Shown here piece after piece: positions 1-64,000 of a stretch of DNA of 64,000 nt. The stretch comes from Eledone cirrhosa. Lineage: Eukaryota. A program made the position numbers and the translations under genes. The notes under the pieces are model-generated. The model worked only from the letters and a program-made list of their open reading frames with translations. It was not told where the DNA came from and made no database searches. The DNA lies in contig OZ024741.1 in the NCBI GenBank assembly GCA_964016885.1, forward strand, positions 313,472,001-313,536,000, given 5' to 3'. Numbering within the stretch: the stretch's first letter is position 1; every line of letters starts with the position of its first letter.

Positions 1-209
1 AACAGTTTTATTAGTAAACAATATACTACGACACCGTGTTAGTTTTAAAACCTAAATATTCCTTGTCCAATGTGCATCAGCTTAGATGACGATATATATT
101 TACTGTCGTCCTGTTTTGTTTCGTGGAGAAATTACAGTAGTTTTCGCGATAATTTAGATAATTCAGTGAATCAGTATACCATTAATATAGTAACTAGAAT
201 ATTAATACA

Positions 210-1335
210 AATAGGTACGCTTGTGACGACAATGCAAGCTATGTACAGGGGTGCTGTCAGTCAAGTGACAATATAAATGGAGTTTAGTGAGGAATTCCAG
301 ATACACGTAATGTTGTTCATTATAGTCCCCCAACCATAAACAGAGGAGTTTAAGGCTGGCTGCCCATGGGAACTTCTCTATGCTGATGATCTGGTTCTTA
401 TAGCACATTCAGTAGAGGAGCTAGAGAATACATTCTGGCTATGGAAACAACAGTTTGAATCAAGAGGCCTGAGTGTGAACATAACTAAAACAAAAGTGTT
501 GATAAGTGGAAGACAGGACAATGCACTGATTCCTTCAGGGAATTGGCTATGTTAGATATATAGGAAAGAAACTGGCATAAATTATATAAAATGTACACAA
601 TGTTGATCTTGGAGACACAAGAGATATAGTGGGATAGCAGGCAAACTAACAGGTAGGGACAACTACGTATTCAATAGATGTACAGGGAAAGTTGGGAGTA
701 GTAATTGCTGTGATAGATTCATTGTTCCAATGCAGGTGGGTTCTATAGAAGTGGTTGATAGCTTCCGGAACCTAGGTGATCAGATACGCATGGGAGGATG
801 GTGTTCTGCGTCCATAGTATCTAGAATAAGGACGGGTTGGAAGAAGTTTATGGAGCTGCTTCCTTTGTTGACAAAGCAGCGTTTCTCCCTTCGTAGAAAT
901 GGACGGTTATATGATACATGTGTGAGATGCGAGGATGCTGCATGGTAGTTAGAAATGGACACGACTGCTGAAGATATGAGATGGCTGGAGAGAAATTAAG
1001 CAAGTATTCATAGTTGGAGGTGCAATTTTAATGTGCGTGAACGACAAAGCATAGACGAGTTGAGAAAGAAACTGGATATAAGAAGGATAAGTTGTGGTGT
1101 GCAGAAGAGAAGGCTGAGATGGTATGGACATATGATGTGCATGGGGGTTGAATGCTGGGTGAAGAAGTGCCAGGAAGTGCAAGTGGCGGGGAGAAGCAGT
1201 ATAGGTAGACCAGAGAAACATGGGCGGAGCTGGTGAAACTCACCGAGGAGATGACAAAGGACCGTATCAAGTGGGGAGATGCTGTGCTGAATAGGACCAG
1301 TCCAACCATTGCAATCATGGAAAAAAGGGCGGAAA
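210..1335 (+). mobile_element. 5'-truncated RTE-type LINE fragment
   Basis: GCPWELLYADDLVL, RIRTGWKKFMELLPLL and RRLRWYGH motifs; many stops. Confidence 0.75.
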
Positions 1336-2085
1336 AATCATAATAAATAAAAATGCATGTGAAGAAAGTATAATTTGCCAAATATAGTTTTAAGTTAACA
1401 AAATGATTTAACTGAACATTTTTATTAATAAACAAGATGCTACCACACCATCACTTGATACGCGGTAAATTTAAAAAGCTAAATATTCCTTATCCAGTGT
1501 GTATCATTATTACGTGGCGATATGATTTTACTTTCGACCTGTTTTGTTTCGTGGGGAAATTACCGGAGATTTTCCGATAGTTTAGATAATTCAGTGAATC
1601 AGTATACCATTCATATTATAACTATGATATTCATAATATTACATATATATATATATATATGTGTGTGTATGTGTATATATATGTATGTATTTATGTATTT
1701 ATGTATGTGTGTATTTGTGTAAATATGCATTTCTATATATACCGTATATAATATATATATTGTAGAATATGGTAATATTTGGAGGGATTATAAGTGATAT
1801 CTTTCTTATAATAGTGTTTGTTACATTCATAATATTATTAACATTGCATTTAATTGAACTAAAAATCCTAATATTGTCATAAATAGTATTCAATAAATCT
1901 ACAACTTCATAAATAGTATTCAATAAATCTACAACTTCCTTTGTTTAGCACAATAACAGATTTAATCTTGAAATTTAATATTGATATATGTATGTAATTA
2001 ACAAATTTAATCTTGAAATTTAATATTGATATATGTATGTAATTAACGATATCTTCAACATTATCATATATATTGATAATTTTAG

Positions 2086-2220
2086 AATGCCCAGCAGGAA
2101 AGTTTGGTGTTGCTTGTAATGGGACCTGCCATTGTATCAACAACGGGTACTGTGACAAGCGCTTTGGAATATGTTTAGATGGATGTTCTGCAGGTTATAC
2201 TGGTTTCAATTGCCAAGAAG
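2086..2220 (+). CDS. EGF-like (8-Cys) repeat exon, type A, intact; internal exon of a multi-EGF (MEGF10/11/SCARF-like) gene
   Basis: tttag|AATGC...CAAGAAG|gtatct; 135 nt, phase 1-1; (E)[44 protein letters not shown]. Confidence 0.85.
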
Positions 2221-2307
2221 GTATCTCATATAATTGTTACGCAATTATTGTATACACGCACACATACACACACCCACACTCACACAAACACACACATATA
2301 CACACAC

Positions 2308-2368
<61 letters not shown>

Positions 2369-2802
2369 GTATATGCCGGTGTAAAAGTTGATCCGTGCAT
2401 ATCTCGGCCCATCAAATTATGTGGTAAACATCAGGTGTAGGCCTATATACCCCGGTTTAGACGACAACCTTGGTATAAGGGATTACCTTCTCCCCAGCTG
2501 TAGATATGTTTGCCGTTGTTTATTTGCATAAAATAGAAAACATTAAAATCAACACTAAATAGTTGTAAAATAAAAATGCCTGTGAAGAAAGTACAAGTTT
2601 CAAAATTTATTTTTCAGGTAACAAAATTATTTAACTGAACTGATTCATTAGTAAACAATATCCTATGACACCGTGACTTAATACGCAGGAATTTTAAAAA
2701 ACCTAATAATTCCTTATCTATTGTGTATCAGCTTAGATGGCGATATATATTTACTTCTCGTCCTGTTTTGTTTCATGAGGAAACTACAGTAGTTTTCCGA
2801 TA

Positions 2803-3360
2803 AGCATGGGAGGAGGGTCTTCCGCGTCCATAGTATCTAGAATAAGGACGGGTTGGAAGAAGTTTATGGAGCTTCTTCCTCTGTTGACAAATAAGCGTTT
2901 CTCCACCATGCGTACAAATGGACGGTTATATGATACCTGTGTGAGATACGAGGATGCTGCATGGTAGTTAGAAATGGATAGCAACAGCTGAAGTTAAGCG
3001 ACGGCTTAAGAGAAATGAATTAAGTATGCTCCGTTGGATGTGCAATTTTAATGTGCGTTAACGGCAAAACATAGACGCGTTGAGAAGGAAATTGAGTATA
3101 AGAGGGATAAGTTGTGGTGTGCAGGAGAGAAGGCTGAGATAGTGTGGACATATGATGTCCATGGAGGATGAGCGCTGGGTGAAGACGTGCCACGAAGTTC
3201 AAGTGGAGAGAAGATGCGGTAGAGGTAGACCACGAAAAACATGGGCGGAGCTGGTGAAACTCACCGAGGAGATGACAAAGGACCGTAACAAGTTGGGAGA
3301 TGCTGTGCTGAATAGGCCCCGTCCAACTATTGCAAGCAGGGAAAAGCGGGCGGAAGATGA
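2803..3360 (+). mobile_element. RTE-type LINE 3' fragment
   Basis: RGRPRKTW motif; homologous to the other copies. Confidence 0.7.
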
Positions 3361-3718
3361 TAATAAATAAAAATGTATCTGAAGAAAGAACAATTTGCCA
3401 AATAAACTTCTCAGTTAACAAAATGATTTAACTGAACAGTTTTATTAATAAACAACATGCTACCACACCATCACTTGATACGAGGTAAATTTAAAAAACT
3501 AAATATTCCTCATCCAATGTGTATCATGATTACGTGGCGATATGATTTTACATTGGACCTGTTTTGTTTCGTGGCGATATTACCGGAGATTTTCCGATAG
3601 TTTAGATAATTCAGTGAATCAGTATACCATTCATATTATAACTATGATATTCATGATAATATTATAGATATATATGTGTGTATTCATGTATGTATGTATT
3701 TATGTATGTATGTGTGTG

Positions 3719-4308
3719 CTACTGGTAACATGTATCCCAGTACAACCTGTCCCATGGTCGTGTCGTTGGCGACTAAACTGGCAACCCCACGAAGGTTTTT
3801 TGGTGAGGAGGGTGACTTTGGACACCCTGCAGTACTAAAAACAAAACCTGTCAAAGGGCAAAGGAGCTCTTAGGAGTCAATGGCCATCCGAAATCACCGG
3901 CAGAGATGACCCCTTAGCCTTTGTCAAGGCAGAATTCTAGGAGAAGGAAAACTCGGATAAACACCTGCAACCCTGATGGTATCCAATGATGTTGACTTGT
4001 TCTTCTTTTTGGTAAATATCATCTTGGTTAAGAGAGTGGGACTATCTTTGTGCAGTGCCATTGCTCACTATAAAAGCTTCACGGCACAGGCATTGCTTTA
4101 TATCTGGAGATCTCTCTGCACTTGTCTTCACATGGTTCCATGGGCCCAGCACTATGTGTCAATAATTGTCAGAAGTGTAGTGTTTGTACCAGAGTTTTCA
4201 AGTCACTGGCTGGACTAAAAATTCACACTTTTTCAGCGCATCTGTAGGGGTTCTCCTACATGGTTATAAAATAGGGGCCGTACTCGAAAACGAGTTGGCA
4301 GCCACCAT
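3719..4308. mobile_element. Copy-specific insertion in a (TG)n tract, probably a retroelement remnant
   Basis: Unique, more GC-rich block absent from the paralogous tract near 39410. Confidence 0.5.
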
Positions 4309-4569
4309 TGTGTGTGTGTGTACGTGTGTATGTATGCATTTATATATATACGGTATATTATATATATATATGCGCGTGTGTGTCTGTTTTTAGTTACATG
4401 TAGGAATGTCGCAAACACATATCGTAGTAACTGGTAGAATATGATAATATTTGGAACGATTATATATCATTTTCTTTCTTATAATACTCTTTGTTTCTTT
4501 CATAATGTTTTTAACATTGCCTTTAACTGAACTAAAAATCCATGTATGTTTGATAGAGAATCGTTATAA

Positions 4570-5214
4570 TCAAAATATATGAAAACTTGTATGTCTATCT
4601 GTGTCTATGTGTGTCTGTGAGTTTGAATCCCTAAAACTCTAGAAGTACCGAACCGATTTTTCAAAATGTTTATGTCTATTACGTTTGCTTCAGGGAATGT
4701 TATGCACATAAAAGTCAACTTTGTTGATCCCCAAGGACCCGCATTAGGTGAAAAAGTGCGTTTTATTTCAGATGTTAGGGGTATCTTGAGTCTTTACCAC
4801 AGACCGCTTTTCTTGAAATTGTAACTATGTATTAGTCAGTCTCCTTGTATACCGGGAGCAAAGAAAATCCAATTATTTTATTGCCTAGGGCCCGCAGTAG
4901 GTGAGCAATTTCCTTTTTTCAGCTTTTTGGGGCTTTTTTGATGCGTTACGTCTAGCCGAATTTACCGAAACTTCAAGGCATATTATGCACATGAAAACAA
5001 TTCATTTTCTTGATTCCCTAGGGCCCACATTAGGTGAAAACCTGTATTTTTCCTGCTTCATCGAGGAAAATCTTAAAGATTATCCAGCAATTAGAGTATT
5101 CACGTTTATTTTCTTTACATATAGGCCGGGTATGCAGTTTTTCCACGATTAAGTCTGTTGGCGGCCCGCGTTCCAAAATACCTTATCCCGTGCAACGCCC
5201 GCTACCACTGCTAG
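4570..5214 (+). mobile_element. Non-autonomous Helitron-like element
   Basis: 5' TC, 3' hairpin (cccgtgcaacgccggg-like) plus CTAG; inserted between A and T of ataa|tattcaataa, which is uninterrupted in other units; no TSD. Confidence 0.7.
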
Positions 5215-5350
5215 TATTCAATAAATATACACGTTCATTTCTTTATCACAATACCACTTTAAGCGTAACATTTTGTATAAAATTGTATCAATTATATCTG
5301 TATGTAATTAATGATATATGCAACATTATCACATATAGTGATATTTTCAG

Positions 5351-5470
5351 AATGTGGTGTTGCTTGTAAGGAGACATGCCATTGTATCAACAGCATAAAC
5401 TGTGCCAACCGAAATGGAACATGTTCAGATAGATGTTCTGCAGGTTATACTGTTGTCAATTGCCAACAAG
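5351..5470 (+). pseudogene. Degenerate EGF exon (type P)
   Basis: 15-nt in-frame deletion relative to the 40450 copy; donor is AAG|atatct (GT>AT). Confidence 0.8.
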
Positions 5471-5548
5471 ATATCTCATAAAATTGTTGCGTACTTACTA
5501 AACACGCACACACACAACTATATACCCAACCCACACACACACATATGC

Positions 5549-5596
<48 letters not shown>

Positions 5597-5898
5597 GGAA
5601 TAGAATGAAACGAAATTTCATTTCTGACTCTTAGTACGGCACTGACTTAAATGTAAGTATTATCTATGTATACGTACATATATATATATATACAGGCGTA
5701 CAGAAGTATGTATATATATGCATACATGCACATTTATTATAATGCTCGGTTTGTTTGTTTGTAAACAAACAAACAGCCCGAGCATTATAATAAATATTCG
5801 GTAAACCGATACGTGCATGTATATATGTGTGCATGTACGTATATATATACATACTGCTGGACGTGTATACATATATGTATGTACGTATACATACATAC

Positions 5899-5936
<38 letters not shown>

Positions 5937-5944
5937 TATATATA

Positions 5945-8352
5945 GTTATACATGAGGAGGGTCATATTGTTGTAATAATTTTGCCAGACATAATAACAGA
6001 CACATTCACTCTTTGGTTGGTTTTAGCTGTGTATGTTTTATATCTCCATAATTAATTCATTTGGCAATCAATGTTTATCATTGATTCACCAACGGTCAAA
6101 AATACAGAAATAAATACATATATAAAGTCTAAAAAAGTTAATTCTTTTGACATGTGCAAAATCATCATTGGAACTTTGATGTCTCCCTCCTGTTGTATTA
6201 CAAGTCTACGCCATTTATATTTTATCTGTTTATTTATTTATTTTTATTTATTTTTGTCTTGTGTGACTGTGTTTTGGTTATTGTATTGTATCTTAGTTTA
6301 TTAGTGTGTCTTTATATGTGTTTTGTTTTTATTGTGCTTGTCTATTTATTCATTTATTTATTTATATATTTATATTTCTCTTAAGTCAGTATTGTTTGTT
6401 TGGGTGTTGTTATTCCATTCATTTTTTCTGTTTAGCTTTGTCTTTTTAAGCTCTGTTTCGCTTGCCTCTCTGATTTGCCTACTTGCTGGCTCATTTCTAT
6501 GTTTAGATATTATTTTAATTACTATGTTGTCTATGTTACCGTCATGTTATTGTCTGGCATGTTCGTACGTACTGAACCTTTTTTTGCTCTTTTATTACCC
6601 CCACTGTTGGTCTATACTTTTTTCTATGCATCGAGCCGTCTTGCCTATGTATGGTGTTGTGATGTTTCTGCAAGTAGCCTCTGTACATAGACTACATTTC
6701 TAGTTTTACAGTTTATTTGGTGGCTTACTTTACATATAGTACATTTCTTATAAGTATAGTGGGTTTTCTTGAAAGTGTGTTTTGCTGATCAGGGATTTCA
6801 TGGTAGTTCCTGGTTTTTCTAACACTTTAATCATTAAGTCGGTCTTTCTCAGGACCATTCTACATTGGTTAGCTAATTTCCCTCCAGGGGAAGCGTCCAC
6901 GCATATAACAATCTGGTATCTCGGGTTGTGGTACCATGAGGTGGCTTTGCCTATCTTATATTTAGTACTATCTAAGCTATTCCCTGATTTGCTACTGTAT
7001 AATGGGCAAATTCCTTTCATGTCCAGTTCTATGAGGGTCTTATACTTCTCAGTGGTTCCTTTGTATACTCGGATTCTGACTCTTTGTTTGTAGCCAGAGA
7101 AATGCCTGCGCTTTATGAAGTGTTGGATGTGTCTTTACATTTCTGTTGGGTCGCACATGCGGGACACGTTCTTCATCACTCGTACCAAGTCTGCGATCAG
7201 AATATTAAACTTAGCACTACTGAACATTGCTGAGTATTTGAGTAACAGGTATTTGGAGGCCATGGGTTTAGCGTAGTGTGAGTGGGGAATTTGGGCCCTA
7301 TCGTATATAGTGTTAATCCAGAATTCCGTGTCTCATACAGGTAGTCTATTATTAGTCTGATTGGAAGGGTATTCAATAGTTACAGTTATACCCTGGTGTA
7401 TGGAGTTAGCTATCTGCTGGATTCTTTCCATTGTGCTATATTCTAATTGTTATTCGTTACTATTCTCTTGTGGCAGTGTCCTTATTACTATATTAATATT
7501 GTCTACGTAAGGAGACTACAGGATCAGGTCTATGGAGCTCTCTTCAAGGAGATATTTGAGTCTGATTTCCCACCAAACCATAAACAAGTTGGCAACGTCA
7601 CCAACTATGCTGATCCAAATGGCTGCTGCCTCATTTTGGGTGTAGATCTTTACGTTGAATTTGAATAGGATAGTTTTAATAGTAGCCCCATTGCATGCGC
7701 GACCGTTTTTCTTACCTAATCATTGTTTTGGGGTGTTGGTATGGCTTAAGTCCACCCAATTCACTCTCTCATGGGAGACATTTTTGCCGTTGAGGTTATG
7801 GGTCTACTAGGGCAGAAACGGCTAAGAACACGGCTGTCTAAGTACACGGTGTCATAGGTAAGTCTAAGTAGGAGGCCTAATTCATCTGTGTCGACGTCGC
7901 AGATTTCAACCTCACTCACACTGATTATTTCCACACATGTTTCCACAGCAAAATCAATGTTAATTGATGGGTATATTGGTACAACGTTCATACTACGTAT
8001 TATGCATTTAGATAGGTTTTAGTTTTTGTTGCACTCATTGATTCTCCTGAGGAGGTCTTCTGTACTGTCACAGAAATCTGGGAACATCTTGATTATGGGG
8101 CGTATAACCATTGGGAAAAACTAGGAGATCCTGTAGATGCTAGCGATATTGGCTCCGCATATAAGTCTTGTTGGTGGTCCAGTTGTCTTATGGTCTTTGC
8201 AGTACACATACATGTGTGGTAGTTCATTGTTAGACACGCGGATGTTCTTAGCAGTGGGTCTGCTTGGCTTTAGGGTGTCGGTCCTCATCATCATGTGAGC
8301 GTTGACGATCTCCTCTCACCCCTCATGTGTTTGTTGTGTAATTTCGCCTGGC
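5945..8352 (-). mobile_element. Penelope-like element family 1, degenerate
   Basis: Homologous to the 25.3-27.8 kb copy; RT fragments DVDTDELGLLLRL and DVVPIYPSI-like. Confidence 0.75.
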
Positions 8353-8840
8353 TATATATTTGTCTGTGTGTGTGTGTGTGTGTTTATTTCAATGTGAAAA
8401 TATCGCAATTACATAGCGTAGTAACAGATAAAATATGGTGTAAATTTGAAGGTTATATGTAAGTTTTATCTTCTCCCCAGCCGTAGATATGTTTGCCGTT
8501 GTTTATTTGCATAAAATGGAAAACATTAAAATAAAGACTAACTAGTTGTAAAATAAAAATGCATATCAAGAAAGTTCAGGTTGCAAAATGTATGTTTCAG
8601 TTAACAAAATGGTTTAACTGAACTGTTTTATTAGTAAACAATATCCTACCACACGTGACTTGATACGCGGGAATTGTAAAAATCTTAATATTCCTTATCC
8701 AATGTGTATCATCTTAGATGACGATATATATTTACTGTCATCCTGTTTTGTTTCGTGGGGAAATTACAGTAGTTTTCCGATAATTTAGATAATTCAGTGA
8801 ATCAGTATACTAATAATATAATAACTACAATATTACTACT

Positions 8841-9995
8841 AATAGGAATAGCTTGTGAGGACAATGCAAGCTATGTACAGTGGTGCTGTCAGTAAAGTGA
8901 CAATAGAAATGGAGTTTAGTGAGGAATTCCAGATACAAGCAGGTGTACATCAATGTCACTCCTCAGCCCAATCTTTTTCATTATAGTACTCCAAGCCATA
9001 ACAGTGTAGATTAAGACTGGCTGCCCATGCGAACTTCTATATGCTGATGATCTGGTTCTTATAGCAGATTCAGTACAGGAGCTAGAGAATAAATTCTGGC
9101 TATGGAAACAGCAATTTGAATCAAGAGGCCTGAGAGTGAACATAGCTAAAACAAAAGTGTTGATAAGTGGAAGAGAGGACAATGCTCTGATTCTATCAGG
9201 GAAATGGCCATGTTAGATATATAGAAAAGGAACTGGCATAAATTCCATAAAATGTACACAATGCTGATCTTGGAGACTCAATAGATGTAGTGGGATAGCA
9301 GGCAAACTAACAGGTAGGGAAAACTACGTGTGCAATAGTGGTACAGGGAAAGTTGGCAGTAGTAATTGCTGTGATACTCATTTTCCCAATGCAGGTGGGT
9401 TCTATAGAAGTGGTTGATAGCTTCCGGTACCCAGGTGATAAGATACGCATGGGAGGAGGGTGTTCCGCGTCCATATTATCTTGAATAAGGGCGGGTTGGA
9501 AGAAGTTTATGGAGTTTCTTCCTCTGTTGACAAAGAAGCGGTTCTCGATGCGTACAAAGGGACGGTCATGTGATACATGTGTGAGATGCGACGATGCTGC
9601 ATGGTAGTTAAAAATGGACAACAACTGCTGAAGATATGCGACGGCTGGAGAGAAATAAAGCAAGTATGTTCCGTTGGATGTGCAATTGTAATGTGCGTGA
9701 ACGACCAAGGATAGACGAGTTGAGAAGGAAACTGGGTATAAGAGGGATAAGTTGTAGTGTGCAGGAGAGAACGCTGAGATGGTATGGACATATGATGTGC
9801 ATGGAGTATGAGCGCTGGGTGAAGAAATGCAAAGAAGTCCAAGTGGAGGGAAGACGCAGTAGAGGTAGACCACGAAGAACATGGGCGGAGCTGGTGAAAC
9901 TCACCGAGGAGATGACAAAGGACCGCGACAACTGGGGGGTGCTGTGCTGAATAGGACACGTCCAACCGTTGCAAGGTGGGAAAAATGGGCGGAAA
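8841..9995 (+). mobile_element. RTE-type LINE fragment
   Basis: YADD and RWYGH..RGRPRRTW motifs; same 5' breakpoint as the other copies. Confidence 0.75.
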
Positions 9996-10929
9996 AATTA
10001 TAATAAATAAAAATGCTTGTGAAAAGGTTCAATTTGGCAAATATACTTTTCTGTCTGTCTGTCTGTGTGTGTGTGTGTGTGTGTGTCTGTGTGTTTATTT
10101 CAAAGTAAAAATGTCGCAAATACATATCGTATTAACTGATAAAATATGGTGTAAATTTGAAGGTTTATATATGTTGTTTCTTATGGTATTGTTTGTTTCT
10201 TTCATTATGTTGTATATATATATTATATGTATATATATGTATGTATGTATATATGTATGCATGTATATATGTGTGTGTATGTGTGTATATATGTATTTAT
10301 ATATATATATATATATATATATAACATATATATATATACAATATATATTATATATATGTAAAAGGTTAACAGAAATAACAAGACAATCTGTACAGTATAA
10401 GGAAGGGATATATTAGGTTAAACTTTTGATATAGCTGGAATAGCGACTCAGCATTTTGGACACTAATCCTTCATTAGAAGAAAAAATGAGAAATAAAATA
10501 GATTGAGGGGCCAATTGAGTTGGAATTGGGAAAAAATGTCATTAGATAAAAATAACAGGTTCATTTATGTTGACATCTCTTGCAGTGTGTGTGAGTATGT
10601 GTGTGCGTGTGTGTTTATTTAAATGTAAGAATGTCGCAATTACATATCGTGGTAACTGGTAGAACATGGTAAGATTTGGAAGGATTATATATGTTATGTT
10701 TCTTATAATATTGTTTGTTACTTTCATAGTGTTTTTTAACATTGCATTTAACTGAACTAAAAATCCATGTATATTTTATAGAGGATCGATATCATTTTCA
10801 ATAAATATATAAGTTCATATGTTTATCACAAGAACGATACAATTTGAAAATTTGTATCAAATTGTATCATTGATATATGTATGTAATTAATGCTATCTTC
10901 AACATTATCATATATATTGATATTTTTAG

Positions 10930-11064
10930 AATGCCCAGTAGGATCGTTTGGTGTTGCTTGTGAAGAGACCTGCCATTGTATCAGCAATAGTAACTGTGAC
11001 AAGCGAAATGGAACATGTTCAGATGGATGTTCTGCAGGTTTTATTGGTGTCAATTGCCAAGAAG
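10930..11064 (+). CDS. EGF-like repeat exon, type B, intact
   Basis: ag|...|gt, 135 nt; (E)[44 protein letters not shown]. Confidence 0.85.
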
Positions 11065-11135
11065 GTATCTCATAAAATTGTTACGTACTTACTATACACA
11101 CACACACATTCACGCACCCCCCACACACACGCGTA

Positions 11136-11169
<34 letters not shown>

Positions 11170-12034
11170 TAAACACACACACACACACACACACACATAT
11201 ATTCGTATATATTTAATTATATATAAAAAAATTATATATATACCGTATATGCCGGTATGAAAGTTGATGCGCTGAATACGTCGATGATTACTCTACACAC
11301 ACACAAAGAAACACACACACACACACACATATACATATATATACATTTATATATATACCGGTTTAAAAGTTGATCCGCTGCATAAGTCGACCCATCAAAT
11401 TTTGAGACGACACCCCAGGTATAAGGCATTACCATCTCCCCAGCCGTAGATATGCTTGCTGTTGTTTATTTGTACAAAATATAAAATATGGAAATAAACA
11501 CTAAATAGTTGTAAAATTTAAATGCATGTGAGTAAAGTACAATTTGTAAAATTTATATTTCATTTAACAAAAAGATTTAACTGAACTGTTTTATTAGTAA
11601 ACAACATGCTACCACACCGTCACTTGATATGCGCTAATTTAAAAAAAACCTAAATATTGCTTATTTCGACCTGTTTGTTTTTTGGGGAAATCACAGCAGA
11701 TTTTCCAACAGTTTCGATAATTCATTGAATCAGTATACCATTAGTCTTATAACTATGATATTCATGATAATATTATATCTATTTTGGAAGAATTATACAT
11801 GTTTTTCTAATAATATTCTTTGTTTCTTTCATAATGTTATTAACGTTGCATTTAACTGAACTAAAAATCCATCTATAATTTATAGAAGATCGATATAATA
11901 TTCAATATTTCTACAAATTAATTCTTTTATCCCAAGCCCACGTTAATCTTGAAGTTTGCTATCAAATCGTATCATTGATTTTTGTATGTAATTAATGATA
12001 TCTTCAACTTTATCATATATATTGTTATATTTAG

Positions 12035-12169
12035 AATGCCGAGAAGGAAAGTTTGGCGTTGCTTGCAATGGGACATGCCATTGTATCAACAACATGAACT
12101 GTGACAAGCGAAATGGAAGATGTTCAGATGGATGTTCCGCAGGTTATACTGGTGACAATTGCCAACAAG
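12035..12169 (+). CDS. EGF-like repeat exon, type C, intact
   Basis: ag|...|gt, 135 nt; (E)[44 protein letters not shown]. Confidence 0.85.
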
Positions 12170-12302
12170 GTATCTCATAACAATGTTACGTACTTATTAG
12201 AAACACAAACAAACACAGACATATACAAACACACACTCACACACACACATATACAAACACACACTCACACACACACATATACACATATTTATATATATTT
12301 AT

Positions 12303-12342
<40 letters not shown>

Positions 12343-15300
12343 GGGGTAACAAGTTATCGTTATAGGTAATCCAGTTAGAGGTTGTGAGTGCTCTGCGTCG
12401 TGGATAGTTTTAACGTGCGGCTTTGCTTAACTCAACAATATGTTTCCATAGTTAGGAAGCGAGTTCCCGGTAAATCCTATGTAGGTTATACTTGGAGTAA
12501 TAATAGTGAAAGTATGAAGAGTAACATGGTTGGCTTTGGAGCAAGGGGTTTTATGTCAGGTATTGACAATTGTTTCATTGATCAGGTGAGTCTAGGAGTC
12601 TAGAGGTCGCTAATCGCTTGAAGCTGCTAAATTCGATCTCCATTACATTATTTACTGCAGACCAACTCCTCAGAATACAAAAACAATTCACTCAAGGCAA
12701 GATATATAGAGAGATATAGAGTATAAACAAAACAATAACATCAATAATAAAATATATATGATAAATAGGTAAAGAGGTTACAGATGTAAATGTATAAAGT
12801 AAAAGATAAGAAAAAGGGTACAGTAAAAAAGTAAGGAAATGGAAAATATATAAAGAAATAAGGATAAGTGAGATCATGTAAGTACAGTATATGATAGTGG
12901 TGGTAGAGAGTCTGATGTAGAAAAAGTATAAATTAGAGATTAATGGGGAGGTACTAGTATGATATTTAAGGGTAAGGGTGGATCGTGAAGGGAGGTTTGA
13001 CAAATGTGTGTAGTAAATATTTTGCTGATTGTCTTCTCTTAATGGGTTTGATGCTGTTTCAGGAGAGCGGGTGAAATAGATGTTAAGATATTTATGATCT
13101 AGTGACCAGTTGGTTGTTTGGCAGCTAAGAGCGGTGTGATAGTGTCTATTCCATATGTTGAAATTCTGGTGGTTCAGTTCTAAATTTGGCATTGTTTGGT
13201 CGAATCACGGTGGTTTAACATTTGTGAACTTGGTAGCTATTTTATGCCTACAGAAAATTGATCTTTCTATTTTGCTGTTAAGCAACATCTTATCGTACCT
13301 TAACATATGGAATAGCTCCATATTACAAAGTCTGCAGTGGGACATTCCATTGTCGTTAGCCCTTGCTTCTGATATTTTGACCAGCTAATCCCATATTCCT
13401 GGTTTGTGCTTTTAAGCTGCAAGATTTTATTGGCGAACGTCGTAGAATTATACGGTCTACGGTTCTTCATGGAGTGTCTGTGGACGTACGACCTTTTTTT
13501 AACTCCCCAGCCGTGGAACATATGTAGTGCCAAGTAGAGTTGCCTGAATTTACAGTACACAGGTACACCATACTCAAATCCACGCATCTATTTTGCAGTG
13601 TGCACTTATCCGGTAGGTGGCAATTACAGTTGGAGTGTTTTTTGTGCCGCTTCTCCGTTGCGGTTTTGTATGTTGTTGTGGGTAAGTTGATATTTAGGCC
13701 TATTAGTGTTTTGTTGTGATGGGCCCTGGTGTGTTTGTGGTTGCGATGTTATGTGTTTGCGTATTGTATTTGGTGCTATGATGTATATTGGTAGGTTATT
13801 TTCTTTAGAGATGTTTTTGTGGTTGATGTTACGTATGTGTGATTCTATGTTGGCTGCAGTAGAGTAAGATTGTTTGATAGTTCTTCTATTAAAGAATCTA
13901 TGGTATTTGAGTATTTTAACAAAGTATTTGTTTATTAGCTTAAATAATGTAGAAGGTAGTTTGGTTTTAATAGAGGACTTGAATATTGGATTGAACCATA
14001 GGTATTTTCTATCTCTAGATCTTCTATAGTAGTTAGGTGGCCTTATATTAGTGTTCGGTTTAGTTATATTTGGTGCTAGTTGGCTACTTCTATGCTTAGT
14101 CCTATGCTTGTCATTTCTATATGTGTGGGTAGTGTAGTTTCCGTTAGGGTTGTTGCTGCTGTCCCTATCGGGTATGTTCTCCAACCCCTCTTTACATCCT
14201 GCCTTATGTAAAGCTATGTTATAATAGTTTGCGTGTTCGTTAAAAATCTCTAGGTTAGAAGGTAGGCGTGATATCTGATGGATAAACTATGTGCAATGGA
14301 CTTAATTATGGATCGGGGGCGGTTTGAGTTATAACTAATGTTGTCTAGATTCTCGTTATTTTTATAGAGGGCTCTATTAATCCGGTGATTAGGTTGAGTG
14401 TTACATCTAAGATGTTTGATTTTTAGTATTAAGTTCGAACGTGATACCTAAGCTTAGTTTGTTGAAGAAGACTCTGATGTTTTTTCGTAATTTTTCCATG
14501 TTTTGATTATTTAAGTTTTTGGCTAAAAGAATCTGTCGTCTCTATGAATTCATCCCTCGTGGTTATTGAATTCCTTATGTAAGTTGTGTGCTATATATAT
14601 TCCCACGAATTCCGTTACCTGTGCCGAGTCGTTAGATCCCATTGTGATATTGAAGCTATTCTGTCTGTTCTTTCGTTGCCAGTAACTATTTTCGAATCTA
14701 ATGATAGTTCTCCTAGCAGCTTTATTATTTTAATTTCGTCTGAGGTAAGGAACGAATTTTTTCTGGGCGAAGGTTAGCGCTTTATCTAGGGTGACTGGGG
14801 ATATGGATGAGTAGTAGTCATCAATGTGGAATTGTACGAAGTTGGATGTTTCTCTACTGTCTATTTTGCTGAACCAGTCTATTGCTTCGTTAGTGTTACC
14901 CCATACCTTAATTACTAGTTCTTCCTTGATTTGTGCGATTACACTATCTCGTATATACTTGGCAATTCTACCTATATACGACTTCGATGGGCATATTAAT
15001 CTAATTGCGGGGTCTATTTCGAAATTATATTTGTCATCCTTTAGGTTAAATGTGGGGTCACAAGGTGTTAGAGTCTTGGTTCCATCAGATATTTTCAGTT
15101 TTTAGAATGCTAAGTCCTTCTTTAATAATGCTAGTGAGTGCAGATTCTGTTGTTTGTTTTTATTTTTTGTGCAGTTCACGACGTATGCAATTAGTGTATG
15201 TATTAAGGCTCATGGTGTATATGCTTCATATTTTGTCCGCTTTTACTATAATACCGTTGGTGTTGCGTAGTTCTTTTAGAATCCGTATTTTTTCGTAGTA

Positions 15301-16146
15301 AATTCCTCCGCGTTATTAGCGTGTCCTTTATCATAATGATAGGCCTTCCATCGGATTCGACGAATGAAGTCATTAGACATTGTTAGTATGTATAGGTATG
15401 TTTTTCAATGACATATCTATGTGGTGCTTTTCCATTTTAGTGCCGTGCGTTAAAGTTTTTGCTGGGTATATGGGGTAACAAGTTATCGTTATAAGTAATC
15501 CAGTTAGAGGTTTTCAGTACACTGCGTTGTGGATAGTTTTAACGTACTGCTTTGTTTAACTCAACAAGATGTTTCCATAGTTAGGCAACGAGTTCGCGGT
15601 AATTCCTATGTAGGTTATACTTGGAGTAATAATAGTGAAAGTATGAAGAGTAACATGGTTGGTTGTACATCAAGTGACTCTGTATGTTTCGAACATGACT
15701 TTTCATGTTAGCAAAAAACCCACCACACAATACTTATACGAACAACACTTACTCACCACCACCACTATCATACTCTGTACTTAGATGGTCACACTTATTC
15801 TTATTACTTTATATTTTTCCATGTTCTTACTTGTTTACTGTATCTTGTTTCTTTTCTTTTACTATTTACTTTTTACATCTGTAACCTCTCGACCTAAAAT
15901 CATATATATTTTATTATTGTTGTTATTGTTTTGATTATACGCTATTTCTCTCTATATATCTTGCCTTGAGAGAATTGTTTTTGTATTATGGGCAGTTGGG
16001 CAAAGGTAAATAATGTTATGGAGATCGAGTGCAGCAACTTCGAGCGATTATCGGCGTCTAGACTCACCTGATCAATAAAGCAAGTGTCAATGCCTGAAAG
16101 GCCCCGTGTTGTAAAAGCCAAACATGTTAACCTTCATCCTTTCACT
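12343..16146 (-). mobile_element. Penelope-like element family 2 with direct and inverted terminal repeats (pLTR-like), degenerate
   Basis: WFNPIF..IKTK..KLINKYF..FNRRTIKQSYS motif; 12343-~12535 repeated directly at 15472-~15663; ~15750-16146 is an inverted copy of ~12505-12905. Confidence 0.65.
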
Positions 16147-16925
16147 ATATACACCCTATATTCCGGTGTAAATCTTGATCCGCTGCATATGTCGTCCCAT
16201 CAAATATTATGGTGTAAGTCAGGTTGAAGCCTATATACACCGGTTGATACGACACAACAGGTATATGCCATTATCATCTGGCCAGCCGCAGATATGCTTG
16301 CCGTTAACAAAATTATTTAACTGAAGTGTTTTATTAGTAAACAATATGCTATCACACCCTGACTTGATAGGCTGAATTTTTAAGAACCTAAATACTCCTT
16401 ATCCAGTGTGTATCTTGTTACGTGGCGATGTGATTTTACTTTCGACCTGTTTTGTTTTGTGGCGAAATTACCGGAGATTTTCCGATAGTTTAGATAATTC
16501 AGTGAATCAGTATACCATTCATATTATAACTATGATATTCATGATAATATTATAGATATATATGTGTGTATATATGTATGTATGTATGTATGTAGGTAGG
16601 TATGTGTGTGTGTATGTGTGTATGTATGCATATATATATATACAGTATATTATTGTAGAATATAGTAATATTTGGAAGGATTATATATGATATTTTTCTT
16701 ATAGTATTGTTTGTTACTTTCATAATGTTATTAATATTGCATTTAATTGAACTAAAAATCCAAGTATTTCTTCATAAAGGATCGATATAATATTCAATAA
16801 ATCTACAACATCATTTGTTTAGCACAAGACCACTTTATTCTTGAAATTTGATATAAAATTGTATCATTGATATATGTATGTAATTAATGATATCTTCAAC
16901 ATTATCATATATATTTATATTTAAG

Positions 16926-17060
16926 AATGCCGAGCAGGAATGTTTGGTGTTGCTTGTAATGGGACCTGCCATTGTATCAACAACACGAACTGTAACAAGC
17001 GAAATGGCACATGTTTAGATGGATGTTCTGCAGGTTATGCTGGTGTCAATTGCCAAGAAG
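16926..17060 (+). CDS. EGF-like repeat exon, type D, intact (AAG acceptor)
   Basis: ttaag|AATGC...GAAG|gtattg, 135 nt; (E)[44 protein letters not shown]. Confidence 0.75.
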
Positions 17061-17380
17061 GTATTGTTACGTAATTATAATACACACGCACACACACATA
17101 CACACACACCCCCACTCACAAACACACAAATATACATATTTATATATATATATATATATATATATACATAAATACATTTATATATATACCGTATATGACT
17201 TGTACGCGGGAATTTTTTAAAACCTAAATATTCCTTATCCAATGTGTATCAGCTTAGATGGCGATATATATTTACTGTCGTCCTGTTTTATTTCGTGGGG
17301 AAATTACAGTAGTTTTTCGATAATTTAGAAAATTCAGTGAATCAGTATACCAATAATATAATAATTATAATATTAATATT

Positions 17381-18520
17381 AATAGGAATCGCTTGTTAGG
17401 ACAATGCAAGCTACGTACAGGGGTGCTGTAAGTAAAGTGATAATAGAAATGGAGTTTGTGAGGAATTCCATATAAAAGTAGGTATACATCAAGGTTCGCT
17501 CCTCAGCCCAATCTTGTTCATTATAGTCCTCCAAGCCATAACAGAGGAGTTTAAGACTGGCTGCCCATGGAATCATCTCTATGCTGATGATCTGGTTCTT
17601 ATAGCAGATTCAGTAGAGGAGCTAGATAATAAATTATCTCTATGGAAACAGCAGTTGGAATCAAGAGGCCTGAGACTGAACATAGCTAAACAACAGCGTT
17701 GATAAGTAGAATAGAGGACAATGCTCTGATTCCATCGGGGGAATTGGCCATGATAGATATATAGGAAAGGAACTGAGATGAATTCCATGAAATCTACGCA
17801 ATGCTGATCTTGGAGACACAAGATATGTAGTGGGATAGCCGGCAAACTAACAGGTAGGGAAAACTACGTATGCAATAGAGGTACAGGGAAAGTTGGCAGT
17901 AGTAATCGCTGCGATAGACTCATTTTTCAAATGCAGGTTGGTTCTATAGAAGAGGTTGTTAGCTTCCGGTACCTAGGTGATGAGATAAGCATGGGAGGAG
18001 GGTTTTCCGCGTCCATAGTATCTAGAATAAGAACGGGTTGAAAGAAGTTTATGGAGCTACTTCCTCTGTTGACAAAAAAGCGTTTCTCCCTGCGTAGAAA
18101 ATGAAGGTTATATGATACGAGGATGCTGCATGGTAGTTAGAAATGGACACAACTGCTGAAGATTTGCGACGGCTGGAGAAAAATGAAGCAGGTATGCACA
18201 GTTGGAGGGGCAATTTTAATGTGCGTCAACGACAAAGCATAGACGAGCTGAGTATAAGAGGCATAAGTTGTGGTGTGCAGGAGAGAAGGCTGAGATGATA
18301 TGGACATATGATGTGCATGGAGGATGAGCGCTGGGTGAAAAAGTGCCAGGAAGTCCAAGTGGAGGGAAGACGCAGTGGAGGTAGACCACAAAAAACATGG
18401 CCGGAGCTGGTTAAACTCACCGAGGAGATGACAAAGGACCGTGACAAGTGGGGAAATGCTGTGCTGAATAAGACCCGTCCAACCATTGCAAGCAGGGAAA
18501 AGAGGGCGGAAAATGATAGT
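17381..18520 (+). mobile_element. RTE-type LINE fragment
   Basis: FIIVLQAITEEFKTGCPWNHLYADDLVLIA. Confidence 0.75.
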
Positions 18521-18880
18521 AAATAAAAATGAATGTGAAGAAAGTACAATTTGCCAAATATACTTTTCAGTTAACAAAATGATTTAACTGAACAGTTTTA
18601 TTAGTAAACAACATGCTACTACACCATCACTTGATACGCGGTAAATTTAAAAAGCTAAATATTCTTTATCCAATGTGTATCATTATTACGTGGCGATATC
18701 ATTTTATTCTCGACCTGTTTTGTTTCGTGGGAAAATTACCGGAGATTTTCCGATCGTTTAGATAATTCAGTGAATCAGTATACCATTCATATTATAACTA
18801 TGATATTCATTATAATATTATAGATATATATGTGTGTGTATATGTATGCATGTATGTATGTATGTATGTATGTATGTATG

Positions 18881-21800
18881 TTTTCTCTTTCTCTTAATTT
18901 TGAGTATATTTTTTTTACCGGCCACCTTCCTGGTGGCAAGGTTGTAAAAGAAAAGAAATTGTCATCCCTTGAATCGCAAGAATGTTTTGCAAATTTTGAA
19001 GGTGCCAGCTATCGCAGCCATTTGTAGACTATGAATTAGGGAGCTGCGCTTTTTGTCCGCAAATCCAAGTTCAGTCATACTTTGGTCCAAGCGGGTTGGT
19101 ATATAACCCGTAGCACCAATAATGATGGGTATGAAGCTAAAGGTGTATCTTGGATACTGGATTTGTAAACTCCTCATCAATGGTCCGTAGATGTCCTCCT
19201 TCTCCTGCATTTTTCTGACAACGTTTACATCAAGTGGGCAGCTGATCTCCACAACAGAACACGTTTTCAATGTGTGGTCCCAAACTACAATATCAGGCCG
19301 GTTGTGCTTTAATCTGGTGGCAGTTTTTATTTTCAGGTTCCACCAGTATTCCTTAGTGCCATCTGTCTCAATATATTATTCCTCGTTTGTTGTTAATTTT
19401 GTTTTCCGAAGTGCGTTCCAGATGGTTCTAGCTATCCCATCGTGTCTCATGGGGAGGTAGTAGCGAGATGACATTCTTTCGCAGCTGGCAACAATGTGGC
19501 TTACATCCTCGATCTTTGTTTTACATAGCCTACATTTATTGTCAGCTGCTGGCCCTCCTCTTTTGTGCAGCAGATATTTGGTAGGGAGTTCTTGTTCCTG
19601 TATTGCATAGAGATATCCCTCAAGGTGTGATGTCATAAACTTGTCGGAACTCCATGCCAGGCTTTTTGAGTGGTTTATCCCCTCTATGGTCTGTGTTTTA
19701 CGCCTCAAGTATCCATGCACAACTTTTTCTGTAAATTGGTCAATTTTTTTTTCTTGTTTGAACATTGAATAGGATCTTCCGATTTCTCTGGGTGAGAGAT
19801 TTATATCGGGCTTTATTCCATATCTCTCCTCCAGATCAGTCGCTATTCTAATGATATTTCTTTTTTCATGGTCATAAACCTGGGCAAGATGGTTGCCAAC
19901 CTTTTTCCTCTGTTGAAGGTGTTGCTTCAGTGTCACTATCCGGGTCTCATATGTTGTTAATATTGATTTTAGACCCCGGCCACCTTCCTTGCGTGAGAAG
20001 TATAGCCTATCCACATCACCATTGATGTTAAAGTTCCCAGTAACACTGAGAAGTTTTCGAGTTCTAACATCCATCTCACTTAGTTCTTGCAATGACCAGT
20101 TCAGTAGGCCAAATGTTGGCGTTAGAATTGGCACAGCATAAGTATTGTGGGCAATGTATTTGTTGTAAGCTGACAGTTCTGATCACCATATTTTCTTTAC
20201 TCTTCTGAGGTATTCAGTTCTGGTTTTCTCCTTATTTATGGGTCCATCATATCTGACATTATCATCCTGTCCAAGATATCTGTAGTTGTCACCTGACTGC
20301 AGAGGTTGTATTGTCAGGCCGTTCATCTCTAGATTTCTAGAGGAGGGCACAGCTCTTCCACGTTTTACTGCCAAATATGCACACTTGGACTCACCAAATT
20401 TCATTTTGATGTCGGTTGAAAATTGTGTAATGAGGTCCAATTGTTTCTTGATGTCATTGATATTTGGCCCATACAACTTCAGGTCATCAACAAAGAAAAG
20501 ATGGGAGATACTTCTGGTCCCACTTCTTTGTCGACCTTGTTTCCTGAGTAGGTAAGATAGTGGATTCAGTGAGAGAACGAAGAGTAGCACCGACAAGCTA
20601 TCACCCTGAAAGATGCCCTTCTGGTAATGTATCTTATCAGTCCTAACCTGCTCCTTCTCACCTCTAAGGATCAAACTGGTGTACCAGTTCTTGGTCAGGC
20701 GTTCAACAGCAGCTACCAATGGTTGTGGGACTTTAGCTAACTGTAAAGCCTTAACAATCCCCCCATGAGGTACACTATCAAATACTTTTTGATAGTCCAG
20801 CCACACGACAGTCATGTTTCTGCGATTCTTTGTTGTTTTTTCCTGAATCATTTTGTTAGTTAGTAGGTGATCTATGCAACCCCACACCTCCCTCTTTCCA
20901 CCAGCTTGCTCAGGTGTTATGATGTTGTTGGTAGCACAGTGATCCTGTAAGAACAGGTTAAGGCACCCAGTATATAATTTATACATGATGTTTTGGCAGG
21001 CAATTGGGCGGTAATTTTTAGCAAGGGTGGTTTGGCTATTTTTGGGAATGAGGAGAGTAGAGGCAGTTGATAACCATCTGGGCAGTTCTTGTGTGCCCTT
21101 AATGGTTTCTGTAAACAGCCGTATGAGATCTTGCCGATAGAAAGTGAAATTCTTCAACCAGTATCCTGTAATGAGGTCTGGGCCTGGCGATTTCCTATTC
21201 GACATTTTCTGTAGAGCTGTTTCCAGTATTGACCCATCTATGTCATATTGTTTTGTCTGGACATGTTGGCAGTAGTCCTGTTCCAGTTCTTTTAGCCAAT
21301 TAGCTTGTCTGTTGAATCCGTCATCCGTTTCCCATACAGATCTCCAGTAGCTCTCAACCTGTTCTTTTGAAGGGGTGTCATTTACAGAGATTGAGCTTTT
21401 GCCACCGAAGCTGCGATAAACTGATTTAGGATCTCTGGCAAACAATCTATTTAGCACTTGTCGTTTATGTGCTGTTGACTTATATTTTAGTCTTTCTGTT
21501 GTAGCTGTGAGCTGTTGTTTCATCTGGTGTAATTTGGAGTTCAAAGTTTTAAATTTTGTATCTCCAAATCTTCTCTCTAACTTTTTCTTTAGGTCTTCCT
21601 GGTGTTGTGTGAAGTTGCTCTCTATGTTGCATTTCATAACGACTGCGATGTGTGAGATACTTCGTCTCAGGGACAAAATTTTGGTTTTTAAATTTCGCAT
21701 CCACGCTGGTTCAGGCTTTCTGTTTGTATCTTGATTGCGTGGTTTTAGATGTGTGTTATATGCTAGCAATGTGACAGCTGAAACATATAACAAAACATTA

Positions 21801-22663
21801 AGCGTTTCAAATGTCGTTTCTACACCTTTAGATCGTATAGCCTTCAGATAATTGCCAGCTATTTCGTTCACCGCTTCCAATTCCAATTTAGTGGGTTCTT
21901 TACTGACTCTAGTGTTGTATGGTCTGTCACTCACATTAAGGCTGTGTATCTCTTGAAACATATCATTCCATATCACTTGTAGGGAGCCCACAAGTTTTTG
22001 GTGCTCTGTTTGTTCAGTAGAGTCATGAATTTCAGCCTCGTTGTTGATGTGGTGACAATTACTACTAGAGTCAGCTGACCTTTCTCGCTGTTCTTCAGTG
22101 GAAGTGGGATGAATTTCAGCAAAATTGTTGGTGAGCTGTTCACTGTTAGATTTAGCCGGCCATTCTCTTTGTCTGTCAGTGGAGGTGGGGTGGTTGTCTA
22201 CAAGGGCTGTATTTGTAGTATCACTCGATTCCGTTAGATGTATCAATTTACATCTAATGATACGTTTTGCCTGTTCATTTAAATGCTTTGGAGAAAAGTC
22301 TAATTCTGGGTGTTTGGAGTTCCATAAAGTTTTTAGCCTTTGCATAAAACCGAACTTTTGGGGTTCAGATTGTTTGTATGCTTCATATAATACTTTGTTA
22401 AACTCGTAGGTCCACTGTGTATAACGGTTGTAATTGCGATTTGGTCGAAGGAGACTTGTACTTTTTGCCATGATGTGTTCGTCTATTCACTAATATTTCG
22501 TATTTATTTTTCAAAATAGTCGATGATCTTCTTTAAAAGTTACGACAAAGTTCTGTCAGAATCAAATTTAAAGTTATTCACAGCTTGAGTAATATTTCTT
22601 TTCAGTTAGTTTTTAATTCTACAACTGTGTTTTATATAAATGTAATATTTCTTTATAAATGTA

Positions 22664-22664
<1 letters not shown>
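18881..22664 (-). mobile_element. Near full-length RLE-type (R4-like) non-LTR retrotransposon inserted in (TATG)n
   Basis: RT motifs GIFQGDSLS and HLFFVDDLKLY; CCHC finger CRLCKTKIEDVSHIVASC, RHD, and the RLE motif RPDIVVWD..VEISCP; TATG tracts on both sides. Confidence 0.9.
18962..22471 (-). pseudogene. Single RT-RLE ORF (1170 codons) broken by two in-frame stops
   Basis: ORFs 20183-22471, 19376-20134 and 18962-19270 are in one frame; reading through gives KIW*SELSAYNK and NEE*YIETDGTKEYWWN. Confidence 0.9.
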
Positions 22665-22694
<30 letters not shown>

Positions 22695-23202
22695 TGTATG
22701 TATGTATGTATGTATGTATGTATGTATGTATGTATGTATGTATGTATGTATGCATGTTCTGCTGGTTTTATAATTTCACAAAGTTTTACCAATAGAGAGA
22801 GAGTCGGTTTCTAACATAAACACAAGACTCTCTCATTGGAATTAACACAACACCAACTAGGTAGATATATATGTATGCATGCATGTGTAGATATGGATGT
22901 TATTGTATGTGTGCATGTGTATATGCTATGTATCTGTACATGTGCGTATGCAGTTATTAGAGGCAAAATTGTTGGAATGTTTTATATATTTTTACTGTTC
23001 CATTAATGGATTCTACTTGTAGTTTCCTAACTAGTTGTTTATGTATGTATGTATGCATGTATGTATGTATGTATCATATATAATATGTGTGTGTGTATGT
23101 GTAAATGTATGCATTTATATATATACAGTATATAATATATATATATTTCGTTTCTGAATTTGTTTAGCAAGATACTTTATCTGAAAACGTATGTTGAATC
23201 CG

Positions 23203-23312
23203 ATATTGTTTGCTTTCGGAGGGTCATGTTGCCAATAGGAAACACCAGTAAATTGAAGTGAAAGAAACTGGTGCGTGTGTTTCTTATTGGCAACATGACC
23301 CTCCCAAAGCAT

Positions 23313-23320
<8 letters not shown>
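23203..23320. repeat. ~45-50 bp inverted-repeat hairpin (paralog 54246-54364)
   Basis: atattgtttgctttcggagggtcatgttgccaataggaaacac ... gtgtttcttattggcaacatgaccctcccaaagcataacaatat. Confidence 0.8.
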
Positions 23321-23349
<29 letters not shown>

Positions 23350-23557
23350 TGTGTGCTTGTGCGTATGTGTGTCTGGTTTTATTTACATGTAAGAATGACG
23401 CAAACACATATCGTAGTAACTGGTAGAATATGATAATATTTGGAACGATTATATATCATTTTTTTCTTATAATACTCTTTGTTTCTTCCATAATGTTTTT
23501 AACATTGCATTTAACTGAACTAAAAATCCATTTATGTTTTATAGAGAATCGTTATAA

Positions 23558-24192
23558 TCTATATATATAAAACTGAGGATGTCTGTCTGTGTGTGTGTCT
23601 GTGAGATTGAATCAATAAAATTCGAGAAGTACCGAACCGATTTTTTTACATGAGCTTTACTTATGTTTCAGGGAATGTTATGTACATAAAAAAACAACTT
23701 TGTTGTTCCCCTAGGACCCGCATTAGGTGAAAAAGTGCATTTCATTTCAGATTTTAGGGGTATTTTGACGCGTTAAGTTAGACCAATTTTCTTGAAATTG
23801 TAACTATGTATAAGTCGGTCTCTTCTTCATACCGGGAGCAAAGAAAATCCAATCTTTTTATTGCCTGGGGTCCGCATTAGGTGAGAAATTCATTTTTTCA
23901 TCCTTTTAGGGCTTTTTTTAGGCGTTACGTTTCGCCGAATTTCCCGAAACTTCAAGGCATATTATGCACATGAGAACAATTCATTTTCTTGATCCCCTAG
24001 GGTCCACATTAGGTTAAAACCTGCATTTTTCCTGCTTCATCGAGGAAAATCTTAAAGATTATCCAGCCATCAGAGTATTCGGTTTATTTTCTTTACATAT
24101 TGTCCAGGCATGTAGTTTTTCCAGGATCAAGACTTTTGGCGACACGCGTTCCAAAATAACTTATCCCGTGCAACGCCGGGTACCACTGCTAT
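23558..24192 (+). mobile_element. Helitron-like element copy
   Basis: TCTATATATATAAAA...cccgtgcaacgccgggtaccactgCTAT. Confidence 0.7.
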
Positions 24193-24322
24193 TATTCAAT
24201 AAATATGCAGGTTCATTTCACAAGAGCACTTTAATCGTAAAATGTTGTATAAAATTGTATCATTGATATCTGTATGTAATTAATGATATATGCAACATTA
24301 TCACATATAGTGATATCTTTAG

Positions 24323-24454
24323 AATGCCGAGCAGGAACGTTTGGTGCTTGTAATGGGAGATGCCATTGTATCAACAGTATAAATTGTGACAAGTGAAATG
24401 GAACATGTTCAGATGAATGTTCTGCAGGTTATACTGTTATCAATTGCCAAGAAT
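24323..24454 (+). pseudogene. Dead EGF exon (type P')
   Basis: 3-nt deletion, in-frame TGA (AAG TGA where other copies have AAG CGA), donor lost (GAAT|atat). Confidence 0.85.
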
Positions 24455-24595
24455 ATATCTCATAAAATTGTTACGTACTTACTACACACACGCACAACCA
24501 CACACCCCCCACGCACCCCCACACATATACATATATGATTATATTTATATTTATATATATATATAAAGACTATATTTATATTTATATATATATAT

Positions 24596-25258
24596 ATAAA
24601 GACTTTCCTGATGACGGAATGATTTTCCATATGTTTCTTCGGTAAATATATTTACTCCATTCCAGAAACTAATTAGTTGGAAGTGATTTTTTAGTAAGTA
24701 AGTTAATTTTATAATTTTCTTATTTTACGTCTCTCATATTATTGTTCTGGAACCCCATGCATTGAACCACATTGTTAATAAGACAAAACCTATATATTTG
24801 CTAGCATTGATATGCATCTGTGTGTATATAAATGTTACTAGATATAAATTCCTTATAATTATCTCCAATTCATTTGTCGAGCAAGATTTGGCCATGACAG
24901 CTACTATGGTAGTAAGCTGGCCGCTGTCTTAATAACCACTCGCTTTCCACTGATTGACCTCGATGTCACGTGATTGATTCTTTTTGAATTTGCCACAGAC
25001 GTAGAGGCAGTGATTTTCTCAATGGCTTGGAATCCAGTCCACGCTTCGCTATTTCCATTCCACTGAATTATTTTTTTAATAAGTTTCCAGTGTCCTCGCT
25101 ATGCCTGGAGACCTATACGGAAAAAGACTTTCCTGATGACGGTATGATTTTCTTTATGTTTCTTCCGTAAATATATTTACTCCATTCCAGAAACTAATTA
25201 GTTGGACGTAATTTTTTAGTAAGTAAGTTAATTTTATAATTTTCTAACTTTTCTCTCA
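24596..25258 (+). mobile_element. Non-coding element with ~140-bp direct repeats 525 bp apart, each with a hammerhead (retrozyme/PLE pLTR-like)
   Basis: aaagactttcctgatgacgg...ttttataattttct occurs twice; (TA)n flanks; paralog at ~55700-56360. Confidence 0.6.
24602..24684 (+). ncRNA. Hammerhead ribozyme-like motif, family 2 (also 25127-25209, 55704-55786, 56229-56309)
   Basis: ACTTTC-CTGATGA-c-GGAATG...CATTCC-a-GAAA-CTAATTAG-TT-GGAAGT. Helix I is ACTTTC/GGAAGT, helix III is the palindrome AACTAATTAGTT, and the triplet is GUU. Confidence 0.65.
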
Positions 25259-25280
25259 TATATATATATATTAATATATA

Positions 25281-27762
25281 TTATTATACTTGAGGAGGGT
25301 CATATTGTTGTGATAATTTTGCCAGAAATAATAACAGAAAACACTCACTGTTTGGTTGGTTTTCGCTTTTGTATATTTTATATCTCCATAGTTAATTTAT
25401 TCGGCAATCAATGTTTATCATTGATTGACCAACGGTCAAAAATACAGATATAAATATATATATATAGTTTTAAAAAGTTCTTTCGTTGCACATCTGCAAC
25501 ATCATCAGTGGTACTAATATGTATCCCTCCTGTTGTATTAAAAGTCTACGCCATTTATATTTTATCTGTTTTATTTATTTATTTTTATTTATTTTTGTCT
25601 TCGTCCATGCGCATGCGTTTGCGTGTGTGTATATTGTTTGGTGTGTGAGTTCGCGTTTGGGTGACTGTGTTTTGGTTATTGTATTCTATCTTAGTTTATT
25701 AGTGTGTCTTTATATGTGTTTCTTGTTATTGTGTTTGTGTATATATTCATTTATGTATTTATTTATTTATTTATATTTCTCTTATGTCAGTATTCTTTGT
25801 TTGGGTGTTGGTATTCCATTCATTTTTTGTTTAGCTTTGTCTTTTTAAACTGTGTTTCGCTTTCGTCTTTGATGTGCCTACTTGCTGGCTCATTTCTATA
25901 TGTAGATAATATTTTAATTTCTATGTCTTACCATCATGTTGTTGTCTGGAGTATTCGTATTGTACTGAACGTTTATTTTGCTCTTTTAATTCCCCCCAAT
26001 TTTGGTCTATACATTCTCCTATGCATCGAGCTCTCGCGCCTATGTATGGTGTTGTCATATTTCTGCAAGTAGCCTCTGTACATCTTATGCTATAAACTAC
26101 GTTTCTAGTTTTACAGTTTATCTGGGGATTTACTTTACATATAGCACATTTCTTATTAGTACAGTAGGTTTTCTTAAAAGGGTCTGTTTTGATGATCCGG
26201 GATTGCATGGCGGTTCCTGATTTTTCTAACACTTTCATATTTAAGTAGGTCATTCTCAGGGCCTTTCTGCATTGGCTAGCCAATTTCCCTCCAGGGGTAG
26301 CGTCCACGAGCATGACACTTTGGTATCTCTGGTTGTGGTACCATGAGGTGGTTTTACCTATTTTATGTTTAGTCCTATCTAACATATTCCATGATTTGCT
26401 CCTGTATAATGGGCAAATTCCTTTCATCTCCAGTTCTATGAGGGTCTTATACATCTCAGTGGTTCCTTTGTATGCTCTGATTCTATCTCTTTGGTTGTAG
26501 CCAGAGAAATGCATGTGCTTTATGAAGTGTTGGATGTGTCTTTCCATTTCTGTTGGGTCGCTCATGCGGGACACGTTCTTCATCACTCGTACCAAGTCAG
26601 CGATTAGACTATTAAACTTAGCACTACTGGACATTGCTGTGTATTTGAGTAACAGGTATTTGGAGGCCATGGGTTTAGCGTAGTATGAGTGGAGATTTTG
26701 GGCCTTCACGTATATAGTGTTAATCCAGAGTTCCGTATCTAATACAGGTAGTCTATTATTAGGGTGATTGGAAGGGTATTCAATAGTTACAGTTATACTC
26801 TGGTGTATGGAGTTAGCTATCTGCTGGATTCTTTATTCTAATATATATTCGTTAGTAGTCTCTCGTGGGGGTGTCCTTATTACTATAATAATATTGTCTA
26901 CGTAACGAGAGTACATGGACCTCTCTTGAAGGAGGTTTTGAGTCTCATTTCCCAGCAAACCATAAAAAGGTTGGCAACATCACCAGCTATGTTGATCTAA
27001 ATGGTTGCTGCCTCATTTTGGGTGTAGATCTTTACGTTGAATAGGGTAGTTTTAATACTAGCCCCATTGCATGCGCGACAACTTTTCTTACCTGATCATT
27101 GTTTTTGGGTGTTGGTATGGCTTTAGTCCACCAAATTCACCCTCCCATGGGAGTCTTTTTTGCCATTGAGGTTATGGTGGGTGGTCTACTTCTTATGGGT
27201 TATTAGGGCAGAAACGGCTAAGAACACGGCTGTCTAGGTACTTGGTTTCATAGGTAAATCTAAGTAGGAGGCCCAGTTTATCTGTGTCTACGTCGCAGAC
27301 CACAACCTCACTCTCACTGATTATCTCCACACAAGTTTCCACAGCAAAATCAATGTTAATGTATGGTTATAGAGATACAACATCCATACTGCGTATTATG
27401 CAGTTAGATAGGTTTTTATTTTTGTTGCACTCATTGATTCTGCTGAAGAGGTCTTCTGTACTGTCACATAAATCTGGGGATATCTTGATTAAGGAGCGTA
27501 TAACTACTGAGAGGGACTAGGAGATCCTTTAGTTGCTAGCGATATTGGCTACGCATACAAGTCCTGTTGGTGGATCTGTCGCCGGGTCGTCGAGTATCTT
27601 ATGGTCTTTGAAGAGCACATATAAGGGTGGTATGTCATTGTTAGACGCGTGGATGTTCATAGCAGATGGCTGCTTGGCTTTAGGATGTTGGTCCTCACCA
27701 TCATGTGAGCGTTGACGATCTCCTCTCACCCATCATGTGTTTGTTGTGTAATTTCGCCTGGC
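25281..27762 (-). mobile_element. Penelope-like element family 1 (RT + Cys-rich linker + GIY-YIG), degenerate
   Basis: ORF 25921-26709: RT thumb (YAKPMASKYLL..SSAKFNSL..SGY), then CTNKKCAIC..CKTRNVVYSIRC..YIG GIY-YIG motif. The Cys linker suggests a Neptune-like clade (inference). Confidence 0.8.
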
Positions 27763-27973
27763 GATATATTTGTCTGTATGTGTGTCTGTGTGTGTGTTTG
27801 TGTGTGTGAATGTGTGCGTTCGTGTGTGTGTGCGTGTGTGTGTGCGTGTGGCGTGTGTTTATTTCAAAGTAAAAATGTCGGAAATACATATCGTAGTAAC
27901 TGATAAGATATGGTGTAAATTTGAAGGATTCTATTTGTTGTTTCTTATAATATTGTTTGTTCCTTTCATTATG

Positions 27974-28029
<56 letters not shown>

Positions 28030-28738
28030 TAGATATGTATATATGTATGTATGTATATATGTGTGTGTGTATGTGTGTATGTATGCATTTATATATATAT
28101 ATTTATATATACATATATATATATTTATATATACGTATATATATACAGTATATATTATATATATGTAAAAGTTATTCCGAAATAACAAAACAATCAGTAC
28201 AGTATATGGAAGGGATATATTAGGTTAACGTTTGATATAGCACGAATAGGGTCTCAGCATTTTGGACACTACTCATTCACTAGAAGAAAGAATGAGAAAT
28301 AAAATAGATTGAGGGGAGGGTTGCGATGGAATATGAAAACATGTCATGAGATAAAAATAACAGATTCATTTATGCTGACATCTCTTGCAGTGTGTGTGCG
28401 TGTATGTGTGTGCGTGTTTGTTTATTTAAATGTAAGAATGTCGCAATTACATATCGTAGTAACTGGTAGAATATGGTAAGATTTGGAAGGATTATATATG
28501 TTTTTTTTTTCTTATAATATTGTTTGTTTCTTTCATATTATTCTTTAACTTGCTTTTGACTGAAATAAAAATCCATGTATATTTTTTAGAGGATCGATTT
28601 AATATTCAATAAATATCTAAGTTCATTTGTTTATCACAAGAAATATATAATCTGAAACTTTTGTATGAAATTGTATCATTGATATCTGTATGTAATTAAT
28701 GATATCATCATCATTCTCATATATATTGATAGTTTTAG

Positions 28739-28873
28739 AATGCCCAGTAGGAACGTTTGGTGTTGATTGTAAAGGGACTTGCCATTGTATCAACAATAAT
28801 AACTGTGACAAGCGAAATGGAACATGTTCAGATGGATGTTCTGAAGGTTATATTGGTGTCAATTGCCAAGAAG
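28739..28873 (+). CDS. EGF-like repeat exon, type B', intact
   Basis: ag|...|gtatat, 135 nt; (E)[44 protein letters not shown]. Confidence 0.85.
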
Positions 28874-29060
28874 GTATATCATAAAATTGTTACATGCATA
28901 CTATGCACACACACACACACACACACGCATACACACATATCTATTCATATATATTTATTTACACATAAAAATTATATATATACCGTATATGCCGGTGTAA
29001 AAGATGATCCGCCGAGAATGTCGATGATTAGTGTACACACACACACACACACAGACACAC

Positions 29061-29094
<34 letters not shown>

Positions 29095-29994
29095 TTATAT
29101 ATATACCATATATGACAGTTTAAAAGTCCACCTATCAAATGTTGTGGTGTAATTCAGGTTGAGGCCTATATACGCCGGTTAGACGACACCCCAGGTATAA
29201 GGCATTACCATCTCCCCAGCCGTAGATATGCTTGCCGTTGTTTATTTGCACAAAATATAAAATATGGATATAAAAACTAAATAGTTGTAAAATTAAAATG
29301 CATCTGAGGAAAGTACAACTTGTAAAATTTATTTTTCATTTAACAAAAATATTTGACTGAACTGTTTTATTAGTAAACAACATGCTGCTACACCTTCACT
29401 TGATATGCCGTTTAGCACAAGACCACTTTAATCTTGAAATTTAATATAAAATTGTATATATATATACATATATATATACACAAATACATTTATATATGTA
29501 GCGTATATGCCGGTGTAAAAGTTGATCCGCTGCATATCTCGACCCATCAAATGTTGTGGTATAAATCAGGTTTAGGCCTATATACGCCAGTTTAGACGAT
29601 ACCCCTGGTATAAGGGATTACCTTCTCCACAGACGTAGATATGTTTGCCGTTGTTTATTTGCATGAAATATAAAACATTAAAATAAAGACTAAATAGTTG
29701 TAAAATAAAAATGCATAACAGGAAAGTACAGGTTGCAAGATGTATGTTTCAGTTAACAAAATGGTTTAACTGAACTGTTTTATTAGAAAACAATATCCTA
29801 CCACACGTGACTTGATACGCGGGAATTTAAAAAAACCTCAATATTCCTTATCCAATGTGTATCATCTTAGATGTCGATAAATATCTACTGTCGTCCTGTT
29901 TTGTTTCGTGGTGAAATTAATGTAGTTTTCCGATAATTTAGATAATTCAGTGAATCAGTATACCATTAATATAATAACTATAATATTAATACTA

Positions 29995-30935
29995 ATAGGA
30001 ATCGCTTATGAGGATAATGCAAGCTATTTACAGTGGTGCTGTCAGTAAAGTGACAATAGAAATGGAGTTTAGTGAGGAATTCCAGATACAAGTAGGTGTA
30101 CATCAATGTTCGCTCCACAGCCCAATCTTTTTCATTATCGACAGCCAAGCCATAACAGTGGAGTTTAAGACTGGCTGCCCATTGGAACTTCCATATGCTG
30201 ATGATCTGGTTCTTATAGCAGATTCAGTAGAGGAGCTAGAGAATAAATTCTGGCTATGGAAACAGCAATTTGAATCAAGAGGCCTGAGAGTGAACATAGC
30301 TAAAACAAAAGTGTTGATAAGTGGAAGAGAGGACAATGATCTGATTCCCTCATGGAATTGGCCATGTTAGATATATAGGAAAGGAACTGGCATCAATTCC
30401 ATAAAATGTACACAATGCTGATCTTGGAGACACAATAGATGTAGTGGGATAGCAGGCAAACTAGCAGGTAGGGAAAACTTCGTATGCAATAGATGTACAG
30501 GGAAAGTTGACAGTAGTAATCACTGTGATAGACTCATTTTTCCAATGCAGGTGGGTTCTATAGAAGTGGTTGTTAGCTTCCGGTACCCAGGTGATAAGAT
30601 ACGCATGGGAGGAGGGTGTTTCGCGTCCATATTATCTAGAATAAGGACGGGTTGAAAGAAGTTTAAGGAGTTTCGCCCTGTTTTGTTTCGTGGGGAAATT
30701 ACAGTAGTTTTCCGATAATTTAGATAATTCAGTGAAACAGTATACCATTAACATAGTAACTATAATATTAATACAAATAGGACCGCTTCTGAGGACAATG
30801 CAAGCTATGTACAGAGGTGCGGTCAGTAAAGTAACAATTGAAATGGAGTTTAGTGAGGAATTCCAGATACACATAGGTGTACATCAAGGTTCTCTCCTCA
30901 GCCCAAACTTGTTCATTATAGTCCCCCAACCATAA
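29995..30935 (+). mobile_element. Two partial RTE-type LINE fragments (29995-30676, 30777-30935)
   Basis: GVHQ..SP and YADDLVL motifs, separated by a re-duplicated piece of intron. Confidence 0.7.
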
Positions 30936-31141
30936 CATAATATTATTAACATTGCATTTAATTGAACTAAAAATCCTAGTATTGTTTATAAAGGATCGAT
31001 ATAATATTCAATAAATCTACAACTTCATTTGTTTAGCACAATACCAGATTTAATCTTGAAATTTAATATAAAATTATATCATTGATATATGTATGTAATT
31101 AATGATATCTTCAACATTATCATATATCTTGATAAATTTAG

Positions 31142-31276
31142 AATGCCCAGAAGGAAAGTTTGGTCTTGCTTGTAATAGGACCTGCCATTGTATCAACAAC
31201 GCGAACTGTGACAAGCGATATGGAATATGTTTAGATGGATGTTCTGCTGGTTATACTGGTTACAATTGCCAAGAAG
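31142..31276 (+). CDS. EGF-like repeat exon, type A', intact
   Basis: ag|...|gt, 135 nt; (E)[44 protein letters not shown]. Confidence 0.85.
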
Positions 31277-31305
31277 GTATCTCATATAATTTTTACGCAA
31301 GTATT

Positions 31306-31473
<168 letters not shown>

Positions 31474-31481
31474 CACACACA

Positions 31482-31521
<40 letters not shown>

Positions 31522-31955
31522 GTATATGCCGGTGTAAAAGTTGATCCGCTGCATATCTCGACCTAATCAAATCATGTGGTAAAAATCAGGTTTAGGCCTA
31601 TACACCCCAGTTTAGACGACAACATTGGTATAAAGGATTACCTTCTCCTCAGCCGTAGATATGTTTGCCGTTGTTTATTTGCATTAAACAGAAAACATTA
31701 AAATCAAAACTAAATAGTTGTAAAATAAAAAATGCATGTGAAGAAAGTAAAAGTTGCAAAATTTATTTTTCAGTTAACAAAATGATTTAACTGAACTGAT
31801 TTATTAGTAAACAATATCCTACGACACCGTGACTTAATACGCGTGAATTTTAAAAACCTAAATATTCCTTATCCAATGTGTATCTGCTTAGATGACGATA
31901 TATATTTAATTTCGTCCTGTTTAGTTTCATGGGAAACTACAGTAGTTTTCCAAAA

Positions 31956-32505
31956 GCATGGGAGGAGGGTGTTCCGCGTCCTTAGTATCTAGAATAAGGA
32001 CGAATTGGAAGGAGTTTATGGAGCTTCTTCCTCTGTTGACAAAGACGCGTTTCTCCATGCGTACAAAGGGACGGTTATATGATATCTGTGTGAGATGAAT
32101 GGTTGCTGCATGGTAGTTAGAAATGGATAGCAACTGCTGAAGTTAAGCGACGGCTTAAGAGAAATGAAGCAAGTATGCTCCATTGGATGTGCAATTTTAA
32201 TATGCGTGAACGACAAAACATAGACGCGTTGAGAAGGAAACTGGGTATAATAGGGATAAGTTGTTGTGTGCAGGAGAGAAGGCTGACATGGTATGGGCAT
32301 ATGATGTGCATGGAGGTTGAGCGCTGGGTGAAGAAGTGCCAGGAAGTCCAAGTGGAGGGAAGACGCAGTAGGGGTAGACCACGAAGAACATGTGCGGGGC
32401 TGGTGCAAGTCAACAAGGAGATAACAAAGGACCGTGCCAAGTGAGAAGATGCTGTGCTGAATAGGACCCGTCCAACCATTGCTAGCTGGGAAAAACGGGC
32501 GGAAA
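31956..32505 (+). mobile_element. RTE-type LINE 3' fragment
   Basis: Same deletion junction as the 2803 copy. Confidence 0.7.
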
Positions 32506-32551
32506 AATTATAATAAATAAAACTGCTTGTGAAGAAAGTACAATTTAGAAA

Positions 32552-32660
<109 letters not shown>

Positions 32661-33154
32661 TAAAGTTAAAAATGTCGCAAATACATATCGTATTGACTGA
32701 TAAAATATGGTGTAAATTTGAAGGTTTATATATGTTGTTTCTCGTGGTATTGTTTCTTTCATTATGTTGTATATATATATATTATATGTATATATATGTA
32801 TGTATGTATGTATGTATATATAAGTATGTATGTATATATGTGTGTGTGTATGTATAAGTATGTATGTATATATGTGTGTGTGTATGTGTGTATGTATGCA
32901 TTTATATATATATATATATAACATATATATATATACAGTATATATTATATATATGTAAAAGGTAAACGGAAATAACAAGAGAATCGGTACAGTATATGGA
33001 AGGGATATATTATGGTTAACGTTTGATATAGAAGGAATAGCGTCTCAGCATTTTGGACACTAGTCCTTCATTAGAAGAAACAATGAGAAATAAAATAGAT
33101 CGAGGGGGCAGTTGAATTGGAATTGGAATAAAAATAAAAATAACAGGTTCATCT

Positions 33155-33208
33155 GAACATGTTCAGATGGACGTTCTGCAGGTTATATTGGTGTCAATTG
33201 CCAAGAAG
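33155..33208 (+). pseudogene. 5'-truncated type B EGF exon remnant
   Basis: Only GAACATGTTCAGATGG...CAAGAAG remains, fused to upstream intron; donor mutated to ct. Confidence 0.8.
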
Positions 33209-33256
33209 CTATCTCATAAACTTGTTACGTACTTACTATACACACACACATTCACG

Positions 33257-33287
<31 letters not shown>

Positions 33288-34153
33288 ATACACACACATA
33301 CCCATGCACACGCACATACACACACACACACACACCCACACACACACATCTATTCGTATATATTTAATTATATATGAAAAAATTATATATATACATTATA
33401 TGCCGGTATGAAAGTTGATGCGCTGCATAAGTCGGCCCATCAAGTTTTGTGGTGTAATTCAGATTGAGGCCTATATACGCCGGTTGAGACGGCACCCCAG
33501 GTATAAGGCTTTACCATCTCCTCAGCCGTAGATATGCTTGCCGTTGTTTATTTGCACAAAATATAAAATATGGAAATAAACACTAAATAGTTGTAAAATT
33601 AAAATGTATGTGAGGACAGTACAATTTGTAAAATTTATATTTCATTTCACAAATAGATTTAACTGAATTGTTTTATTAGTAAACAACATGCTACCACACC
33701 GTCACTTGATATGCGCTAATTTAAAAAACCTAAATATTCCTTATCCAATGTGTATCAGCATTACATGGCGATATATTTTTATTTCCACCTTTTTGTTTTG
33801 TTGGGAAATCACAGCTGATTTTCCAACAGTTTCGATAATTCAGTGAATCAGTATACCATTAATCTTATAACTATGATATTCATGATAGTATTATATCTAT
33901 TTTGGAAGGATTATACATGTTGTTTTTCTAATAATATTGTTTGTTTCTTTCATAATGTTTTTAACATTGCATTTAACTGAACTAAAAATCCATCTATAAT
34001 TTATAGAATATCGATAATATTCAATATTTCTACAAGTTAATTCATTTATCCCAAGCCCACTTTAATCTTGAAATTTGCTATCAAATCGTATCATTGTTTT
34101 TTGTATGTAATTAATGATATCTTCTACTTTATCATATATATTGATAATTTTAG

Positions 34154-34288
34154 AATGCCGAGAAGGAAAGTTTGGTGTTGCTTGTTATGGGACCTGCCAT
34201 TGTATCAACAACATGAACTGTGACAAGCGAAATGGAACATGTTTAGATGGATGTTCCGCAGGTTATGCTGGTGTCAATTGCCAAGAAG
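34154..34288 (+). CDS. EGF-like repeat exon, C/D chimera, intact
   Basis: ag|...|gtattg, 135 nt; (E)[44 protein letters not shown]. Confidence 0.85.
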
Positions 34289-34364
34289 GTATTGTTACGT
34301 AATTATTATACACACGCACACACACATGCACACACACCCCCACGCACAAACACACAAATATACA

Positions 34365-34493
<129 letters not shown>

Positions 34494-34898
34494 TATATAT
34501 GTATAAAAAAATATATATATGTATATGTATATTTATAGCTAACAAACTTGAAACTAGTACATCGTTCCTGTGTCATTGTTGAACAAAAAGGTGACGTGGT
34601 TGCCTGTACACTGTACGGCGTAAATTAGGCTGTTCGTTTGTTTACAAACGGACAAAGCGAACATTATAACAAATGTACGGTAAACTGATACTTGCATATA
34701 TATATATGTGTGCCTGTATATATATATATATATATATATATTGGAATAATTGCTCTGAAATAGCGATATATATGTGAATATAGACATAGAATATTCGAAA
34801 ATATTCTGTATGTTTATAATAAACATTTTGAAGACCTAATCGCTATAGAATAGAATACGTCACGTATTACAATTAGATTCTCGATAAAAGCAAGGGAA

Positions 34899-34941
34899 GT
34901 AATCTACGCGTTTCATTCTTGTTAGAAATCATCAGGACTAC
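34899..34941 (-). ncRNA. Type I hammerhead ribozyme, family 1, inverted copy (second inverted copy 35199-35241)
   Basis: gtaatctacgcgtttcattcttgttagaaatcatcaggactac is the exact reverse complement of the + strand motif. Confidence 0.85.
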
Positions 34942-35276
34942 ATATCCAGTGCTTTTATCGAGAATGACACAGCTAGAGACTTATAGAATACTTAGCTGTG
35001 TACAGGAACTGGTTTGAAAGAGCGGTTGCCGGTCCGGCAGAAATTTGAAATTGGAATAAATGCTCTGAAATAGCGATATATATGTGAATATAGACATAGA
35101 ATATTCTGTATGTTTATAATAAACATTTTGAAGACCTAATCGCTATAGAATAGAATACGTCACGTATTACAATTAGATTCTCGATAAAAGCAAGGGAAGT
35201 AATCTACGCGTTTCATTCTTGTTAGAAATCATCAGGACTACATATCCAGTGCTTTTATCGAGAATGCACTGGATAT

Positions 35277-35319
35277 GTAGTCCTGATGATTTCTAACAAG
35301 AATGAAACGCGTAGATTAC
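35277..35319 (+). ncRNA. Type I hammerhead ribozyme, family 1 (identical copies at 35587, 35897, 36207, 36517, 36827, 37137)
   Basis: GTAGTC-CTGATGA-t-TTCT-aaca-AGAA-t-GAAA-CGCG-TA-GATTAC. Helix I is GTAGTC/GATTAC, the core is intact, helix III is the palindrome ACGCGT, and the GUA cleavage triplet is at 35311-35313. Confidence 0.85.
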
Positions 35320-37907
35320 TTCCCTTGCTTTTATCGAGAATCTAATTGTAATACGTGACGTATTCTATTCTATAGCGATTAGGTCTTCAAAATGTTTATT
35401 ATAAACATACAGAATATTTTCGAATATTCTATGTCTATATTCACATATATATCGCTATTTCAGAGCATTTATTCCAATTTCTAATTTCTGCCGGACCGGC
35501 AACCGCTCTTTCAAACCAGTTCCTGTACACAGCTAAGTATTCTATAAGTCTCTAGCTGTGTCATTCTCGATAAAAGCACTGGATATGTAGTCCTGATGAT
35601 TTCTAACAAGAATGAAACGCGTAGATTACTTCCCTTGCTTTTATCGAGAATCTAATTGTAATACGTGACGTATTCTATTCTATAGCGATTAGGTCTTCAA
35701 AATGTTTATTATAAACATACAGAATATTTTCGAATATTCTATGTCTATATTCACATATATATCGCTATTTCAGAGCATTTATTCCAATTTCTAATTTCTG
35801 CCGGACCGGCAACCGCTCTTTCAAACCAGTTCCTGTACACAGCTAAGTATTCTATAAGTCTCTAGCTGTGTCATTCTCGATAAAAGCACTGGATATGTAG
35901 TCCTGATGATTTCTAACAAGAATGAAACGCGTAGATTACTTCCCTTGCTTTTATCGAGAATCTAATTGTAATACGTGACGTATTCTATTCTATAGCGATT
36001 AGGTCTTCAAAATGTTTATTATAAACATACAGAATATTTTCGAATATTCTATGTCTATATTCACATATATATCGCTATTTCAGAGCATTTATTCCAATTT
36101 CTAATTTCTGCCGGACCGGCAACCGCTCTTTCAAACCAGTTCCTGTACACAGCTAAGTATTCTATAAGTCTCTAGCTGTGTCATTCTCGATAAAAGCACT
36201 GGATATGTAGTCCTGATGATTTCTAACAAGAATGAAACGCGTAGATTACTTCCCTTGCTTTTATCGAGAATCTAATTGTAATACGTGACGTATTCTATTC
36301 TATAGCGATTAGGTCTTCAAAATGTTTATTATAAACATACAGAATATTTTCGAATATTCTATGTCTATATTCACATATATATCGCTATTTCAGAGCATTT
36401 ATTCCAATTTCTAATTTCTGCCGGACCGGCAACCGCTCTTTCAAACCAGTTCCTGTACACAGCTAAGTATTCTATAAGTCTCTAGCTGTGTCATTCTCGA
36501 TAAAAGCACTGGATATGTAGTCCTGATGATTTCTAACAAGAATGAAACGCGTAGATTACTTCCCTTGCTTTTATCGAGAATCTAATTGTAATACGTGACG
36601 TATTCTATTCTATAGCGATTAGGTCTTCAAAATGTTTATTATAAACATACAGAATATTTTCGAATATTCTATGTCTATATTCACATATATATCGCTATTT
36701 CAGAGCATTTATTCCAATTTCTAATTTCTGCCGGACCGGCAACCGCTCTTTCAAACCAGTTCCTGTACACAGCTAAGTATTCTATAAGTCTCTAGCTGTG
36801 TCATTCTCGATAAAAGCACTGGATATGTAGTCCTGATGATTTCTAACAAGAATGAAACGCGTAGATTACTTCCCTTGCTTTTATCGAGAATCTAATTGTA
36901 ATACGTGACGTATTCTATTCTATAGCGATTAGGTCTTCAAAATGTTTATTATAAACATACAGAATATTTTCGAATATTCTATGTCTATATTCACATATAT
37001 ATCGCTATTTCAGAGCATTTATTCCAATTTCTAATTTCTGCCGGACCGGCAACCGCTCTTTCAAACCAGTTCCTGTACACAGCTAAGTATTCTATAAGTC
37101 TCTAGCTGTGTCATTCTCGATAAAAGCACTGGATATGTAGTCCTGATGATTTCTAACAAGAATGAAACGCGTAGATTACTTCCCTTGCTTTTATCGAGAA
37201 TCTAATTGTAATACGTGACGTATTCTATTCTATAGCGATTAGGCCTTCAAAATGTTTATTATAAACATACAGAATATTTTCGAATATTCTATGTCTATAT
37301 TCATATATATATATATATATATACATGCTTCTGTACGTCTGTATACATATATGTATGTACGTATACATACATACTTACATTTGAATATATATATGTATAT
37401 ACGTAAATACATTTATATATATACCGTATATGCCGGTGTAAAAGTTGTTCCACTGCATATGTCGACCATTCAAATTTTGTGGTACAAATCAGGTTTAGAC
37501 CTATATACGCCAGTTTAGACGACACCCCTTGTATAATGGATTACCTTCTCCCCAGCCGTAGATATATTTGCGGTTGTTTATTTGCATAAAACAGAAAACA
37601 TTAACATAAACACTAATTGTAAAATAAAAATGCATGTGAAGAAAATACAAGTTGCAAAATGTATGTTTCAGTTAACAAAATGAATTAACTGAACTGTTTT
37701 ATTAGTAAACAATATCCTACCACACCGTGACTTGATACGCGGAAATTTTAAAAACCTAAGTATTCCTTATTCAATGTCTATCAGCTTAGATGGCGATATA
37801 TATTTACTTTCGTCCTGTTATGTTTCGTGGGTAAATTACAGTAGTTTTTCCATAATTTAGATAATTCAGTGAATCAGTATAACATTAATATAATAATTAA
37901 TACTTAC

Positions 37908-39058
37908 AGGAATCGCTTGTGAGGACAATGTATGCAATGTACAGGGGTGCTGTATGTAAAGTGATAATAGAAATGTAGTTTGAGAGGAATTCCATATAAA
38001 AGTAGATGTACATCAAGGTTCGCTCCCCAGCCCAATCTTGTTCATTATAGTCCTCCAAGCCATAACAGAGGAATTTAAGTCTGGCTGCCCATGGAATCTT
38101 CTCTATGCTGATGATTTGGTTCTTATAGCAGATTCAGTAGAGGAGCTAGAGAATAAATTATGTCTATGGAAACAGCTGTTGGAATCAAGACGCCTGAGAC
38201 TGAACATAGCTAAACAAAAGCGTTGACAAGTAGAATAGAGGACAATGCCCTCCGTGGAATTGGCCATGATGGATATATAGGAAAGGAACTGAGATAAATT
38301 CCATAAAATCTACGCAATGCTGATCTTGGAGACACAAGAGATGTAGTGGGAGAGCGGGCAAACTAACAGGTAGGGAAAACTACGTATGCAATAGAGGTAC
38401 AGCGAAAGTTGGCAGTAGTACTTGCTGTGATAGACTTATTTTTCCAAAGCAGGTGGGTTCTATAGAAGAGGTTGTTCGCTTCCGGTACCTAGGTGATGAA
38501 TGATATAAGCATGGGAGGAGGGTGTTCCGCGTCCATCTAGAATAAGGACGGGTTGGATGAAGTTTTGGAGCTACTTCCTCTGTTGAGAAAAAGGCGTTTC
38601 TCCCTGCGTAGAAAATGACGGTTATATGATACATGTGTGAGATGCGAGGATGCTCCATGGTAGTTAACAATGGACAGCAACTGCTGAAGATTTGCGACGG
38701 CTGGAGAGAAATGAAGCAAGTATGCAACGTTGGATGTGCAATTTTAACGTGCGTGAACGACCAAGCATAGACGAGTTGAGAAGGAAACTGGGTATGATAG
38801 GGATAAGTTGTGGTGTGCAGGAGAGAAGGCTGACATGGTATGGACATATGATGTGCATGGAGGATGATCGGTGGGTGAAGAAGTGCCAGGAAGTCCAAGT
38901 GGAGCGAAAACGCAGTGGAGGTATACCACGAAAAACATGGGCGGTGCCGGTGAAACTCACCAAGGAGATGACAAAGGACCGTAACAGGTTGGGCGATGCT
39001 GTGCTGAATAGAACCCGTCCAACTATTGTAAACAGGGGAAAGCGGGCGGAAAATGATA
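37908..39058 (+). mobile_element. RTE-type LINE fragment
   Basis: YADD and RLTWYGH motifs. Confidence 0.75.
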
Positions 39059-39435
39059 GTAAATAAAAATGCATGTGAAGAAATTACAATTTGCCAAATA
39101 AACTTTTCAGTTAACAAAATGATTTAACTGAACAGTTGTTTAATAAACAACATGCTACCACACCATCACTTGATACGGGGTAAATTTAAAAAGCTAAATA
39201 TTCCTTATCCAATGTGTATCATTATTAGGTGGCGATATGATTTTATATCGACCTGTTTTGTTCCGTGGCGAAATTACCGGAGATTTTCCGATAGTTTAGA
39301 TAATTCAGTGAATCAATATACCATTTATATTATAACTATGATATTCATGATAATATTATATATATGTGTATATATATGTATGTATGTATATATGTATTTA
39401 TGTATGTATGTGTGTGCGTATGTGTGTATGTATAC

Positions 39436-39476
<41 letters not shown>

Positions 39477-39682
39477 TGTGTGCCTGTGTGTGTGTCTGTT
39501 TTTATTTACATGTAGGAATGTCGCAAACACATATCGTAGTAACTGGTAGAATATGATAATATTTGGAACGATTATATATCAATTTTTTTTCTTATAATAC
39601 TCTTTGTTTCTTTCATAATGTTTTTAACATTGCCTTTAACTGAACTAAAAATCCATGTATGTTTTATAGAGAATCGTTATAA

Positions 39683-40324
39683 TCAATATATATGAAACCT
39701 TGGATGTATATCTGGGTTTGTGTGTGTCTGTGAGTTTGAATCCCTAACACTCTAGAAGTACCGAACCGATTTTTTCAAAGTTTACATCTGTATTACGTAT
39801 GTTTCAGGGATGTTATGCACATACAATTCACCTTTGTTCATCCCCTAGGACCCGCATTAGTTTAAAAAGTGTTTTATTTCAGATTTTAGGGGTATCTTGA
39901 GGCTTTACGTCAGACCGATTTTCTTGAAATTGTAACTATGTATTATTCAGTCTCTTTTTATACCGGGAGCAAAGAAAATCCAACTTTTTTATTGCCTATG
40001 ACCCTCAGTAGGTGAGCAACTTCATTTTTTCAGCTTTTTAGGGATTTTTTGATGCGTTACGTCTAGCCGAAATTCCCGAAACTTCAAGGCACATTATGCA
40101 CATGAAAACAATTCATTTTCTTGATTCCCTAGGGCCCACATTAGGTGAAAACCTGTATTTTTCCTCATTCATCGAGGAAAATCTCAAAGATTATCCAGCC
40201 TTCAGAATATTCGGTTTATTTTCCTTACATATTGTCCGGGCATGCAGTCTTCCCACGATTAAGTCTGTTGGTGGCCCGCGTTCCAAAATACCTTATCCCG
40301 TGCAACGCCCAGTGCCACTGCTGG
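39683..40324 (+). mobile_element. Helitron-like element copy
   Basis: Collinear with 4570-5214. Confidence 0.7.
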
Positions 40325-40449
40325 TATTCAATAAATATACACATTCATTTTTTACCACAAGACCACTTTAAGCGTAACATTTTGTATAAAATTGTATCAT
40401 TTATAATTAATGATATATGCAACAATATCACATATAGTGATATTTTCAG

Positions 40450-40584
40450 AATGCCGAGCAGGAAGGTTTGGTGTTGCTTGTAATGGGACATACCATTGTA
40501 TCAACAGCATAAACTGTGCCAAGCGAAATGGAACATGTTCAGATGGATGTTCTGCAGGTTATACTGTTGTCAATTGCCAAGAAG
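40450..40584 (+). pseudogene. Degenerate EGF exon (type P)
   Basis: 135 nt, but Cys>Tyr (GTYHC) and donor GAAG|atatct. Confidence 0.75.
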
Positions 40585-40960
40585 ATATCTCATAAAATTG
40601 TTGCGTACTTACTAAACACACACACGCACATACACACAACTATATACCCAACCCACACACACACATATACATGTATATATATATATAAATGGAATAGAAT
40701 GAAACGAAATTTCATTTCTCACTCTTAGTACGGCACTGACTTAAATGTAAGTATTATCTATGTATACGTACATACATATATGTATACAGACGTACAGAAG
40801 TATGTATTTATATACATACATTTGTACAAACAAACAAACCGAGCATTATAATAAATGTTCGGTAAACCTATACGTGCATGTATATATGTGTGCATCTACG
40901 TATATATATACATACTACTGTACATGTATGCATATATGTATGTACGTATACATACACACA

Positions 40961-41006
<46 letters not shown>

Positions 41007-41011
<5 letters not shown>

Positions 41012-43422
41012 TACTTGAGGAGTGTCATATTGTTGTAATAACTTTGCCAGAAATAATAACAGAACACATTCACGCTTTGGTTGGTTTTCGCTTTGTATGT
41101 TTTATATCTCCATAGTTAATTCATTCGGCAATCAATGTTTATCACTGATTCACTAACAGTCAAAAATACAGATATAAATACATATATATAGTCTAAAAAA
41201 GTTCTTTCGTTTCACATCTGCAACATCATCAGTGGTACTATTATGTATCACTCCTGCTGTATTACAAGTCTACGCCATTTATATTTTATCTTTTTATTTA
41301 TTTATTTTTATTTAATTTTGTCTTCGTACCTGCGCATGCGTTTGCTTGTGTGTATAGTGTTTCGTGTGTGTGTTCGCGTTTGGGTGACTGTGTTTTGGTT
41401 ACTGTATTCTATCTTAATTTATTAGTGTGTCTTTATATGTGTTTTTTTGTTATTCTGCTTGTGTATTTATTCATTTATTTATATATATATATATATTTCT
41501 CTTAAGTCAGTATTGTTTGTTTGGGTGTTGTTATTCCATTAATTTTTTTCTGTTTAGCTTTCTCTTTTTAAGCTCTGTCGCGCTTGACTCTCTGATTTGC
41601 CTACCTGCTGGCTCATTTCTATTGTTTAGATATTATTTTAATTTCTATGTTGACTATGTTAACGTCATGTTGTTGTCTGGCATGTTCGTAGGTACTGAAC
41701 CTTTTTTTTTCCTCTTTTAATTCCCCCCACTGTTGGTCTATACTTTCTCCTATGCATCGAGCTGTCTCGCCTATGTATGGTGTCGTGATGTTTCTGCAAG
41801 TAGCCTCTGTACATCTTATGCTATAGACTACATTTCTAGTTTTACAGTTTATCTGGGTATTTACTTTACATATAGTACACTTCTTATAAGTATAGTGGGT
41901 TTTGTTGAAAGTGTGTTTTGCTGATCAGGGATTTCATGGTAGTTACTGGTTTTTCTAACACTTTACTCATTAAGTGGGTCTTTCTCAGTCCTATGTAAGC
42001 TATTCCACGATTTTCTCCTGTATAATGGGCAAATTACTTTCATGTCCAGTTCTATGAGGGTATTATACTTCTCAGTGTTTACTTTGTATACTCGGATTCT
42101 GTCTCTTTGGTTGTATCCAGAGAAATGCCTGCCCTTTATGAAGTGTTTGATGTGTCTTTCCATTTCTCTTGGGTCGCTCATGCGGGACACGTTCTTCATC
42201 ACTCGTACCACGTCTGCGATAAGAATATTAACCTTAGCACTACTGAACATTGCTGTGTATTTGAGTAACAGGTATTTGGAGGCCATGGGTTTAGCGTAGT
42301 GTGAGTGGGGAATTTGGGACCTATCGTATATAGTGTTAATCCAGAATTCCGTGTCTAATACAGGTAGTCTATTATTAGGTTGATTGGAAGGGTATTCAAT
42401 AGTTACAGTTATACTCTGGTGTATGGAGTTTGCTATCTGCTGGATTCTTTCCATTGTGCTATATTCTAATTGTTATTCGTTACTATTCTCTTGTGGCAGT
42501 GTCCTTATTACTATATTTAATATTGTCTACGTAAGGAGAGTACAGGATGTGTTCTATGGAGCTCACTTCAAGGAGATTTTTGAGTCTAAATTCCCACCAA
42601 TCCATAAAAAGGTGGCAACATCACCAGCTATGCTGATCCAAATCGTTGTTGCCTCATTTAGGGTGTAGATCTTTACGTTGAATTTGAATATATAGCCCTT
42701 TAGGCTAGTTATAATACTAGCCGCATTGCATGCAAAACCATTTTCCTTACCTGATCATTGTTTTCGGGTGTTGGTATGGCTTTAGTCTACCCAATTCACT
42801 CTCCCATGGGAGTCATTTTTGCCATTGAGTTTATGGTGGGGGGTCTTCCTCTTATGGTTCTACTAGGGCAGAAACGGCTAAGAACACGGCTGTCTAAGTA
42901 CCCGGTGTCATAGGTAAGTCTGAGTAGGAGGCCTAATTCATCCGTGTCGACGTCGCAGACCTCAACTTCACTCACACTGATTATCTCCACACATGTTTCC
43001 ACAGCAAAATCAATGTTAATGGATGGGTATATTGGTACAAAGTCCATACTGCGTATTATGCAGTTAGATAGGTTTTAGTTTTTGTTGCACTCATTGATTC
43101 TCCTGAGGAGGTCTTCTGAACTGTCACATAAATCTGGGAACATCTTGATTATGGGGCGTATAACCACTGGGAGGAACTAGGAGATCCTGTATTTGCTAGC
43201 GATATTGGCTCCGCATATAAGTCTTGTTGGTAGTCCAGTTGTCTGGTCGGCGACTGTATTATGGTCTTTCCGGAGCACATAAAAGTGTGGTAATTCATTG
43301 TTAGACGCGTAGATGTTCTTAGCAGTGGGTCTGCTTGGCTTTAGGGTAACGGTCCTCATCATCATGTGAGCGTTGACGATCATCTCTCACCCCTCATGTG
43401 TTTGTTGTGTAATTTTGCCTGG
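41007..43422 (-). mobile_element. Penelope-like element family 1, degenerate
   Basis: ORF 41963-42454 (ANSIHQSITVTIEYP..LPVLDT); homologous to the other copies. Confidence 0.75.
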
Positions 43423-43917
43423 CTATATATTTTTCTGTGTGTGTGCGTGTGTGTGTGTGTTTATTTCAACGTAGAAATGTCGCAAATATATATCGTAGTA
43501 AAAGATAAAGTATGGTGTAAATTTGAAGGTTAGATGTAAGTTTTACCTTCTCCCCAGCCGTAGATACGTTTGTCGTTGTTTATTTTCATAAAATAGAAAA
43601 TATTATAATAATCACTAAATAGTTGTAAAATAAAAATGCATGTGAAGAAAGTACAAGTTGCAAAATGTATGTTTCAGTTAACAAAATGGTTTAACTGAAC
43701 TGTTTTATTAGTAAACAATATCCTACCACACGTGAAGTGATACGCGGGAATTGTAAAAACCTAAATATTCCTTATCCAATGTGTATCAGCTTAGATGGCG
43801 ATATATATTTACTGTCGTCCTGTTTTGCTTCGTGGGGAAATTACAGTAATTTTCCGATAATTTAGATAATTCAGTGAATCAGTATTCTATTAATATAATA
43901 ACTAGAATATTAATACT

Positions 43918-45075
43918 AATAGGAATCGCTTGTGAGGACAATGTAAGATACGTTCAGTGGTGCTGTCAGTAAAGTGACAATAGAAATGGAGTTTAGTGAG
44001 GAATTCCAGATACAAGCAGGTGTACATCAATGTTCGCTCCACAGCCCAATCTTTTTCATTATAGACCTCCAATCCATGACAGTGGAGTTTAAGACTGGCT
44101 GCCCATGGGAACTTCTATATGCTGATGATCTGGTTCTTATATCAGATTGAGTACAGGAGCTAGAGAATACATTCTGGCTATGGAAACATTAATTTGAATC
44201 AAGAGGCCTGAGAGAGAACATAGCTAAAACAAAAGTGTTGATAAGTGGAAGAGAGGACAATGCTCTGATTCTATCAGGGAAATGGCCATGTTAGATATAT
44301 AGAAAAGGAACTGGCATAAATTCCATAACATATACACAATGCTGATCTTGGAGACACAATTGATGTAGTGGGATAGCAGGCAAACTAATAGGTAGGGAAA
44401 ACTACGTATGCAATAGATGTACAGGGAAAGTTGACAGTAATAATTACTGTGATAGACTCATTTTTCCAATGCAGCTGGGTTCTATAGAAGTGGCTGATAG
44501 CTTCCGGTACCCAGGTGATAAGATACGCATGGGAGGAGGGTGATCTGCGTCCATATTATCTAGTATAAGGGCGGATTGGAAGAAGTTTATGGAGTTTCTT
44601 CCTCTGTTGATAAAGAAGTGGTTCTCCATGCTTACAAATGGACGGTCATATGATACATGTGTGAGATGCGACGATGCTGCATGGTAGTTAGAAATTGACA
44701 ACAACTGCTGAAGATATACGACGGCTGGAGAGAAATAAAGCAAGTATGTTCCGTTGGATGTGCAATTGTAATGTGCGTGAACGACCAAGCATAGACGAGT
44801 TGAGAAGGAAACTGGGTATAAGAGGGATACATTGTAGTGTGCAGGAGAGAACGCTGAGACGGTATGGACATATGATGTGCATGGAGGTTGAGCGCTGTGT
44901 GAAGAAGTGCCAGGAAGTCCAAGTGGAGGGAAGACGCAGTAGGGGTAGACCACGAAGAACATGGGCGGGTCTGGTACAAGTCAACGAGAAGATGACAAAT
45001 GACCGCGACAAGTGACGAGATGCTGTGCTGAATAGGACCCGTCCAACCATTCTAGCTGGGAAAAGCGGGCGGAAA
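43918..45075 (+). mobile_element. RTE-type LINE fragment
   Basis: Collinear with 8841-9995. Confidence 0.75.
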
Positions 45076-45154
45076 AATTATAATAAATAACAATGCTTGT
45101 GAAGAAAGTACAATTTAGAAAATATACTTGTGTGTGTATGTGTGTATGTGTGTG

Positions 45155-45185
<31 letters not shown>

Positions 45186-45669
45186 TTGCGTGTGTGTGCG
45201 TGTGTGTGTGTGTGTGTTTATTTCAAAGTAAAAATGCCGCAAATACATATCGTAGTAACTGATAAAATATGGTGTAAATTTGAAGGTTTATATATGTTGT
45301 TTCTCATGGTATTGTTTGTTTCTTTCATTATGTTGTATATATATAATATATGTATCTATGTATGTATGTATATATAAGTATGTTGTATATATGTGTGTGT
45401 GTATGTATGCATTTATATATATATATATAACATATATATATACAGTATATATTATGTATATGTAAAAGGTAAACGGAAATAACAAGACAATCCGTACAGT
45501 ATATGGAAGGGATAGATTAGGTTAACGTTTGATATAGCAGGAATAGCGTCTCAGCATTTTGGACACTACTCCTTCATTAGCAGAAAGAATGAGAAATAAG
45601 ATAGATTGAGGGGGCAGTTGAGTTGGAATTGGAATAAATGTTTATTAGATAAAAATAACAGGTTCATCT

Positions 45670-45723
45670 GAACATGTTCAGATGGATGTTCTGCAGGTTA
45701 TATTGGTGTCAATTGCCAAGAAG
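45670..45723 (+). pseudogene. 5'-truncated type B EGF exon remnant
   Basis: Same deletion junction (ggttcatct|gaacatg) as the 33155 copy; donor still gt. Confidence 0.8.
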
Positions 45724-45769
45724 GTATCTCATTAAATCGTTACGTACTTACTATACACACACACACATT

Positions 45770-45834
<65 letters not shown>

Positions 45835-45888
45835 GCGCGCGCGCACGCGCACGCGCACGCGCACGCACACGCACACGCACACGCACAC

Positions 45889-45932
<44 letters not shown>

Positions 45933-46808
45933 CTATTCGTATATATTTAATTATATATAAAAAAATTATGTATATACCTTATATGCCGGTATGAAAGTTG
46001 ATGCGCTGAATACGTCGATGATTACTCTACACACACACAAAGAAACACACACACACACACACATATACATATATATACATTTATATATATACCGGTTTAA
46101 AAGTTGTTCCGCTGCATAAGTCGACCCATCAAATTTTGAGACGACACCCCAGGTATAAGGCATTACCATCTTCCCATCCGTAGATATGCTTGCCGTTGTT
46201 TATTTGCACAAAATATAAAATATGGATATAAAAACTAAATAGTTGTAAAATTTAAATGCATGTGAGTAAAGTACAATTTGTAAAATTTATATTTCATTTA
46301 ACAAAAAGATTTAACTGAACTGTTTTATTAGTAAACAACATGCTACCACACCGTCACTTGATATGCGCTAATTTAAAAATACCTAAATATTCCTTATCCA
46401 ATGTGTATCAGCATTACATGGCGATATATTTTTATTTCGACGTGTTTGTTTCATGGAAAAATCACAGCAGATTTTCCAACAGTTTCGATAATTCAGTGAA
46501 TCAGTATACCATTAATCCCATAACTATGATATTCATGATAATATTATATCTATTTTGGAAGGATTATACATGTTGTTTTTCTAATAATATTGTTTGTTTC
46601 TTTTATAATGTTATTAACATTGCATTTAACTGAACTAAATATCCATCTATAATTTATAGAAGATCGATATAACATTAAATATTTCTACAAGTTAATTCGT
46701 TTATCCCAAGCCCACTTTAATCTTGAAATTTGCTATCAAATCGTATCAATGATTTTTGTATGTAATTAATGATATCTTCAAATTTATCATATATATTGTT
46801 ATATTTAG

Positions 46809-46943
46809 AATGCCGAGAAGGAAAGTTTGGTGTTGCTTGTAATGGGACATGCCATTGTATCAACAACATGAACTGTAACAAGCGAAATGGAAGATGTTCA
46901 GATGGATGTTCTGCAGGTTATACTGGTGACAATTGCCAACAAG
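46809..46943 (+). CDS. EGF-like repeat exon, type C, intact
   Basis: ag|...|gt, 135 nt; (E)[44 protein letters not shown]. Confidence 0.85.
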
Positions 46944-47051
46944 GTATCTCATAACAAATACTTATTAGACACACAAACACACACATACATATACAAACAC
47001 ACACACACACACACACACAGTGACACACATATAAACATATTTATATATATT

Positions 47052-47096
<45 letters not shown>

Positions 47097-50000
47097 GGGG
47101 TAACAATTTATCGTTATAGGTATTCCAGTTAGATGTTGCGAGTACTCTGCGTCGTGGATAGTTTTAACGTACGGCTTTGCTTAACTGAACAATATGTTTC
47201 CATAGTTAGGGAGCGAGTTCCCGGTAAATCCTATGTAGGTTCTACTTGGAGTAATAATAGTGAAAGTATGAAGAGTAACATCGTTGGCTGTGCAACAAGG
47301 AGTTTTATGTCAGGTATTGACTATTGTTTCATTGATCAGGTGAGTCTAGAGGTCGCTAATCGCTTGAAGTTGCTCAATTCGATCTCCATTATATTATTTA
47401 CTTTAAACCAACTCCTCAGAATACAAAAAACAATTCACTCAAGGCAAAATATATAGAGAGAAATAGAGTATAATCAAAACAATAACATCAATAATAAAAT
47501 ATATATGATAAATAGGTAGAGAGGTTACAGATGTAAATGTATAATATAAAAGATAAGAAAAAGGGTACAGTAAAAAGTAAGGAAATGGAAAAAATATAAA
47601 TAATAAGGATAAGTGAGATCATGTAAGTACAGTATATGATAGTGGTAGTAGAGAGTCTGATGTAGTGACAGATAACAGAAAAAGCATAAATTAGAGATTA
47701 ATTGGGAGGTACTAGTATGAGATTTAAGGGTAAGGGTGGATGGTGAAGGGAGCTTTGACAAATGTGTGTAGTAAATATTTTGCTGATTGTCCTGTCTTAA
47801 TGGATGTGATGCTGTTTCAGGAGAGCGGGTGAAATAGATGTTAAGATATTTATGATCTAGTGACCAGTTGGTTGTTTGGCAGCTAAGAGCGGTGTGATTG
47901 TGTCTATTCCATACGTTGAAATTCTGGTGGTTCAGTTCTAAATTTGGTATTGTAGGCTCGAATCATGGTGGTTTAAAATTTGTGAACTTGGTAGCTATTT
48001 TATGCCTACAGAAAATTGATCTTTCTATTTTGCTGTTAAGCAGCATCTTATCGTACCTTAAAATATGGAATAGCTCCATATTACATAGTCTGCAGTGGGA
48101 CATTCCATTGTCGTTAGCCCTTGCTTCTGATATTTTGACCAGCTAATCCCATATTCCTGGTTTGTGTTTTTAAGCTGCAAGATTTGATTGGGTTGCGTCG
48201 TAGAATTATATAGTCTACGGTTCTTCATGGAGTGTCTGTGGACGTACCACCTTTTTTTTTAACTCCCCAGCCGTGGAACCTATGTAGTGCCAAGTAGATT
48301 TGCCTGAATTTACAGTCCACAGGTACACCATACTCGAATCCACGAATCTATTTTGCAGTGTGCACTTATCCGGTAGGTGGCAATTACAGTTGGAGGCTTT
48401 TTTTGTGCCGTTTCTCCGTTGCGGTTTTGTATGTTCGTTGTGGGTGGGTTGATATTTAGGCTAATTAGTGTTTTGTTGTGATGCGCCCTAGTGTATGTGT
48501 GGTTGCGATGTTATGTGTTTGCGTTTTGTATTAGGTGCTATGATGTATATTGGTAGGTTATTTTCTTTAGAGATGTTTTTGTGGTTGATTTTACGTATGT
48601 GTGATTCTATGTTGGCTGCAGTAGAGTAAGATTGTTAATCTACTCAAATACAATAGATTCTTTAATAGAAGAACTATCAAACAAAGTGTTTGTCTATTAG
48701 TTTAATAATGTAGAAAACAGTTTGGTTTTTATAGAGGACTTGGATATTGGATTGAACCATAGGTATTTTCTATCATAGGTATCTTCTATGCTTAGTCCTA
48801 TGCTTGTTATTTCATAAGGTGTGGGTAGTGTAGTTTTCGTTAGGGTTGTTGCTGCTGTCCCTATATGGTATGTTCTCCAACCCCTCTTTACGTCCTGCCT
48901 TATGTAAAGCTATGTTATAATAGTTTGCGTGTTCGTTAAACATCTCTAGGTCAGAAGGTAGGTGCATATTCTGATGGATATACTATGTGCTATGGTGTTA
49001 ATTATGGATCGGGGGTGGTTTGAGTTATAACTAATGTTGGCTAGATTCTCGTTATGTATATGGAAGGGCTCTATTAATCCGGTGATTAGGTTGAGTGTTA
49101 CATCTAAGGTGTTTGATTTTTTAGAATTAAGTTCGAACGTAATACCTAGGCCTAGTTTGTTAAAAAAGACTCTGATGTGTTTTCGTAATTTTTCCATGTT
49201 TTGATTATTTAAGTTTTTCTCTAAAAGGAATCTGTCGTCTCTATAAATTCATCCCTCGTGGTTATTGAATTCCTTATGTAAGTTGTGCGCTATATATATT
49301 CACACGAATTCCGTTACCTGTACCGAGTCGTTAGATCCCATTGTGATATTGAAGCTATTCTGTCTATTCTTACGTTCCCAGTAACTATTTTCGAATTTAA
49401 TGATAGTTCTCCTAGTAGCTTTATTATTTTAATTTCGTCCGAGGTAAGGTACGAATTTTCCTGGGCAAAGGTTAGCGCTTTATCTAGGGTGACTGGGGAT
49501 ATAGATGAGTAGTAGTCATCAATGTGGAACTGTACGAAGTTGGATGTTTATCTACTGTCTATTTTGCTGAACCAGTCTATTGCTTCGTTAGTGTTACCCC
49601 ATACCTTAATTATTAGTTCGTCCTTGATTTGTGCGATTACACTATCTAGTATATACTTGGCAATTCTATATATATACGACTTCGATGGGCATATTAATCT
49701 AATTGCGGGGTCTATTTCGAAATTATATTTGTGATCCTTTAGGTTAAATGTGGGGTTACAAGGTGCTAGAGGCTTGGTTCTATCAGATATTTTCAGTTTT
49801 TAGAATGCTAAGTTCTTCTTCAATAATGCTAGTAAGTGCAGATTCTGTTGTTTGTTTGTATTTTTTGTGCAGTTCACGACGTACACAATTATTGTATGTA
49901 TTAAGTCTCATGGTGTATATGCTTCAAGTTTTATCTCCTTTTACTATAATACCGTTGGCGTTGCATAGTTCTTTTAGAAGTGTATTGATGTCGTTTTACA

Positions 50001-50996
50001 ATTTGTTGTGATGTGTCATTACTTTGAATTTGGTTCCACCTATCATGTTCATGAGGTTGAGTTCGAAGGCATCGAGCTGGGGGTTATTCGGAGGATTTTT
50101 CAGGATTTGAATCCGTATATTTTCATAGTAATTTCCTCCGTGTTATTAGCGTGTCCTTTATCATAATGATAGGCCTTCCATCGGATTCGACGAATGAAGT
50201 CATTAGTCCTTGTTAGTATGTATAGGTATGTTTTTCAATGACATAACTATGTGGTGATTTTCCATTTTAGTGCCGTGCGTTAAAGTTGTTGCTCAACCTA
50301 GTGGGAGCTGGGTATATGGGGTAACAAGTTATCGTTATAGGTAATCCAGATAGAGGTTGTCAGTACTCTGCGTCATGGATAGTTTTAACGTACTGCTTTG
50401 TTTAACTTAACAAGATGTTTCCATAGTTAGGCAGCGAGTTCGCGGTAATTCCTATGTAGGTTCTACTTGGAGTAATAATAGTGAAAGTATGAAGAGTAAC
50501 ATGGTTGGTTGTACATCAAGGGACTTTGCACGTTTCGAATATGACTTTTTATGTTAGCAAAAAACCCACCACACAATCCTTATACGAACAACACTTACTC
50601 ACCACCACCACTATCATACTCTGTACTTACATGGTCTCACTTATTCTTATTACTTTATATTTTTCCATTTTCTTAATTTTTTACTGTATCTTTTTTCTTA
50701 TCTTTTACTTTTTATATTTTACATCTGTAACCTCTCTACCTATTATCATATATATTTTATTATTGTTGTTATTGTTTTGATTATACGCTATTTCTCTCTA
50801 TATATCTTGCCTTGAGAGAATTGTTTTTGTATTATGTGGAGTTGGTTAAAGGTAAATAATGTAATGGAGATCGAGTGCCGCAACTTCGAGCGATTATCGA
50901 GCTCTAGACTCACCTGATCAATAAAGCAAGTGTCAATGCCTGAAATAAGGCCCCGTGTTGTACAGCCAACCATGTTAACCTTCATCCTTTCACTAT
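47097..50996 (-). mobile_element. Penelope-like element family 2, paralogous copy
   Basis: Collinear with 12343-16146; fragment FFNKLGLGITFE..LDVTLNL..PF..ISYNSNHP. Confidence 0.65.
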
Positions 50997-51780
50997 ATAC
51001 ACCCTATATTCCGGTGTAAATCTTGATCCGCTGCATATGTCGTCCCATCAAATATTATGGTGTAAGTCAGGTTGAAGCCTATAGACACCGGTTGATACGA
51101 CACACCAGGTATAAGCCATTATCATCTGGCCAGCCGCAGATATGCTTGCCGTTAACAAAAGTATTTAACTGAAGTGTTTTATTAGTAAACAATATGCTAT
51201 CACACCCTGGCTTGATAGGCGGAATTTTTAAAAACCTAAATACTCCTTATCCAGTGTGTATCATTGTTACGTGGCGATATGATTTTACTTTCGACCTGTT
51301 TTGTTTTGTGGCGAAATTACCGGAGATTTTCCGATAGTTTAGATAATTCAGTGAATCAGTATACCATTCATATTATAACTATGATATTCATGATAATATT
51401 ATAGATATATATGTGTGTATATATTTATGTATGTATGTATTTATGTATGTATGTGTGTGTGTATGTGTGTATGTATGCATATATATATATATATACAGTA
51501 TATTATTGTAGAATATGGTAATATTTGGAAGGATTATATATGATATTTTTTCTTATAGTATTGTTTGTTACTTTCATAATGTTATTAATATTGCATTTAA
51601 TTGAACTAAAAATCCAAGTATTTTTTTATAAAGGATCGATATAATATTCAATAAATCTACAACTTAATTTGTTTAGCACAAGACCACTTTAATCTTGAAA
51701 TTTGATATAAAATTGTATCATTGATATATGTATGCAATTAATGATATCTTCAACATTATCATATATATTGTTAATTTTAG

Positions 51781-51915
51781 AATGCCGAGCAGGAAAGTTT
51801 GGTGTTGCTTGTAATGGGACCTGCCATTGTATCAACAACACGAACTGTAACAAGCGAAACGGCACATGTTTAGAAGGATGTTCTGCAGGTTATGCTGGTG
51901 TCAATTGCCAAGAAG
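51781..51915 (+). CDS. EGF-like repeat exon, type D, intact
   Basis: ag|...|gtattg, 135 nt; (E)[44 protein letters not shown]. Confidence 0.85.
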
Positions 51916-51995
51916 GTATTGTTACGTAATTATTATACACACGCACACACACATACACACACACCCACACACACAAACACACACATATTCATATT

Positions 51996-52047
<52 letters not shown>

Positions 52048-52257
52048 AATACATTTATATATATACCGTATATGACTTGTACGCGGAAATTTTTTAAAAC
52101 CTAAATATTCCTTATCCAATGTGTATCAGTTTAGATGGCGATATATATTTACTGTCGTCCTGTTTTGTTTCGTGGGGAAATTACAGTAGTTTTTCGATAA
52201 TTTAGAAAATTCAGTGAATCAGTATACCATTAATATAATAATTATAATATTAATACT

Positions 52258-53398
52258 AATAGGAATCGCTTGTGAGGAAAATGCAAGCTACGTACAGGGG
52301 TGCTGTAAGTAAAGTGATAATAGAAATGGAGTTTGTGAGGAATTCCATATAAAAGTAGGTGTACATCAAGGTTCGCTCCTCAGCCCAATCTTGTTCATTA
52401 TAGTCCTCCAAGCCATAACAGAGGAGTTTAAGACTGGCTGCCCATGGAATCATCTCTATGCTGATGATCTGGTTCTTATAGCAGATTCAGTAGAGGAGCT
52501 AGATAATAAATTATGTCTATGGAAACAGCAGTTGGAATCAAGAGGCCTGAGACTGAACATAGCTAAACAACAGCGTTGATAAGTAGAATAGAGGACAATG
52601 TTCTGATTCCATCGGGGAATTGGCCATGATAGATATATAGGAAAGGAACTGACATAAATTCCATGAAATCTACGCAATGCTGATCTTGGAGACACAAGAT
52701 ATGTAGTGGGATAGCCGGCAAACTAACAGGTAGGGAAAACTATGTATGCAATAGAGGTACAGGGAAAGTTGGCAGTAGTAATCGCTGCGATAGACTCATT
52801 TTTCAAATGCAGGTGGGTTCTATAGAAGAGGTTGTTAGCTTCCGGTACCTAGGTGATGAGATAAACATGGGAGGAGGGTTTTCCGCGTCCATAGTATCTA
52901 GAATAAGAACGGGTTGAAAGAAGTTTATGGAGCTACTTCCTCTGTTGACAAAAAAGCGTTTCTCCCTGCGTAGAAAATAACGGTTATATGATACGAGGAT
53001 GCTGCATGGTAGTTAGAAATGGACACAACTGCTGAAGATTTGCGACGGCTGGAGAAAAATGAAGCAGGTATGCACAGTTGGAGGGGCAATTTTAATGTGC
53101 GTCAACGACAAAGCATAGACGAGCTGAGTATAAGAGGGATAAGTTGTGGTGTGCAGGAGAGAAGGCTGAGATGATATGTACATATGATGTGCATGGTGGA
53201 TGAGTGCTGGGTAAAGAAGTGCCAGGAAGTCCAAGTGGAGGGAAGACGCAGTGGAGGTAGACCACAAAAGACATGGCCGGGGCTGGTTAAACTCACCGAG
53301 GAGATGACAAAGGACCGTGACAAGTGGGGAGATGCTGTGCTGAATAAGACCCGTCCAACCATTTCAAGCAGGGAAAAGAGGGCGGAAAATGATAGTAA
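52258..53398 (+). mobile_element. RTE-type LINE fragment
   Basis: Collinear with 17381-18520. Confidence 0.75.
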
Positions 53399-53714
53399 AT
53401 AAAAATGAATGTGGAGAAAGTACAAATTGCCAAATATACTTAGCAGTTAACAAAATGATTTAACTGAACATTATTATTAGTAAACAAGATGCTACCACAC
53501 CATCACTTGATACGCGGTAAATTTAAAAAGCTAAATATTCCTTATCCAATGTGTATCATTATTACGTGGCGATATAATTTTACTCTCGACCTGTTTTATT
53601 TCGTGGGAAAATTACCGGAGATTTTCCGATTGTTTAGATAATTCAGTGAATCAGTATACCATTCATATTATAACTATGATATTCATTATAATATTATAGA
53701 TATATATGTGTGTG

Positions 53715-53746
<32 letters not shown>

Positions 53747-54360
53747 TGTATGTATGTATGTATGTATGTATGTATGTATGTATGTATGTATGTATGTATG
53801 CATGTTCTGCTGGTTTTATAATTTCACAAAGTTTTATCAATAGAGAGAGAGTCGGTTTCTAACATAAACACAAGACTCTCTCATTGGAATTAACACAACA
53901 CCAACTAGTTAGATATATATGTATGCATGCATGTGTAGATATGGATGTTATTGTATGTGTGCATGTGTATATGCTTTGTATCTGTACATGTGCATATGCA
54001 GTTATTAGAGGCAAAATTGTTGGAATGTTTTATATATTTTTACTGTTCCATTAATGGATTCTACTTGTGGTTACCTAACTAGTTGTTTATGTATGTATGT
54101 ATGCATGTATGTATGTATCATATATGTATGGGTGTGTGTATGTGTAAATGTATGCATTTATATATATACAGTATATAATATATATATATTTCGTTTCTGA
54201 ATTTGTTTAGCAAGATACTTTATCTGAAAACGTGTGTTGAATTCGATATTGTTATGCTTTCGGAGGGTCATGTTGCCAATAAGAAACACCAGTAAATTGA
54301 AGTGAAAGAAACTGGTGCGTGTGTTTCTTATTGGCAACATGACCCTCCCAAAGCATAACA

Positions 54361-54445
<85 letters not shown>

Positions 54446-54653
54446 TGTGTGCTTGTGCGTATGTGTGTCTGGTTTTATTTATATGTAAGAATGACGCAAA
54501 CACATATCGTAGTAACTGGTAGAATATGATAATATTTGGAACGATTATATATCATTTTTTTCTTATAATACTCTTTGTTTCTTCCATAATGTTTTTAACA
54601 TTGCATTTGACTGAACTAAAAATCCATGTATGTTTTATAGAGAATCGTTATAA

Positions 54654-55288
54654 TCTATATATATAACACTAAGGATGTCTGTCTGTGTGTGTGTCTGTGA
54701 GATTGAATCAATAAAACTCGAAAAGTACCGAACCGATTTGTTTACATGAGTTTTACTTATGTTTCAGGGAATGTTATGTACATAAAAAAACAACTTTGTT
54801 GTTCCCCTAGGACCCGCATTAGGTGAAAAAGTGCATTTCATTTCAGATTTTAGGGGTATTTTGAGGCGTTAAGTTAGACCAATTTTCTTGAAATTGTAAC
54901 TATGTATAAGTCGGTCTCTTCTTCATACCAGGAGCAAAGAAAATCCAATCTTTTTATTGCCTGGGGTCCGCATTAGGTGAGAAATTCATTTTTTCATCCT
55001 TTTAGGGCTTTTTTTAGGCGTTACGTCTCGCCGAATTTCCCGAAACTTCAAGGCATATTATGCACATGAGAACAATTCATTTTCTTGATCCCCTAGGGTC
55101 CACATTAGGTTAAAACCTGCATTTTTCCTGCTTCATCGAGGAAAATCTTAAAGATTATCCAGCCATCAGAGTATTCGGTTTATTTTCTTTACATATTGTC
55201 CAGGCATGTAGTTTTTCCAGGATCAAGGCTTTTGGCGACACGCGTTCCAAAATAACTTATCCCGTGCAACGCCGGGTACCACTGCTAT
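54654..55288 (+). mobile_element. Helitron-like element copy
   Basis: Collinear with 23558-24192. Confidence 0.7.
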
Positions 55289-55424
55289 TATTCAATAAAT
55301 ATACAGGTTCATTTCTTTATCACAAGAGCACTTTAATCGTAAAATTTTGTATAAAATTGTATCATTGATATCTGTATGTAATTAATGATATATGCAACAT
55401 TATCACATATAGTGATATCTTTAG

Positions 55425-55556
55425 AATGCCGAGCAGGAACGTTTGGTGCTTGTAATGGGACATGCCATTGTATCAACAGTATAAATTGTGACAAGTGAAA
55501 TGGAACTTGTTCAGATGAATGTTCTGCAGGTTATACTGTTATCAATTGCCAAGAAT
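55425..55556 (+). pseudogene. Dead EGF exon (type P')
   Basis: Same 3-nt deletion, TGA stop and lost donor as the 24323 copy. Confidence 0.85.
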
Positions 55557-55699
55557 ATATCTCATAAAATTGTTACGTACTTACTACACACACGCACAAC
55601 CACACACCCTCCACGCACCCCCACACATATACATATATGATTATATTTATATTTATATATATATATAAAGACTATATTTATATTTATATATATATATAT

Positions 55700-56354
55700 A
55701 AAGACTTTCCTGATGACGGAATGATTTTCCATATGTTTCTTCGGTAAATATATTTACTCCATTCCAGAAACTAATTAGTTGGAAGTGATTTTTTAGTAAG
55801 TAAGTTAATTTTATAATTTTCTTATTTTACGTCTCTCATATTATTGTTCTGGAACCCCATGCATTGAACCACATTGTTAATAAGATAAAACCTATATATT
55901 TGCTAGCATTGATATGCATCTGTGTGTATATAAATGTTACTAGATATAAATTCCTTATAATTATCTCCAATTCATTTGTCGAGCAATATTTGGCCATGAC
56001 TGCTACTATGGTAGTAAGCTGGCCGCTGTCTTAATAACCACTCGCTTTCCACTGATTGACCTCGATGTCACGTGATTGATTCTTTTTGAATTTGCCACAG
56101 ACGTAGAGGCAGTGATTTTCTCAATGGCTTGGAATCCAGTCCACGCTTCGCTATTTCCATTCCACTGAATTATTTTTTTAATAAGTTTCCAGTGTCCTCG
56201 CTATGCCTGGAGACCTATACGGAAAAAGACTTTTCTGATGACGGAATGATTTTCTTTGTTTCTTCGGTAAATATATTTACTCCATTCCAGAAACTAATTA
56301 GTTGGACGTGATCTTTTAGTAAGTAAGTTAATTTTATAATTTTCTTACTTTACG

Positions 56355-56360
<6 letters not shown>
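55700..56360 (+). mobile_element. Paralogous copy of the 525-bp hammerhead-bounded element
   Basis: Near-identical to 24596-25258. Confidence 0.6.
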
Positions 56361-56394
<34 letters not shown>

Positions 56395-56402
<8 letters not shown>

Positions 56403-56820
56403 AGATCAAAAGATGGTTAAAGGAGTTCCATGTATTTTATTATGCGCATTTCAAAAACAAACATCATCATGCAATAATATTTGTGTTTTCATCAGATAAA
56501 ACAAGAGAACATGATATGAAGGCTAAAAAACACTTGTGGATAGTGCAGTTTTAAATCAAGATATGTTGATTTAAAACTGCACTATCCACAAGTGTTTTTT
56601 AGCCTTCATATCATGTTCTCCTGTTTTATCTGATGAAAACACAAATATTATTGCATGATGATGTTTGTTTTTGAAATGCGCATAATAAAATACATGGAAC
56701 TCCTTTAACCATCTTTTGATCTTATATTATGTATACTCCAGTCCTACAAATTGTAGAGTGCTTCTTATCCGATATCTGCATTGCTTTATTGTACTACAAT
56801 AAAACTCACCTCCTACATTA
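56395..56820. mobile_element. Fold-back insertion with 165-bp inverted arms, each with a hammerhead (family 3)
   Basis: Arms 56395-56559 and 56566-56730, 6-nt spacer, one mismatch seen; lies in (TA)n; absent from the paralogous site near 25260. Confidence 0.75.
56624..56690 (+). ncRNA. Type I hammerhead ribozyme, family 3 (inverted copy 56435-56501)
   Basis: TTTTAT-CTGATGA-AAACACAAATATTATTGCATGATGATGTTTGTTTTT-GAAA-TGCGCA-TA-ATAAAA; helix III is the palindrome ATGCGCAT; AUA triplet. Confidence 0.7.
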
Positions 56821-56838
56821 TATATATATATATATAAT

Positions 56839-56900
<62 letters not shown>

Positions 56901-56907
56901 TATATAT

Positions 56908-59390
56908 AGTTATACTTGAGGAGGGTCATATTGTTGTGATAATTTTGCCAGAAATAATAACAGAAAACACTCACTGTTTGGTTGGTTTTCGCTTTTGTAT
57001 GTTTTATATCTCCATAGTTAATTTATTCGGCAATCGATGTTTATCATTGATTGACCAACGGTCAAAAATACAGATATAAATATATATATATAGTTTTAAA
57101 AAGTTCTTTCGTTGCACATCTGCAACATCATCAGTGGTACTAATATGTATCCCTCCTGTTGTATTAAAAGTCTACGCCATTTATATTTTATCTGTTTTAT
57201 TTATTTATTTTTATTTATTTTTGTCTTCGTCCATGCGCATGCGTTTGCGTGTGTGTATATTGTTTGGTGTGTGAGTTCGCGTTTGGCTGACTGTGTTTTG
57301 GTTATTGTATTCTATCTTAGTTTATTAGTGTGTCTTTATATGTGTTTCTTGTTATTGTGCTTGTGTATATGTTCATTTATGTATTTATTTATTTATTTAT
57401 ATTTCTCTTATGTCAGTATTCTTTGTTTGGGTGTTGGTATTCCATTCATTTTTCGTTTAGCTTTGTCTTTTTAAACTGTGTTTCGCTTGCGTCTTTGATG
57501 TGCCTACTTGCTGGCTCATTTCTATATGTAGATAATATTTTAATTTCTATGTCTTACCGTCATGTTGTTGTGTGGACTATTCGTATTGTACTGAACGTTT
57601 ATTTTGCTCTTTTAATTCCCCCCAATTTAGGTCTAGACATTCTCCTATGCATCGAGCTCTCGCGCCTATGTATGGTGTTGTCATATTTCTGCAAGTAGCC
57701 TCTGTACATCTTATGCTATAAACTATATTTCTAGTTTTACAGTTTATCTGGGGATTTACTTTACATATAGCACATTCCTTATGAGTACAGTAGGTTTTCT
57801 TAAAAGGGTCTGTTTTGATGATCCGGGATTGCATGGCGGTTCCTGATTTTTCTAACACTTTCATCTTTAAGTAGGTCATTCTCAGGGCCTTTCTGCATTG
57901 GCTAGCCAATTTCCCTCCAGGGGTAGCGTCCACGAGCATGACACTTTGGTATCTCTGGTTGTGGTACCATGAGGTGGTTTTACCTATTTTATGTTTAGTC
58001 CTATCTAACATATTCCATGATTTGCTCCTGTATAATGGGCAAATTCCTTTCATCTCCAGTTCTATGAGGGTCTTATACATCTCAGTGGTTCTTTTGTATG
58101 CTCTGATTCTATCTCTTTGGTTGTAGCCAGAGAAATGCATGTGCTTTATGAAGTGTTGGATGTGTCTTTCCATTTATCTTGGGTCGCTCATGCGGGACAC
58201 GTTCTTCATCACTCGTACCAAGTCAGCGATGAGAATATTAAACTTAGCACTACTGGACATTGCTGTGTATTTGAGTAACAGGTATTTGGAGGCCATGGGT
58301 TTAGCGTAGTATGAGTGGGGAATTTGGGACCTATCGTATATAGTGTTAATCCAGAGTTCCGTATCTAATACAGGTAGTCTATTATTAGGGTGATTGGAAG
58401 GGTATTCAATAGTTACAGTTATACTCTGGTGTATAGAGTTAGCTATCTGCTGGATTCTTTATTCTAATATATATTCGTTAGTACTCTCTCGTGGCGGTGT
58501 CCTTATTACTATATTAATATTGTCTACGTAAGGAGAGTACATGGACCTCTCTTGGAGGAGGTTTTGAGTCTCATTTCCCAGCAAACCATAAAAAGGTTGG
58601 CAACATCACCAGCTATGTTGATCTAAATGGTTGCTGCCTCATTTTGGGTGCAGATCTTTACGTTGAATAGGATAGTTTTAATACTAGCCCCATTGCATGC
58701 GCGACAACTTTTCTTACCTGATCATTGTTTTTGGGTGTTGGTATGGCTTTACTCCACCAAATTCACCCTCCTATGGCAGTCTTTTTTGCCATTGAGGTTA
58801 TGGTGGGTGGTCTACTTCTTATGGGTCTACTAGGGCAGAAACGGCTAAGAACACGGCTGTCTAGGTACTTGGTGTCATAGGTAAGTCTAAGTAGGAGGCC
58901 CAGTTAATCTGTGTCTACGTCGCAGACAACAACCTCACTCTCACTGATTATCTCCACACAAGTTTCCACAGCAAAATCAATGTTAATGGATGGTTATAGA
59001 GATACAGCGTCCATACTGCGTATTATGCAGTTAGATAGGTTTTTGTTTTTGTTGCACTCATTGATTCTGCTGAAGAGGTCTTCTGTGCTGTCACATAAAT
59101 CTGGGGATATCTTGATTAAGGAGCGTATAACCACTGAGAGGGACTAGGAGATCCTTTAGTTGCTAGCGATATTGGCTATGCATACAAGTCCTGTTGGTGG
59201 ATCTGTCGCCGGGTCGTCGAGTATCTTATGGTCTTTGAAGAGCACATATAAGGGTGGTATGTCATTGTTAGACGCGTGGATGTTCATAGCAGTGGGTCTG
59301 CTTGGCTTTAGGATGTCGGTCCTCATCATCTTGTGAGCGTTGCCGATCTCCTCTCACCTATCATGTGTTTGTTGTGTAATTTCGCCTGGC
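56908..59390 (-). mobile_element. Penelope-like element family 1, degenerate
   Basis: ORF 57577-58173 nearly identical to 25921-26709. Confidence 0.8.
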
Positions 59391-59405
59391 GATATATTTG
59401 TATGT

Positions 59406-59436
<31 letters not shown>

Positions 59437-59596
59437 AATGTGTGCGCGCGTGTGTGTGTGCGTGGGTGTGTGTGTGTGTGTTTATTTCAAAGTAAAAATG
59501 TCGGAAATACATATCGTAGTAACTGATAAAATATAGTGTAAATTTGAAGGATTATATTTGTTGTTTCTTATGATATTGTTTGTTTCTTTCATTATG

Positions 59597-59639
<43 letters not shown>

Positions 59640-60341
59640 ATATATATATTATATGTATAGATATGTATATATGTATGTATATATGTGTGTGTGTATGTGT
59701 GTATGTATGCATTTATATATATATATTTATATATACATATATATATACAGTATATATTATATATATGTACAAGTTATTCAGAAATAACAAGACAATCGGT
59801 ACAGTACATGGAAGGGATATATTAGGTTAACGTTTGATATAGCACGAATAGGGTCTCAGCATTTTGGACACTAGTCCTTCATTAGAAGAAAGAATGTGAA
59901 AAAAAAATAGATTGAGGGGAGGGTTGCGTTAGAATTGGAAAACATGTCCTGAGATAAAAATAACAGATTCATTTATGTTGACATCTCTTGCAGTGTGTGT
60001 GCGTGTATGTGTGTGCGTGTGTGTTTATTTAAATGTAAGAATGTCGCAATTACATATCGTAGTAACTGGTAGAATATGGTAAGATTTGGAAGGATTATAT
60101 ATGGGTTTTTTTTCTTATAATATTGTTTGTTTCTTTCATAATATTTTTTACCTTGCTTTTGACTGAAATAAAAATCCATGTATAATTTTTAGAGGATCGA
60201 TTTAATATTCAATAAATATCTAAGTTCATTTGTTTATCACAAGAAATATATAATCTGAAACTTTCGTATGAAATTGTATCATTGATATCTGTATGTAATT
60301 AATAATATCATCATCATTCTCATATAAATTGATAGTTTTAG

Positions 60342-60476
60342 AATGCCCAGTAGGAACGTTTGGTGTTGATTGTAAAGGGACTTGCCATTGTTTCAACAAT
60401 ATTAACTGTGACAAGCGAAATGGAACATGTTCAGATGGATGTTCTGAAGGTTATATTGGTGTCAATTGCCAAGAAG
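60342..60476 (+). CDS. EGF-like repeat exon, type B', intact
   Basis: ag|...|gtatat, 135 nt; (E)[44 protein letters not shown]. Confidence 0.85.
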
Positions 60477-60655
60477 GTATATCATAAAATTGTTACATGC
60501 ATACTATGCACACACACACACACACACGCACACACACATATCTATTCATATATATTTATTCATACATAAAAATTATATATATACCGTATATGCCGGTGTA
60601 AAAGTTGATCCGCTGTGTATGTCGATGATTAGTGTACACACACACACACACACAG

Positions 60656-60686
<31 letters not shown>

Positions 60687-61624
60687 CATACACACACACA
60701 TATATATATATATGTATATATACATTTATATATATACCATATGTGACAGTTTAAAAGTCCACCCATCAAATGTTGTGGTGTAATTCAGGTTGAGGCCTAT
60801 ATACGCCGGATAGACGACACCCCAGGTATAAGGCATTACCATCTCCCCAGCCGTAGATATGCTTGCTGTTGTTTATTTGCACAAAATATAAAATATGGAT
60901 ATAAAAACTAAATAGTTGTAAAATTAAAATGCATCTGAGGAAAGTACAATTTGTAAAATTTATTTTTCATTTAACAAAAATATTTGACTGAACTGTTTTA
61001 TTAGTAAACAACATGCTGCCACACCGTCACTTGATATGCCGTTTAGCACAAGACCACTTTAATCTTGAAATTTAATATAAAATTGTATATATATATACAT
61101 ATATATATACACAAATACATTTATATATGTAGCGTATATGCCGGTGTAAAAGTTGATCCGCTGCATATCTCGACCCATCAAATGTTGTGGTATAAATCAG
61201 GTTTAGGTCTATATACGCCAGTTTAGACGATACCCCTGGTATAAGGGATTACCTTCTCCACAGCCGTAGATATGTTTGCCGTTGTTTATTTGCATGAAAT
61301 ATAAAACATTAAAATAAAGACTAAATAGTTGTAAAATAAAAATGCATAACGGGAAAGTACAGGTTGCAAAATGTATGTTTCAGTTAACAAAATGGTTTAA
61401 CTGAACTGTTTTATTAGAAAACAATATCCTACCACACGTGACTTGATACGCGGGAATTTAAAAAAACCTCAATATTCCTTATCCAATGTGCATCATCTTA
61501 GATGTCGATAAATATCTACTGTCGTCCTGTTTTGTTTCGTGGTGAAATTACTGTAGTTTTCCGATAATTTAGATAATTCAGTGAATCAGGATACCATTAA
61601 TATAATAACTATAATATTAATACT

Positions 61625-62568
61625 ATTAGGAATCGCTTATGAGGATAATGCAAGCTATTTACAGTGGTGCTGTCGGTAAAGTGACAAAAGAAATGGAGTT
61701 TAGTGAGGAATTCCAGATACAAGTAGGTGTACATCAATGTTCGCTCCACAGCCCAATCTTTTTCATTATAGACAGCCAAGCCATAACAGTGGAGTATAAG
61801 ACTGGCTGCCCATTGCAACTTCCATATGCTGATGATCTGGTTCTCATAGCAGATTCAGTAGAGGAGCTAGAGAATAAATTCTGGCTATGGAAACAGCAAT
61901 TTGAATCAAGAGGCCAGAGAGTGAACATAGCTAAAACAAAAGTGTTGATAAGTGGAAGTGAGGACAATGCTCTGATTCCCTCAGGGAATTGGCCATGTTA
62001 GATATATAGGAAAGGAACTGGCATCAATTCCATAAAATGTACATAATGCTGATCTTGTAGACACAATAGATGTAGTGGGATAGCAGGCAAACTAGCAGGT
62101 AGGGAAAACTTCGTATGCAATAGATGTACAGGGAAAGTTGACAGTAGTAATCACTGTGATAGATTCATTTTTCCAATGCAGGTGGGTTCTATAGAAGTGG
62201 TTGATAGCTTCCGGTACCCAGGTGATAAGATACGCATGGGAGGAAGGTGTTTCGCGTCCATATTATCTAGAATAAGGACGGGTTGAAAGAAGTTTATGGA
62301 GTTTCGCCCTGTTTTGTTTCGTGGGGAAATTACAGTAGTTTTCCGATAATTTAGATAATTCAGTGAATCAGTATACCATTAACATAGTAACTATAATATT
62401 AATACAAATAGGACCGCTTCTGAGGACAATGCAAGCTATGTACAGGGGTGCGGTCAGTAAAGTAACAATCGAAATGGAGTTTAGTGAGGAATTCCAGATA
62501 CACGTAGGTGTACATCAAGGTTTCTCTCCTCAGCCCAAACTTGTTCATTATAGTCCCCCAACCATAAC
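61625..62568 (+). mobile_element. Two partial RTE-type LINE fragments
   Basis: Collinear with 29995-30935. Confidence 0.7.
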
Positions 62569-62773
62569 ATAATATTATTAACATTGCATTTAATTGAACT
62601 AAAAATCCTAGTATTGTTTATAAAGGATCGATATAATATTAAATAAATCTACAACTTCATTTGTTTAGCACAATACCAGATTTAATCTTGAAATTTAATA
62701 TAAAATTATATCATTGATATATGTACGTAATTAATGATATCTTCAACATTATCATATATCTTGATAATTTTAG

Positions 62774-62908
62774 AATGCCCAGAAGGAAAGTTTGGTCTTG
62801 CTTGTAATAGTACCTGCCATTGTATCAACAACGCGAACTGTGACAAGCGATATGGAATATGTTTAGATGGATGTTCTGCTGGTTATACTGGTTACAATTG
62901 CCAAGAAG
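62774..62908 (+). CDS. EGF-like repeat exon, type A', intact
   Basis: ag|...|gt, 135 nt; (E)[44 protein letters not shown]. Confidence 0.85.
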
Positions 62909-62944
62909 GTATCTCATATAATTTTTACGCAAGTATTATACACA

Positions 62945-63029
<85 letters not shown>

Positions 63030-63049
63030 GCACACGCACACGCGCACGC

Positions 63050-63080
<31 letters not shown>

Positions 63081-63107
63081 TACACATACACACACACACA
63101 TATATAC

Positions 63108-64000
<893 letters not shown>

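What the first reader, a model, noticed from the sequence alone, without database searches (positions are those of the whole stretch)
34741..37303. Intronic 310-bp tandem array in which every unit carries a hammerhead ribozyme (retrozyme/circRNA-like system)
Seen: six full + strand units plus a partial one, virtually identical. Each has an intact CUGAUGA/GAAA/GUA core, helix I GTAGTC/GATTAC, helix II TTCT/AGAA and a palindromic helix III (ACGCGT). A perfect 16-bp stem (ATTCTCGATAAAAGCA/TGCTTTTATCGAGAAT) extends helix I. The unit has other hairpins (ACACAGCTA/TAGCTGTGT; AGAATATT/AATATTCT) and no coding capacity. Known: minimal type I hammerheads with palindromic helix III cleave as dimers and mark metazoan non-LTR retrozymes and Penelope pLTRs, whose tandem transcripts self-process into monomers and circRNAs. 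Inference: this is a young retrozyme family giving 310-nt linear or circular RNAs, perhaps mobilised in trans by a Penelope-like RT. The uniformity of the units would fit reverse transcription around a circular template. Caveat: the first helix II position is a U-U mismatch.
Basis: partly seen in the sequence, partly recalled or inferred. Interest (0 to 1): 0.9.

Follow-up and report, generated by a model that had tools for sequence, protein, structure and literature searches.

The report
Young hammerhead retrozyme with Penelope-type insertions
This is one of more than a thousand near-identical insertions of a 310-base non-coding repeat that carries a predicted self-cutting RNA (hammerhead) in every unit; its back-to-back arms, two fixed ends and shared mutations show the footprint of a Penelope-like jumping-gene enzyme that likely copied it round and round from a small RNA circle.

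Summary
Real, and larger than reported. The locus has two arms: 6.6 units on the + strand and a missed inverted arm of 1.7 units, with nine type I hammerhead motifs in all. It sits in the (TA)n of an older hammerhead repeat. The genome holds at least 1,245 such ends. Of 96 resolved insertions, 84 have back-to-back arms ending at two fixed points about 30-35 nt apart, far from the cut site. This is the Penelope-like 'tail' signature, and autonomous Neptune-type elements in this genome insert the same way. Both arms share one haplotype (44 of 46). Mutations shared by all units spare the ribozyme and its stem (1 of 14 disruptive, against 16 of 19 single-unit mutations). No 5' end stops at the cut site (0 of 124). 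Best reading: a young non-LTR retrozyme, mobilised in trans, likely from a circular RNA. Not shown: cleavage, RNA, circles, or the partner element. Three loci fit a linear template better. Retrozymes are known; I found no paper describing this insertion anatomy for them. The scan noted a similar insertion in another genome (e1-7908855), judged there a truncated Penelope copy; that reading fails here.

The parts
34740..35266 (-). Inverted arm, 1.7 units. 5' truncation at monomer +249 (inner junction); 3' 'long' end at +163 to +165 joined to (TA)n. One unit has a 10-bp deletion. Monomer numbering: +1 is the first base after the predicted cut (35314).
35266..37303 (+). Main arm, about 6.6 units of 310 bp. 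5' truncation at +263; 3' 'short' end at +130 (ambiguous to +139 = 37312 because the unit itself holds an AT run) joined to (TA)n.
35277..35319 (+). Type I hammerhead motif, first of seven at 310-bp steps (last 37137-37179). Predicted cuts after 35313, 35623, 35933, 36243, 36553, 36863 and 37173.
   Evidence: cleavage predicted, not shown
35199..35241 (-). Hammerhead motif in the inverted arm; predicted cut between 35205 and 35204
34899..34941 (-). Second hammerhead motif in the inverted arm; predicted cut between 34905 and 34904
35563..35651 (+). 16-bp stem (35563-35578 with 35636-35651) extending helix I beyond an internal loop; repeated in later units. All-unit variants in it mostly give G.U pairs.
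35443..35478 (+). 'Tail' between the two fixed 3' end points (+130 to +165) in the first full unit; inferred to be the two reverse-transcription start sites
   Evidence: compare PMC11167929
35474..35548 (+). CCAAT (+161) and TATA-like (+230) motifs, 119 and 50 nt upstream of the next hammerhead core. The same order occurs in sister families B and C and in Neptune pLTRs. Promoter role inferred only.
34538..34739 (+). Left part of the target: an older hammerhead repeat (family D), 88% identical to copies in L210, ending in its internal (TA)n
37304..37382 (+). Right part of the target: rest of the (TA)n and the colinear continuation of family D (96% identical)
34154..34288 (+). Upstream host exon copy (EGF-like, AG/GT flanks); context only

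Best explanation
This is a young non-autonomous hammerhead retrozyme whose insertions carry the end structure of Penelope-like elements, and it is likely copied from a 310-nt RNA circle by a Penelope-like (Neptune-type) reverse transcriptase-endonuclease acting in trans. Steps: (1) a tandem arm is transcribed, likely from a CCAAT/TATA-type promoter inside each unit [inferred]; (2) neighbouring hammerheads cleave, likely as dimers through the palindromic helix III, and release monomers [predicted; selection on the motif is shown]; (3) a host ligase circularises them [inferred from PMC7229834]; (4) the borrowed enzyme nicks both strands of a (TA)n tract and primes at two internal sites, about +130 and +165 [ends and targets shown; enzyme inferred]; (5) each cDNA runs through many units and stops at a random point [shown]; (6) the two truncated cDNAs are joined back to back, often by 1-6 nt microhomology [shown]. 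I put mobilisation by Penelope-like machinery at about 0.9, and the circle as usual template at about 0.7 given that.
For: Dispersed and young: 4,177 exact copies of the window's 43-nt hammerhead, control 0; 1,245 exact short ends and 1,036 exact +165 ends on (TA)n. Of the first 100 short ends listed, 97 were examined: 84 have an inverted second arm ending at +159 to +172, 12 are single-armed, 1 is unresolved. No long ORF was found inside the insertions scanned, and the PLE-protein hits lie outside the arms. An autonomous 4.2-kb RT + GIY-YIG family here (N2) makes the same two-armed insertions, with ends near +129 and +172 to +190 after its own hammerhead. Papers describe the inverted 5'-truncated copy, the 30-40 bp one-sided tail and the (TA)n bias for PLEs and tie the tail to two internal RT starts. 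Both arms share one haplotype in 44 of 46 insertions, chance 0.13. 33 haplotypes occur in 90 insertions, so new mutations repeatedly spread to every unit, as a one-monomer bottleneck predicts. All-unit substitutions in the ribozyme and stem are disruptive in 1 of 14 cases (none in the core), single-unit ones in 16 of 19; Fisher p=1e-5. No 5' end lies at the cut site (0 of 124) over about 650 crossings. If ordinary copies were linear templates, about half of new arms should overrun the source's junction; only L073 shows a small internal rearrangement. Sister families keep the helices by compensatory change, including C3-G8 to U3-A8.
Against: No RNA, cleavage or circle was observed. The partner was not identified: the post-cut regions of N1 and N2 show no significant similarity to the unit (226 and 29 of 300 shuffles scored as high). 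L106 has the same ordered two-haplotype mosaic in both arms, and L094 and L246 each have a single-unit variant at the same rank in both arms; a monomer circle cannot give these. Long arrays (L034b, L082, L097/98) show local re-duplication after insertion. In vitro, hammerhead cleavage was not needed for insertion by a lizard PLE, and 8 of 9 Xenopus retrozyme dimers did not cleave. All sampled insertions of this family except the window's lie in the first 220 Mb of contig C1, and most were picked by an end pattern.
Confidence: 0.66

Rival explanations
1. The same Penelope-like machinery copies uncleaved linear multimer transcripts from a few long master arrays. The hammerhead matters only for RNA processing or export, not for making a circle.
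For: Mirrored ordered variants in L106, L094 and L246. Unprocessed RNA was the dominant substrate for the lizard PLE in vitro. Arms of more than 40 units exist (L097/98) and could serve as masters.
Against: It needs many separate homogeneous masters (33 haplotypes in 90 insertions) and no way is given for a new mutation to reach every unit. Most single-unit variants are not mirrored: 84 of 108 non-fixed occurrences with the same rank covered in the other arm. Source junctions or flanks are not captured.
Confidence: 0.22
2. These are truncated terminal (pLTR) copies of an autonomous Penelope-like element that later grew into local tandem arrays by unequal crossing-over, as a satellite would.
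For: Proposed as a route in the 2026 preprint. An earlier scan note read a similar 302-nt insertion in another genome this way. Long arrays show local duplication.
Against: No arm runs from the unit into an ORF in the insertions examined, whereas N2 arms do. Both inverted arms are tandem, in phase, and share one haplotype. A two-armed locus with a tandem arm is the rule, not a late exception: 93 of 103 loci have at least two tandem hammerheads in one arm.
Confidence: 0.07
3. RT jumps from the 5' end of one cleaved linear monomer to another monomer and so builds concatemers without a circle.
For: Mosaic arms exist (L092, L041, L106). Small insertions next to the cut site occur in some haplotypes (2insC, 2insT).
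Against: Jumps between pool molecules should mix haplotypes often, yet 44 of 46 insertions are uniform. Unit joints at the cut site are almost always exact, and no arm ends there.
Confidence: 0.04
4. The array or its inversion is an assembly artefact.
For: Identical tandem units and palindromes are hard to assemble; the copy number at this locus was not checked with reads.
Against: Junction positions differ from locus to locus and show microhomology, 27 of 40 with at least 2 nt against 18% expected. The flanks are colinear halves of one older repeat. Contigs of a public run show AT-run loose ends at +139 and +170 (that run may be the source sample).
Confidence: 0.01

Closest known systems
Metazoan non-LTR retrozymes (Cervera and de la Pena 2020, PMC7229834: coral, mussel, axolotl Rtz_353 / HHR_Amex2)
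   Same: Non-coding 150-450 bp tandem units, one type I hammerhead per unit, low GC, thousands of copies, weak palindromic helix III, U.U at the base of helix II (as HHR_Amex2), and a circular fold that leaves the ribozyme free.
   Different: There, RNA and circles were shown; here they are not. Here insertions are two back-to-back arms with two fixed ends and a (TA)n target and have no readable target-site duplication. That paper's main text has 0 hits for 'inverted' or 'microsatellite' and leaves the mobilising enzyme open; its supplement was not read.
EN+ Penelope-like elements, Neptune type (Craig 2021, PMC8557442; Frangieh 2024, PMC11167929)
   Same: Inverted 5'-truncated copy, 30-40 bp tail at one end only, microsatellite target, hammerhead upstream of two internal RT start sites, ends unrelated to the ribozyme cut.
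   Different: No ORF; 310-bp unit instead of kilobases; arms of up to about 45 head-to-tail units; canonical-size rather than minimal hammerhead.
Vertebrate retrozymes as PLE derivatives (Li, Clavereau and Pollet 2026, bioRxiv 10.64898/2026.07.22.740005)
   Same: Same conclusion that retrozymes depend on PLEs; similar unit length.
   Different: Their evidence is co-occurrence and pLTR homology, with local satellite-type amplification suggested. Here the evidence is the insertion anatomy and variant pattern, and pLTR homology to a partner was not found. 'Tail' has 0 hits in that text; its supplements are closed.

Membership tests
Metazoan non-LTR retrozyme | Short tandem unit (150-450 bp) with a type I hammerhead in every unit | tested here: met
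Metazoan non-LTR retrozyme | No ORF; simple tandem units rather than LTR-body-LTR | tested here: met
   Longest stop-to-stop frame 59 codons; unit maps. PBS and PPT were not searched for separately.
Metazoan non-LTR retrozyme | Dispersed multicopy family | tested here: met
Metazoan non-LTR retrozyme | Ribozyme structure conserved or under selection | tested here: met
   covariation with sister families, (the window's row is out of register for helices I and III in that alignment)
Metazoan non-LTR retrozyme | Self-cleavage in vitro | not testable with these tools
   Bench test needed
Metazoan non-LTR retrozyme | Expressed as linear and circular monomer RNA | not testable with these tools
   No RNA holder was listed, which is no evidence either way
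Metazoan non-LTR retrozyme | Target-site duplication longer than 4 bp when present | tested here: inconclusive
   Both ends lie in (TA)n, so none can be read
Autonomous EN+ Penelope-like element | ORF with RT and GIY-YIG endonuclease between pLTRs | tested here: not met
Insertion made by Penelope-like machinery | Inverted 5'-truncated copy and one-sided 30-40 bp tail | tested here: met
   84 of 96 resolved insertions
Insertion made by Penelope-like machinery | AT-rich or (TA)n target | tested here: met
   partly built into the end patterns, but also seen in the loci picked by the hammerhead alone
Insertion made by Penelope-like machinery | Co-resident autonomous PLE with a homologous terminal region | tested here: inconclusive
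   Neptune-type families N1-N3 are present but show no significant homology; only a small part of 10,596 GIY-YIG candidates was examined
Rfam hammerhead families (clan CL00010) | Score at or above gathering threshold | tested here: not met
   HH9 19.2 bits against 52

The most novel reading that the evidence does not exclude
Each insertion records one RNA circle read twice: a dimeric Neptune-type RT-endonuclease primes from both nicked strands of a (TA)n tract at two sites on the same circle and rolls round it. This would be genomic proof that animal hammerhead circles retrotranspose, that the ribozyme is essential for the parasite though dispensable for the enzyme, and that twin internal priming explains the inverted-plus-tail structure of Penelope-like elements in general. 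A weaker add-on (about 0.1 on its own): recurrent A-to-G haplotype changes in stems could be A-to-I edits written back into DNA.
Probability: 0.4. Interest if true: 0.86.

Novelty: new variant of a known kind. Interest (0 to 1): 0.66.

Why it matters
The 2020 retrozyme paper leaves open which enzyme moves these RNAs and whether circles are the template. The 2021 PLE paper calls hammerhead function and the origin of the tandem/inverted structures unclear. This family offers more than a thousand very young insertions with base-precise ends, a 310-nt substrate, predicted RT start sites and candidate enzymes in the same genome, so both questions become directly testable. The inverted arms would also place long double-stranded RNA and self-cleaving motifs in any host transcript that crosses them.

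Tried and rejected
Rfam at gathering score: nothing; miRNA-type hits at E-value level only reflect the perfect palindrome at the junction. DNA search of the genome with the monomer returned 0 candidates although patterns give thousands of matches; the tool skips common words. An apparent pile-up of five 5' ends at the cut site was a BLAST edge artefact; base-level mapping gave 0 of 124. RNA: no RNA holder listed. Three runs hold one 340-nt cyclic contig at depth 10-15; a tandem array gives the same contig, so this is not evidence for a circle. Partner search: N1 and N2 post-cut regions show no significant alignment; BLAST of families A, B and C against 56 PLE loci hit only separate small insertions and simple repeats in the part of the output shown. 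Family E has a near-identical helix II (7,832 exact matches), but no ORF was reached in 13 fetched stretches. A-to-I editing: all-unit A>G 11 versus T>C 5, against 7 versus 20 in single units (p=0.01), but outside the ribozyme and stem the ratio is 5 versus 4 (p=0.13), and G.U tolerance explains the rest. Arm lengths are roughly exponential (KS p=0.09 for 190 arms, 0.025 without the two longest), which does not separate circle from linear. No Pol III A or B box match. Read support across this locus's own junction remains unchecked. Literature searches for this anatomy in retrozymes found none, but most subscription journals are not covered.

Full report
Observation. The array is real. Six + strand units of 310 bp from 35266 are identical and a partial unit follows. 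Each carries a type I hammerhead motif: 6-bp helix I, intact core, U.U then a 4-bp helix II, and a self-complementary helix III whose intermolecular duplex is -7.5 kcal/mol. The predicted cut is after 35313 and every 310 nt. I number the monomer from the base after the cut (+1 = 35314). The two arms meet 5' end to 5' end at 35266 (+249 and +263) and end outward at +165 (34740) and +130 (37303). The left flank matches positions 1-203 and the right flank positions 211-289 of an older hammerhead repeat (family D), so the insertion landed in that repeat's internal (TA)n. The locus lies between EGF-like exon copies on the + strand; expression of that gene was not tested. The host is a 3.0-Gb genome; the named relatives of its Penelope-like protein come mostly from bivalve molluscs or their symbiont assemblies. 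My impression that it is octopus-like is recalled and untested.

Family. The window's 43-nt hammerhead occurs 4,177 times exactly, control 0. Two end patterns joined to (TA)n occur 1,245 and 1,036 times, a lower bound on insertions. Of the first 100 short ends listed, I examined 97: 84 have an inverted second arm ending at +159 to +172, 12 are single-armed and 1 ran off the fetched stretch. In the set picked by the hammerhead alone (window plus 12 insertions), 11 of 12 resolvable ones were two-armed with one short and one long end; L033 ends in an assembly gap. Inner ends are scattered over the whole unit, 0 of 124 at the cut site. Of 62 junctions, 22 have inserted bases; of the other 40, 27 show at least 2 nt of microhomology against 18% expected. 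L033, L073, L090 and L095 were left out because of gaps or complex structure.

Which machine. Published PLE insertions have an inverted 5'-truncated copy, a 30-40 bp tail at one end and a microsatellite bias (PMC8557442, passages seen). In vitro the tail lies between two internal RT start sites downstream of the hammerhead (PMC11167929, main text read). This genome holds RT + GIY-YIG elements with the CX4CX2C linker that marks Neptune-type PLEs (clade assigned from that motif as described, no tree built). One of them, N2 (4.2-kb unit, 4,762 exact hammerhead matches), makes the same two-armed insertions with ends near +129 and +172 to +190 after its own U.U-bearing hammerhead. It is a positive control for the anatomy, not a proven partner: no significant similarity to the unit was found for N1 or N2. 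CCAAT and TATA-like motifs precede the hammerhead in the unit, in its sister families and in N1, N2 and family E; a promoter role is inferred.

Which template. In 46 insertions with both arms of at least 520 nt, 44 share one haplotype; random pairing would give 0.13. There are 33 haplotypes among 90 insertions over 1 kb, so new mutations keep reaching every unit of an insertion, which needs a one-monomer bottleneck. Arms cross the cut site about 650 times without stopping there. If ordinary copies served as linear templates, about half of new arms would overrun the source's junction; this is not seen, apart from a small rearrangement in L073 and a 272-bp foreign insert in L036. A ligated circle explains all this. 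Against it: L106 shows the same ordered mosaic in both arms, and L094 and L246 show a single-unit variant at the same rank in both arms. These need a linear or multimeric template, or copying between arms. Long arrays also re-duplicate locally.

Is the ribozyme used. In 103 insertions, distinct all-unit substitutions in the hammerhead and 16-bp stem are disruptive in 1 of 14 cases, none in the core; single-unit ones in 16 of 19 (p=1e-5). The tolerated changes sit at N7, loop II and wobble positions, and one turns U.U into A-U. Single-unit changes may include sequencing errors, and transitions favour wobble pairs, so the test is somewhat generous. Two older sister families (B about 320 nt, C about 315 nt) share +59 to +235 and the same layout. 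Across 12 sequences of the three families, 7 of 13 pairs change on both sides, including C3-G8 to U3-A8; slid controls give at most 2. Relatedness inflates such counts, and the window's row is misregistered for helices I and III. U3-A8 is a known natural variant (PMC4209133, results and discussion read). The U.U has a cleaving precedent in the axolotl (PMC7229834, results and discussion read). Activity itself is untested, and 8 of 9 Xenopus dimers failed to cleave (bioRxiv 10.64898/2026.07.22.740005, abstract to discussion read).

Comparison and novelty. The family meets the genomic definition of a metazoan non-LTR retrozyme; the RNA-level features could not be tested. It is not an autonomous PLE. 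The link between retrozymes and PLEs and the idea of copying round a circle are both in print as proposals. I found no paper showing PLE-type inverted arms, tails, clonal haplotypes or selection on the ribozyme for a retrozyme (searches; term counts). Supplements of these papers were not seen and could bear on this, and the anatomy may be common but unexamined in other species. An earlier scan note on another genome (e1-7908855) read a similar insertion as a truncated PLE; tested here, that reading does not fit.

Verdict. A real, very young retrozyme family of a known kind whose insertion anatomy points to Penelope-like machinery (about 0.9) and, less surely, to a circular template (about 0.66 overall). 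Interest 0.66: unsurprising as an object, valuable as a direct handle on how these RNAs move.

Noticed in passing
window 56379-56820: A second two-armed inverted insertion with a hammerhead-like motif of another family (F) between (TA)n tracts; 99.6% identical to copies in L199.
   Followed up: partly
window 34538-34739 and 37304-37382; L210 7900-9800; also window 5608-5741 and 40702-40821: Family D: a roughly 490-bp tandem hammerhead repeat with an internal (TA)n, U.U at the base of helix II and a palindromic helix III. It is the target of the studied insertion.
   Followed up: partly
L142, L186 and related loci: Older sister families B (U3-A8 core; 1,107 exact matches of a 35-nt word) and C share the end and promoter-like module with the studied unit but have a rewritten stem and ribozyme.
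   Followed up: yes
L299-L311: Family E (7,832 exact matches): two-armed insertions with arms up to about 1 kb and a helix II nearly identical to the studied one; no ORF reached.
   Followed up: partly
L127, L128, L129, L193-L216: At least three Neptune-type PLE families with long ORFs; N1 has a U3-A8 hammerhead in a 1.1-kb pLTR; L216 has a full 4.2-kb N2 copy in each inverted arm.
   Followed up: partly
monomer +274 to +310 across 103 loci: All-unit variants pile up at tolerated ribozyme and stem positions (13 of 57 possible changes) compared with the rest of the unit (20 of 705). Either the rest is tightly constrained or ribozyme variants are favoured. Unexplained.
   Followed up: partly
L092, L041: Mosaic for 276A>G: in L092 the four outer units of one arm lack it; in L041 a single unit lacks it. 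Template switching, conversion or editing could each explain this.
   Followed up: partly
runs X1, X3, X6: Three differently labelled organisms from three studies each hold one 340-nt cyclic contig matching the window's unit at depth 10-15. Carry-over from a high-copy repeat or a close relative is likely; unresolved.
   Followed up: no
L036 3599-3870: A 272-bp unrelated sequence is captured between the two arms.
   Followed up: partly
window 1-64000: At least 17 tandemly duplicated EGF-like exon copies with duplicated introns (80-96% identical); some have stops or lack the GT donor.
   Followed up: partly
window about 37900-38500 and paralogous segments: A degraded reverse-transcriptase-like fragment duplicated with the host intron; seen by eye only.
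   Followed up: no
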